The notes beneath the pieces are model-generated. The model was not told the origin of the DNA, did no database searches, and saw only the letters and a list, made by a program, of their open reading frames with translations. 64,000 nt of DNA from positions 124,001 through 188,000 of the forward strand of contig MU004239.1 in assembly GCA_010405405.1 (NCBI GenBank), in the 5' to 3' direction. Positions 1-64,000 of this stretch are shown piece by piece. This DNA is from Microthyrium microscopicum. Lineage: Eukaryota. A program made the position numbers and the translations under genes. How positions within the stretch are numbered: position 1 is the stretch's first letter; each line of letters begins with the position of its first letter.

Positions 1-1173
1 AAGTTGTGGAAAAGCTCCGTAGTCTCTATCAAACTCAAAATATTGCTTGCCTCTTGTCATTGCCAAGGTGAAGTGAGGAACTTTGAGCTTCTGAAGGGCA
101 TCATACTCCGGCCAAAAATCCTCTAGGTGTTCCCTTCGCATCTTAGGAACTGCTTCTTCTTTGATCTCCCACTCGTCGCTGACAGGATCTACGAAGAAGT
201 CACCGGGATCAAACCACGGGTGTGCTGGAAGCTCTGGTTCGTCCTCAGAGTCTTCATTGGTGTTCACCAGCTTAGGTAGTCTGAAGGAGAGGACGATACG
301 AAGATGCTGCAGTGATGGGAACATGTCGAAATCTTTGATCTGGTATTTGAATTTTTGCTGACGACCAGGAGACAATTCCATATCTTTGAGATTCAGGCTG
401 TCCCATATGTCCAGGTAGCTCACCATCTGACATCCTGAGGGTCCAAGAAAGTCCACGAAATATGGAAGAGCAGGAAGATAGTCTAGTGTAAAAGCACGCA
501 TCCCGAATAGTACCGGTAAAGCTTCATAGCGAAATTGCCGCGAGGTTCGCAATAGAGGATCCGACAGGTAGAACGACAAATCTTGGCTGCCGTAGTTCAG
601 TATGATCTTCGGAACGACTTTCTTCTCTCGGTCCTTAAATACGGTATGGGCCTCTTGAGGATGTCTTGGTCTGTCATCCAAGTAGCTATTGAAGTGGTAT
701 TTGTATATTTGGATGCGTATTTCCAACGGAAGGCGTAAGAGATATTGCGTTATCGATGATTTACTACATGGGGTTTCGACGGCCCCACCATAAGATTCAA
801 CAATAAAGAGTCGGTTATACAGTCTTCGAGACCCTTCCGGAAATTTTAGCAACCATTCATCGGCGGCATTGTTTTCTTCCCAATAGTCTGTATCGGCGCA
901 CGATTCCATGTCATTGTAGCCATCATCGAAATCATCAACTTCGAGGGCTCGGCTTGCGCTTCTCCATGTGCCATTGGAGGCGGCGTCTTCGGATGAAGTG
1001 TCGTCGTCTGAGGAGTCTTCAGGTGGAGCATCATTTGGTAAGGCCGTTCCTGTCGCTTCCTCCAAAGAATCCTCATCGCTGGAGGACTCTTCTTCGCTGG
1101 AGGATTCTTCGTCTTCTTCGTCATTGTTGATGGATACCACGACTGCGGGTGGAACAGTTCTTCGGTGGCTCAT
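1..1173 (-). CDS. F-box-like motif hypothetical protein (3' end runs off the window)
   Basis: Manual translation from ATG 1173 (MSHRRTVPP) stays open to position 1. It has an acidic Ser-rich N-terminus, then YLLRLPLEIRIQIYKY and LLRTSRQFRYEALPVLF, typical of fungal F-box-like proteins. Not in the ORF track because there is no stop in the window. An upstream exon is possible. Confidence 0.7.
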   Translation of the reverse strand, partial: MSHRRTVPPAVVVSINNDEEDEESSSEEESSSDEDSLEEATGTALPNDAPPEDSSDDDTSSEDAASNGTWRSASRALEVDDFDDGYNDMESCADTDYWEENNAADEWLLKFPEGSRRLYNRLFIVESYGGAVETPCSKSSITQYLLRLPLEIRIQIYKYHFNSYLDDRPRHPQEAHTVFKDREKKVVPKIILNYGSQDLSFYLSDPLLRTSRQFRYEALPVLFGMRAFTLDYLPALPYFVDFLGPSGCQMVSYLDIWDSLNLKDMELSPGRQQKFKYQIKDFDMFPSLQHLRIVLSFRLPKLVNTNEDSEDEPELPAHPWFDPGDFFVDPVSDEWEIKEEAVPKMRREHLEDFWPEYDALQKLKVPHFTLAMTRGKQYFEFDRDYGAFPQL

Positions 1174-1637
1174 ATCGGCACCGGAGCAAGCACGAAGCTA
1201 AAGAAACAAATATGGAGATAAAAACTTCTGGAGCTGTCTGGTTGAAGTCAATGTGTGGGAGAGTGTTAGGTGTGCTCCTGACAGGGATGCTATCGCGAAC
1301 TAGACGCGTTGGCTCCACAAAAAATTCGTACCTTGTTTCTATTAGGCTAGCCTGATTTCAACATCTACTTTTTCATCCTCACTCCAAGAGAAGCAGCCTA
1401 GGTCTCCAATTAGAAAGAAAGCAGCACAGGAAGACACTGCAGCATTAGTGAAAAGAGAAGCTCGTAAAGCAGTGCTACAAGAGCAATTCAATTCTAGTGA
1501 TTTGATGGCTGGCTGGCTTCTTTCCATCATCAATGAGATTGAGCAGAGGAAAAATTGAATCAATGAAGTTGCATAAAACCAAATCGAGGAAAGCAGTACA
1601 TTCTAAATTAGCCACTGGCAAAGCAGATACTTGAAAT

Positions 1638-1769
1638 TAAGTAAGTAAGTAAGTAAGTCAGTAAGTAAGTAAGTAGGTAGGTAGGTAGGTAGGTAGGTAG
1701 GTAGGTAGGTAGGTAGGTAGGTAGGTAGGTAGGTAGGTAGGTAGGTAGGTAGGTAGGTAGGTAGGTAGG
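1638..1769. repeat. Compound tetranucleotide microsatellite (TAAG)~9(TAGG)24
   Basis: Directly visible; one TCAG variant unit. Confidence 0.98.
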
Positions 1770-2048
1770 AAGAGAGGCATCCTCGTGATCTCCTTTGAGA
1801 TCATACTAGAGTATCATTGCCATAAGGACTGCTTGCATTTTCTATGTCAACTTTCCTACAACTTTTGCTCTTCAGCACACAGTACCAGACAAGAAGATGA
1901 TCCGAAACGACTGTCCAATTCCCAACGGGTCAAAGACACATTGATAACACCGAAACTATCGTCAGCAGCCCGGAAACATGGATCCATTGGTCTTCTCAGC
2001 ATGGACTGACAAACTCAATCATTTTCCATGCACGTTAAAAGTGCCCGC

Positions 2049-2706
2049 TTAGCAAGTTCGCCATTGGAGAGACACAGTCGCGTTACTAACAGTGACACTT
2101 CCAGCAACCTGCGCATTCCTATTCGCCAATGCAACAGAGTTAACATCCAAAAGGGAATCCCCGCCACCACAAGGCGACCAAACAGTATCCGCAGCGCTCG
2201 GGGTATACACAGCGCTATACCCGCCATTATACGGCCCAGTCAACGTAGTACTCCAAGTGATCTAAGCTCAACGTCAGGCAACTATCACGTCTATAGACAA
2301 CACAACATACCTGTGGCGTTCCTCCAGAAAAGTACGATAGTCCGCTTGGGGTAGCTGTGCCACCAGCATCAAGGGAAGCAGCGCCTGCGTATGAGACGCT
2401 GCTCACAGAATACTGGTAGTTGTCTGGATAGGCAATGTCAAAGACGAATTGGCAGTTGTGGCGACTGTCTGATATGCTTATGCCTGGGCCGGTTTTGCCG
2501 GAGAGGACGGGGTAAACAAGGGTCAGGGAGTCAACTCCGCCGGACCATGAGGCGTCGGTGTCTCCTGCGCAGCCACTTCCCGCAAAGATGGGAGGTTGTG
2601 CCATGGAGGCACCTGGTGGTGCTGCTGCAATGGAAGAGGTTATTGGTGTCGCGGAGACTAAAAGGGCATAGGAGGAAACAACTTTGAATAGAAATTGGGC
2701 AGCCAT
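2049..2706 (-). CDS. Secreted DUF4360-like protein
   Basis: Signal-like MAAQFLFKVVSSYALLVSA, then GSGC, SRHNCQ, YQYSV and YFSG motifs. Intron 2262-2310 (GTATGT..TTAG) joins the two ORFs in frame. Confidence 0.75.
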
Positions 2707-3808
2707 TATCAATGAGTTTGGGTTTGATAGAGGATTGGGTTTTGATTGAATATAGTTGAAATTTGATGATATTCGAAGCTTTTCAGCTGATTTGAGGAAG
2801 TATTTATACATGTTCTCTGGTCGTTGTTAGATATTCATCTTACACGATACTTCTCCGCAACTTCGTATAACTTTGTATGATGGGATTCAACCAAGCGGGA
2901 GGATTCGGTCCAGCAAGTGAATGCGGAAGGTTCAAAGGTACGAATCCATTGACCGTTTGCATGGATTTCGACGTCCAATTTTAAAAAGAGAGAATAACCC
3001 GATCCATGATTGACGAGGCAGGACATTTTGGAGAGCCAGTAGTAGCTCCCGAGTAATTGGAAGAGATGTTGTCCAAAGCTTGTTTCGACACTTTGGGTCA
3101 ACTGTAGTTCATGAGCAGTTACCCCTGGCAATATGCAATGCGACGGTCACGGAATGGGTCCGGAAAGAGCTGATCCTTCCGGGCAGATCTACATGTACGG
3201 TCATGACTCTGTCAAAAACCTCCGAAGCTTGCAAGAGAAATATGCATTGTATTCCAGTTAACAGCGCCAAAAACCAAGTCAAGACCCCAATTCATCAGTT
3301 TACCGGCACTATATGGACTGCAAGTATGCGAAGGATTTCTCAGAAGACGTTGAATCCGGGGGATGCGAGATATTTTCTTGCATTTCTACGAGAACTTGTT
3401 GATTTTGAGTCAAAAGACTTGACTAGATCCCTCGACTGTATGACTAAAAGCATGCAAATGTGATTGTTTTGCGGAGTTTACTCCTGATTCTACCATACGT
3501 ACAGGAAACAAGTTCGGGGTGATTGACGACCTAGAGTACGAAGGTCCACATGTCAGCCAACTCTTTCACAGAACGAGAGTTGTAATGAGTAAGGAAAGGT
3601 ATTGCTTAAAAACGTCTCATAATCATTCAATTATATACGCCTACAGGACCTGTGCAATGAGCAGCCCCCAACACCAATGCCGCCGACACGAAAAGCCCCC
3701 TGACGCCGACACCAAAATCCCATTTCAACAAATCTGGAATGTCGATCAGACCAGCCATAGTATAGAAGTACAAGATGAGAAACGCAGAGAAACCAGTGAG
3801 AGAAAGAC

Positions 3809-5599
3809 CTATGCCTTTGACTTTTTCTTCTTCTTCGGCTTCTCCTCGTTCTCATCCGCCTTGCGCTTCTTACCGCTCTTCGATTCTTTTTTCGCCTCTT
3901 TTTTCGCCTTCTTCTCTTCTTTATGCGCCTCACGAGCAGCCTTGGCTTTCTTGTAGGCTTTCTTGTCTGTCTTTTTGAGTGCTTTGAGCTCATCCTTGGA
4001 AAGGATTTTGGATGTGCCGTTGACTGCCTTGACTGCTGGTGCTTCGTCATCTGAGTCTTCGGAGTCATCGTCTGAGTCTTCAGCGCCAGCTTTGGCATCA
4101 TCGAGCTCCATAGCTGAGCTTCCAGCTGCGGCTGCTGCTTCCTGTGGAATGCCATCCGCGGCAGCGTTATATTTCCGAGCTGGCTTGACCTCGAACTTGC
4201 CGGGCTTAGCTAGACTTTGTTCTGCAGGTGCAATGGCAGCGCCTTTGCCTGTGATGGGTCGACCTTCTAGATCAGCGAGCTTGCGTTCGACGTAAGCGCG
4301 CCCACGATTTCCTATAAATGTGCGTGCTTCTTCTGTCAATTCTTCGCCTTGACCGTCAACAGTATCTCCTATATTAAGTTAGTTCAACATCTTTGAAAAC
4401 GTTACGACCACACGCGGTGTCATGGTGACAATGGGGTTTTTGTCGTTTAGGGGTCTCTTACCCATGGCGTCAACACGAAGACCAAGAGCTGCCTTCGCTG
4501 CGAGTATACGGGCAACTTTGCCCTTGTTTTTGCCGGTAGCTTGACCGATCAGTGATGCGTGGTAAATGAGACCGTACTTGGGAGTATCGTGTTTTGTCTT
4601 GAGAGCGCGGAAAAGCGCCTTCTCAGCTCCAAGAATTTGTATCGTGCTAGCAGCGCTCTTAGATAGACTGGTGAGGCTTCCAGCGTGTGAGATAAGACGG
4701 GCGCCGACTAAATCGCCGACTAGAGCAGTCAGATTTGGAGCAATTGCCTTCATTCGCGCGGAGAGATATGTGGAGAGAAGGGTGCGGTATTCCGTGAGCT
4801 CGACTACTTGCTCTGCAAGAGAGTCAATTGTGATCATATCTTCTTCAGTGATTTCAGTTCCCATGGAGGTTTCCGCGCCAGCTTTGATTGCGCCTTCGAG
4901 CTCTTCTGGAAGAATATCGCTGAGGTCGGACGTAGAGAAGTTTGATCGCATGCCTACTTTGAGGATCACGCGAGCATATGCAAGGTTGTCGTTGAGGATT
5001 TTTGCCATCTCTGGGAAATGCCACCCATACCACTCCTTTACTCTCATTGCGTATGTATTGAGTTCTTTATCGAGATCGTCGAGGAGAGATATTGCCTGGA
5101 TGATCATGGTGTCGACCTTATCGGCAGAGAATTTAAGCTTGTGCCGCGAAAGCGAATGCGAAAGACCAAGGGACATTGTGGAAATTGCGGATGGAGTGAG
5201 ATTCGGGAGAAGCGAGGGAAGATGTTCTCGAATAGCGCGATGGATATCGAGTGAGACCGAGTCGGAGACTGCTTTGATTGAAATTCCTGGGAGCTTTTTA
5301 ATAGCAGTTCCAAGTTTAGAATCTGCAACAACAAGTGAAGCCTTCTTTTCGTCCTTGAGAATATCCAGTAGCCCTGCAAGCATAGGTGTGACTTTGCCTT
5401 CACCAATAGCCATGGCCTCCTCGACGGCAGCATTTGCACCTTCGAAACCAGCCCATTTTTTTAATTTAAACGACTTGACGGTATCGTCGACGGAGCTGGC
5501 GAGGTCCTGCAGATCAGAGCGCTCCAGGATCTTCTTGTCGGAGGCTTTGAAGAGGGCAAAGCCGCAGCTTGTCTCGGAAAGAACGAAGACAGGGGCCAT
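3809..5599 (-). CDS. NOP58: Box C/D snoRNP protein Nop58
   Basis: [62 protein letters not shown] and a KKE/D-rich tail. Intron 4369-4461. Confidence 0.97.
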
Positions 5600-6562
5600 C
5601 GTGTGGTGTTTCTTGAGACCTGATTCTTGATTGTTGAGAAGGGTCGTTGGAGAATCAAGCAACAAGAGGTTGGAGTGGGGGAAAGAAATGTCCAGGAAAT
5701 TTTTTTATTTGCGAAGGTTGTTGAGAGCTCTTGGCACGGTAGAGCATGTGGTCCGTGCATATTCTCGACCTAAACCACCAAGATATAACATCTCAAGTAT
5801 CGTCTCCTGAGCTCCTCCAAAAGCCCCTCTGAAAGTTTACATGTCCACAAAGGATCGTGTAATCGCAGACTTCTTCCTCGTGTGGTAGTTGTAAACACTG
5901 CAAATGGCTTCAATTGAGCTACTTGGCTGCCCTGCTTCGTTGCATGCGCTATCATCAGCTTTAGGCCAATCCAGCGCTGTGATCAGGAGTCGCTTACTCT
6001 CGAAATTCAAGCATACAAACGTAGACATGCTCATCGCTGAGTCGTTAACATCGGGATGGTTCTTTGAACGCTAATAACATACAGACATGGTTTTGGTGGA
6101 TGACCATATATATGGAATAAGTCGAAGACTTCTTGATTTGTTGTGCATATCCATCACAGCCTGCTTTGGTTGACCGCTGGAACCATGCATTAACCAAGAA
6201 CAATAATACTATCCAAGGATAAAGCAAATTCACCTCAGCATGGCCTGAAATACATAGCGTGCGGCAACTGTCAGTTGATTTTTGAGGTATTTGGGACATA
6301 AGCATTGTTCACGGATAACCCAAGTTGATAACAAAGACATGTCACTGGAGCCTCATGCTAAGTGACATCCAGCCAGCATGTCAAATCACCACACTGCCAC
6401 TTACAAGAAGCTTAAAAATCCAAGTTGAACTCCTCGAAGTCCATATACCACAGTACCAGGCACTCAGTGGAGTCATCAGCCATACTGCTTCCAAAAGCAT
6501 ATTTGACCACTAGTCTCACTACAAAACCTGGTATTGATCACACCACCAATCCCTCGTAGTTT

Positions 6563-7600
6563 ATGCGATTAGAAATGGAACTTGTCGAACCACAAACACT
6601 TTTTGAGGGAAATAGACCAGCCGTCTTGAACATGAGCACCATCGATCGAAATAGGATTCTCATCATTCCAGATAGTCGCGATGAGCAGGAAATCATCCAA
6701 TATACCAACTATGCCGACCTGGGACGGTTCCATCTCGGCTTCGTAGCAACAATCTTTCTTGTAGATGCAAAGGCGTCTTCGCATCTCTTTACCAGCGGGA
6801 GCCAAAATTTCCTCCAAAAGTGTGGACCAGCCAAGTCCTGGATACACGGCGGGTCAGACGGCTCGTGGCACAAAGTAGCCAAAGATATCATTCAACTCGG
6901 AGCTGCATTGGGCTTCAGTATTGAGTTTGTCCTGCTTTTGACCGCCATGAAGATCCCAGGACTTGCGCCAGTCACCGATCATGCGTGCCAAACGTTGCTC
7001 TTAGCTCCACCGCTTGCGAAAGATGGGTTGACACCTCTCACTTCACAGCCATATTTCATGTATCCTGGCAAGCCAGACAAATTGGACCACATGTCAGGCT
7101 GGAGTCCCATAGCAAGAGATGGCGAGGAAGCGCGCTTGCAGTTATGGAAACAACTCAGTCAAATCGACTTGGTAGCTACGGCCGACAAGAAGATTTGGGA
7201 ACCAATACTTATACGATACTATCAGCGACTAGGCGAGGACCCGTATGCTATTTATCCGAATATTTTACAGAGTCTGGCAACGGATGCGCGTCTTCAATCA
7301 AACATCCAGAGTCTCCTTTGGGGCATAGCCGATAGCTTGCTAGGCCAGGCTCATGATATCCAACATTGCTCTGGGGATTCTGGATATATTCTCTGGGTCC
7401 CCAAAGGCTTTCCTTACCGGAATCCAAAAGCAATGATGAACGAGAAGAAGCGTGTGCTTAAGGCACTCGACATGCTCCCCAAAGACCACGATGAAAATGA
7501 GATGCTTGCGGCGTTGAAGGGCTTCACGACCCAGGATATTGTGGACGACCACGAGGTGGATGTACTTGAGGGACTTTCAAAGCTGTATCTGAGAGAGTAG
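6563..7600 (+). CDS. Hypothetical protein (345 aa)
   Basis: Long ORF with globular composition. No family recognised; 5' exons possible. Confidence 0.6.
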   Translation: MRLEMELVEPQTLFEGNRPAVLNMSTIDRNRILIIPDSRDEQEIIQYTNYADLGRFHLGFVATIFLVDAKASSHLFTSGSQNFLQKCGPAKSWIHGGSDGSWHKVAKDIIQLGAALGFSIEFVLLLTAMKIPGLAPVTDHACQTLLLAPPLAKDGLTPLTSQPYFMYPGKPDKLDHMSGWSPIARDGEEARLQLWKQLSQIDLVATADKKIWEPILIRYYQRLGEDPYAIYPNILQSLATDARLQSNIQSLLWGIADSLLGQAHDIQHCSGDSGYILWVPKGFPYRNPKAMMNEKKRVLKALDMLPKDHDENEMLAALKGFTTQDIVDDHEVDVLEGLSKLYLRE

Positions 7601-8190
7601 AGAGCATGGTTAGAGCGGAATTTTGCAACCCCAATAGCAAAAGAGGCGGCTAAGACATGTTCATGAAACCACTATAAGGTATCTCCTCTGGGTAGTGCAA
7701 GTCTTTGATATATTGCCTTTCCTTTCGAGCCCCAATTGTCCTGCATGGCATTGATCCGATTGATCCTTCCAGCTAAATCTAAATATGTAGTGCATTTCCT
7801 TCTGTTCCAAAGTCCAAAATTTGATACAAACCAGCCACCTCATGATCAATGTCAACTAGGCGACAAAATAGGTGGCACGCTTCCATCATCTACCATCAGC
7901 TACACCTCATTTCGAGGTAGTTTATTTTCTATTCAATGCGTGTAATACTCGATTGCCCATCGGATGCGGTGGGAATCAAAGTAGCTGTTTTTTAAGAAGT
8001 GCAATGGGAGACAGCATACTTGCTGAGAACACGCCATATACGTGTCACCCGGTTGGATATCAAGGAATGAAATGGAACTAGTCAAAGGAATAATAATATA
8101 TGATCGAGGTTAGAAATGAATTGATTAGAACTAGAAAGTGAATAAACGCCCAATGCAACATTTACGTTGGCGCACACCGTCTCTTAAGTT

Positions 8191-10819
8191 CTAGCTATGG
8201 AGTTTATGACGCCAGTGACTTCTTTGCTTAGCTTTTACTACGGTTCTTATGTCTTCAGGTTTCATGCCCGCAACGATATATTCTGGGCCCTGCGATTCAG
8301 GCGGCCACGACCAGCTGTCTTTGTTGATTGCCCGCAATTCCTGTAACTTATAGTAGTGTTGCATCATGCGACTCTCCGCGACAGTCTGTCGACTGCGAGC
8401 CCAAATGAATATTCCAAGAGTATACACATTGAATGCTAGCATCCACAGCCGCAAGTTCGTAGCCAGTTCAGCAAGTTCGTCAACATCATGCTCGGCTCGC
8501 TTTTGATCTCTGATCTGCGGCAATCGAAACCGGGACTCCTCGTCAACTCCTGTAACATCGAGTGCTCTCTTCAAAGCTCGCACACGGGCACGACTAGCAT
8601 TGTCGTTTACGCGTTGCTTCAGAGGTCCGCAAGCCTCACAGATACAATCAAAGTCCCAATTTCGCAGTAAAGTCCGGCGTGCACGCGTGGCATTCAGAAT
8701 ATCAGCAAATGCAAGGTAACATAGCGTTAACTCTGTGCCTTGAAGCGGAATGTCCACTGTTGTTCGAACACGCACGCCTTGCGCTGCGTGTACCTCGATA
8801 TCGCAATTGGGCATGCATGAATGATTGAAAAAGCTAGCCCGCCAGAAGACGCTCACGATCTCCTCACTTGCGTCCCGGGAGTCAGGGCGGTTATCCATAT
8901 CAGGGGACCAGTAATTAGTGCGAGCACGCATTTCTGCCGATCCACCTGACGGTGCGAGCTGTCGTAAACGGCGGAGTTGATATTTTGAGAGCGCGTTGTA
9001 GGCTGAAAGCATACTTTGGTCGGACTCGTTGTTCCATTCGAGGAGAGAGCGCTCAGCGAATAGGATGGAGCCGGCTGGAATGTGAGGAAGTAATGAAAGT
9101 ACACCGCGACCCTTGAAAGGAATTGCAACGACTGCAGCGTATTTGGAAAGATTGAAGGGCAAGCTGAGCTTATCGTCTTCTAAAGGAATGTCGAGAACTG
9201 TAGTGTCTAGTGGAGAGAAGTTTGATTTGTTTTTTTGCTTAGGTTTTATGTTTGGTCGTTCGATATTTTTCGCGCCAAGTTCCTTGAGTTTTCTCTTGCT
9301 GCTAGTAACAACGCCTACCGGCGGTGCCTGCTCGTTGATCGACGGGGTTGACTATAGTACAAATTAGATTCGAGAGAAACCTGACAGTTGCTAATGTAGC
9401 TTACGGTTGAGGCTGCGGAGTGAACATCTGCATTACTGCCCCAGCTATTCTGCCCAGAAGAGAAGTTGGCGCCTGCGGGACGGGATTGTCTAAAGTCAAA
9501 TTAGCACTTGATCCACGTAATGGTGATGACAGTGGTGACCGACGAGACGACCTAGTGGGACGGGATGGGGTACTGTGACGCTTTCGGGAGGATTTTGACC
9601 TTGGGGTTTTTTGATTGCTCGCCGGAGATGAGTCGTCAGTCTCCCATTCAGGAGTACGAGGGCCTGATTCATCGGTTAGTAAAGGATCAATCAATGGTAT
9701 TAGAACCTCGCGATAAGTGTCGTTGACAGAACAGGTATATTGCTGCAGAGCAACAGTGAAGTTCATGCTACTTGCGAAGGTATAGACAATTCCAGGGAAC
9801 TTACTGCCATTTGGACCTAACGTGACCTTTCTTCTCCATTTTTTCCCCTTTGGCTTATTCTCATTGCGCAGATCAAGCTCCGCTGACTTTTCCGAATTCA
9901 TAGCATCGTCCGAACTCGATTCCGAGACGCGTTTGTTATCTGAGCTATCTTGAGAGTCTTGCGCCTGAGTTAAAAGTGGCGCAAAGAACCTATCCGTCGC
10001 TTTATCAACACGTAGTGCCTTTTTGACTTGATTGTGGAGACTGTTTGTCTTCTTTACACTAGCCCGCGGGATTCTTTCTTTGGTCGACGGCCGTTTGGTT
10101 GTTTTCTTAGGCGCAAGCTTGGAAGACTGTGAAGGCCTGCCTCGCTTGCCAACGGCGCCAGATGGCGTGACATGAGAAGTATTGGCAGCAGTCTTTCCCT
10201 TTGCACTCTTTTTGGGGCTTTTGCCTTTGCCTTTCCGTTCTTGGGCGGCAATCGTTGGGCTCTCCTCATCTTTTGGCTTAATACCGCTATAACCAGTCGG
10301 TCTTATATTTTTCAGAGGCTTGGCATTAGCCTTTGGCGTCGAGTGTTCTGACGATGAATCTCCATTTTCGATTTGCTGTTTCTTTGCTTTGAGTTTGTTC
10401 AAAAGCGTAGTTTTGCCTTTAGAGATTTTGGGATCCTTTGTGGCCCTTTTCGCTATTTTACGCTTAGGTGAGGACGGGGGAGGACTTGGGTCTTTTCCCT
10501 GATTACGAAGTGATCTGCGCACTCCCGGCGTAGGCGCTGGAGTCGTTGGAGTCGTTGGATTTGATGGAGAGTCCCTACTCTGTAAAGCCTTGGTAGTTTT
10601 GACTGCTGTGGCCGCTTTGGTTGCTTTGGTTGCTTTGGACTTGCGAGGAGCTGCCTTGCTTTGTGAAGTCTTGGGAGTTTTGGCTACTTTGGACTTGAGA
10701 GGAGCTGCCTTGCTTTGTGAAGTCTTAGTAGTTTCAGCTACTTTGGCCTTGGAGGCAGCTGCCTTCTTCGTCGTCTTTGCTGCGATCTTTTTGGCAGCTG
10801 TCTTTTTCTTTGGAGCCAT
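8191..10819 (-). CDS. SET-domain protein with long Lys/Ser/Thr-rich N-terminus (splice model uncertain)
   Basis: KGRGV..GSILFAE, FNHSCMPN, ELTLCY and post-SET FDCICEAC in ORF 8191-9162. That frame has no ATG before the SET N-terminal motif and opens at an acceptor at 9352, so it needs the upstream MAPKKK ORF. Probable in-frame intron 9664-9804. Confidence 0.7.
10636..10745 (-). repeat. 54-bp coding tandem duplication (KVAxTxKTSQSKAAPxKS x2)
   Basis: GGAGCTGCCTTGCTTTGTGAAGTCT occurs at 10647 and 10701. Confidence 0.9.
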
Positions 10820-11432
10820 TGCACTGAAATTTGACTTAGTGTAGAACAATTGGGAATGACGAGGAAACCGTTTGAGAGTAAACAATAAGAATTCGAGATG
10901 ATCGTGTGCTTAGTGAGAGCGCACGAAGTTGATAACCAAGAGACATGATGAAAGAAGGTCATTGCAATGTCGTTTGCAGCAAATATTCTTGTCTGATTTC
11001 GTATCATGGCAATTCAAGGTACACGGTACAATTGAAACCAACACTGGAGACAAAGCCGCATCCTAATAAATCCACCAGATTGCCGCAAGCGACCACAGGG
11101 ATATGGAACTTATCAGATTAATCAGTTACAAGTCTGTTCTCGGGCACTGACTTCTGCAAAGAGGCTTTGGTGGAAGTTCATCCTAGCATATTCATCCCGC
11201 AGGTAGTGATATACTTTTGATAGCCGTGGATCTCGTAAAGAACTGTATTCGTTGACTACTCAAGTGATTCCGTCACGGAAAAGATATGATTTCTTGTCCA
11301 CTGCTTTGTCAATTATGGCTTAACTCTCAAGAGGACATTGCTAGACTTACCATGGTACTCCACCGCTTCCAGTTTGGTTCACACGATTGCGGAATAAGAA
11401 CATAGCCATAGTATGGCATGAATCCTAGCTGC

Positions 11433-12608
11433 TCAAAGGGCTCTTACGCCAGTACCAATGCTCCCAGTCCGAAAGCATTCCACAAGTCCCGAGCCAATGC
11501 ATTCAGCCAATACATACTCGAATTTTAGCCCATTAAAGTCACGCCATTTCTTTGTTCTACCGGGCAACACCCCCCGCCTTTCGGGGACAGACAAAGAATC
11601 ATTTGCCACTACACCTCCATCCCAATACTCTTTCAACCTTGACAATGGCATGGATTTGTAAGGAAGCTTCAAGAGAAAGGTCAGTAAATGGTCCCGAGAC
11701 TCGGAGATGAGCTTTAAATATGGTCCCACGTTGGGCAAAGATACTGTATGGGGAAAGAGAAGAGACGAAGAACTAGGCTGTAAGCGGTTGGCAGCTCTAG
11801 TCCCTCCAACCGCGTATTGTACTGATGATTTCGCAACAGCACCGTCAGATCCAGCCGCATGTCGAGTTCCTGCAGTACCGACATAATTCAGCGAGCCCAG
11901 AGAAGATGGACCAACTCTTAAGAATGTCTCGGAGTTGGTAGGCATCATAGATTTTGCGGTTACAAAACCATTTTGAGCCAGAGTTTTAATTTCGTTCGGC
12001 AAGAGAGGATGTTCAGTTTCATCCCTCAAATGCTTGATGTATTTCTCCTTGAGATTTGGATCCAGATTGTCATAAGACTGAACAAGAGCTATCCAATCTT
12101 CGACCAAAACCAGTCCATCACCAAGAGCAGACGCGCCCAGGCCTCGACCTGGGATAGTAATCTTACGTACAATTCCTCGAGCTATCAACGAAGCAATCTC
12201 GCGCTCTGTAGAAGTTGGTGAGCCTCTGAGAGCATGAACATATGCCGTAGATACTATCCGAGGAAGAGTGAGACGAAAATTGAGGACTGTTGATATCTTG
12301 GTAGAGTTCATTCCAGCAGCCCGCTGAGGTACATCCGAAAACATATGAGTGGGGGCATATTTTAAGATGGCTTCAACGCTGTCCGAAACCAGACCAGGGG
12401 CGAGTTTTGTGCGTAAGACACTTATCTTTTCCAACCCAAGCTCGGCCGGTAATTCATCCACGGCGGAAATTTCTTTGTGACGACCAGTAGTAGTCCTTTG
12501 CGAGCCGGATGTGGACTTGTTGCGCTTTGAGGCAGCAAACGGAGAGGGTGTCTTGCGCGAACGAGACTTTGTAATCTTAGAGATGGTTCCTTTAGGCTGG
12601 AAAGACAT
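11433..12608 (-). CDS. STK19-like protein
   Basis: C-terminal WDGG..LPGRTKKW..FNGLKFEYVLAECIGSGLVECFRTGSIGTGVR and TEREIASLIARGIVRKI resemble fungal Stk19 family proteins. Confidence 0.75.
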   Translation of the reverse strand: MSFQPKGTISKITKSRSRKTPSPFAASKRNKSTSGSQRTTTGRHKEISAVDELPAELGLEKISVLRTKLAPGLVSDSVEAILKYAPTHMFSDVPQRAAGMNSTKISTVLNFRLTLPRIVSTAYVHALRGSPTSTEREIASLIARGIVRKITIPGRGLGASALGDGLVLVEDWIALVQSYDNLDPNLKEKYIKHLRDETEHPLLPNEIKTLAQNGFVTAKSMMPTNSETFLRVGPSSLGSLNYVGTAGTRHAAGSDGAVAKSSVQYAVGGTRAANRLQPSSSSLLFPHTVSLPNVGPYLKLISESRDHLLTFLLKLPYKSMPLSRLKEYWDGGVVANDSLSVPERRGVLPGRTKKWRDFNGLKFEYVLAECIGSGLVECFRTGSIGTGVRAL

Positions 12609-12916
12609 TTTCCTCTTCCCAATAGCAGAAGCTGCTGAACAATCTATCTAGGTAGGCATTTGGAAAAGGAGAGAGTGGTTGAGATCTTGCAGCGACAGTA
12701 GGATCAGGCAGGCTAAGCCAGATATATTCTAGCGCCATCGTGGTTTCTGAATTCAAATCCCTGCATCCACGCTGCAAGCTTAGACCAGGGTAACAACGTC
12801 ATATCATCATCAATCATCATCTCCACATGCCAATCCATCTCTTCCCTCTTTCTGTTCAAACTTTCCCTATCGCCTACCTCCTTCCTCCTCACCTACCTAA
12901 AAGTCTTCAATAGGCA

Positions 12917-14462
12917 ATGGCCGCTGGCGACGTTACAATGGCACCTGGACTTTCCTACGCTGACGCTGCTGTCAAGAACGGCGACCAACTTCCTCAGAAT
13001 GGTATTATCGATATCACCAACACATCACAAAGTGACAATGAAACGCACAATGGTTACAAAGCACCTATGCCTCCCACACCTGGTGAATACTCTGGCCAAG
13101 GATTAGACGATGCTCCTAAATCTCCATTAAAAGGCCATAAGAAAGTCTCCTCCAGAGGTTCCAGAGGTTCATTGAGATCACCGCCCAAGGAGATAAAGAA
13201 AAAGGAGAACGAAGATACTGTTGTATATGAGAAACTTCAAAATTGGAATGGGGGTGGCCATCTTACAAGCGTCAAACCTACAGCGGACTATGAGGACGCT
13301 CTCAGGCTTGACGAGGTAGAGAGAACACGCGCACCATCCGGCGAGCTTGTTCTTAAAAGCGGCAGAATTCCATCTGCAGGATGGGAACAAAGCGGGTATG
13401 TTGCGTTCTTCTCTTCTGTGCATCGAAACTGCACTAACATATCGTAGGATACGGTTCGCTCCTTTAAACGTTCCACTAAAGCGTCGGCTTCAAACCGCCG
13501 TAGTACTTGGCCACACTCTAAGTGCTTTTATTTTCCTCTCAAACTTCTTCTTTTTGGCAGCCATCCCACTCACTTGGCCTTTGTTATTCCCATATATCAT
13601 CTACATCCTTCTGTCCCAATCCTCGACCAACGGCAGGCTATCCGAACGATCAGAATGGTTTCGCAGACAAAAGTTCTGGTCCCTCTTCGCTTCATATTTC
13701 CCAGCCCGTTTACACAGGACCGAGGAATTACCTCCGACCAGAAAATATCTATTTGGTTATCATCCGCATGGGATCATATCACATGGCGCATTCACAGCTT
13801 TCGCCACTGAAGCCCTTGGATTCAACCAGCTATTCCCCGGCATCACCAACTCCTTATTGACTTTAGACTCAAACTTCCGCGTCCCATTTTATCGAGATTA
13901 TCTCCTACGGCTAGGTCTCTGTTCCGTGTCCAAAGAGTCCTGTACCAATATACTCACGAAGGGTGGTCCCAACAACGAAGGCATGGGCCGCGCCATCACG
14001 ATTGTTGTCGGCGGAGCCCGCGAATCCCTCGAAATGAAGCCTGGCACACTTCGCCTAGTTCTCAATTGCCGAAAAGGTTTCGTCAAGCTTGCGGTGGAGA
14101 CCGGCGCCGACTTGGTACCTGTTCTATCCTTTGGCGAAAACGACATTTACGACCAATTGGACCCATCAGAGCATCCAACTCTTCACAAATTCCAACTATT
14201 CTTCAAAAAAGTCTTTGGCTTCACAACGCCAGTTTTCCACGCACGAGGTGTCTTCAACTATGATGTGGGCATAATGCCTTACCGACGGCCAATGAACATT
14301 GTCGTTGGTCGGGCAATCAAGGTTGAACAACAGTCTACTCCAGATTTCGACTACGTGAACAAGATTCACGCGCAATATGTTAAAGAGCTGCAGCTCATTT
14401 GGGATACATGGAAAGATGACTTTGCCAGGGAGAGGACAGCAGAGTTGGAGATTGTAGAGTAA
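12917..14462 (+). CDS. DGA1: Diacylglycerol O-acyltransferase (DGAT2 family)
   Basis: YFP, GYHPHGII, IVVGGARE, RKGFVKLA and VPVLSFGEND motifs. Intron 13396-13447. Confidence 0.96.
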
Positions 14463-14749
14463 GGATTGAGAGTGTAGAGTGAGGACTGGAATGACTTGCA
14501 TTTATCCATGCGTGGCGTTGGGTTTTGGTTTTGGTTGTAAATGAAGTAACCTGTACAAATATATTTTTCTTGGAAATGATGATGACAACTCTAGACTATC
14601 AGTAACATTGTACACTTTGGTGATCAGCAGATCTTATAATGGTTGAAGAATCGGACCGAAGCTAATTGGCAAATTGATTTAGCGTTGAAAAGCCTCTATT
14701 GCCTTGTCTGGCATATGACCTCGAGAAGCAAAGTCGGAAAGACGAGGAG

Positions 14750-15310
14750 GTCGACAAAAGGGACAACAACACCGCACTTCGTTTTGGTCAAATTAGCGGG
14801 GCGACACACAAACAGACCGCTCCAGATAGCGGGAGTAGTCACTAAATTGCCAGAAAGTATTAGTGACAGACTCGCTCTTCCAGGCCAAGGTTAGCCGTTA
14901 GCAAAGGGGACAAATCCCGCTGCGGCTCGCTAAAGTGCCTAAATTCCTTACCTATCGATCGATGTCCTGCGCAGCCGCTAAGTTTAGCGAGAAGCATTTA
15001 CGACTCGCGAGCTGAGCCACTAACAGAAGGTACATCGGGACAAAAGGGACAACATGCTCGTCTGTGTACTCCTCACTAGATCTTAGTGGGACAGGTCGCT
15101 AAACAAAAGGCCCTCTTCGAGGTCCCCCATCAAATACCGGCTGAAGTGTCGCTATAAAATCTCCCTTTCTGCCTAAATTCCAACCTCACAAATTTCCGGC
15201 AAAGGGGACACAGAAGCGTCTCCGCAACTTCCCCACTACATTAGCGAGCACTTGCACCAAGTCCCAACAACACAACGTAATTTGTTCCCACTAATTAGTG
15301 GCACATGTAT
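14750..15310. repeat. Non-coding island of degenerate GTC(G/A/C)CTAA / GGGACA motifs; possible decayed non-autonomous DNA transposon
   Basis: Many CGCTA/TAGCG, CACTA/TAGTG and GGGACA/GTCCC words in both orientations, with palindrome CCACTAATTAGTGG at 15288-15301. No TIR or TSD identified. Confidence 0.45.
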
Positions 15311-15719
15311 CAAGCCCTGCTACCTGTGGGCACGAAAAACAGCATGAATTCGCTGGCAAAGTTCATCACCTAGATCATAAATGACACCGCCCCAGAATGG
15401 AAGAGTGGTCAAAAAGCATCATATTTCGATTCCTTCGATATTGTAATCAAATAATATGGGTCTTAAATGTCGTTGATGAGTATATACTAGAGTATAAGAC
15501 TGAGAACCAAGTCAAAATTCATACATAGTATTTCCACAGATCCATGAAACTACAAAATTTAGTGAAAATCGTTCGATGCCATGTAGCATCAAGCTCATGA
15601 GCACGCGTGGGTATCCCTTTTAAATGCAAAAAAAACAAAATTGACCGATGGAAAGCCATCATTATGGTGCTGGAACAAACATCGGCACCGCCGACGAACC
15701 AGGTAGTGAGGTCAGTCAC

Positions 15720-17857
15720 TCATTCCTCATCAGCAGCTCTTTCATAGTCCTTCATCAAATCCTTATCTGGAATGAGCTCCTGCGACCCTTTACCTGGCGG
15801 GTACGGATAGCCATCTTGTTTCGCCAATTCCGCCTGCGCCGCGATATTTTTCGGATCATGCTGCCACGCCTTGAAATTCTCCTGGCCTTCGCCAACATCA
15901 TCTTCCGGCTCTCCAGCAGATACCACATACCCGCTGCGGCTTCGTCCGCCCTGCGTCTCCTTGGTAGGTGTTTTCCAGAACTTGCCATCACAGTACTGCA
16001 CCGCCCCATCGAGCGCCTTATTCTTAATCGCCGTATGGAAGAAGCCCGCGAGCTGACGGTCCGTTTCCGAGCCACAGTACGGCGCGCGCTGAGTGAGAGA
16101 TAGGCCAGACGAGAGCAGGCGGTTGCCAGCGAGACGCGGATATTCAATGTGGAAGACTGGTTTTTTGAAGGTGCGGTATTGTTCGCACTCACGCTTGTCG
16201 GCGCATTGTTCGTTGACGGCAAAGTGTACGTATGGTCCGAGGGAGGAAATGAGATCCATGCCGTTTTTGAGACCGGTGGCCATGTTGTATTTAGCGGCGG
16301 ATTCAGAGATGAAGCGCATGAAGCTGACGGCGTCCGAACGGCGGAGGTTTAGACCGCCGGCGCCACGGGCTTGGTAGCCATCTGGAGAGCTCGTTAGTAG
16401 AGGGTATGGGAACATGGAAGGGGTGGGCTCTTACCGATGTTGTCCGGATCGATGGCATCGCAGCCTTTGTCATGGGCGAGCTTGATGCGATCGGCAATGA
16501 GACGTCTAATGTTAGCGCTTCCGAGACGGATCCATTTCTCACTTGGCCATTCAAGAAGTCTGTTACCAAGATCAATGGAAGGGAAAAGAAATGAGTCTGG
16601 CCGGCCTGGTTCGTAGGTGCCACCGCTAAAGTAGCAGATGACGGTTTTGTTGAGCGATTTGAGAGTTTGGATGGTATTCTTATCGATCATAAAGAGATCA
16701 ACGTCGTAGACATCTACGTCGGGAGTGACTGACTTGGCGTTGGCTTTTAAATCCGGAACACCACTAAGAATTATTTGAAAAGAGTTGGTGCGAGCCTTAT
16801 CCCAGCCTGATACGCCGCTGAATGGAGTTGGTGTGGCCGATGGTCGGGCAGTTGTCCATGATGAGCCAGATTGCTGGGGTACTTTTGGTAGATTAGGTTG
16901 CGACTTTGTTGTCGATGTGGTGGGAGTGAAAGTAGTAGATGAGCTGGACGCAGAGCTCGTGTGCGACTTTGAAGTGGATGGTAAGTTAGACGATGCATGA
17001 GACGAGGAAGATGAAGATGATGAAGAGTATGTCTTCGTCGAGGTAGGCGCAGGGGCCAGATGTAAAGTTGAACTCGACGTAGAGAACCCGGATCCAGAAC
17101 CAGTCAAATGTAATGTCGGCTTGGAAGTAGATGATGTAGTCGATAATGTGCTCCCCGTTGAAGTTGATTTGGTGGTCACCGTAGAAATAGTGCTCGATTG
17201 CGAAATTAAAGTTGTATTAGAAGAAGCCATGGATTTAGAACTGGTCATTGTCGAGTGCAGACTCGCCGTGCTGCTAGATGATGAATGTGGACTTGAACTT
17301 GAAGAAGAGCTGGGCAGTGACGCCTGCGAGCTGGATGTCATAGTCGAAACCGTCCAGACAGAAGATGTGGTCCTCGTTATAGTGACTAGAGAGGTAATCG
17401 TCGACCTGACCGTGACCGTCTCCGCCGTTGTGCTTGCCGCCACTGAGCTAGCCTCACTGCTCGCTGGCGCTGGTGCAGGCGTCATTGTTGCCACGCACTG
17501 TCGAATGATGAAATCTGTAATGATACTGCCCATGAATTGCGTCGTTTGCGCTTCAGTGTCAACTCCCGTGAGCTTGGGAATGTTGAGCTCTCTTCGATGG
17601 GACTGTTCTGCATAGAAAGCACTAAGACTCCATCCAGGCGAACTCGACGTATGCGTACATCCAGGTGGTAGAGGCTTGGGTGTGAACATCCTTGACGCTG
17701 TACTCGTGCTTCTTGGGGTAGGCTGCCAAGGCTGCTTTGGTAGGCCAAACAAACCACCCAGTCCTGGGAATAACTGTCGCTTGTCGATAGAGGGCGCTGG
17801 GCCTGCAGCGATGGCATCGCATGCGAGCAGCGACACAGAAAGGACTGTGAGCCTCAT
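15720..17857 (-). CDS. Secreted GH114 (endo-alpha-1,4-polygalactosaminidase-like) with long Ser/Thr linker
   Basis: Signal peptide and S/T stalk, then YDVDLF, VICYFSGG, GCDAIDPDNIDGY (formed across intron 16382-16434), GLKN, AVNEQC and KPVFHIEY. Confidence 0.9.
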
Positions 17858-19866
17858 GATGGGCGAAGTGGAGGTGGTGAACAAAAGCTGAAAAGGAGCG
17901 TGGCTAAGGTTGAGCGAGACAAAAGTGACCCCGGCGAGGCCATTGAGCTATATAGCACTACATACCAGGGCCCTATAGGGGAGGCGAAATATGGGATTCG
18001 AATATGAGTTTTCTGGTCACATATCTGGTGAACTTGGAGATCCAGGCTAGAAGAGATGCTTTAGAGAAAATGCGACCCCTGAAAGAACCGATATAGATGA
18101 ACTAGGCCTGTGATGGACCATTGAGGGTTCCGTGCGTGGCATGGTTTGTCCCGGGTGATGTGCAGAGCGACAATTAAGAGTTCCTCATAACAAGCTAGCT
18201 CAGCGAAGAACGCCTTTTTGAAGACAATGCCGACGATCCGTGGAAACCACAATACAGGGAGTCTGAATTGTATAATATAGATATCCCTGTAACAACTGAA
18301 GTCTGGAGTTGCACCTTGCAGTGCGTCGTGTGTTTACAGGTCATGACCTAAGTCTTTGCAGTTAGTATGAATCCATAATGCGGAGAATGCTAGCTGGTCA
18401 AGTGAGATGGAGGATACTAATATGTTACATGGCTTTCGAGTGGAAAAGAGGCGCTAGAAATTAAGTTTCCGACTTGCCGCTGTCTAATAGAACGGACAAC
18501 TCATGGACTCCCAGTTTCATGACAGCTGGTAAGGAATCGATTCTGTAGGCTTACTAATGAACGTGAATAGTCTCTTTCAGTACTTTAAGGTTCCGCAGTA
18601 AGTAGAGTGCAAGTGACAATGCAGTGTATCTTGGTAGAGTGCCTTGCCACGATATAGCCACGGGCAGCTCTTGATCTGAGACCAAATTTCCCACCTCTGC
18701 ACTGGGTGATCCTGAGTGTCGAGGGAACCTAGACAAGTTCCGTGGAAGAGGCAATACATCGAATGGAGAGAGAAATAGCTTGAGTGTAAGCCTAATTCAA
18801 GGGGAAAGGTGTTGGTTAGTACCTGCCATGTGGCTCTAGCCCTATGCTTTGCGGTGAGGGTGATTGGACTCGGAAACTGTGACCTAAGAGTATAGCGCTA
18901 TCTTGATATTAACAATATCCAGTAGACGCTAGCAACCATGCATTCGGAGTTGTGCGCAATTCAATCCATCAGCTAAGATGGCGTACGATATGTGGTCAGT
19001 ATGCGAGAGTCGGCCTGTTGTGTGGCAAGTACAAGATGAATTGTTGAATTTTGAATACGTCCAGATCTGAAAGAGATCTCGTGGTATGGCGTATTTGTAG
19101 AGCAGGGACGATTAGGTAATAGCATATCAGTACGAGAGATTCATAAAACCAGGAAATGAGAGGTTGAATCAATCGGACCGTTTTCAGAGCAGGGTGAGGA
19201 GAACGACTGTGCCCCATGTAGCATATAGTCCTGGTCCATATCAAATTATCTGGTTCATTCCCCACCGAACGCGTGGAGGAATTGCAAAACTGTCGAATAG
19301 GGTATATTGTTAGTGACTGATACGAAACGTACAAAAAGATAGACATACCTGGAGCAGTACTAGACCGAAGGACGAACTAAATGTCAGCTTGTTTTCACCT
19401 GGTACAAAGGTATCCATGATTCCAAGTTTACTCCCCCTCTTACCTTTCCTTTACAACATACGGAATGAACGGCCACCGAAGACACAACAGCATCATAACG
19501 ATAACTTCTCTTGATTGCAACCTATCCTAAGCCTAAGTACGCCAGCACCCAGGGATTCATAAAAGCAAAGACACTCGAAAGTCCAAGGATGCGATCAAAA
19601 GTCTACGAGAACTCAAGTCGTTATAATCCTACCATTTGAGGTCAGCCCAGCCAAAAGGAAAACAAAAACGCGGTTGATCCTATCTCGAACCTTCTCGTTC
19701 TGCCCGTCCCAGTCCCGATAACATGCCCTCAAAGAAAATCTGTATATCCAGATCTTGCCGCGTTGGATGGTTCCGTAATGACAAATCGAGTCGCTATCAA
19801 TAGCGTGGATAACGTTCAGCCTATTTGCGACGCGTTTCTCTTGATTCCAGCAGCTGAATTAGCTTC

Positions 19867-21219
19867 CTAAGCTTTGTGCAAGGGATCGACGGTTCCGGCA
19901 GTATTGTAGTCATTTCTTCTCATGATGCCTTCGAGATTGCCAAGGAGTCTGGTAAAGCCGTCCTTGCCTAGTTTTGCGACCTTGACGTCCGTTTTCGCAA
20001 TAACGCTGGCGGCACGCGGAGCATCATTAAGCAGTGCGAGCTCGCCAAAATAATCGCCTTTAGTGTATGTTTTGAGGCAGGTAGGATCACCTTCCTTGTA
20101 TACTTCAGCGGTACCAGCTTCTAGAATAAAAAAGTCCTCGCCCTTTTCGCCTTGTGAGATGACGGAGCTTCCAGCTGGGTACTTGATTGTCTCGAGTGCG
20201 TCGGCGATTTTGGATCGCTCGTAAGACTCGAGGGATTCGAGAAGAGGAACTTCGGCCAGAAAGCCTTCGTACATCCGGCGTCGGGCAAAGGCGGCATCCA
20301 TGAGAATTCGTCGGAAGGTGACTCTATCCAAGGCCCAGAGTGTTGATGGCTGCGTGCTGACTACGGTTGCGGCGCGTGGAGCATTGTACATCAAGGCCAA
20401 TTCACCAAAAGAGCCACCGGTTCCAACGTTGGCAACTTTGTTGCCCATGCCATCGGGACCAGGTTCCAATTGACCAGATGGATTGACATAGATGTCGAAA
20501 TCACCACTTTCAACAACGTAAAAGTAGTCGCCCACGTCGCCTTGTGTAATGACTCGCATGCCAGGCTTGGGGATGGGCTTTTCTTGCAAGGCTCCCAATA
20601 CCTGGGTAGCTTGTTCTTCGGCGAGATGAGCAAATAAGAAGTTTGTAGAAACAGCCTTGCGTAGACGATCTATCTGTTCAGGAGCTTTCGGGTGGTTTGG
20701 CGGGGTCCAGTTGTCGTTGTTGGCCGAAGTGGGGGTAAGAGATTCGGCAGAGACACTGGTTCGACGATTGAGGTTGTAGTTGTTGGGTAGAGGAGTGGGG
20801 TCATCGCTGGCAACGTTTTTGGCATGACCTGTTGGGTCAAAGCCGGCAAAGCCACCAAATGGAGAGCTGCTAGACATGGTTGGGAGGGCTCGAGCGTTGG
20901 ATGGAAAGGAGGCGGAAGTTGGAGATGCGATATGCTCGTCTTCTTCGGCAACGCTGTGTATGCCACCGGAGCTCATGCCGGAAGATGAGGAATGCGGTGG
21001 TTGCTGAGCAAGGTGGGCAGAGCGTTCGGAAGCAAGACGATCGTTGAAGAAGTTTGCGCAGAACTGCAAGGGGTCTTGGTGTTTGTCTGCGAGGGCAAAG
21101 CGACTACGGAGGGCGCTAAGGAGGGGATCGAGGGTAGTAGCTGAGGAGTTGGAGTTGAGTGTTGATGGTAGTGGTTGAGAGTAAGAAGAGGCAAAGGAAG
21201 GAGGTGGAGGAGCAGCCAT
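19867..21219 (-). CDS. BCY1: cAMP-dependent protein kinase regulatory subunit
   Basis: D/D-like LQFCANFF, inhibitor site RRTSVSAE, and two cNMP cassettes FGELALMYNAPRAAT and FGELALLNDAPRAAS. Confidence 0.97.
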   Translation of the reverse strand: MAAPPPPSFASSYSQPLPSTLNSNSSATTLDPLLSALRSRFALADKHQDPLQFCANFFNDRLASERSAHLAQQPPHSSSSGMSSGGIHSVAEEDEHIASPTSASFPSNARALPTMSSSSPFGGFAGFDPTGHAKNVASDDPTPLPNNYNLNRRTSVSAESLTPTSANNDNWTPPNHPKAPEQIDRLRKAVSTNFLFAHLAEEQATQVLGALQEKPIPKPGMRVITQGDVGDYFYVVESGDFDIYVNPSGQLEPGPDGMGNKVANVGTGGSFGELALMYNAPRAATVVSTQPSTLWALDRVTFRRILMDAAFARRRMYEGFLAEVPLLESLESYERSKIADALETIKYPAGSSVISQGEKGEDFFILEAGTAEVYKEGDPTCLKTYTKGDYFGELALLNDAPRAASVIAKTDVKVAKLGKDGFTRLLGNLEGIMRRNDYNTAGTVDPLHKA

Positions 21220-22419
21220 TGACTCGGCGGGGAAGTTGATTTGACAGAATGGGGTAGTTAAGGGTTTGGGAAGGGTAATACAGGCTTGACAGGTAGTAGA
21301 GTTGTTAGGTCGGACACACAGACACGGACAGAGAAGGGTTGAACCCAGTCGTCGAAGCCCAGCGGAAGCACAAGCAGTCAAGCACTTGGAAGCAGCACAA
21401 GCACAAGCAGCTTGACGCAGCACCAACAAGCAGCCAGCAAGGAAGGCAAGCTGCGTGCTGCTAGATCAAGATCAAATGCGTTGATCGTTGGGGTTTTGGG
21501 GGTGTCGATGAAGGAGGGGTAGTTCCTTAGACCTTGCTGAACTCCTTGCACACTTCTTGATGCTGCAAAGCTTGACGGGAAAAATGGTTGAAGTATATTT
21601 TTGCAATTGGTTTGAAGGCGTAGAGGCAATAACGGCTCGGTAAATGATTTATCGCAGTGCAGTATCAAATGGCGTCGGGAGATGTGAACGGGTGACAAGA
21701 CCAGGCAATTGCAAGGTGAGGCGGTAGGTGCAGCTTGGGATGTAGCTAGAATTGTAGGATACAGGGGATCAAGGAGTCAGATGGAGAACCAAGTTGAAGT
21801 GACAATGAACGAAAAGGGCATTGGATATATAAATGGCAAAGAGTAAAATACAAGATGTATTTGGTAATGTATGTCTTTGATAGGAGGTGCAGAGCCAGAG
21901 CTGGAGGATGTCTGAAGTGGTGATGGTGTATGGTGGTGCGAATGTGAATCAAAAACATGGACCGACTGACATCAAGACAACATTGAACAATGAGATGTGA
22001 GCAAGACCAACAACTGCGCAGCTTCCAGAATGACACCCCAGACTCTGTTCTTAACCAGCAGATACATCATCATATTCCTTCCTTTGAAAGTCTGGGACAC
22101 AGAAAAGGGGTCAAGTGCAAAGCTGAAAACCATTTCAAGACAGGCCAGGCGCTGCCAACTTGCATGTTTGCCTTGTTCTCTCCCCTCTCACTCCACACTC
22201 AATCAGATGAGCATCAACGCATGTTTCCTTTCCTTTTCCAAGACGTTTACAACTGCCGCTCTTCACCTGCAGCTTGCCTGGAGATAGATATGATTGTAAG
22301 TTGCCGTCGACGGAATCAAGCAGTGCAACATCAATGCTTGATCAGCTAGAAACGAACCATGCAGTTCCTGTTCCTGGGGGCAATGACCTTTGCGCAACAG
22401 AAGACAGTTGACGGCACCC

Positions 22420-22454
22420 CCCTTCTCGAAGACGTCTAGACGTTTCGAGAAGGG
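22420..22454. promoter_or_regulatory. 35-nt near-perfect palindrome with HSE-like TTCnnGAA units
   Basis: CCCTTCTCGAA-g-ACGTCT|AGACGT-TTCGAGAAGGG in the divergent region between the PKA regulatory subunit and SPF27 genes. Function is inferred. Confidence 0.4.
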
Positions 22455-23197
22455 AAGGCTGGAAGGTTGGCCCTGTGCACAGTGTGACGACACGGCACAG
22501 CTCCTTCGCACTCTACAATCCACAATCCAGACACCAACCAAGAGTGTGAACGTTCCGTACTGTTCCATATCATGTTTGTCTCTGGGGATCAATAACGATA
22601 TCGCCTTCCTACATCAATCAAATTCTTAACATTGAGCGTCGAACAGGTTACTAAGAATGCTTAGAGACTCCCTTTTTGACAGCAAAGTGTTGGGAGCGCG
22701 GGGTAGCAGATATCCTGGCCCAAGCTCCTCCAATAAACGTAGGATCTTTTGGAGCGAATAAACTAGAACACCAGTATATGGAACATTTGTTGAAGAGAGG
22801 TTGACCACAGCGCTGCATAAAATTAGCCTGGTTGCAATTTTAGGTGCAGTAGAGCGACTGCTTGAAACCACAGATGTAAGTTGCTGTTGTGGTTGTGACA
22901 GTGCAGTCGAACAATTGCTATCGATGTTCGAAGTAGTTACGATCTTATCGTGATCTTATCTAATTTGACCCTTTGATTGGATGGATTTAGGTCTAAACTG
23001 CTTTCACTCATAGATAACTTTACTCATCTCTGAGCTAGCTTTATATCACCTAGCGTTGTACTATAAATTCTCCCTCTACTGTGTATCAAAAAAGAATTGC
23101 CTGTTATTTATCCCAAATTTCTGGCATTCGTTCCAATCCAAAGCACCAAACCGCGAGCCGAAATCCAAACCTACAAATTCATCTCCAATCAAAGAAT

Positions 23198-23912
23198 ATG
23201 GCAGTTCCACTTGAATCATCTGATTACATTCCACGTAAGAATCCATACAAATCACTTGCATTCTCAAGATACTGATACGCATCCTCTAGAAATCGACCTC
23301 CCCCCATCCGAAGCAATGCGCGCGTCCCTACTCTCCCAAGTCGAAGCTGAACGGCCATCAAATTTCGCTACAACATTACATCCGCTCGTCGATACATCAT
23401 ATACCCCTACATTTTCACCTCTTATAGACGCCGAACACAAAAGCCTCCAGTCAGACACCCCAAAAGAACGAGGAATCGATCTATCGCGCTACGAATCCGA
23501 TGCCTTAGAACCACCCAACCAAACATTCCCCACCTCCGACGAAGAGCGCCCCGAATTCCTGAATGAATGGCGCGAGACTCTGCGTCGTGCATATGCCTCT
23601 AGCACATATCTGTCCGGACGCAACACCAACCTCGCGCTTCTCGAAACTTACGGCAAGAACAGTTGGCTAGTGAGCAATTGGCAGCTGGAAGCTGAGCTCA
23701 AAGCGCTCGACACGGAGTTGGCGGACACGAAACGCCAGGCGGAAGAGCTGACGGAGGAGAGGCGCGCGAAGCAGGAGGCTGCGGGCGCGGAGATGGCGGT
23801 TTTGGAGGAGAGTTGGAAACGGGCGGTTGGGGGCGTGGTTGAGGTGCAGGTTGCTACGGAGGTGCTGAGAGGTGAGGTTCTGGAGAAGCGCAGTGAGATT
23901 GCTGAGCAATGA
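23198..23912 (+). CDS. SPF27: Pre-mRNA splicing factor SPF27/BCAS2 (Cwf7)
   Basis: GIDLSRYE, NLALLETYGKNSWLVSNWQLE and coiled-coil C-terminus. Intron 23235-23289 gives MAVPLESSDYIPQID. Confidence 0.9.
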
Positions 23913-24555
23913 ACGCTGTTTCTCCTGAAGACTTTCAGATCTGTACATCAGAGATGGTGGCTCGATGCATGGTACGACCTAACGGCCGGCGTTTCTACTC
24001 GCTGAATATTCAGCCTTCGCTCATGGCTCGCGATATGCCCACGGCGATGACCATTGCTCTTCGAACTGGACTCAAGGTCTTCAATACAGACGAGTACTCC
24101 CTAACCAGGACGAGGCTTCGCTAAGCTTTAATGCGGCCCAACTTACCAGGTTGCCAGACTCAAAGCTTAGGATCGGAATACAAGCAAAGACCAATTTATT
24201 CACTGCTTACAAGACTTGACTTTTTCTTCCTCTTCAAACCTTCTTTACGCGTGGATTTTGACCTTGCGACAAAAGCCACGGCTCTTGTTAAAGCGTCCCC
24301 GCTCTCATGTTCCGTGGATGGATTCACCTTGCATATTTTTACCCAAACCAGAAGACCAGCCTCGGCAAGCTAGTTGAGGAGTTGCACTGCATTCAGTATT
24401 TTATAACCTGAACAACAGACCAACCATTGCACATCTATCTCTAGGAGGATTCTCCCATTTCGAAGGTTTTCATACAACAAGACCATCCATTCAGAATATC
24501 TGGACGAATATATTAACGATCTACAAAAATACCGATTTTGAAGGCAGACGTTGTC

Positions 24556-26124
24556 ATGGCCTCCTTATCACACTCAATTGCTTTGAACGTACTGGATGAA
24601 GTACTTGAAGACTTTGGCCTTTCGAGAAAAGCCAATGGAACCACAATCTTATTCACAGGAGACATCCCATCTCAAGAGTCTACGAAATCACAAATCATCA
24701 ACCTTTCTCTCATAGGTTCCATACCGGCTCTAGCAAATGCTGTCGCCGCAACTCAAATCTATGAAGCTCGAGGTGGTCAAGCACAAAACATTGACATAGA
24801 TCTTCGACGAGGTCACAACTACATTGATCCAGACATTGGCATGACACCAACGATAAACGGGCAGGAAATCACTTTAGATCTCACCACGGGCAACCCATTT
24901 CTCAACAACATCTTTGAGACAGCCGATGGTCGGTTTGTCATCCTGTCTGCAGTTTACGTCGACCTCGTTTACCAATGGACTGCCTTCCTCAATACATCCG
25001 TACAAATTGACTCCGTCCGCGCCGCCGTCAAACGCTGGCCTGCTGCTGCCCTCGAGGAAGCCTGTGCACTCGCTGGCCTCCCCATGGCCATCGTCAGCTC
25101 CGCAACAGAATGGGCAGCCCATCCACAAGGCGCCCATCTCTCCAAGCTACCAATCGCTCCCATCGACCGCATCTCCACTCCCGCGCCGCCCCTCCTCCTC
25201 TCTCCCAACCCCAAACGACCACTAGAAGGAGTCAAAGTCCTCTGTCTAACCCATGCCATCGCTGGACCCTCCGCCGGCCGCACTCTAGCAGAGCACGGCG
25301 CCTCCGTCTTACAGCTAATGTCCACCCATGGCCACGAACACGCCTTCGTCTACACCTATGCAAATCTCGGCACCGCCAGCACTCGCCTAAACCTGCACAA
25401 ACTAGCCGATCGCGAACGCGTCTGGACGCTAGTGCGCCAATCGCACGTCTGGCTCGACAGCTACCGCGCCGGCGCGCTCAGCAAATTTGGCTTCAGCGAT
25501 GATGCGCTGCGTGCTGCGAATCCAGGAATTATCGTAAGCCATGTGCGCTGCTATGGAACGACTGGGCCGTGGGCGAACAAGCCGGGATTTGACATGCAGG
25601 GCAGCGCCAGCTCGGGGCTTATGGATGCTTGTGGCGACAACGGCAAGCCCGCGTGGCCACCGGGTATGGTGATCAATGATTATACGACCGGCTACTTTGG
25701 CGCGCTGGGCGTGATGGCTGCGTTACTTCGACGCATGCGTGAGGGTGGTAGCTATGTAGTCAGCCAGAGCCTAACGGGCACAGCGATGGGGCTACTGCGT
25801 GTATTTGGGAGTGCACGCTGGCCGCAGCTACGAGAGCAGCAGGAGACAGCGTTGGCACCGCTGAAGATGCGTGTGGAGACGAAATTAGGTGTGATGCGTA
25901 CACTGGCGCCGCTGCCGGTGCTGAGTGGCACGCCGATTGTGTATAGTCCGATATTTCTGGAGCCGATGGGCAGTGCGAAGCCGATGTTTCCAGGGTACGA
26001 GGATGGGTATGATGTGGATGGGCAGGAGCCGTTGGAGAAGCATGCGGTGGGGATGATGATGGGAATCAGTATGCGGAATAAATTGAAGAAGTTGCAGGAT
26101 ATGGGCAAGGAGGCAAAGCTGTGA
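24556..26124 (+). CDS. CoA-transferase family III (CaiB/BaiF)
   Basis: RPLEGVKVLCLTHAIAGPSAGRTLAEHGA, SYRAGAL, YGTTGPW..KPGFD and NDYTTG motifs. Confidence 0.92.
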   Translation: MASLSHSIALNVLDEVLEDFGLSRKANGTTILFTGDIPSQESTKSQIINLSLIGSIPALANAVAATQIYEARGGQAQNIDIDLRRGHNYIDPDIGMTPTINGQEITLDLTTGNPFLNNIFETADGRFVILSAVYVDLVYQWTAFLNTSVQIDSVRAAVKRWPAAALEEACALAGLPMAIVSSATEWAAHPQGAHLSKLPIAPIDRISTPAPPLLLSPNPKRPLEGVKVLCLTHAIAGPSAGRTLAEHGASVLQLMSTHGHEHAFVYTYANLGTASTRLNLHKLADRERVWTLVRQSHVWLDSYRAGALSKFGFSDDALRAANPGIIVSHVRCYGTTGPWANKPGFDMQGSASSGLMDACGDNGKPAWPPGMVINDYTTGYFGALGVMAALLRRMREGGSYVVSQSLTGTAMGLLRVFGSARWPQLREQQETALAPLKMRVETKLGVMRTLAPLPVLSGTPIVYSPIFLEPMGSAKPMFPGYEDGYDVDGQEPLEKHAVGMMMGISMRNKLKKLQDMGKEAKL

Positions 26125-26457
26125 TCGCTGGCCATTGGCGTTTTTCACAGACATATTCTGGAAGGATCTGGCAAATTCTAGGATTTACAAAAGGGAAATT
26201 TCATTTATACTATTCTCATGTCGGTGGAATGAGGGCAAATTACTATGCTATAACCGGAACTTGACGTCTACTCAAAGACCGATATACATGGCGATATTCA
26301 ATTGCATGACCTTGACGACATTAGACTGATGTTGACTCAGGCGGCCCAATCCCCTGTATTAAGTAAGAGTTGTAAGGAGGATGAAGAGCTACGATAAAGT
26401 GTCTCTGGTAGGCAGTAAGGTCAATCGAGCAGAATTGACCAAACACTCAACCGTTTC

Positions 26458-27118
26458 CTATCCGCAGCATACTGTGGCATTAGATGTCGAAGCTGCCTGT
26501 GCTTTAACCTGAATAGGCTGAAATCCACTGAACACTAGACGATGATCAGTATCTTATGATGCAGCAAAAGGACAAAACTTACCGAAAAAGCCCAGAAATG
26601 CACCCGAAAAGATACAAATGATGATATATCCATTGTAATACATCGCCATCAACATGACAAGATACGCCACCGCGAACTGCGAGCAATGCAAGCCCGAACG
26701 AACCAGCGCCTGCCACACCGTCGGTCGAATCACAACTAGCTCAGGAGAAGCAATGTCTTCAGATTGGAGCATCTTGTTACCGCTGGTGCCGCTGTCGCTG
26801 GACGGTACACGAGTCTTGTTGTCAACAGTCACTGCAATCGCTTTTTGCGCACGAGTAGCAAGCACTCGCTCCCACTCCACGGCTGCTCGGCGCAGGCCTT
26901 CGAGGGTCATGACTAGCAATACTACGCCGATACAAGTGCCAGCGAACGCGCCTTGAGAGGTGATTTGCCAGGAGCGGGCGAGGAAGCATGCGTCGATGGT
27001 ATGCCAGTTCCATAGCATCTATTGTGGTCGATCAGAAAGGAGTTGACATGGGTATAGGGGATTTACGTACGTTGATTTTGCATTTTGGCTTGATTGCCAT
27101 ATTCTCTGTGGCGGACAT
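26458..27118 (-). CDS. High-affinity copper transporter (Ctr family, Ctr3-like)
   Basis: CKIN|MLWNWHTIDACFLA, MLMAMYYNGY (MxxxM) and C-terminal CCG. Introns 27019-27070 and 26535-26582. Start codon uncertain. Confidence 0.92.
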
Positions 27119-27935
27119 ACTCCTGCGTTCGAGCATAGGTCGAGCCTTTGAGCTTCCACAGCAGTTTTGGGGGGTGGAGAATGGCTGGAGAGGCAGTACT
27201 ATTGTCTCTGGTGCTCTCAGTGTTGGACTGGCGATGGAGGATAGTAGATTATCGGTATTTGGAAGTTGACTGGTTGGTGCTGGGAAACGCGTCGGCATCG
27301 ACGAGAGCGTCGTTTTGGGACTGGCTCGCATCATTTTGTAAAATGGAGTGAATATTGGGTTAAGTGTGGATGTGACTACCCCCCAGATAGGAAGAAAAGA
27401 ACTTTAAAGCTGAAGAGATTTTGACTTCGATGACAGTGATCCTTTGTCGAGGTTTGAATCTGACGGAGCTCGGAGTGAAAATTCCAAGTTTTCAACTGTA
27501 GCGAAGCCCACAGCAAATTTTTATATCCTTTTCTTGTTAGTTTGGTAGCATAGCATCATAATGAGCTAAATATGAAATGTCGGAGGGATGAGCAGTTTCT
27601 TGGTCGTATTTCGGTTCCATGCTTTGACAATAAAGCGTGTGAGGTCAGAATAGAGTTCATTAGTGGAACAAGCGCGAATATAATGCTAACTAAATCTCTT
27701 AGGCTACCATTCTTTCGGTAAAGACTTCAAGGGAAGAAGCAACAGTATATCACTGAAGCCATTCTGACAGTTGGGAATACCGAATGGCCTCTCCACGACT
27801 TATCACCCTTTATAGTAACAGGAGGATCGTGAGCTTCAGCGGTAGGTAGAGATTTATTATATTACCATTCGACCCATTCGCTTTCCTAAATACCAGGCCT
27901 TGGGATTGAACCGAAGCGGCTGAACAGATAAACGC

Positions 27936-30900
27936 TCAAATTACAGCTGGAGTGATACGCAACAACCTCATCCCATTCTCAAGCACCACACGAGTCGCCT
28001 CATACAGGGCAGCTTGTGCTGGAGTGATTCCAGTGACCTTCTGCTCTTCCGATACCCTAACTTTGTTATCATCTTTGCTTGCTTGCAAATTCGTTTCATC
28101 CAGTGTCTGATCTTGCCGAGCAAGTTCGTCATTCTGTGTCTTTTCACCGAGCAGTGTATCTCCAACCTCTCCACCAGCAGGGTCCTGCTTCTCGGAAATG
28201 ACTTCACTGGATTCTTCTGGTGCATGTGCTATTGTTTCCTCCGCAGCTGACTCCACTTCTTTTCTTTGTGGGGCTTCTGGTACATTAACGTGATGTTCAT
28301 GAGATGTGGCTGAAAATTCCTGCTGAGCCACTATAGAGTTGGATTGTGCGAAATCATGGAGTGAATCATGGCGTATATGTTTCTGGGCCTTTTCATCTTC
28401 AATCTCTGCATGTATGATGGGCACGTCCGGCGCCATTTGAGTCGTTTCGGCTGGATGGCCTTCCTCTGTTTTTGTTTCTACTGCTCCACCATTTGTGAGC
28501 TCGCTTTGGGGTCTTGGTTCTGCTTGCTCTTTGATTTGGCCAACAGTCTCGACTGCCGCGGCTTGTTCTTCGTTTGGTGAGACTTGTACTTCTGGTTGCC
28601 CTGTTGCGTGAGCGTCCTCGCATGGCACTTGTGCTATTGGTGTCGCTTCAGTGGGTGCTACTTCAGTGGGTGCTACTTCAGTGGGTGCTACTTCAGTGGG
28701 TGCTGCTTCAGTGGGTGCTGCTTCAGTGGGTGCTGCTTCAGTGGGTGCTGCTTCTGTGGGTGCTACTTCAGTGGGTGCTGCTTCAGTGGGTGCTGCTTCA
28801 GTGGGTGCTGCTTCAGTTGGTGCTGCTTCTGTTTGTGCTTCTTCAGTGGGTGCTGCTTCAGTGGGTGCTGCTTCAGTGGGTGCTGCTTCAGTGGGTGCTG
28901 CTTCAGTGGGTGCTGCTTCAGTGGGTGCTGCTTCAGTGGTTGCTGCTTCAGTGGTTGCTGCTTCAGTGGTTGCTGCTTCAGTGGGTGCTATTACAGTCGT
29001 CACATCTGCCGGGGGTGTCGCTTCGGTTGGCACATCTTCCGTGGATGTCGCTTCGATAGATCTTGCTTCCATGGGCGTTGCTTCAGTTGGCGCTGCTTCC
29101 ACAGGGCCCGCAATTCCTTGGAGCAAAGGCTCGTTTTGTGCGCCCTCTCCAGAAACGGAATCATGAGCATCTTCGTCTTCAGGTTTTGGGTCCAAGCAGG
29201 ACGAGAGCTGGTCGACAAGTGAGAAAAGATACTCCAATATCCCAGCAGGCTCTAAAGACGTGTATGCAGCATGAGTTATGTTTGGGTACTGGGTTAGCAT
29301 TCTTGCTAAATCTGTAAACTCGTCTTCATCGATTGAATCGATGTCTTCTGCCGAGAGATCGGTACTATCTGGAGCTTCTTTGAGAAGAGATTGAAGTCGA
29401 GTGTACCAGTATTGAAGCTCTGGCCCTGTTCGGGGCTCAAATGAGGTCATCTTAGCAATATCAAAGCTATGATCTGTACCTCTCCTGGCAGACAGTTCTT
29501 GTGAAAGTAAAGCATTGGTAGCCATAATGGTCGGTAAGTCTGGTGTTTGACCCAGTAGGAGCGACTTATCGGGGTTTGTCTCCAACGACTCTTTCATGGC
29601 GGTTTGACATTGGTCTAAGATCTCGTCTAAGCCATCACCTTCACCAAACTTCTCGGACATGCTTGAGACATCGCTGAATGCTACATGAAGAAGTTTGTTA
29701 GCTAGGTCAGACATGCCCATCAGCTCCAGAACCTGTTTGATGCGTTGGAAATGTGTTGAGTGGTCTTTCGCGACAACGAAAATCATCTGATCAAAATTGA
29801 ATTTCCTTGACCGTTCTAGGATTGCAGCAAGATCTCGGAGCTGGTAGGTTGTACTTCCAGTTCTATCCCGGATAACCACTGCGCCTGAACGATTGGAGTG
29901 CTTCTTCAAATCCACGATCCAGGATCCTGACGAGTCCTGTTCGCTCAAGCCCTTAGCTTTCAAAATACTTTCCACTTCGTTCATAGTTTCGGCAGTGACT
30001 AGAGATTCTCCAGAGTATTCGTCAAAAGTGACATTGAGTCGAGAATAGAGCTTGGTGTAATGCTCTATGTTTACATCTCGTACCCGTTTCCAGAAGCTGA
30101 TTTCCTTCTCGCTACCATTGAGCATCTTGGTAAAAAAGTCGTTTCGTTCTGCGAAAAGACCTTGCGCTTCGAATTCAGCAGTGTCACCTCCTTCATCTCG
30201 GATCTTCTTATACTCTGCCTGAACTGGTTTAAACAGTTCGTTGACTTTGTAGTTCACTTCGCGCAAGTGGCCTACTGGGTTGGTTGCGAAAGCTTCCTCG
30301 GATCCAAATTTGTCCCATCCAATGCCCAGAAGCCCGATAGGTTTACCCCAGTCTCCAAGATAATTGATCTTGATAGCTTCCCAGCCCATGGTTTCATACA
30401 TAGTAGCGATATGAGCTCCAAGGATTGTGCTACGGAGATGTTTGGCTTGAAAATCACTGGCAATATTTGGAGAAGAGAATTCCACTACAACCTTTTTGCG
30501 CCCTGAGTTTGGACTGGAGGGATCTCGGCTCCCCAAAGACAAATCTTGTCCGTATAGTACCTTACGGTCGTTGATGTACGGAAGGATGATCTGTGACAAT
30601 ATGCTGGTCTCGAACATTATCCTTAGATGAACTCCATCTGGAATTGGGAAATCGAACAATCCGCAATCTCGAAACTGTAAGAAATTAGTTGTCGGCTGGA
30701 GAGTCGAAAACGGATCAAATCAGAAGATACCTTCTCAGCTATTTCGAAGGCAAGCACATTTGCCTTGTCTTTTGGACCAAGTCGTGGGAGTATGATAGCC
30801 AGATCCCCATTATAGATATTCTGAGGACATTGGATGGACTTGAAGGCCACACTTCGTTCGCATCCAACAGCCTTCTGAACGATATCCGCAACATAAGAAC

Positions 30901-31015
30901 GATATATGTCCATTGGATTGTTCAAAGGGTTGGCATCAGTACATGTTGGTATTGGTGTGACCAAATCCAGCCCAGCCAGCAGCTGTTCGAGGCCTGAAAT
31001 CGTTAGTGTCGCCAT
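27936..31015 (-). CDS. Arginyl-tRNA synthetase-like protein (divergent, with large insertion)
   Basis: GDLAIILPRL, VVEFSSPNIA, HLRSTILG, INYLGDWG, FDEYSGES, TGPELQYWYTRLQS and VLENGMRLL. Intron 30675-30730. Confidence 0.93.
28643..28990 (-). repeat. 15-bp coding minisatellite, ~23 units encoding E(A/V)APT
   Basis: GCTTCAGTGGGTGCT tandem units on the + strand. Confidence 0.97.
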
Positions 31016-32061
31016 GTCTGAAGGCTATGAAACGCCGTTATCGATGCTCAAGGCTGAATTGAAGGGTTAAATGGGTTCGAACGAATATAAGTGGTTGAAG
31101 GCTTCAAAGCACTTCACTTATAACAAGGCGTAGTTCTATTAATACCACATCTATGCAATTGTAAGTTTCGTTATTGGCAAGGCCTGGCTTTCATCGCCTT
31201 TTAAGCTGATCGCGGCCTCTTGATGCCTGATGATTGCGCTGTCTTTATTTGAGTCGTGGTTGGTGACCATTGGTTATCTCATCTGCAAGGCGAAAGTGGT
31301 TTCTACAGTCCACCAATGAACGCATTAGCATTGTATTCAGCCTACCTCGCATCTCGGGCAAAAGAATGTTTTGGTATTGCCAGCTCCTCTCAAATTCACT
31401 TCTTGCAGTTAGTGCGTAAAATGATCCTGAGGCTATTGACTCATGAAGTGATTTGGCCTGCAACCGAGTGGTGGACAACATATATACAGCGCTTCAAGAT
31501 TCAAACTATCAGAACAAAATCGCGAAGATGTATTATTCAGCACAGTCTACGGATTAAGATACTTGCATACATATACTGGAAGTTGGGACACGAAGTATCG
31601 GAGAGTAGCAGATCGTAGAGCAGAAATCGCATTTGATAAGCAAAGTGCTGTTCGTTTCTGCTATTCTCTGACAGCTTCAAACCATAACGAATAATCACGG
31701 GGCTCGAATGGAGGTGGCGCTAGTCAAGGAGATGTATAGCCATAACTCATAGCATGGCTGTTGTCGTGATGGTAAAAGGGACTGAGCTATCTCTCTGGAA
31801 GCAACGTATATGTCTCATCATTGTATCCATACATCGTGCTTTTGATGAACTTTATATAAGCCAAATTCTTGTATATCTCCTTGTAACATGACGTCTCTGG
31901 TTGACAAAGACCAAGGCGGTCGGGTATCATAATAGAAAGTAATCGAATCCTCATCAGCGCCGTGTAGTGGCCTCTTTCGCCTCTAGAGTCTATAGTTGGC
32001 TCTTCAGGGTGAATATGGCCTTATACATGAGAAAAGTAACTGCCAATCCTGCTAGAACTGA

Positions 32062-34447
32062 TCATCCCAGCCAATTCAATTTCAACGACATTATGAAAGG
32101 CATAAAGTAGACTATCCCTGTCATGAAAATCATGGGAACAACAATCTGACATGTTAGCGGGTTAACGTGAGACTGATACATGACATACCAGAATTCTGTT
32201 CTCAACTTTGATGGCATTGAATTGTACAGTCCCTAGGGCATTCTTGAGCTACCAAAATTAGTGTTTTGCGTGTTATATGGCTGGATATGCTTACCACTTT
32301 ACTTTGTCTATGGCAGTGATCTTCAAGCGATATCAATCGAGATCGCTGTGCGGCCATTTCATTGAATAGCTCTTCGATCTTGAGCAGCCACACTCCTTGT
32401 GTACGCCGGGGGCCGGACGCCATGTCAGCGAAGTAGAAAATATCTCCTGTTTTGAATCGCTGCCACTCTTCGATGGTCTCAGTAAGAACGCCTCTAAGGC
32501 GCCCTAGTAACAAGCTCGTTTGGAACATCCGGTCCACAGCCTCTTTCAAGTCTCTTTTCTCCTTAAAGCATTCTTCGATTGAACGGGAGAATATCTGTCC
32601 AGCATCGTGTTCCTTAACGTTCTTCTCGATCCACCACACCAGGGCCTTCCAAGCTATCAACGTCTGCGAAACGCGACTCTCAAAAACACGAAGGAAGTAT
32701 AATCGAGCATCCCAAATTGGAACACCGGCGTCGAGATTACCGTGGGTCATGAAAGGGTCTGCTTCAAAGTCGCCGGTATCAGGATCCAACATGTCATTAA
32801 CATCTTCGTCGTTATCGGATTCTGCATCAAAGTCATCGACAAAGCATAATGCCGTCCACTGAGTGTTACTAGGTCCGCATAGAGCAAAAGATATGTGTGA
32901 GACACTAATGCCTTTAGTTTTGGAGGTTCCTTCGTGTGAATTGTTTTTGATCAAAAATGAGAGGTCACTGTAAAATTGTCAGTATAGGATCACTATAGCA
33001 TCTGCAGTGCTAGCCGGCCCTTGCTAATTTACTACATCCCCAGTTCTCTAGGCTTTGACAGGCCAATCTTATAGGGTCACAAGAAGATAATCAAAGCCTT
33101 TCGAAAATGGTCTAGCATCACAACTTACATCCATTTTCTGGGAGGGCCTTCTTGTTTGTGAGGTTCCACAGTCTCTAGCATATAGATTGGTATATGCACT
33201 TCCATACGGAAGACAGGCTCAAAATTGTCAGCCTAGCTTTCGAGTTAGTTCTGCCTCATTTGGAATATAAAACCAGGGCCTACCGGTATCTTGACTTGAA
33301 TCGATATCTGAGCATTGATATGTTTGACAATAATATCTTTGATGGTTTTCTTTTGGTGCGAAGTTGCTGTTGTCGTGAGCGCTTTTATATGCCCTGGGCT
33401 CAGATTTGTTATATGTCTGAAAGAATATGGTTTTAGATGGTGCTGGGAGGATGCACGTTGGATTAGCACTCACATAAGTCGTCTGTCGGCATCTTGAAAT
33501 TCAGAATCGGCAAATCTCTGCGATAGAATAGTCAGCTTCAAATTGTAAAGGTAGTAAGACCTACTCAGTCAGTTCTCGGCAGGGCTTATCAGCTCTCTTT
33601 CTGGCAAGAAAGACAGGGCATTGATGGTGGTTCCTAATAAGAGTAGCTGAGAGGCCTTGATAGAATTACAGCTCATACCTTGACACTTAAGTCTGCTTGA
33701 AGGGCCTGGTGTGTCATAGAATTCGCGTGACGTCGAACAGCCTTTGTGGGATCTGGATGAAAACATCTATCATCGAGCCAGGCGTGACATCTTTCTGCTG
33801 TATTTGGAGGATAGCTTTTGACATAAGCCATGACTTCGTTTTCAGGACCAAGTTGCCCTAGCTCATCTTCATCCTCAAGGAATATTCTCAAATCGTCAGC
33901 GGGAGAATCGAGAAAGCTTATCGTTTGAGCCCATGGTTCATGCTCATCCTGAAAAGGGCCAGCTTTGTGCGTATAGAAAGATAGGGGCCACTTTCGAGGG
34001 AAGACTCTTGAAAGTGAATTTGAACTACCTGTATTATTCATTAGTTAGCGGAGGGGAGTAGAAGTAAATTGAAATGCTTACAACGGCGCAAATGTTTCTC
34101 TGCTGTGCTTCTCATTGAGAATTGTCTCTCAAGATATAGGTCTCGTTCACCAAATGATGATGTTCGGGAAAAAGCCGAGTCATTGTAATCGGTTATAGGA
34201 CTTGCCTGTAATGAATATAAGTAAATGAGTCGGAAAGATAGATGAGAATCCGTACTGGTTCTACTTCACTACCAGATTCATGGTCGACCAATAACGGAGG
34301 TGTCAAGGCTACTGAACGCCAGTGGGCAGGATGCAACTCGGCCAGGAATCCCAACGGCTGGTTCATGGCCTCGTCAGCGACCCAAATATCACTACTCTCC
34401 ATATATCCCGAGTTTGGACTATACTCAAGAGACTGAGGGATCGACAT
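32062..34447 (-). CDS. Multi-exon uncharacterised protein with CorA-like C-terminal membrane segment (possibly truncated)
   Basis: Exon fragments include HAWLDDR, HITNLSPGHIKAL, MEVHIPIYML, ISFALCG..WTALCFVD and PIWDARLYFLRVF, plus a hydrophobic last exon. Many canonical introns. The 5' end and family are uncertain. Confidence 0.55.
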
Positions 34448-34820
34448 GTCAATAGAAGAAATGCATCCAGAACTATAAGCGATCAAGTATTGACAGATGA
34501 CTACCTAAATTAGAAGAGTTGTAGAGCCGAAGCATTAATGACCAACCTGACACGGCTTTAATACTCACGATGCAGGCATCGCAGTTGTTCAGTCGGTCAG
34601 ATATCGCGTCTGGCCTTCGACTTACGTATCGCCCTGGGCCGACTCGTGCCACGATACATATCCAGAAGCTGGTGAACAAAATCCGCCTTGAACAGCAGCA
34701 TCGTTCTAATTTTGAGGTTCCACAGCTCTGGATTACTGCTGACATTGCAGTGCCGGTTTTCAAAGTGACTTGAGTACTGTAGCTGCCTCCATTTGACAGG
34801 TTGCCTCGTTGCTTGTCCAG

Positions 34821-35458
34821 TCATTTCATGGAGATTTTCGTTATCCTACACGATGCGCACCTGGAAACACCGCAGCTTGGGCACGGTAAACCCGAATTGA
34901 CATTCAAACCGGACCGACCACATGCGCACTTTGGGCAGCAGTTAGGCATATTGGAGACAAGGTTCGCCTGCACCGGGTAGGCAAAAGAAATGGTTCGCGC
35001 CCAACAGCGTTGATGACTACCACCGCCCCTCTCGAGGAGGATATCATGTAACTCTCATCGTCTTCGATAGACCATAAAGAATTGGACATTCTTTACGGCC
35101 CTTTTAACTCTTGATAAGAAATCGTGATTGATGGTAGACCTCGTAACCGATAGGCGCAGACCATTTCTTTGCCAACACATTGGCTTGCAAGGGGCCACGT
35201 ACACATTGCCATAAGTAGGCATACTTTTTTCTACCCTGAATTCAGTCAGTATGTTGTATCCGAGGATTTCCGACAGCAGGGCGAACGTACATATTGAAGG
35301 AAAGGAGGAAGTTCATCAGCCTGGCAGGGCGAAACTTCATACACACTTTGATCAGGCTGGCATATGTCGATGAAGTCATAACCCGGTAATTCGGAGCCTG
35401 GATGTCTTGGATGTTCAATTGAGAACTCTTCTGTAAGATCTGATTGAGGCGCAGCCAT
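34821..35458 (-). CDS. Small Cys-rich zinc-finger-like protein (3 exons, ~102 aa)
   Basis: Exons 35291-35458, 35203-35235 and 34821-34928 join through phase-0 introns with GTACGT donors and CTGAC/CTAAC branch points, giving YLWQCCACG...CPSCGVSRCASC. Confidence 0.7.
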
Positions 35459-36597
35459 GTCAGCTGGTAGAGCGGCCAAATAAGCAATAACCTTTGCTTA
35501 ACGAGTTACCTGGAAACAGAATATTGATCAATCTCAATCCACAAAGTGCTCGAGAACTTTTTTTTTTGGCAAATTGGACCAGCTATTTGTGGGCCCAATT
35601 ACCCAATGAGCTAGCTTTCATTATGCTTGCTATAATTCGTTGCAAGCAAGGACGAAGCCGTTTGTACAGATACACCGCTCACGAGCTCCATTGTGATTTG
35701 TGACGGGAAAATAATCTCGTTCTCTGGTATTAAGGGGTTTTTTGCTCGACGAAGTTGAACTGTATAGATGATTGGCTGCATTATTTGCACTACAGTGCTC
35801 ACAACACAGTCCTCGATACCAGCCTCCGACTTTACTTGCCATGATGCATGGCGATCGAACTGTGAGGAAACTACTTTGCTATGAGGTTGGTTTGGGGGTC
35901 TGGATTGTTGACGACGGAAAAAATCACTATCAGTCCGGAGCCGCTTTAGAAGAGTTGACCCTGGTCCTCAAATAGCAATCAAGCGATCAGTATGACCACT
36001 CAATCAACTTTTCAGCCTTACCCGTCGCTAGCTCCAACAAACACTGAACAGGTCAGGAAATTCGCCTTGCCTCTCGGAGCATTGCTCTCCGGGCGACTGA
36101 AGGACAAGAACCATCATGATTCTGCTGGTAGGCAAAGTAGTGTTTGGGTTACACAAAAACGTTCAACGAGAACATTGAGGCTGCGAGATAACCCGACAGA
36201 ACTTTCGATCGGTAAGCTGCATGTACGCACGGATGAGGCGAGACGTGTCGACAAGGAATTGGTGCCGCCTTAAGGCGCCTGTGGCACATGAAAGGTGCAT
36301 CAACCTTGGAACTTATGCATATGCCATGTCGATTGCTTGGGCGGCAACATCCAGAAGTATCGTAAGCGGTATTACACAATCGCACAATGCGGACCGGCTG
36401 TAGAATGGGCATGAATTGTCAGGTGTTCTTCATATCTGATCGAAAACCATTCGTCTTACGCATTATAGCACCGTTGGAGGAGGCCAGGTAAATAAAACAT
36501 AAGTAAGCGGAACTGAAGACAGAGAATATACCTAGGCATTAGAATTAAAAACTAATTAATATCAGCAAGAAGTCCATTTCTCGGAACTTCTTCAGAA

Positions 36598-38034
36598 TCA
36601 TGGCATTAGAGTATCATATATGACTCCGGTAGTTCCAGGGAATACATTCTGGCGATTAATATCTTTCTGTCAAAAAGTAAGCACAGCACAACATATAATA
36701 TATCAACGCAGTTGAAACTTACCCAGGCAGGACCAGTTGGCCCACCCTCATACTTCCAGAAGAGATTAAGGAAATTCTTCTGTCGTGGGTCTGTTTTGGC
36801 ATACTGCTGGTCGCCCCAATGTCCTTTGAAGTAGACGTAATTGACCGGTGAAGTTGTGTCATATGGCGTAAATGTTCCCGGGGCAGTTGTGCTAGGATCA
36901 ATATCACGCTTGAACAAGTCGCCTTCTGGTACACTTTTGCCGAATGGAATTGCGGCTAGTTCTTCTGCTGATGGGGGAATTGAAACGTCGACTCGTTTGG
37001 ATTTTTGGGAGGCCGGTGGAGTCCAAGAGTAGTAGTAAGCTGATTGCGTGAGATCGTATAGCAGACCGTAATCAGTATAGTCGTTGATGATGCCGGGCTC
37101 GTTACGATGCACTGGTCCAGGAATCGTGTGGTCATGGATTCCATCAATGGCATAAGTGGCATGAGATCCGTTGGCCGAAAAGGATAGAGGCTATTTAATG
37201 GTTAGTTGTTGGATAGATCCTCGTATAGCAAGACACTTACTCGAAGTCCTGAACTGTCTTTTTGAACTGCATTCCATGTGAATGCCTGTCCACCCGCATG
37301 TTGTGAAAAATACATATATGCGGGCTCGCCATTTACAAAGCGAACCATCGTATGTTCCCTAAGCGTTCGATTAGCTATAAATTCACAAGAAACGGCCATG
37401 AGTCCTACCAATCGCCAACGTGGTCTCCTATTTTCTTTGTTAACTTGTAGAAACGGTTGGATATCGAAGCAGCACTAACCAAGTTCTTGTCCCAGCGTGA
37501 TGCCACCCCAGTTGTACGCATAGAATGAAAGATAAAAGGCATCAGTGATACCATTGCCCTTGTCTGCAACAATGATAGTACCTGTCTTCGCGTTCTCACA
37601 GACACCTGCTGCGTTTGGAGTGACGCCGGTCAGCCACGCAGGGTTTGTCGTGATATCGTCCACTGAGGTAAGGAACATATCCGAACCTGCGTTGCCATAT
37701 TGGTTTAGGATGTCCAGATTAGCCAGTGTTAACGTTGGGAGAGTGACATTTGCTGGCAAGCTGTCGAGATTGAACTTTGGCACGGTATGCGCCAATTGAG
37801 CAGCCATATCAGACGGCATGTATTTCTCTTGCGAGTGTAAATACACCAAAGGAGCTGCCAGGGGTTAGAACGATTCTTCTATGTTTTGAAAGGCATTTTA
37901 CCATGTTTCACAACAAAATCAGGCACGCCAGCTGGCACTGCACCGGTATCTCTAGTGTTTAGTGGGACCGCCATGCTTGCGCCGCATAAGGATATCGAGA
38001 GGCATACCAGCCTGGAGAACTGTAGTCTGACCAT
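36598..38034 (-). CDS. Secreted Vps62-like protein
   Basis: Signal peptide, VPDFVVKHAPLVYLHS.E.YMPSD, FYAYNWG, HVGDWEH.MVRF, YFSQHAGG, SANGSHA.Y, GHWGDQQY and GPTGP across several exons. Confidence 0.88.
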
Positions 38035-39143
38035 GGCAGGAAATTTGAAGCAACTTATATTGATCGCAGCAGAAAAGAGTGATATGCTATTGGAAACAGC
38101 GTTGGTCAGATGAATAGGCACAACAACTGATGTGTCGTTGGACTATTAAAGCATGGACAATTCTGCAAATTGACTGGCGGGACCGAAGACAAGTGAATCC
38201 TACCGAGAGTATATTGAGACCTTTATGTCGTCGACAAGGCAATACTTAAATCATGGGTGGACCGCAGTGTTCCCACATATATCTCAGCATGACTTTAGCT
38301 GGGTGAGCGTTGGCCGACGATGGCAGCCAACGACTTGAGAGCGGCACAAGCATGATAATTTGCCAAATAGCCCTGTCAAGAGGTAGTTGGATTCGGCGCT
38401 GGCTTATGGCAGACGGCACACTGGAGGGCATGCAGCATATTGGTGGTCTGAGTCGGTCCAAGGCAAAGTTGAGCAGTCTTGAGCAAAAAGGGCAGGTGGC
38501 TCACAGGCCAGGGGCGTTGCAAGGCATTTGTGACCATCAACACCACCAACGGGGATTGGTTCGCTGAACTTTAGTGGCGGAGATGAGCTTGATGACATGA
38601 AATTGGCGATGTGACCCTTCAACCACTCCAACGGTCTCGCTCATGACTTTCCTGTCCGCTTGTGATTTTGCCCATCACGATAAATCGCTGTTCTGTTTGT
38701 GTCTGGCACGGTCGCCCCGAGCATAATTTGAACTTACTCAATAGTGGAACTTTCTTTTTTTGCGCAATGCTCGCATTCAGTGACCAACGCCGAGGCTCAT
38801 TTCAATTTCTGCTAGTATAATGAGCATTTCTTTCAATCCACGATGTGTTATCATTACCATTGATTGCAAAGAGGGAAGAGGTGCTCATGAACTGTTCCAT
38901 ACCGACCGAAGTACTGCGGTGTAAGGCTTGCGGGTTTCAAAGCGAATGCTCTTGCTGATAAAGCGCGCATTATTGTACTCTCCGACGACTGCGGTTGCAA
39001 GGCTGGATTTCCAGCATGTAGAGTACGGCATCTTACTCAGATCAAGTGGGAATAATCAGAAAGTCGAGTATTTACTCTGAGCTATGTACCCCTAGATGTG
39101 GCAGGTGCTGTGGCGGAATCCACGCTAGTCCCTCTCGAGTCTA

Positions 39144-39167
39144 ACGCGTTCAACGCGTCCAACGCGC
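39144..39167. promoter_or_regulatory. Tandem MCB-like (ACGCGT) cell-cycle boxes
   Basis: ACGCGT at 39144 and 39153 and ACGCGC at 39162 (9-bp period), just upstream of the POL31 ATG. Confidence 0.65.
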
Positions 39168-39221
39168 TCATCTCAACTCCAACCTTGGAACATGCGATAA
39201 TCCGATTCTCATGCTTCCATA

Positions 39222-41005
39222 ATGGCTACTGTTGACCAGTACATGAGGGCTCCCCAGTAGGTATGCCAGCTTATCATCCTGCCTCAAAGCTAATCATTTT
39301 TAGGCCCGCCCAAATCCCAACAGTATCTCGACCTGAATCGACCTACCACTCCCTCACCACCTTCAATCTTCCTACCGGAGGGGACCGAAAATACTCCACT
39401 CAATTTGCCGATCTATATTTTGCTAGACTTGCTCTTCTCAAGCGGCATGTCGAGGCCACTGTTCATGCAGCATGGAAGGACTTTGACGTACGCTTGTAAT
39501 TTATTGGTCAGATGGTCAATGGCTAACTCAAAAAGCTGGACGGAGAGCGTGCAACGGCTGTCGAAAGAGTGTTGGATGTTCGTCAAGGAGAGTTGAGCTG
39601 GGTGATCGGCACAATATTCATGGACATGAAGCTGAAACCCAACATTCTAGACGACATTATCAAAGAGGTATTTGTCCCGAATCCTGACGCTGAAAATAGC
39701 TCATTTTCCAGGCATTCATAATCGCACCTCCTCCTCGAGAAACATATCGTAATGGTGATAAAGGAGATAGGATTGTTATCGAGGACGAGTCAGGAAGACT
39801 GCCCATCACGGGTAAATTCTTGCACGAGTTTCTTTTATGCACAGGTTGTATTGTTGGCATATTGGGAACCGAAAACAAAAACGGCGAATTCGAGGTCATT
39901 GACATCAAGCCAGCCGATCTCCCAGCTCAACCACCTCGATGGAATCTACACAATCTAAGCTTAAAGGAGGCCGGCGAGAAGCCAATTAAGGCTAAGAAAG
40001 CAAAAGGCAAAATTGCGATAGTCAGTGGCCTTGCCATGGATGGCCACTTCAGCGATGTTCTCCTGCTAGATATGCTCCAGGAATATCTGCTTGGCGAAAC
40101 AGGCGGCGCACAAGAATCGAGTCAAATATCGCGGCTCATCATCGCAGGCAACAGCTTTGCCGATATGGCTCCAATTCCCACTCGTGAGGTGATGATGAAG
40201 AATGGCTCCAAGAGTTTCAGCGCAGAGCCAAACACATGGAACGCTGATCCTACCGAAGAAGTAGACGACTTTCTGGCCTCTCTCCTTCCCACTCTTCCTA
40301 TCACTCTCCTCCCCGGCGTGTCCGATCCGACCAGCGTTTCTATGCCGCAACCAGCGCTTCATTCCGCCATGTTCAGCAAATCGCGACTCTTCATTAGACA
40401 TCCCACTGAGCCGGAAAACGCACTGTCCTGGTTCGATAGTGTCTCGAATCCTTGGGACGGTGAGATTGATGGCTGGAAAGTACTTGCAACAGGTGGTCAG
40501 CCAGTGAATGACATGAACAAATATGTCAACGGCGGTAATCGGCTTGACATGATGGAATCGATCTTACGATGGCGCAACGTTGCGCCCACAGCACCTGATA
40601 CCTTATGTAAGTCTGACCGCACCGCAATTTGACGCCAAAGCTAAATTACATTCAGGGACATATCCATATGACACAGACGATCCGTTTGTACTGCGCGAAT
40701 GTCCACACCTATACATTGTGGGCGATCAGCCTCAATTTCAGACACGAACAATCACAGGGCCAAGTGGGCAGTCGGTCCGATTGGTCGCGGTTCCTTCGTT
40801 CAGAAAAACAGGCACGCTTGTCTTGGTGGATGGGGAGACTTTGGAGGTTTCTACTGTACAGTTCGCGATAGCTAGTGAGCACAAGAAGCAGAGAAATGCA
40901 CAACGTAGTGTGTCAGCGCAGAACACGCCAAAGAGGAAGCCGAGACCGAAACCGAATACACCGAAGAACATGCCGAAGAGGAATGGTGCAACAAAAAGAG
41001 TATGA
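39222..41005 (+). CDS. POL31: DNA polymerase delta small (B) subunit
   Basis: QFADLYFARL, KLKPNILDD, EDESGRL, ISRLIIAGNS, LPGVSDP...MPQPALH, WRNVAPTAPDTL and DDPF...CPHLY motifs. Multi-exon. Confidence 0.95.
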
Positions 41006-41613
41006 AGGGGATTTTATATATATACCATATCATGAATAACGATTGTAGGATAATGTTTAGCAGATGATGAAATGTATAGCCTTTGAAAACCTCGAACTCT
41101 GTTCATGAAAATCTGCTACCAATGGATGTTGACCGATAAGACCCTCCCGCGCTTAGTTTTGTCCGTCTAGCTGAAAATCCTACTCACCCGAACATACAAG
41201 TAGGGGGGTGAAGTAAACACGACGGTCTAGAAAATTATATGGCCGGAAGAGGAAGGTGTAACCGCGAACCAGGATGAGCTTCTATCAGCTTCAACATCTC
41301 ATCCATCACCTTATTCCTTCAACCATATCTTCGACTGATTCAAGAAACAACAGCTGTTCAAGCGAGGCGAATATTGTTCAAGCTAGAGGATTTGCTGCTC
41401 AAATCTCATGGGACTACACAGAACCATGTGAGGTCCCCATCAAAACAAGCGACTTGTCCATCAACAGAGACGCAGTTGTCACACAGCGATCATCCTATGG
41501 CCATTTGGGACAATTCTCGGACTACAGAGCAAGGAAAAAAGGATAGTTCTGATCATATTACTCGAAAGTCCTGCTACGTGTAGAGGGTTGTTCCCCGGCT
41601 AGGATCGTCCAAA

Positions 41614-43034
41614 ATGGCTCTAAACTGCGCCAAACAAAAAACATATTGGCTGCGATGTCTCAAGACATTTCTCCCGAACGGTTACACTTCAATGGATTCC
41701 AACCGTATGATGATTGCCTGCTTCATTATATCCGCTCTGGACATTCTCTCAGCACTGGATGCCAGCATGACTACCGATGAGCGGAGTAGCTACATCGAAT
41801 GGATTTATGCCAGTCAACAAGACACTGGTGGATTTCAAGGTTTCCCGCGCACGCCGGATGCAAATCCAGAGCCAAATGATTCACATTCAGATGCGCGCTT
41901 AACCATAATATGGGAACCGGCCACTGTTCCATCGACCTTCTTTGCACTGGCCGCACTGCTACTACTTCGCGATGACTTTTCACGCGTTGGCCGCCGCGAA
42001 TGCTTAACCTGGCTGACAAAGTGCCAGCGAGCAGACTGCTCATTTGGCCAAAATCTCAACGACAAAGGCGAGGTTGATGGCGGCTATGATACACGCTTTG
42101 GATATTTAGCCATGCATATTCGATGGATGCTAGGTGGCGATCTACTCGCTACGCAGGAGCCAGCCTGGCCGGATGTTAATATTGATGGGCTAGTACGGAG
42201 CATTCGCGCGCTGCAGGTACGTTGAACAAGGGCACATTGACCTGGCTTTAGGGGCTGGGTGAGCATATATTGTAGCGATCTCGAGGATCTGGACGGGAGC
42301 GCTTGGCAGGGTTGAGGCGTAAATCAGTGGTTAACGGGCTGATGTGTGCTTAGGCTTATGATGGCGGGTTTGGCGATCTTCCGTGCTCCGAGCCACATGG
42401 TAAGTACAAAGAGGATTTGAGAGACCCTAGAGCCATGCTAATTAGACAAGGTGGCTATACGAACTGTGCGGTCAATGCACTTGCAATTGTCGACAAACTT
42501 GCAGACGGCATACCAGACGAAGATGCTCTCATTCACTGGCTAGTTTTACGCCAAACTCGCCAGTTTGAACCAGACAATGAAGATGACGAGGATGAAGATG
42601 AAGAACAAGGCGGCTTTGCAACAGCGACAACATCTTCCGCCATTGGATTCAATGGTCGCTGCAACAAAATAGCTGACACATGTTATACCTGGTGGATATG
42701 TGACACTCTTAAGGTAATGCATACTTTTTAAAGTTGCAACTCAAATCCAAAGTTAATCTCGCTGACACATTGCCCCCCGCATTAGACTCTAGGTCAGATC
42801 GAACTTATTGACAAGTCTAAAGCAACATCCTACCTACTCAACAAGACTCAACACTTCATTGGAGGCTTTGGAAAATATCCGTCTGACCCACCGGACATTT
42901 ATCATTCTTACCTTGGTCTAGCAGCTCTAGGGATTCTCGGATGCCCCGATGTCAAACCAGTACATTCAACAACATCAATCAGTGTGGATGCAGTTGATTA
43001 TTTGGAGAAAGTCATAAGGCCTGGATACAGTTGA
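41614..43034 (+). CDS. CDC43: Geranylgeranyltransferase type I beta subunit
   Basis: YTSMDSNRM, EPH.GYT.CA, FNGRCNKIADTCYTWW and GGFGKYPSDPPDIYHSYLGLAAL. Four exons. Confidence 0.88.
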
Positions 43035-44608
43035 TTATCCGGCTATTATAATCTGACTCTAGGTTTGAAGCGCCCCAAAATCGAGCCATTCCATGTTCCT
43101 CCTATACGGAAGTTTGAGGATATCTTTCCTCAAGAAAATCCAGCCTCGAAAGATCTGCCCTTGATATCGAAAGGTATCAACCCTATAGGAACAATGCAAG
43201 CTCTCAAGCCAAACAGTTGCGCAATGATGTGCATAGTTTCATGAAACATCTGTCAGTTTCTCTTGTTTTCAACTAGCTGCTAAATTTGTAGTAAGAGTTA
43301 ATGTGATAGGTGGGCTCAGTCATGTTTCAAGGTCTGATTCAGAGTATTTCAAAACTTCGGTGCACAGAAGTTAGACTCAGGAAGATTCTTATTGCGACAT
43401 GGAAACCATTGGATCGGAAAATTTATCACTCCATTCATCGTACCAATGACAAGCAAGACTGGAGCGACTAGAGGACGGAAAATTATATCTGCTCTTTCTG
43501 TTCCATTGTTGGCATCCCAGTCTAGTGTTATTAGACTCCGTCGAGATCGCCTGTACAGTTATAGGATCTTCCTTAAGCGACAAGCTGCAAAGCCCCCACG
43601 GGATGCTCCTTTTGATCACCGCCCTGAAGTCTGGTCACTTCAACGTGGTCTGGTCTCACTTAGCCCCCAAATTGGTTCATACAAGCTTCACAAGCACCGA
43701 GCCAAGTTCTGTAGTTGTTTGGACTTCCCAAACTTTGTACCCGTGAATCTATTTTTGAATTCATGTTTACCGTGCCACTATGATAGTGGAGCTCTGTATG
43801 CGCAATATTTGTGCACTGAGACCAACATGTCACTCCTTAAACAACTTGCTTTGCATGCTATATTAATAGGAGTGATAAGAATTGGTCGGTGATCATTTAG
43901 CATAGTTTTCCGATGTCATGGTAGTTAAACCCAGACTCCTCTAAAATGCGGGGATTTATTAGAATAAGCACAAACAACGGGTAAGGAGATCATTAGTAAA
44001 TCCTTTAGAGTACATGTCAACAGGCATGTCTTGTACAAAGGCCTGCCCAGATCAGGGTTCGTGCTATTACTGGACTCCTCTTAATAGGGCATCAACCAAA
44101 GTACAGGTCAGTATGGGCTGGATACTCAAAGGTTATTGAAACCTTACAGATGCAGATAATGCCTAAACTGGCCAATTTAGAATACTTATATTAGGTTAGA
44201 TGGGGTATTTTGCACTCATCGACCTATTGCAAGCCAACAACACCATTCTTCTGACTGCATTTACTGCGCATATCTATAGCATCCTTTGCATAGTGCTCTC
44301 ATTTGCAATCGCAGATTAGATAGATGTCCCTAGCTTTATGCATCTAGGCCTCTTGCTCGAGCTCAGTCTCGCATCAACCATGGCTTTGGCCAGAAGCAGG
44401 AGTATCCGCGAGCTGTAGCGCCCAGTCACCAGGATCCACAGACCCAGGCCAAAGCCAACACCCAGCGTGCCACATGCGGATATATAAACCACCCCAGGCC
44501 GTCTCTCAGATACTCTCTCCATCACCAAAGCAGACTCATTCGCTTCAGTCTTCTATCACATCTTACACTCTTTTCATAAATCAATCACTCCTTTCAAAAG
44601 CAATCATC

Positions 44609-45535
44609 ATGCGTTTCACAGCCATCATCGCTGCTGCCATCATCAGCTACAGCACTGCTGTGCTCGGCGACATCTCTGCCACCGATGCGAAAGACCCCGC
44701 AAACGTGCTCAAGCATGACATCGGTCGTCTCAACCACGACGCTCAACGTGTCGAGCATGCTTTCCGCCCCGGCAACGTTCCAAATCTTCCAGGTGCCCCA
44801 GGCCGCCACCACCGCATCGTCACCCGCGATGTCGAAGCCGTTGAAGATGGCGAGGTCGATGCCGTCTCAGAGGACTTGGACGCCGTGAGCCTTGCTCGCA
44901 AGCGTGGCAAGGGCCGCCGCCGCTCAAAGGGCAAGGGAAAGGGGAAGGGTAAAGGTCGCGTCCGCACCGTTGAAGCCCGAGCCGTTGAAGAGCTCACTGC
45001 TGTTGAAGATGGCGAAGTCGATGCCGTCTCCGAGGACCTCGATGCTGTGAGCCTTGCTCGTAAGCGCGGCAAGGGCCGTCGTCGCTCCAAGGGCAAGGGC
45101 AAAGGAAAAGGCAAAGGCCGCGTCCGCACCGTTGAGGCCCGCGCAGTTGAAGAGTTCACTGCCGCTGAGGATGGCGAAGTCGATGCCGTCTCAGACGACC
45201 TTGAGGCTGTCAGCCTAGCCCGCAAGAAGGGCAAGGGCCGCCGTCGCTTCGGTGGAAAGGGCAAAGCTCATCGACGAGTCATCATCACTCGCGCAACCCC
45301 TGAGGCTGAGCGCCAGCGTGAGCGTGAACGTCTCCAGCACGACCAGAAAGATGCTGCTAAGATCGAGCATCAGCTTGCGCAGCACCCCAATGCGCCAAAT
45401 TTCCAACCACCACGCGGAAATGCGCCTCATCCTAATGGAGCCCCATTCAATGGAAACGCGCCTCACCCAAATGGCCCACCACGTGGAGGACCTGCCGGCG
45501 TTCCTCATGGTCCTGCTCCAGGTCGCCCATTCTAA
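44609..45535 (+). CDS. Secreted repeat polyprotein; putative precursor of cationic peptides
   Basis: Signal peptide MRFTAIIAAAIISYSTAVLG, three acidic-spacer/basic-peptide repeats, strongly C-ending codon bias, and TATATAAA near 44481. Confidence 0.88.
   Translation: MRFTAIIAAAIISYSTAVLGDISATDAKDPANVLKHDIGRLNHDAQRVEHAFRPGNVPNLPGAPGRHHRIVTRDVEAVEDGEVDAVSEDLDAVSLARKRGKGRRRSKGKGKGKGKGRVRTVEARAVEELTAVEDGEVDAVSEDLDAVSLARKRGKGRRRSKGKGKGKGKGRVRTVEARAVEEFTAAEDGEVDAVSDDLEAVSLARKKGKGRRRFGGKGKAHRRVIITRATPEAERQRERERLQHDQKDAAKIEHQLAQHPNAPNFQPPRGNAPHPNGAPFNGNAPHPNGPPRGGPAGVPHGPAPGRPF
44837..45275 (+). repeat. 162-bp coding tandem repeat x~3
   Basis: GCxGxTGAxGATGGCGAxGTCGATGCCGTCTC at 44837, 44999 and 45161, with mostly synonymous differences. 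Confidence 0.95.
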
Positions 45536-46892
45536 ATCGTTTGAGCGATTCTGACGATGTATTGACATCAGGTGGATATCCAGATAACGAACTGACGATG
45601 AGATATTGGGGAGGATTCTGGATATAGTTCAGTTTCTAAAGTCGCGCATTGGTTGCGATACATTTTTTTGACACTTTACTTTTGAGAATGAAAAACTTAA
45701 TTTTCCCTTCATTTTGCTTTCTTGATACTTGTGCCGAGTTAATAAATGATTTGAACAACCGAGTATGGACTGGAGAAATTAGAGGATAGCTATGCGATGG
45801 AAGTAACATATTCGTTGGAATCGGAGACTTCCTAGCCATGCCTCCCCCACGGCCTCGATAACCGTGCTCTCTGCTCAAAAAGTATTCGGCTGAGGAGAAT
45901 AATCCATTATGAATGCTCTCTGCACAAAATATCAATCATCTCTATGTCCTGAGATGGAATTGTACCGAAGAGCGATGAAACGGTGAGCAGGATCTTGAGA
46001 TCGACAAGCATATTACCGCTGTGGTATCAAGGTTCTCTATTAAGGGGATGATCGAGCTTGAAGAAGCAGTGATTGGTGAACTCCAAGGCCAACCACAATC
46101 GTGAACCACCAGGCTTTGCGACCTTGAATCGACTGAGTAGCTTGAGGAGTATAAGGGCGGTGTTCGTTGCAAACTACGGACGCAAACACCGTATGAAGAC
46201 CGGAAGATCGCATACACTAAAGATATTTGATAGTTAGATGTCTATTGGACTGTAGAGAGAAGAGAGAAGAAGTTGACGAGACAAATCAACGTCGGAAGTT
46301 GGGAATAGGGGCCGTGCTTGACTAGCACAATTCCGACCTAGCGGCTTGGCATCAATTGAACATTGAAGACTTGCTTGACTGCGATCATTACCTCTCATCA
46401 ACCACTACATACACAACAACTTTTCCATATCGCCCTTATTCTCGTACATACTACTCCTTCTACTGCATGTCTAATAGTAATGTTTACCGCTCATAATCTC
46501 CCCTATTACCCACGCCCGTCTTCACCCTCTCCACTTACCCGCGTCTCCTTTGGCCCATTTCTGCCTCGACATCGGTACCTCCGAAATCTTGCCAAACCCT
46601 CTCTCCACAGGCCCCCGCTGTCGTCTCACAATTCCAAGCCAGTGCCTTCGTTGTTCCCCTAAGAGGTCCTAGCTTCCATCTCCTTCCCGAGAACTGACGT
46701 ACAATCCGGGAACATTCTTCTCGCTGCTTTTCCGGCCCGTACACTGCCATACATCGCTGCCATCTCAGAACCACCTCGGTCGCCCTACACATGCCCCTGG
46801 CCTAGCGAGCCGCATACATAACCGCAACCGCATCGCTCACTCACCAACAATTCCCTCAGGCGCCGCTGTATCGACGCTCCTGGCTGTCCGTC

Positions 46893-49292
46893 ATGCAGTC
46901 CGGCATGACCAAAGCCCAGGCGCAACAGGTACAACGAACCAAACTTGCCGATTCATATGGCCAGTTACTCGAAGAGTTCGCCTCCCCTGACCTTCGAACT
47001 GTTGGAAATTACACACTGGGGCGACTTATTGGCAAGGGCAGCTTTGGAAAAGTTTACTTGGCCACCCATAAGTTGACTAACGGCTCCAAAGTCGTACTGA
47101 AGAGCGCTAATAAGGATGATGCAAACCTGGCACGTGAGATTCATCACCATCGTCAATTCGTACACCCCCACATCGCACGATTATATGAAGTCCTTGTCAC
47201 CGAATCCCTTGTTTGGCTAGTCTTGGAGTACTGTCCTGGAGATGAGTTGTACAACCGGCTGTTGAAAACGGGGCCTATGGAACCGGAAAAGGTGCAAAAG
47301 ATATTTACACAGCTTGTTGGCGCGGTATCATATGTCCACCAAAAGTCATGTGTGCACCGGGATTTGAAGCTGGAGAACATTTTGCTGGACAAACAAGAAA
47401 ACGTAAAGCTGGTCGATTTCGGATTCACTCGCGAATATGAAGGCAAGATGAGTTATCTTCAGACTTGGTGCGGAACTGTCTGCTATAGTGCCCCGGAGAT
47501 GATCAAAGGAGAGAAATACGCCGGTGAAAAGGTGGATGTTTGGAGTCTGGGCATTATATTATATGCGTTATTATGCGGAGAATTACCCTTTGACGACGAC
47601 GATGAGACCGCTACGAGGCAACGAATCCTCAAAGAAGAACCTAAATACCCCGAACATGTCCCTTTACAAGCCAAGGAGCTCATTGCGAGCTTGTTATCCA
47701 AACGACCAATTTTACGACCGACTCTAGCAGATATACTACAGCATGCTTGGCTAACGGAACATGCCCCTGCGCAACAGGCAATCCTGAAGCTTCAGCAGCC
47801 TGCTCCGTTTTCGACCGACCTGGAAAAGGAAGTTTTGCAGCGCATGCGAGCTTCAGGTGTGAATATTGATACGGTCATTGAGAATGTTTTGGCCCAACGG
47901 TGCGATGCGTTGGCAGGCTGGTGGACGCTTTTGCTTGAAAAGGAAGAGAGGAAGGCAAAGAGACGAGAAAGGAAGAGGAAAGAAGCAGAAGCAAAGGGCC
48001 TGAGACGTTTAAGTGCTGCTAGCAGTCGTCTGGAAAGAATCGCGCCTACAATTCAGGAGCTGGATGAGAACAGTCTTACTGTTCCAATATTAGGGGAACC
48101 ACCGCGACCAAGAGGAAGGAATCCAAATAGGAGAAGTGGCCCGGGTATGTTACTCTAAAGCTTATACATTTGTTTACTAACAAAATCAGTTGCTGCAGCG
48201 GCTCCTGATCTGCCTAACCTCCCCGAGGCTTCTTCCACAAGTGGAGCGGAGGATTTACGTAGACCGCCTCCAGTTGATAAAGATAGCATCCGCTCAGCTA
48301 GCTCGTCAAGGCCACCTCCACCTCCAAAGGAGACTCGAGTGTCCCGTGCAAGCTTACTCCAGGTTGTACAAACAAATCCCGACTTGCTCAGTCCGTCAAA
48401 CGGTACAGTGCCAGGACGTAGGAAGAGATATCACCCCTTTTTCAGCCAACTTGCCCAACTTAAACACTGGTTCAAAGAGTCGACCAAAAAGGCTGCATCC
48501 CCTATCGCTTCGAGGTCGCGGCCTGGCACGGCTAAACCGACCCCCCCTAATCCAACTAATCACAATCGTCGCGTGTCTCGCGTAAGCGCAAGCTCAACGT
48601 ATCGGTACTCTAATTCTCACGTTCGACCGGAGATTCGCGATCGAACGTCAAGCAACTACAATCAAATTCCTTTGCCCCCTGGTCCCGGTTCTGGAAAAAG
48701 GCTCTCTCTATCACCATCACCATTGACTCCTCGTTCTTCGTCGTATCGGCGGAGTTCCACTGGTCTGCGCGGCCGCAAATCCACTTCGTCCTCTGTTTCT
48801 TCCATTCGCTCCATTCACCATCAACACAGTCATTCCAGGGCGACATCAACCTCCTCGGCCTCTGTTAGCATAGCCAGTCCAACAGGGTCTTCCTCAGTCA
48901 GAATTGGTGGTAGTCGTAGCCCTCATACCAGCGTCAAAGTCCTTCCAGCTACTCCCCAAGATTCAGCCTTCCCCAGCAATATCCGCGTAGTGCGGAAACC
49001 ACTTGCTATCTCAACAGAGGGTAAAGCTGCATTTTCAACTCTTCCGCCGTCTAGCCCGGGTATAATGTTTGCGAAGCGTAAACGCAGCCCGTTCAAAGGG
49101 CCGATGTTGTCCCTGTCCACGGGGTCTGGCAAAGGCAGAGCCGATTCGCTAAGTCGTAGTAGTAGCTTGCGACGGCGTAGTGGCGAGGTTATCCAGGAAG
49201 AAGACGAAGATGAAGAGGAAGAAGTGGATGAGTTTTCACCCATCAAACCAGGCGAGGATATTGTTGAAATTACGGAGGCTGCTATGCGCTGA
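46893..49292 (+). CDS. Ser/Thr protein kinase (CAMK-like group)
   Basis: GKGSFGKV, HRDLKLEN, DFG, APE and DVWSLG. Intron 48146-48189. Ser/Arg-rich tail. Confidence 0.96.
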
Positions 49293-50089
49293 TATCTACC
49301 TCTTTCAGCCGCTTCGTTAATGCCTCAACCTCATTGAGACTCGCAGTCCGCCATAGATGCTGCTTTCGAGATCTCGCCATCCCAGCCACATCCGCTGCGC
49401 CCAATAGCTCCTGGAGGGGAGACAACGGGACGTCAATACGACTCAAAGCTGTCGCCAACTCTCTTGATCCTTTCGGATCCAATAGACAGATACCGACATC
49501 TGCCCATAGCAGTGCACCAAGATCAGTCGTACTGTCGCCAACATATACCACACATTCGCCATCTTTTCTCAGCCTCTTTAATGCGAGTACCTTATCAGCA
49601 CTAACATGTAATCCTCCATTCCCACCGGAGGCCCCACCTAGAGCAATTTCATTCGCAACGACTTCCACCTCATCCGTCACCTCCCCCAAACACCCACCTA
49701 TGAACGCCGCACTCCAAGATACGCTCACCACAGCGACTCTGCTCCCCTCTCGACTGCGAAGAAGTCCACTTGAAGCATCTCTCAGTGTGACATGCCCCTC
49801 TTGCATAGCCTGAGCTCCGCCTGCTCGCATGTGTGCAACATCGAGGCGCGAAAAGCCCTTCTTGCCCCGCTGGAAGCTAGCAACCTCTATACCCTGCAAA
49901 CTATCCAGCCAAGCGCATTCCTGCTCAATGGACGTGCGCTTCTGCCACATGGTCACGGAAGTCAGCTATGTATGCTGCGACGATCGCGTCCCATTCAGGC
50001 TTGGAGAATGCAAGAGCACCAATGGAGGCGAGTGTGTCGCTGACTGTTAGGGTTGAGTCGAAATCGAGAGCGAGGAGGATGGCAGTCAT
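49282..50089 (-). pseudogene. HAD-superfamily hydrolase split by a frameshift
   Basis: Motif I (LDFDSTLT) lies in one frame; VVSVSWS, ANE and YVGDSTTDLGALL lie in the +1 frame. The junction near 49925-49950 has no room for an intron. Confidence 0.7.
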
Positions 50090-50502
50090 GTCGGTACGGA
50101 TAACGTTGAATGAACGTATTCCTAGTTGATTGAATAATTCCTCAAGTATGCCTAGAGATGATAACGTAGGGCTTGGAATAGGTGGTGGCCTTTTTGAATA
50201 CACTGTTGGGCTTGAGAGAGGTATATAATTATGTTGGAGATGTGTACAAAACTTCGTGAGCTCTATCACATGTGCTGTCAAGTACCATTTGTGCATTCTA
50301 TGATCACTACGACTATCCGATATCGGATACAAGCTGTCGTCGTGCGACTTCAAGTTCGCCAGTTGAGCTTCTCTGAAACCTCTCTTCGTAATCCTTTGCG
50401 CTGAACTTGCGCATGATACACTCTATCTTCCATGCTTGCGATCCACCACAGTTTGTAAGGGACATTGCTTTCAACACATGAACTAGCGATAAAAATGCTC
50501 CC

Positions 50503-51521
50503 TCAAGCCAGGTTTTCTACATCGTCAGAGTCTTCATCTCCCGAGCCCGTAGCCAAACTTGCTGTCTGTCCAATACTCGCATCACCTTGTTCTCGTAGCA
50601 CCTTGCGGTTGCTAGTGTTCTCGGCGATGCGTACCTTCACTCGACCACCCCAGCTTCCCACTTTACCGTGAATCTCGGAAACTGCTCGATCGGCCTCATC
50701 TTTTGTCGCAAGATCAATGTAGACAAAACGACGATTTGTTGGAGGTTTAATTGACTCCGGCTGCCAGGCAGGTGGATTGATGACCTTGGACACGGCCAGC
50801 AGCAAGAAATCATTGAAAAGCTCCTGCATCTCGGCGTCTACCGCTGCTTGCGGCTCGATACGGGGTAGAGCGCCGACCCAGATACGGCGGCCTTCTACGC
50901 ATGGTGTCTCCCAATGGGTGGAAGCATCGGTTCGTTCAAATGTATTGAATGTTGGTGTGTAGTTGGTCACTTTAACAGACCTTATATTAGCTTTGCTGTC
51001 TCTAACCTTTGCATAAGAGCTGTGGATTCGAACGACTTACCTTCCTTGACATACTCTCGTTTGTTTGAATGGCCTGTCCAGACTTGTGTTCTGCTTTGGA
51101 AAGTACGCTTGTTCTTTGCATGTTCGATATTTGGTCGTATCCGAACAGGTCGTCCAAGTATGTGCTTGCCATTGAGGATTGTCATTGCTCTCTCAGCTTC
51201 CATTGTAGTAGCAAAGTCTACAAATGCATAGCTCGGGTTGCGTCCGGTGAATGGGTCGATGCTCATTGTCATGTTGTTGATTTGGAAACCATTGTCGGAG
51301 AAGAAGGATTCGATTTGTGCGCGCTGGACGGTGTATAGCAAGTTTCCGACGTATAGCCGTGTCGAATTTGAAGTGGCTTTGAATTGTCGATTGTCCAGCA
51401 TATCATCTTGAGTGTATCGGGGTTGCGTAATAGGAGCTGTTGGAGTCGTATCCTTTGTTCGCCAATTGGAAGAAGCTCGAGATCTCAAGAAACTATCCGA
51501 CGCAGGCTTTGTATTTTCCAT
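50503..51521 (-). CDS. RNA-binding protein with two RRM domains
   Basis: RLYVGNL..NPSYAFVDF and RIWVGALP..FVYIDL. Intron about 50970-51040. Confidence 0.9.
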
Positions 51522-52121
51522 TACTGCGATCGAGAAATTGTCTCAGCTTTCGGAAGGATGTGAATTGGCAATATGATTGTGGTGGATGGCTTAGAGAGGC
51601 TGAGGGGTTTTGCAGAGCCACAGCTTTTACGATGTGATATGCTTCAAACCGGAAGGTGCAGATTTGGCAAGCTTGGGAAACGGAAGGTAGCAGACGAGTT
51701 TGAGGTCCTGCTTGCTCACGCCCTAAAGCGGACTTAGAGGACGCTGAGGTGACTGAGGTTAAAGAACTCCATTTTCTTTGTGCATATTTGCAAACCCAGT
51801 ACCTCAGAAGGCAACCGCGCCGCAGATGCCAATTTAGTAGTAGTAAAGTTCTTTGCATAATCGTTAATTGAATGTAAGGGTACTAGCTAACGACAGAGAT
51901 ATCGAGTGTTGTGATCCCATCCACTGCGACGATTACCATTTGCCGCGCCTTAACATCGAGTGCTTTCATTTCCTATAGAGGGCGTTCAGGTTCAAAGAGA
52001 AACGACGAATTGACTCAGTTTGAAGATCGTAAGGCTCTCTGATCGATTGCGAAGCTTTCAACCTGTTCATCTGTAACTTTCAATCTCCCATGCCACGAAC
52101 CTCATAGAGATACCACCTCCT

Positions 52122-52803
52122 TCACCACGTATGAATAACCGCTTTGCCCTCCGGAAAGCATTCCACTCCGTCCCCATTGGGATTATCATCGCAGGACTTG
52201 CACACATGATCCAGTGCCAGATTTCGCCCTGCTTGACAGAAGAAGACGGCATTATCTAGCAACATATTATACTGATTGTCAGTCATGTCTTTCTTAAAGA
52301 TGGCGTCGACACTGCCATATCCCCACATCTTCCAGTCACGCTCGAAGACAGCGCTGAGAGTCTCAAAGTTCTGGTTTCCGATGGACGCTCCACCCGAGCC
52401 CCATTCACCTGGAAGTGATATTAATAAGAGACATCTTGGACCGTTGCAGCGAAAAAACAAACGGTAAACCAACTACGGCGCACTCCCATCATCTACAGTG
52501 TCTCCTGTTGCGCTTCATGACGAAACCATGCCTCAAGTCCCCGCATAGTCGATGGATAGTGGAGGCTTTTGAAAATCTCACAGGAATAAAGCACTCGGAA
52601 GTAAAACGAGGTAGATGGGAGACTTGATATGAAGCGCGCCATAGATTTTGTCGACTGGTTGCAACGCGTAGGGATCACTTACGAAGTTGCCATCCGCAGT
52701 AACGTTTGTTTACTGGGCAGCTGTTGGATGTCCATGCTTGAGCTATAGTCTGGAGAGGCGCCACAGCTATGGCGCAGACAGTGGAGAGGATGAATAGCTT
52801 CAT
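52122..52803 (-). CDS. Small secreted Cys-rich protein (effector-like); exon structure uncertain
   Basis: Signal peptide MKLFILSTVCAIAVA, then SCPVNKRYCGWQL followed by a GTAAGT donor. Last exon contains DNAVFFCQ..VCKSC..EC. Confidence 0.6.
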
Positions 52804-53093
52804 TTCGGGATATCTCAGATAGTTGAAGTGTTTCTTTGCGGTAGATTCGGAAGTGTCGGCTTGAACTGGGCTTCCTGACGATGAAGTTTGACAAAGGAGT
52901 TGGACAAAACATGACGAAAGAGGAATACCTCTGATATTATTGCGTGTGAGGTGCGTGTGTAAGACGACCAAGTGCCACCGCTCTATATTGATACTATAAG
53001 GTCCCCATGAAGTCGCAAAAAGGGGTATCACAAACCAATTGTGCCATTGTTACTCACAGAAATTGTTCCCTGCCAGGAACCATTACTCCAGAA

Positions 53094-54806
53094 CTATACG
53101 TCTCGCGAAACCGTAACTCGTACTCCAACAGCACCCCTCCGCGGCGCAGGATTGAAATAATCTCTGTCCACCCGAACTTCATCCTCAACCGTCTCAAACA
53201 ACGCCACATCTACGCCGCCCAGATGCGTGCGTCTAAATAGCCCGGCGAGTACCATGTATAGCTCTGCCCAAGCAAGGTTCGTGCCCAAACAGGAGCGTGT
53301 GCCGCGCGAAAATGGTACGAAGAATTTGCGGTTTGCTGTTGGGTTCTCTGCGCCATCTTCTTGCAGCCAGCGCTCAGGGAGAAACGCCAACGGATTGGAG
53401 AACAATTCCGCATCGTCGTGGAGAAACATGTGCGTCATGCTTACCGGTGTGCCTTTCGGTATGAACTGGCCGGTTGGCAGTTGCAGCTCAGTATCTGGCG
53501 CGATGCGTGGCAGACGCGAAGATACGCCATAGGAGAGGCGGAGACCTTCGTAGATTACTGCTGTGAGGAATGGGAGTTGAGAGAGTTGAGACCAGGTTGG
53601 AGTCGGATTGTCGTTATAGAAGCAAGTCAGCTCAGTCCGCAGCCGAGAGAGATAAGGGGGGTTTGCGAGCAAGAAATACACAGTATTCGACAGCGTTTGT
53701 GCAGTCGTCACTGTGCCCGCTCCCAAGAGTGTGATGCCTTCATCCGTGAGGCGGTTGATTGATAGTTCGTGGTCTGACAAGGCTGTGTTCGTGGTCATCA
53801 GTGACTGCATGACTGAGCCAGATACATCGCCCTTCGAAGCTTGATGTCTAGACGCTTTCGTTTTAGCATCAATGATAGCGTTTTGGGTAGTTCGTCTAAT
53901 CCAAAAGAGATACTTCAACGGCCGACTAAAGCACGCCGCGATAGCTCGTATGATAGCTCCCAGCCTGCTCATAACGAGTGGGAACACCCAACCAACTTGT
54001 TTCATTAGATGGGTGCTACGGCTCAGCTCCGTCATGATCCGTCTCAACTCCGGCGCGAAATCTTTCTGAGAGAGAAACGCGTATTCGGCGCCAAATACAT
54101 AGCTTCCAATTACATCCGCGGAAAACGCAGTGAATACATCGCTCAAATTGAAAACCTGACCATCATGTCTTTTTCCTTCGTGCTCGTGTGATGTATGCTC
54201 TTTCAATCTCGAGCATAACAATTCCACCTTCTCCTGAATAAGCGGCTCTAGTTTAGTAACACTCGCTTTCGAGAAATACGGATTCAACGCCGCTTTCCTC
54301 GCATGATGCAACGCATGATCCGTCGTGCCTACGATCGCGTCTGACGTCCTAGAAAACACATCAACAACCTCCCTTTCCAGTGCTCAACGAGACAAGAAGT
54401 TGCCGGCTTACCCAAACATCCGCGCACTCCAATGCCACTTATCCGTTCGTCTCGTGGGCCCGGTGTACAAAGTGTGATAGAACGCTGGATCATTGACATG
54501 CAGTTCACTCGGATTGATCCTCACGACCGGACCTATGTCGTAAACATGTTAACCAGGGGATACGCTGATGGAGATATTGGTGATCAGTGTACCATATTTC
54601 TCATGCATATCCCTTACCCGCCAAACGTATCTCCCATCCCTGACAACATCGAACCATCCTTCGTACCAGAATGTTAGTGCGGCGAGCTTGGGACCTGGGA
54701 AATGGCGGATTGGACTAAAGAAGAGGCGGTAGATTGACACAATGACAGCGTATGAGATGATAAGAGCGAGGAAGATGTAGATGGTTGGGAGATTGAAGCC
54801 TAGCAT
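53094..54806 (-). CDS. Cytochrome P450 monooxygenase
   Basis: N-terminal TM, PGPKLAA, AGTVTT, EGLR, PERW and heme motif [10 protein letters not shown]. Two introns. Confidence 0.97.
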
Positions 54807-55558
54807 GGCGCGACTGAAAGGAGCATCGAAAAAAGGAGCATTGACTGAAAAAGGCGATGGAATCTTATTTCGTAGTACAGTATTTCCCAGCTTTTGCTCG
54901 CGTTATGGAAGTACTTTCAGCATTATTCAAACCGGAAAGAAACAAAGCCAAAGACAAATGTTTGGACTGCAATAAATGTCTTGAGAAATACATCATGTCA
55001 TCTTTCAGCGTCCAACTTCCCTATCAGTGATGCTGGGCTGTGGAGCCTCAATCCCTCATCCGGCGGCCCCGGAAAACGGCCCCACAGCAGCCATGGCTTT
55101 GTCTCGTTTGCAAAGATTTGCGTCACAGGAAAGTAGGCCGTTTGCGTAGCAGGCCAATGAATGATTTGCGCGCAATCTTTGCATCATTGATTCTCGCAAT
55201 CTGGTGTGACAAAAAAAATTCAATTAGAATGCCATTCATGAAGAAAGCAACATGGGAAAGTATTCAGGGGGTTGAGAATGGCATGTGATGCAAGGGTGCA
55301 TCGCTGGCATGTGAAAGTCAAGATCTCATCAAGCTAAAATCGATAGGGAGCAAAACAACAATAACATTCATAGCATCGGGAAGCGCAGGTATTAGACATC
55401 TCAAATATCTATTGATTGGAATTCAACATTACAATAAGAACCCCGTCTTTAAGAAGGGGTCTACATATCCGATCAACCCCATTCAGTCCAATGCATTGTG
55501 TAACGCCGGATAATGCGTATCTGTACAAACAACCTGTACTTGCTCTACTATAGAGAAT

Positions 55559-57184
55559 CTATTCATCATCTCCGCCCGCAAACTCAACCATAACAGAAGC
55601 ATTCTTCAAGCCAGCATCACCGATCGTCTCATCCAGCGAGTTGATAAGATTCTTGCCCATAAGCATCAAGTCAAACTCGAGTCCTGCCTTGCCGTCTAGT
55701 GGCTCTGCCTTGAGCCATTCGTAGATGCGCCGCACTGGATCATCCACCGAGAAGCGACGAACTGTCCGACCACCAGAGTAGCGGAATTGAATGCGCGTAG
55801 TCGTAGAAGGATCGCTGGGCTCGGTGTGTGGCTGATCAGATGGGATGGCTGCGAATGGCGACTGTAACTCTGTGCCATTGGCAGATGCTTTGCCTTTGTC
55901 GATAGTGATGGACTTTGTAAGCTCGTCCGGATCTTCATGAGCTGGACCACTGGCGTTAGCCGCAAGGCTGTTCTGCATAGCCATCTCCAGCATTTGATCT
56001 TCTGTCATGCGTCCAATATCCACATCCTTGCGCTCCGGCTTACGCTTCGCAATAGGATTTCGCGAATCCACATCAAGACTATAACGATCTAGGAACTCGT
56101 AGAGCTGCATCAGGAAATCGGGCTTCTTAGGCGCCGGCGGACCTGACCAGACCTTGACTTGTTCACCAGTCCGAGGATCTACTATCGCAATATGAGGGAA
56201 TGCATTCTGGTCATTCCGATTGTTTGCGAGGTAGTACTGGATGTAGCCAGCTCCTCGGGGGTCGTCGTTGGCGTATTGTAGAAAGATGAAGTTCTCCTTA
56301 ATCATTTCGGCAACATCCTTGTCTTTCCAGAGATCGCGGTTGAGCACTTGGCAATCGAAAACTGACGGGTCTTGTACATTGACGAGAATCCACTTTTGCT
56401 TTTCTTTGCCTTCATCACGTGCGTCTTCAAATGCTAATCGCGACATGAGCTCGAAGGGAGGTCGGAACATTTCTGCCAGTGTTTGGGCGCGTGCTGAGCG
56501 CTCGGAAGCGCCGCCGGTAACGTAGGAAAGGTTTTGGGCGCGTTCGGCAGGATTAGTCGAGTCATCAACCCAAACGGAAGATTGTGTATCGCGCTGGTTG
56601 AAAATACCAACATTACGTCCTAGAATATGTTAGCAGCAGTTATAGTACTAAAAAGGGAAACACTTACGACCAGCACCGTCTCCCTGTTGGCGCCGAAGCT
56701 GTCGCTGTATCATAGCTGACACGGCGTCGTCATCGTAATCATCACCACCGACAAGGGTTTCCCGAGTTCGTTCTATTGGGGCGCGCACACTATCTGGATC
56801 GCGACCGCCACCAGAATACATCTCTTCTTGTAAGCGTCGTGCGATTTCAGCATCGTCTGCGGTGGCGGGAGCGGGGTTCTCGCCAAGGTATTCGACGTCG
56901 TCCATGGTGTCGTCTTCATCCAGGTCATCTTCATCCGAGTCGATCTGAATTACGCCTGATGCATCTTGGTTGTAATTTCGTCGTGCAGGCGCTGAGGCGG
57001 CAGGTGCGACAGGATGTGAGGTATTTAGAGGGGCGGTAGATGGTTCGGAGACAAGAGTAGGATTGTCCAAGAATAGAGTAACAGCGGCCTCTACATTGCC
57101 ATCGCTCATGCGGAGGTATTGCTCAGCTTGTGAAGTAGACGCGCCGGTAAAGGTGATAAATTGGGAGAGGTTTTCGTCATCCAT
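55559..57184 (-). CDS. UBX5: UBX domain protein (UBA-UAS-UBX, Ubx5/UBXN7 type)
   Basis: N-terminal UBA-like region, MFRPP..FDCQVLNRDLW..FPHIAIVDPRTGE, UIM-like TEDQMLEMAMQNSL and C-terminal UBX. One intron. Confidence 0.88.
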
Positions 57185-57887
57185 GATGAGGGTGTGGCGG
57201 GGTTTGAATAGCGGTTCTTTGTGGAGGGAGGGCGTTTGAAGGGCTGATGGGTAGGAATTTGTTGAGGGAATGGAAGCGAAGTTGAGGGTTTAAGAGAAGG
57301 CAACAGGTCGCGGAGAGGGCAGTTGTTAAGTAGGAGGTTCAGTTCAGCGCAGTGATGTAGCGTGGTGACTTGGCGGCCAACTTTGGAGGTGGTGCTGCAG
57401 TGACCGCGGCGTTTGTAGGTGGGAGACGGAAATGGTAGAGAGAGGACTAGTCAGCAGGACCCATAGCGATGCGAGAGGAGTGAAAGAGCTTGGTTGGTGT
57501 TGCTGGCAGGTAGGAGGAGTTGTTGGGTGTTTGTAGTGTGTAAGGTGTTGGATATCAAGCAGCTCATTCTGGATATAAGGTAGCAAAGGGACAAGGTTTC
57601 GAGGCCGCGGCTGCGCTTGCCCATTGCCGCGTTTTTGAGGCAGTGTATCAATGTTTTTCCGACCCGGTCATGACGCAGCCAGCAGTACCTAGATTCACAG
57701 GGATATCCTTGTACCAAACCACTCAGAGCCTCATCTCCCCCAATCAAAGTCTATATCCCTTTTAGGAAGGCGTGATAGCTTTCTGACTTCTCAACTTGGT
57801 GCTTTCCTTTCTCCTTTCTTCACCTTGACGCCTATCCTTTTTCTTAGCATCTCGGTCTGTACAGTACGCAACCCTACCGAAGTCATC

Positions 57888-58457
57888 ATGGCAATTCTCT
57901 CAGCCTTCACCATGATTCGCAGTCTGGCCATTGTCCATATCACTCTGGCCTACTTCATCTTCACGTCTCCTCAAATGCTGGCCGACCAAAACATCGTCGT
58001 TCTACTTGGGGAAGCAATGCATCTAGTACGCTCCTCCCTGACTTGCCTCCGACCGTAATCCCTTTGTCTAACCGTCTTGTAGCCCCGCGTATCCGGCTTC
58101 AACAAAACAAGTCCTGCCACTGCCATGCTCGCTGTCGTCTTCGCACTACTTGGTCTATCCGACCTGACATCTGCTGCCCTCTCCGATCATATCGCCTATG
58201 AATACTGGCTCTCCCAAACCCCCATTCGCCTCCTATTCCTCTTTGGTCTCACGTCCTATACATACGTCTCCAAGCCAGCATCCGCCATGCCATTCGGAAC
58301 TAGCAAATTCTACCAAACACCTGCTGGGGATAACTTAAAGAATGGGCTAGTCTTTACTTGGTCCTTTCTGGAGATGGTGTTCTGGTTCATGGTCTTTTTG
58401 GCGCTACGGGAGGAGCGAAAATCATTATCTCGACGCAAGGTCAACCCCTCATCGTGA
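57888..58457 (+). CDS. ILM1: Ilm1-family membrane protein
   Basis: HITLAY..ADQNIVVLLGEAM, YWLSQTPIRL and LKNGLVFTWSFLE..FWF...LREER. Intron 58027-58082. Confidence 0.82.
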
Positions 58458-58596
58458 ACTCGAACGAAAGAAATTTCCTTTTCAATTTGTTTTTGCAAAG
58501 TGGGACGCGTTATATTTATTGCCAGAGATTTTGCCAGAGATTATACAAAGACTCTACCAAAGTCGCTTCCATATTTACATCTCAAGCATCTCCTCC

Positions 58597-59043
58597 CTAT
58601 GGCAATTTTCCGAAAGCGCTCATAGGATTCAACTCAACACTGTATCCATCCGGATCCTTAACAAACGCCGTCGGCAATGTAACATTTCGGATCTTCAGAC
58701 TACCCGGTTCGTTGATTACTCTCGCGCCAGCTTCCTTCATCTTCGACATGGTCGCCGTCATATCATCCACGTAGAAGACCAATTTGACTGGCAGATCTGT
58801 GGTGGTCTTGGGTGATTTGTATTTCATGAGGACCAATGCTGGACCAGTGCCGGAGCCAGGAATTGTCATGATTGTTTCGTTGAATTCGGAGGTAACGAGG
58901 ACTTGGCCCGCTGCTTTGAGACCAAGACTCTTTTCGTAGAAGGCTTGCGATTTGGCCATGTCGGAGACTGCGACACCGACTGCGCCGAAGCGGGCTGCCA
59001 TTGCGGTGGGCACCAGCAGGAGGAGGGCTTTGAAAGACAGCAT
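58597..59043 (-). CDS. Glyoxalase/VOC-family protein with signal peptide
   Basis: VAVSDMAKSQAFYEKSLGL and AFVKDPDGYSVEL; hydrophobic N-terminus. Confidence 0.88.
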   Translation of the reverse strand: MLSFKALLLLVPTAMAARFGAVGVAVSDMAKSQAFYEKSLGLKAAGQVLVTSEFNETIMTIPGSGTGPALVLMKYKSPKTTTDLPVKLVFYVDDMTATMSKMKEAGARVINEPGSLKIRNVTLPTAFVKDPDGYSVELNPMSAFGKLP

Positions 59044-59676
59044 CGTGGTGTTGAAAATTGTCTTGTCCTGGGAAAATGTCGAAAACTGGGTTCTTGATGG
59101 ACACGATTTGCAAAATGTAGCGCAACTCGTATATAAGTAATGATTAGAATCTCTAGCGAGAGTAGCTCATAATATCTATGTCTTATAAACTTGTAATATT
59201 TGTTAATTGGCCGCCGGGCCCGTGCAAATGGTTTTTATAGTTGACGTTCCTATTGCCCTCCGCGGCTAGCGTTACGATTTTGTCGTTTGGTGACTATTGG
59301 CGTAGGAACAATCATTTATACTTATTTCAAGAATTCAAGTGCCTAGCCTTGTTAATCTATAAGCGAATCTATGCAAAGGTGGAACGCTTTGCAATATCGA
59401 GGTCTGGTTACAATATCACTCCAGACAACAGTCAGTCTAAGAACTCAGCAAGAAGTTCGTACTCTATAGCATATAACACTTCGCATATCACGTCTCTGGT
59501 AGTTTCATACAACCGTTCAAGAACCAGTGGTGAATCAAGAAAAGAGAACTTCATAGAAAGAAAGCGCAACTAAATTCTAGACAACAATAGTGAAATATTA
59601 GATGTAACAAAACTTATTCCCTTCCTTTCATACCCCGTCCGTTCCAATTCCCTTACTGAAAAATTACTGTCAATCT

Positions 59677-61494
59677 TTATGCCTCGCTCCCATCCTCAAA
59701 GTATGGCTGGAAGCTGCGAGTTCGCGGTCGCCCAACTTTTCCCGCCGCCCTCGTTGCCCGCGTTTTCTTAGCAGCCTTCTTCGCCGGCGCCTTCTTCTTG
59801 GTTACACCTGCGCGCCTCTTTAGCCCTCTAGGAGGAAAGCCTTCTCTCGGGAGCATGGCACCAGCTCTACCTGACCTCAACTCCTCCCGACGGTCGAAGT
59901 CGTCTCTAGAAGGAAAGCCTTCTCTTGGGAGCATGACAATAGCTCTACCTGACCTCACCTCCTCCTGAACGTCGAACTCATCTGAGTCGTCTCTAGGAGG
60001 AAAGCCTTCTCTTGGGGCCATGGCAATAGCCCTACCTGCCCTCACCTCCTCCTGAACGTCGAACTCATCTGAGTCGTCTCTAGGAGGAAAGCCTCCTCTT
60101 GGGGCCATGGCAATAGCTCTACCTGATCTCACCTCCTCCTGAACGTCGAACTCATCTGGATAAGCTTGATACCCAGGACAATTATGCGCAGAAAGATCAT
60201 AGTATGGCTCGGGACTGCGACACGCCTGGTACTCTGGGCTGTCTGGTGCATATGGAGATCGCGCACACCCTGGGCTCTCTGGTGCATATGGAGAACGCGA
60301 ACACACTGGGCCACCGGCAATGTCATGGACAGTGCTCTGACGACCGCGACTGGCTGGGTAGGGTTCGTATCCGGACCCGTATGCTAGTGCTGGTGCATGG
60401 ATTACCTCATTGTTTAGTTTGTTTGACGGCGGCCAGAATGTATTTGGAGGCTGATAGCCTGTGGTTGAAACCTGATAGAATGGCTGTACAGCAGGCGACG
60501 CGGTCTGCGGAATACGCTGTTTGCCTTTCTGCCCAAGGTTCCGTTGGATCCTTCTAGAGGCAGGTGAAGTCGTCAACCAGCTAGGAAATCCAGTGGGTGG
60601 GTTAAGCCAGTCATATGGCGCGCTTGTTCCACTCGCACGGCTTTTGCTGCTTTGAGTGCTTTTGCTTCCTGAGCGGGCGCCCGTCCAGCCTGGAGGCGCA
60701 CCGCTGATTCTATTAATGGAGCTCTGAATCTGCAGTCTCAATGGGAGTAAGTTCAAAAAGTCTTTGAGTGGCGTTCCTGGAGCCTTGATAGTCCCAAGCT
60801 TTCGCAGGAGTTTGGCTTCAAAGTCGGGATAATCCTGTTGATGTGTGTCAACGAGTTGAATAAGCACGGCGCCAAGTCTCTCTTTGATGTAGCTGCTGAT
60901 GTACGGATGCGGCAGGAGGTTGTAGACGAGGAATCTATTGAGACTTGCGCGGAGCCTGTCATGGATCACGTAGTCTCCAGGTGGAGGTTCAAACTTTTCA
61001 AATAGCGAGTTAGCCCATTCGCCTTGTGGATGTGCCCAGTTGTCAAGACCGTAATCGTAATGAGGTGGTGAGGGTACGAGGCCAAATAGTTGTTCTCCCT
61101 CAGACGCTGCGAGTCTCTTTGCTCTCTCAGCCACAACCTGACGCAGAGGTTTGTCAGAGGAGCTCGTGGACGGCGGGTCTGCAAAAGTAGCCTTCTTAGG
61201 ACTCTTCTGCGCAGCAGACCTAGTGATGCGTGGTTTTGGGTGAGAGCTGAAGTCAGGGTGTCTCTCGGCCACGATCTGCCACAGAGGTTTGTCTAAGGAG
61301 CTTGTGGCCGGTGGGTTCGCAAAAGTAGCCTTCTTAGGACTCCTCTTTGCAACAGGTTTGGTGACTTTGCTGGCCGGGCTGGTAGGAGCTTTATTAGTCG
61401 GCGTGGCACTTTTCACCACCTTGGTCGCTTTTTTCTTTGGCGACAAGGAGCGAGCTGGAGAGGCAAGTGCCTTCTTTGATCGAGTGACGGCCAT
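59677..61494 (-). CDS. Low-complexity repeat-containing hypothetical protein (605 aa)
   Basis: Intact intronless ORF with basic ends and internal tandem repeats. Confidence 0.8.
   Translation of the reverse strand: MAVTRSKKALASPARSLSPKKKATKVVKSATPTNKAPTSPASKVTKPVAKRSPKKATFANPPATSSLDKPLWQIVAERHPDFSSHPKPRITRSAAQKSPKKATFADPPSTSSSDKPLRQVVAERAKRLAASEGEQLFGLVPSPPHYDYGLDNWAHPQGEWANSLFEKFEPPPGDYVIHDRLRASLNRFLVYNLLPHPYISSYIKERLGAVLIQLVDTHQQDYPDFEAKLLRKLGTIKAPGTPLKDFLNLLPLRLQIQSSINRISGAPPGWTGARSGSKSTQSSKSRASGTSAPYDWLNPPTGFPSWLTTSPASRRIQRNLGQKGKQRIPQTASPAVQPFYQVSTTGYQPPNTFWPPSNKLNNEVIHAPALAYGSGYEPYPASRGRQSTVHDIAGGPVCSRSPYAPESPGCARSPYAPDSPEYQACRSPEPYYDLSAHNCPGYQAYPDEFDVQEEVRSGRAIAMAPRGGFPPRDDSDEFDVQEEVRAGRAIAMAPREGFPPRDDSDEFDVQEEVRSGRAIVMLPREGFPSRDDFDRREELRSGRAGAMLPREGFPPRGLKRRAGVTKKKAPAKKAAKKTRATRAAGKVGRPRTRSFQPYFEDGSEA
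59827..60157 (-). repeat. 87-bp coding tandem repeat x~4 (DEFDVQEEVRSGRAIAMAPRxGFPPRDDS)
   Basis: TCTAGxAGGAAAGCCT at 59827, 59905, 59992 and 60079. Confidence 0.95.
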
Positions 61495-62139
61495 GATAAC
61501 GAGTTTTTGACCAAACGATTTTGATGGAGCGCCTTTTCAATGCTTAACAGGGTGCTGTCAGTGGAACAAATGTATGATAAGGAAATCTCTGTTTGCTTGT
61601 CATTTGAAAAGAAGGCGTCGTAGATATCACCTTTAACAACAAAGAAACAAATGGGACAAAGGACACTCCCTCGACGCTCAATGCACTCAATAAGTGATTT
61701 ATGTTTTCTTTGTTTCCGTCGATCCGTTTGCAGCATCATTGACTGATACCAATCCTTATAATTTGAGAAGTTTGAATTAAGAATCCGAAATAGGGATTTC
61801 AAATTGGTCGGAACTAGTGGTGTGACAAGCGTTGAACTTCGGCCGCGTGGTGTATGGAGAATAAATCGAGATGAACTGAAAGGGGATGTTAACGTACGCT
61901 AAATGTAATGCTTTAATGAACAGATCCAAATTACTTGCCAATGACCGGGAGAATAAGCTTCTGCTTGGCTAGTCTCTTTACTGTCCTATTCGCCGGTGGT
62001 GAAGAATATGTCCCTTTCATGAAACAATGAAGCTGATAGAATGCTGAGACAATGCGCACGTATACGACGAATATGACCTTGACCAAAGTGCGGATGATAT
62101 CGATGGGTGAGTATATTATACATACCACTGAGTTTGCAC

Positions 62140-63040
62140 CTAGTTTACTTGAGTTCCATATCCACGAATCCGCTCCGCGAATTGCCACGACTGGTTCTCG
62201 AGCTTCTCGTCCAGCTTGAGATTAACCCCTTCCTTCTTGATGACAGCAATGCTGTAGTTATCCAAACTACGAGCATCTCTGTAGAATAAGACCTTCATAC
62301 ACTCCTTGATGACCTTGACTGCCTGCTCCTCTGTGACCTGATCCACCGCATCCTCGTCAGGCACGACCTTGCGCATGATTGGCTGAGCAAGATGTGCCCC
62401 GTATCCAGTGGCAAGAGAAGGAGAGGAGAAGGTTGTTCCGAGAAGGTCCACGCTTGCCAGGAAGGGCTCGTCGTCGCTGTCAAGACCAGCTACCAGCATG
62501 TGATTCCATAGCGGGTCGAACTTTGTGCGGCGGGCGTACATGACTTTGGAGAGGTATGTGTGGACGTTGTCTGCTGAGAAGCCATCGGTATCTTCTTCAT
62601 CGGTAGCGTCGTGTTGATAGTTTTCCTTGATGGATAGGGAGTTGAGTAGGCGGTCAAGGTGTTGCATGTCAGATATGTCGCCTCCGAATCCAATGACGGT
62701 TCTCTCGTTGAATTTTCGTAGACGCTTGACGTCGGTGAATCGAGCTAGTGAGCCATATGATGCTAAATGACAGTATTAGTACAATGGTTGGAGTAGCTAT
62801 GCTGTGGGCTTGCCCAAATTGTCAGTAGCGATGACTACTCCATCTTTGAACTTGATGGCGACGACGGAGGTACCGGTGACGATAGGCGACTGTGTGTGTT
62901 GGTTCGGCGCAGGTGCTTGAAGATATCCATGATTGTAAGGACCGTAGACATCGTCTCTAGGCTTACACCTAATTAGCATAATGTTGGTGGATGGCTGAAG
63001 GATAACGTACACGGCCCCAGGTTTCAGGGAAGTGGTTCAT
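62140..63040 (-). CDS. PRE4: 20S proteasome beta-7 subunit
   Basis: HTQSPIVTGTSVVAIKF, GGDISDMQ, YRDARS and W.FAERIRGYGTQ. Two introns. Confidence 0.97.
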
Positions 63041-63447
63041 AATGGATTGGAGGAAGCTGGATTGAAGGGAGGATACTTTGCTACAGCTTCCAGCAACAGA
63101 ATAAAGTCAATAGAAGAAGTGGACGGAGTGAGGAATTGGTGCTCGACAATGGTGGTTCAGAGCTTGAGGTTGGAGGGCCAGGCACAGAGAGCTGTCGCGT
63201 TCATCAAGCGAGGGGTCCAAGTAGCGCGCGTCTAATTTTTCCAATCGGAATCCATTGCTCATCTTTGATATCCGCGTTTTATACTTTCATATTCTATTTC
63301 AGTATTACGGAATATAGCAATGAGATGATGAGGTTGATTAATAGATGTCTTTCCAAGGACGGGATCGTGGCCGATGTACGGAGTACATAGTACTGTAGTT
63401 AAGATAATCTGGTTTGCTTTGTTTATGATTGAATTCGCTCAAAATTG

Positions 63448-64000
63448 CTACCGCCTCCGCTTAGAATCACCCTCATCATACCTCTGAGACTTCTTGCTTT
63501 TGTAAGCATCTCTATCTACACCTGACATGACTTTCTCTGCCGTACTTCGGTTTCCAGTTGTCCGCTGTCCCGGCGCTTTACTCGTCGCTCCAGCTTCCGC
63601 ACTAGCAACGAAGTCAAGTCGCTCTCGTGGGATTTTCGCCTTGATGTCATCCTTCTTTTTCAACAACTGTTGTTGTGTTTTGTTAAGCTGCTCTCCATAT
63701 GCCCAGGGAGGATATGAAGTAGGGACTGCAAGATCATCTGGTAAAGCTGAAGCATACTGGTCGTAGTCATCCACCCCAGCAAAGCCCATGAGCTTTTGAA
63801 GGAGAGCTGGGTTGCGCAGAGCAGGTGAATCTTCTAGCTTAGTGTTGAAATGAACACCTTCCTTTTTGAGCTCAAGAAAGTGCGCAAACTTCTTGTTGGC
63901 TTGTTGTGGAGGGGATGATGGTGGTGATTCGGGAATGCTGAAATTTGGCACAGGAGGCATGGTGAGGCTTCGGACTAAAGTTTGGGTTGCAGAGTATGGA
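63448..64000 (-). CDS. HCNGP/SAP30BP-like protein (5' end outside the window)
   Basis: FLELKKEGVHFN..L..SPALRNP.LL.KLMGF. The frame stays open to the window edge (PYSATQTLVRSLTM). Confidence 0.85.
   Translation of the reverse strand, partial: PYSATQTLVRSLTMPPVPNFSIPESPPSSPPQQANKKFAHFLELKKEGVHFNTKLEDSPALRNPALLQKLMGFAGVDDYDQYASALPDDLAVPTSYPPWAYGEQLNKTQQQLLKKKDDIKAKIPRERLDFVASAEAGATSKAPGQRTTGNRSTAEKVMSGVDRDAYKSKKSQRYDEGDSKRRR

Follow-up and report, generated by a model that had tools for sequence, protein, structure and literature searches.

The forward strand of the 64,000-nt stretch of Microthyrium microscopicum DNA analysed here (the window) carries an uninterrupted ORF of 308 aa followed by TAA (44609–45535), whose product, P0001, alternates three acidic spacers with three blocks rich in Lys, Arg and Gly. 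Judged from its sequence, the gene is real and strongly conserved and its layout is observed directly, while its processing and function are what we infer. The reading we favour, at a probability of roughly 45%, is that P0001 is a kexin-processed, secreted and disordered polyprotein carrying polycations behind acidic masks, that these are released in two cuts, and that they are most likely antimicrobial.

The ORF is present in a single copy (37.1 Mb of genome searched) and is flanked by genes for a prenyltransferase and a protein kinase, among housekeeping genes of an intron-bearing genome. Compared with phages by megablast, the kinase gene gave no match. A contig from run X1, possibly of the same strain, spans 42784–46238 with no differing letter and no joint within the ORF, and the repeat therefore did not arise in assembly. 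X1 contains spliced joints in neighbouring genes, and this contig is continuous from the upstream gene through the intergenic stretch; because it crosses intergenic DNA, and none of the runs containing the sequence is registered as RNA, it confirms the sequence of the ORF rather than a transcript or a level for this gene. An artefact or a wrong-frame reading is ruled out by this identity and by the all-silent differences between the first two repeat units described below. Elsewhere in the window, on the reverse strand, an arginyl-tRNA synthetase ORF (27936–30719) reads on without a stop across some 400 residues of acidic and A-A-P-T-E repeats; these apparently break up the DALR anticodon domain as an insertion or an in-frame intron. 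Also on the reverse strand, an ORF of 619 aa without a Pfam match (59677–61536) carries, towards its C-terminus, several acidic/Arg-rich repeats that are nearly identical.

The public model of the gene in NCBI and UniRef (P0002, 353 aa) begins at an upstream in-frame ATG (44474–44476), which adds 45 N-terminal residues (44474–44608) and is probably not the real start. This ATG precedes a TATA-like box (TATATAA, 44481–44487) that is followed by a C/T-rich leader, a promoter function being suggested by sequence, and it has no counterpart in the related protein P0014, whose N-terminus aligns with the second ATG at 44609. On both grounds, 44609 is the likely start codon. The first 20 residues (44609–44668) then form a signal-peptide-like segment, with a hydropathy peak of 2.7 and 9 of 20 positions identical to the N-terminus of P0014, a score reached in only 8 of 20,000 shuffles. 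The longer model would conceal this signal peptide in secretome screens.

Behind it lies an N-terminal pro-segment (aa 21–73, 53 residues; 44669–44827) that ends in IVTR, an aliphatic-P4 monobasic site of kexin type aligning with TVKR/LTKR of the relatives; a helix spans residues 30–51 in a low-confidence model. Three units follow. In the first, an acidic spacer of 24 aa and net charge −8 (44828–44899), which closes with the junction motif of the family, [DE]-L-[DE]-A-x-x-x-A-[RK], leads into a cationic core of 20 aa and charge +12 (44900–44959) that contains no hydrophobic residue and ends in Gly-Arg, and then into a linker, VRTVEAR (44960–44980), whose end aligns with KR sites of the relatives. 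The second has a spacer of 27 aa, net −8 (44981–45061), a core identical in protein to the first but with silent differences (45062–45121) and the same VRTVEAR linker (45122–45142). The third consists of another 27-aa spacer, net −8 (45143–45223), a divergent core of 18 aa and charge +10 that ends in His-Arg-Arg (45224–45277), and the linker VIITR (45278–45292), again an aliphatic-P4 monobasic site. A charged predicted helix (aa 229–258; 45293–45382; pLDDT 80–90 over residues 231–260) precedes a disordered tail rich in Pro, Gly, Asn and His (45383–45532), which is missing from the available sequences of the relatives.

A sequence-only reading of this DNA had described three 54-aa units, which is right for the period (the anchor EDGEVDAVS recurs at 54 and 54) and wrong for the length, since counting between the proposed cuts gives 51, 54 and 50 aa. 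Its charge counts hold, with 9 D/E in every spacer and 12 K/R per 20 aa in cores 1 and 2 (10 per 18 in core 3). Every segment does end in Arg, as it had also stated, a weak argument by itself given that Arg makes up 37 of the 308 residues. The protein has no Cys, no Trp and no N-glycosylation site, and its only Tyr sits in the signal peptide. The AlphaFold model has a mean pLDDT of 50 and is too poor for a fold search; its only confident parts are the helix at aa 229–258 and the N-terminus, and the repeats have no secondary structure. A Cys-stabilised antimicrobial protein (AFP, defensin) was rejected on the absence of Cys, this low mean pLDDT and the unstructured repeats. The two flanks (44669–44827 and 45293–45445) each have a predicted helix, L-x-H-D and then a Pro/Gly/Asn stretch, and might represent a second repeat type, but their similarity is not significant (65–163 of 2,000 shuffles reach its score) and this repeat was not accepted.

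Selection on the repeats can be read from units 1 and 2, which had been noted as near-identical with silent differences. They are identical over 52 residues and differ at 21 bases, all synonymous; with 40 synonymous and 116 non-synonymous sites over these 52 codons, the neutral chance of this is about 4e-13. Ten of the 21 differences fall in the cationic core, where all 20 codons keep their residue. Purifying selection therefore acts on every residue of the repeat, the cationic core included. The strong codon bias reported before is likewise evident, the strongest in a comparison of 14 ORF stretches of the window: TTC/ATC/TAC account for 18 of 18 cases, against fractions of 0.23–0.87 in the 13 others, and CGY for 34 of 37 Arg codons, against 0.20–0.67, the repeats not being independent and some comparison ORFs possibly including intron bases.

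Codon bias of this strength suggests bulk synthesis, and would suit a secreted surface material, in which the acid and base blocks, once processed and co-secreted, undergo phase separation or attach to the anionic wall or leaf surface to form a Rep1-like adhesive or coat for hyphae or spores. The near charge balance of each unit, the predicted disorder and the Pro/Gly/Asn-rich tail agree with such a role, and Kex2-cut repeat proteins such as Rep1 do make surface layers (PMC8528282). Against it, P0001 offers no Cys, Trp, N-glycosylation site or Tyr beyond the signal peptide for cross-linking, the peptides of Rep1 are amphipathic whereas the cores of P0001 are not, and the tail does not appear in the available sequences of the relatives. 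We regard a surface material as a serious alternative but a doubtful one.

None of the four proteins P0001, P0003, P0014 and P0022 has a match near the cut-off in Pfam or NCBIfam. A phmmer search of 1.84 billion representatives returned four matches, namely P0001 itself, P0003 (E 8e-14), P0004 and P0005, and a profile built from the repeats and P0003 gave 10 matches among 8,000 scored candidates, including P0014 (E 6e-12), of which P0022 is a cluster mate. A word-index search with whole P0001 recovered nothing but itself among 8,000 scored candidates of 169–539 aa, the ESM Atlas held no usable match for the repeats (best score 0.77) and BLASTP of P0001 against P0003 produced no alignment. Low complexity makes such scores suspect. 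Matches were subjected to a shuffle test with the cationic blocks masked. Nearly all of 10 proteins passed an unmasked block shuffle, which did not separate the relatives from unrelated KG-rich matches. In the masked test, none of 500 shuffles reached the scores of P0003, P0014 and P0022 (z 4.1–4.9), and these 3 of 12 matches were kept. The other nine (P0004, P0005 and P0015–P0021) were rejected as compositional, with 68–499 of 500 masked shuffles reaching their scores. Searched back against the genome, P0003 and P0022 each have the ORF at 44609–45535 as best match. On sequence grounds there are thus two independent relatives, P0003 and P0014/P0022.

Both come from JGI/IMG metagenome contigs of 0.9–2.8 kb, and their loci were not found among the metagenome, viral and prokaryote contigs searched. 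Judging by their LEKR-type sites and signal peptide, they look fungal; the R-L-L that follows each of their cores also fits the diatom RXL motif (PMC4557024), a warning that they need not be. P0014 and P0022 are identical up to the fourth core, where P0014 diverges and stops, probably through a frameshift in one assembly. P0003 carries the label "ribosomal protein L19E", a sub-threshold match on its basic block. This label, like the public model of P0001 that starts 45 residues early, illustrates how easily such genes are hidden.

One plan recurs in all 10 units of these sequences (three in P0001, three in P0003 and four in P0022): a kexin-type site, an acidic spacer, a conserved junction, a K/R/G core and a mostly aliphatic linker. 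The site before the spacer is a canonical KR in 7/7 units of the relatives and IVTR or VEAR in P0001. Spacers measure 18–27 aa with a charge of −6 to −8, and they end in [DE]-L-[DE]-[AD]-x-x-x-A-[RK]-K, the best-conserved motif. The cores, of 16–22 aa of Lys, Arg and Gly, have a charge of +10 to +14, hold 0–2 hydrophobic residues and follow no fixed sequence; they end in Gly-Arg in nine units and in His-Arg-Arg in one, with two mostly aliphatic residues thereafter. The net charge of a whole unit is 0 to +2 in the relatives and +3 to +5 in P0001. Taken together, this suggests a small, previously undescribed family of charge-masked peptide precursors. Across it the sequence of the core varies, whereas its length, charge and Gly content are maintained, a pattern that would suit a physical-chemical role.

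The same freedom weighs against another reading, by which the peptides are signals or cell-entering regulators, that is, receptor ligands or nuclear-targeted or nucleic-acid-binding peptides rather than antimicrobials. Arg-rich peptides are generally known to enter cells, and units 1 and 2 are identical in protein. Many KEPs are pheromone-like (PMC6339444, PMC7329392), but P0001 lacks an aromatic or other motif of the widespread KEP types described in the accessible text of PMC7329392 (W-x-W, HH, Tyr). Moreover, the cores vary freely inside one precursor, P0022, and no receptor gene was seen among the genes neighbouring the ORF at 44609–45535. We consider a signalling role very improbable. A histone-tail-like nature had been among the options named earlier, and it is apt for the composition of the peptides; nothing else was found in its support.

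The sequence-only reading had taken the protein for a polyprotein cut after single Arg residues of LxxR type. The polyprotein itself is upheld by the KR of the relatives at the IVTR/VEAR positions (7/7 units) and by the acid/polycation layout and near charge balance in 10/10; the cut map needs correction. IVTR, VEAR and IITR, with Ile, Val and Ile at P4, remain good single-Arg sites, whereas SLAR has Ser at P4, at odds with the aliphatic-P4 rule (PMC8528282), and its position is Ala-Lys in P0014/P0022 (4/10 units). The junction is better written as [LF]-A-[RK]-K, then Gly within two residues. The proposed cationic peptide of 27 aa has to be given up, as the relatives mark the end of the core at the Gly-Arg before two aliphatic residues, which leaves a core of 16–22 aa.

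The genome contains one kexin gene. Kex2 accepts aliphatic-x-x-Arg sites (PMC8528282; 10.1101/2020.05.27.120113), a rule under which Thr is accepted at P2 and Ala is not among the top five residues listed (PMC8528282), and monobasic cuts have been observed in KEP peptidomics (PMC9769878). At P1'/P2' of the sites that Kex2 cleaves, acidic or small residues are enriched and basic ones scarce (PMC2515848); this primed-side preference is soft, since Lys at P1' gave good secretion and normal yields in Pichia (PMC3777899). The boundaries of P0001 are followed by D-V, A-V and A-T. Acidic or small residues occupy P1'/P2' at the boundaries and at most core ends, and mostly basic ones at the junction and at internal KR/RR, although basic neighbours at internal sites are partly inherent in any polybasic block. 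Core ends 1 and 2 (G-R before V-R) have a basic P2', contrary to the primed-side rule, and G-R-R-R within the cores may be a further cut site.

A separate locus bears on the use of single-Arg sites. On contig C9 (L026:7190–7953, forward strand; G000:C9, about 1835190–1835950), we noticed a second secreted cationic repeat precursor, single-copy and apparently with introns. It contains four copies of one 21-aa His/Lys/Gly/Ala peptide (net +5) and one variant, separated by 7-aa spacers that end in VEAR or LVAR, and its main exon has no KR or RR. Its punctuation by xxAR (10 such motifs) suggests that the fungus uses such sites. Two UstYa/DUF3328 genes stand head-to-head with it, a TRI12-type efflux pump is close by, and the locus is a candidate Tyr-free polycationic RiPP cluster. 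The genome has 22 UstYa/DUF3328 matches (exon-level) on 10 contigs, suggesting many dikaritin-type loci in this fungus.

How the precursor is cut separates our reading from two others. A strict dibasic digest yields P0001 fragments of 76, 45 and 45 aa, each ending in the repeated spacer, and either cuts the cores to pieces of 1–8 residues or fails to separate them from the spacer that follows; in the relatives, it yields repeated acidic peptides of 17–22 aa. If kexin and Kex1 did act at every KR, RR, KK and RK, the cores would be largely destroyed, and the products of this KEP would be acidic peptides ending in L-D-A-x-x-L-A or, in P0001, a 45-residue base-acid hybrid. All four dibasics are treated as sites in KEP surveys (PMC7329392), the spacer's C-terminal end is the best-conserved motif, and A-R-K-R, present in units 1 and 2, is a canonical site. 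That site and the internal KR/RR of the cores also speak against our model of an intact core. However, a polybasic block of 16–22 residues with a fixed Gly-Arg end far exceeds what a cut site needs, and in a comparison of units 1 and 2 all 20 core codons keep their residue, although 10 silent changes separate them. In addition, Kex2 takes almost exclusively Arg at P1 (PMC8528282, PMC3777899), whereas the cores of P0022 are mostly Lys. We judge processing by the dibasic rule unlikely.

At the other extreme, the protein could be secreted largely intact as a block polyampholyte that binds ions, polyanions or minerals, its basic sites shielded by pairing with the acidic blocks. Kex2 left one third of predicted substrates uncleaved in vitro (PMC2515848), and P0001 has monobasic boundaries in which P2 is Ala or Thr. 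Against this, the boundaries of the relatives are all canonical KR with an acidic residue next, and the predicted disorder would make the protein accessible. This alternative seems quite improbable.

For the charge-masked polyprotein that we favour, the signal peptide would direct the precursor into the ER, and Golgi kexin would cut at IVTR, VEAR and IITR (KR in the relatives) and at the core end, after G-R and before V or L, small or acidic residues following the cuts. From the known specificity of Kex1, this enzyme would remove the last Arg and halt at Gly, so that the polybasic block is spared. With a view to amidation of the terminal Gly, as in X-Gly-Arg precursors of amidated peptides, a search for PF01082 (PHM/PAM) gave no match in the genome, and likewise none in the controls. 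The product of this step would be a pro-peptide of 34–47 residues, net +2 to +6, whose acidic half neutralises the core during export. A second cut in the [LF]-A-[RK]-K region, either by kexin acting on the dibasic or by a protease from outside, would then free a core of 15–22 residues and charge +10 to +14 that starts at the Lys or the following Gly. Since the strict dibasic digest shreds the cores, their intact survival is something we infer. The freed cores would most likely bind anionic microbial surfaces and nucleic acids, killing or inhibiting competitors. Pore formation is unlikely, because with 0–2 hydrophobic residues the cores have no hydrophobic face. Synthetic 13-mers of Gly/Arg and Gly/Lys are bactericidal largely regardless of sequence, their activity having mostly been measured in low-salt buffer at pH 5.5 (PMC6399351), and the conserved charge and length of the cores with free sequence fit such a sequence-independent mode.

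Fungal ribosomal antimicrobials mostly have cysteine-stabilised folds or are modified cyclic peptides. If our reading is true, charge-masked disordered polycations would be an added kind of fungal defence peptide and would offer a testable function for orphan KEPs, most linear KEP peptides being without known function (PMC9769878). It would also mean that polybasic cargo can pass kexin, and that surveys using the dibasic rule would fragment and misread such cargo in silico. More tentatively, and no better than possible, P0001 could be the first sequenced-genome member of an undescribed fungal family of pro-antibiotic polyproteins, with masked, Cys-free and non-amphipathic K/R/G polycations that survive kexin, are Gly-capped against Kex1 and are armed by a separate cut at the L-D-A-x-x-L-A-[RK] junction, perhaps extracellular, the precursor on C9 being a second, enzyme-modified branch. 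If that were so, fungi would have arrived independently at the logic of frog-skin precursors, the cargo being a ribosomal polycation.

Two known precursor types were rejected. Dikaritin RiPP precursors are, like P0001, secreted repeat precursors, but there is no Tyr in the repeats for an aryl-ether cyclisation of ustiloxin type, the neighbours are housekeeping genes and, as had been noted before, no UstYa/DUF3328 gene, expected within about 15 genes of such a precursor, is nearby (0 of the 22 PF11807 genome matches are on C10, the contig of the ORF). An alpha-pheromone precursor, which would have an MF_alpha-like aromatic core, was discarded given the lack of Trp and of a Pfam match and the residues after the boundaries, which are not X-A/X-P after KR.

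In our strict digest, P0001 has at least three tandem repeats of 8–100 aa between KR, KK, RK or RR, the written criterion for a KEP (PMC7329392), and would qualify as one if the signal peptide is accepted. It shares with KEPs a predicted signal peptide, the tandem repeats, the kexin-type sites and probably the release of linear peptides (PMC6339444, PMC7329392, PMC9769878), many KEPs being genus-limited or stand-alone (same sources). It differs from them in its monobasic boundaries and in having its dibasic sites within the putative product. Blocks of polyanion alternating with polycation do not figure in the KEP motif types described in the accessible text of these surveys; it is by their descriptions that P0001 is set apart, and it may have an unremarked fellow among their members. 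The words "charged" and "antimicrobial" are absent from the accessible text of PMC6339444, and no paper on an acid-masked polycation precursor from a fungus was found in the literature searched, which was thin on subscription journals. Ece1, the precursor of candidalysin (PMC12153327), resembles our model of P0001 as a fungal polyprotein on which Kex1 acts after Kex2 and whose companion peptides protect the active peptide on its way through the secretory pathway. Candidalysin is single-copy, hydrophobic, pore-forming and KR-bounded, and its companions prevent aggregation, whereas the cargo of P0001 is repeated, hydrophilic and charge-masked; homology is not claimed.

The cores resemble CIDAMPs, which are linear, Gly- and Arg/Lys-rich and disordered, and whose activity is set by length and charge, not by sequence (PMC6399351). 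The composition that defines CIDAMPs (linear, cationic, with many disorder-promoting and few order-promoting residues) is also that of the P0001 cores, with charges of +10 to +12 and 0–2 hydrophobic residues. CIDAMPs are known from human skin proteins and synthetic peptides, and the accessible text of PMC6399351 describes no acid-masked fungal precursor. As predicted for the P0001 family, the diatom silaffin precursor Sil1p (PMC4557024) combines a signal peptide and an acidic part with repeated Lys-rich peptides. These peptides are released at a C-terminal RXL, comparable to the R-L-L after the cores of the relatives, whereas P0001 has R-V-R and R-V-I; silaffins are also Ser-rich and heavily modified, with an acidic domain that is not interleaved (PMC4557024). 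The antimicrobial precursors of ranid skin (PMC13128954) have, as predicted for P0001, a signal peptide, an acidic spacer, a basic cut site and a cationic product, and combine, as apparently here, a conserved signal peptide with a variable product; again, homology is not claimed. By analogy, then, P0001 would be a polyprotein of KEP type arranged like the pro-peptides of animal antimicrobials. The precursors of magainin and apidaecin are multi-copy with acidic spacers, and what such animal precursors release is amphipathic or Pro-rich, whereas the cores of the P0001 family are hydrophilic polycations.
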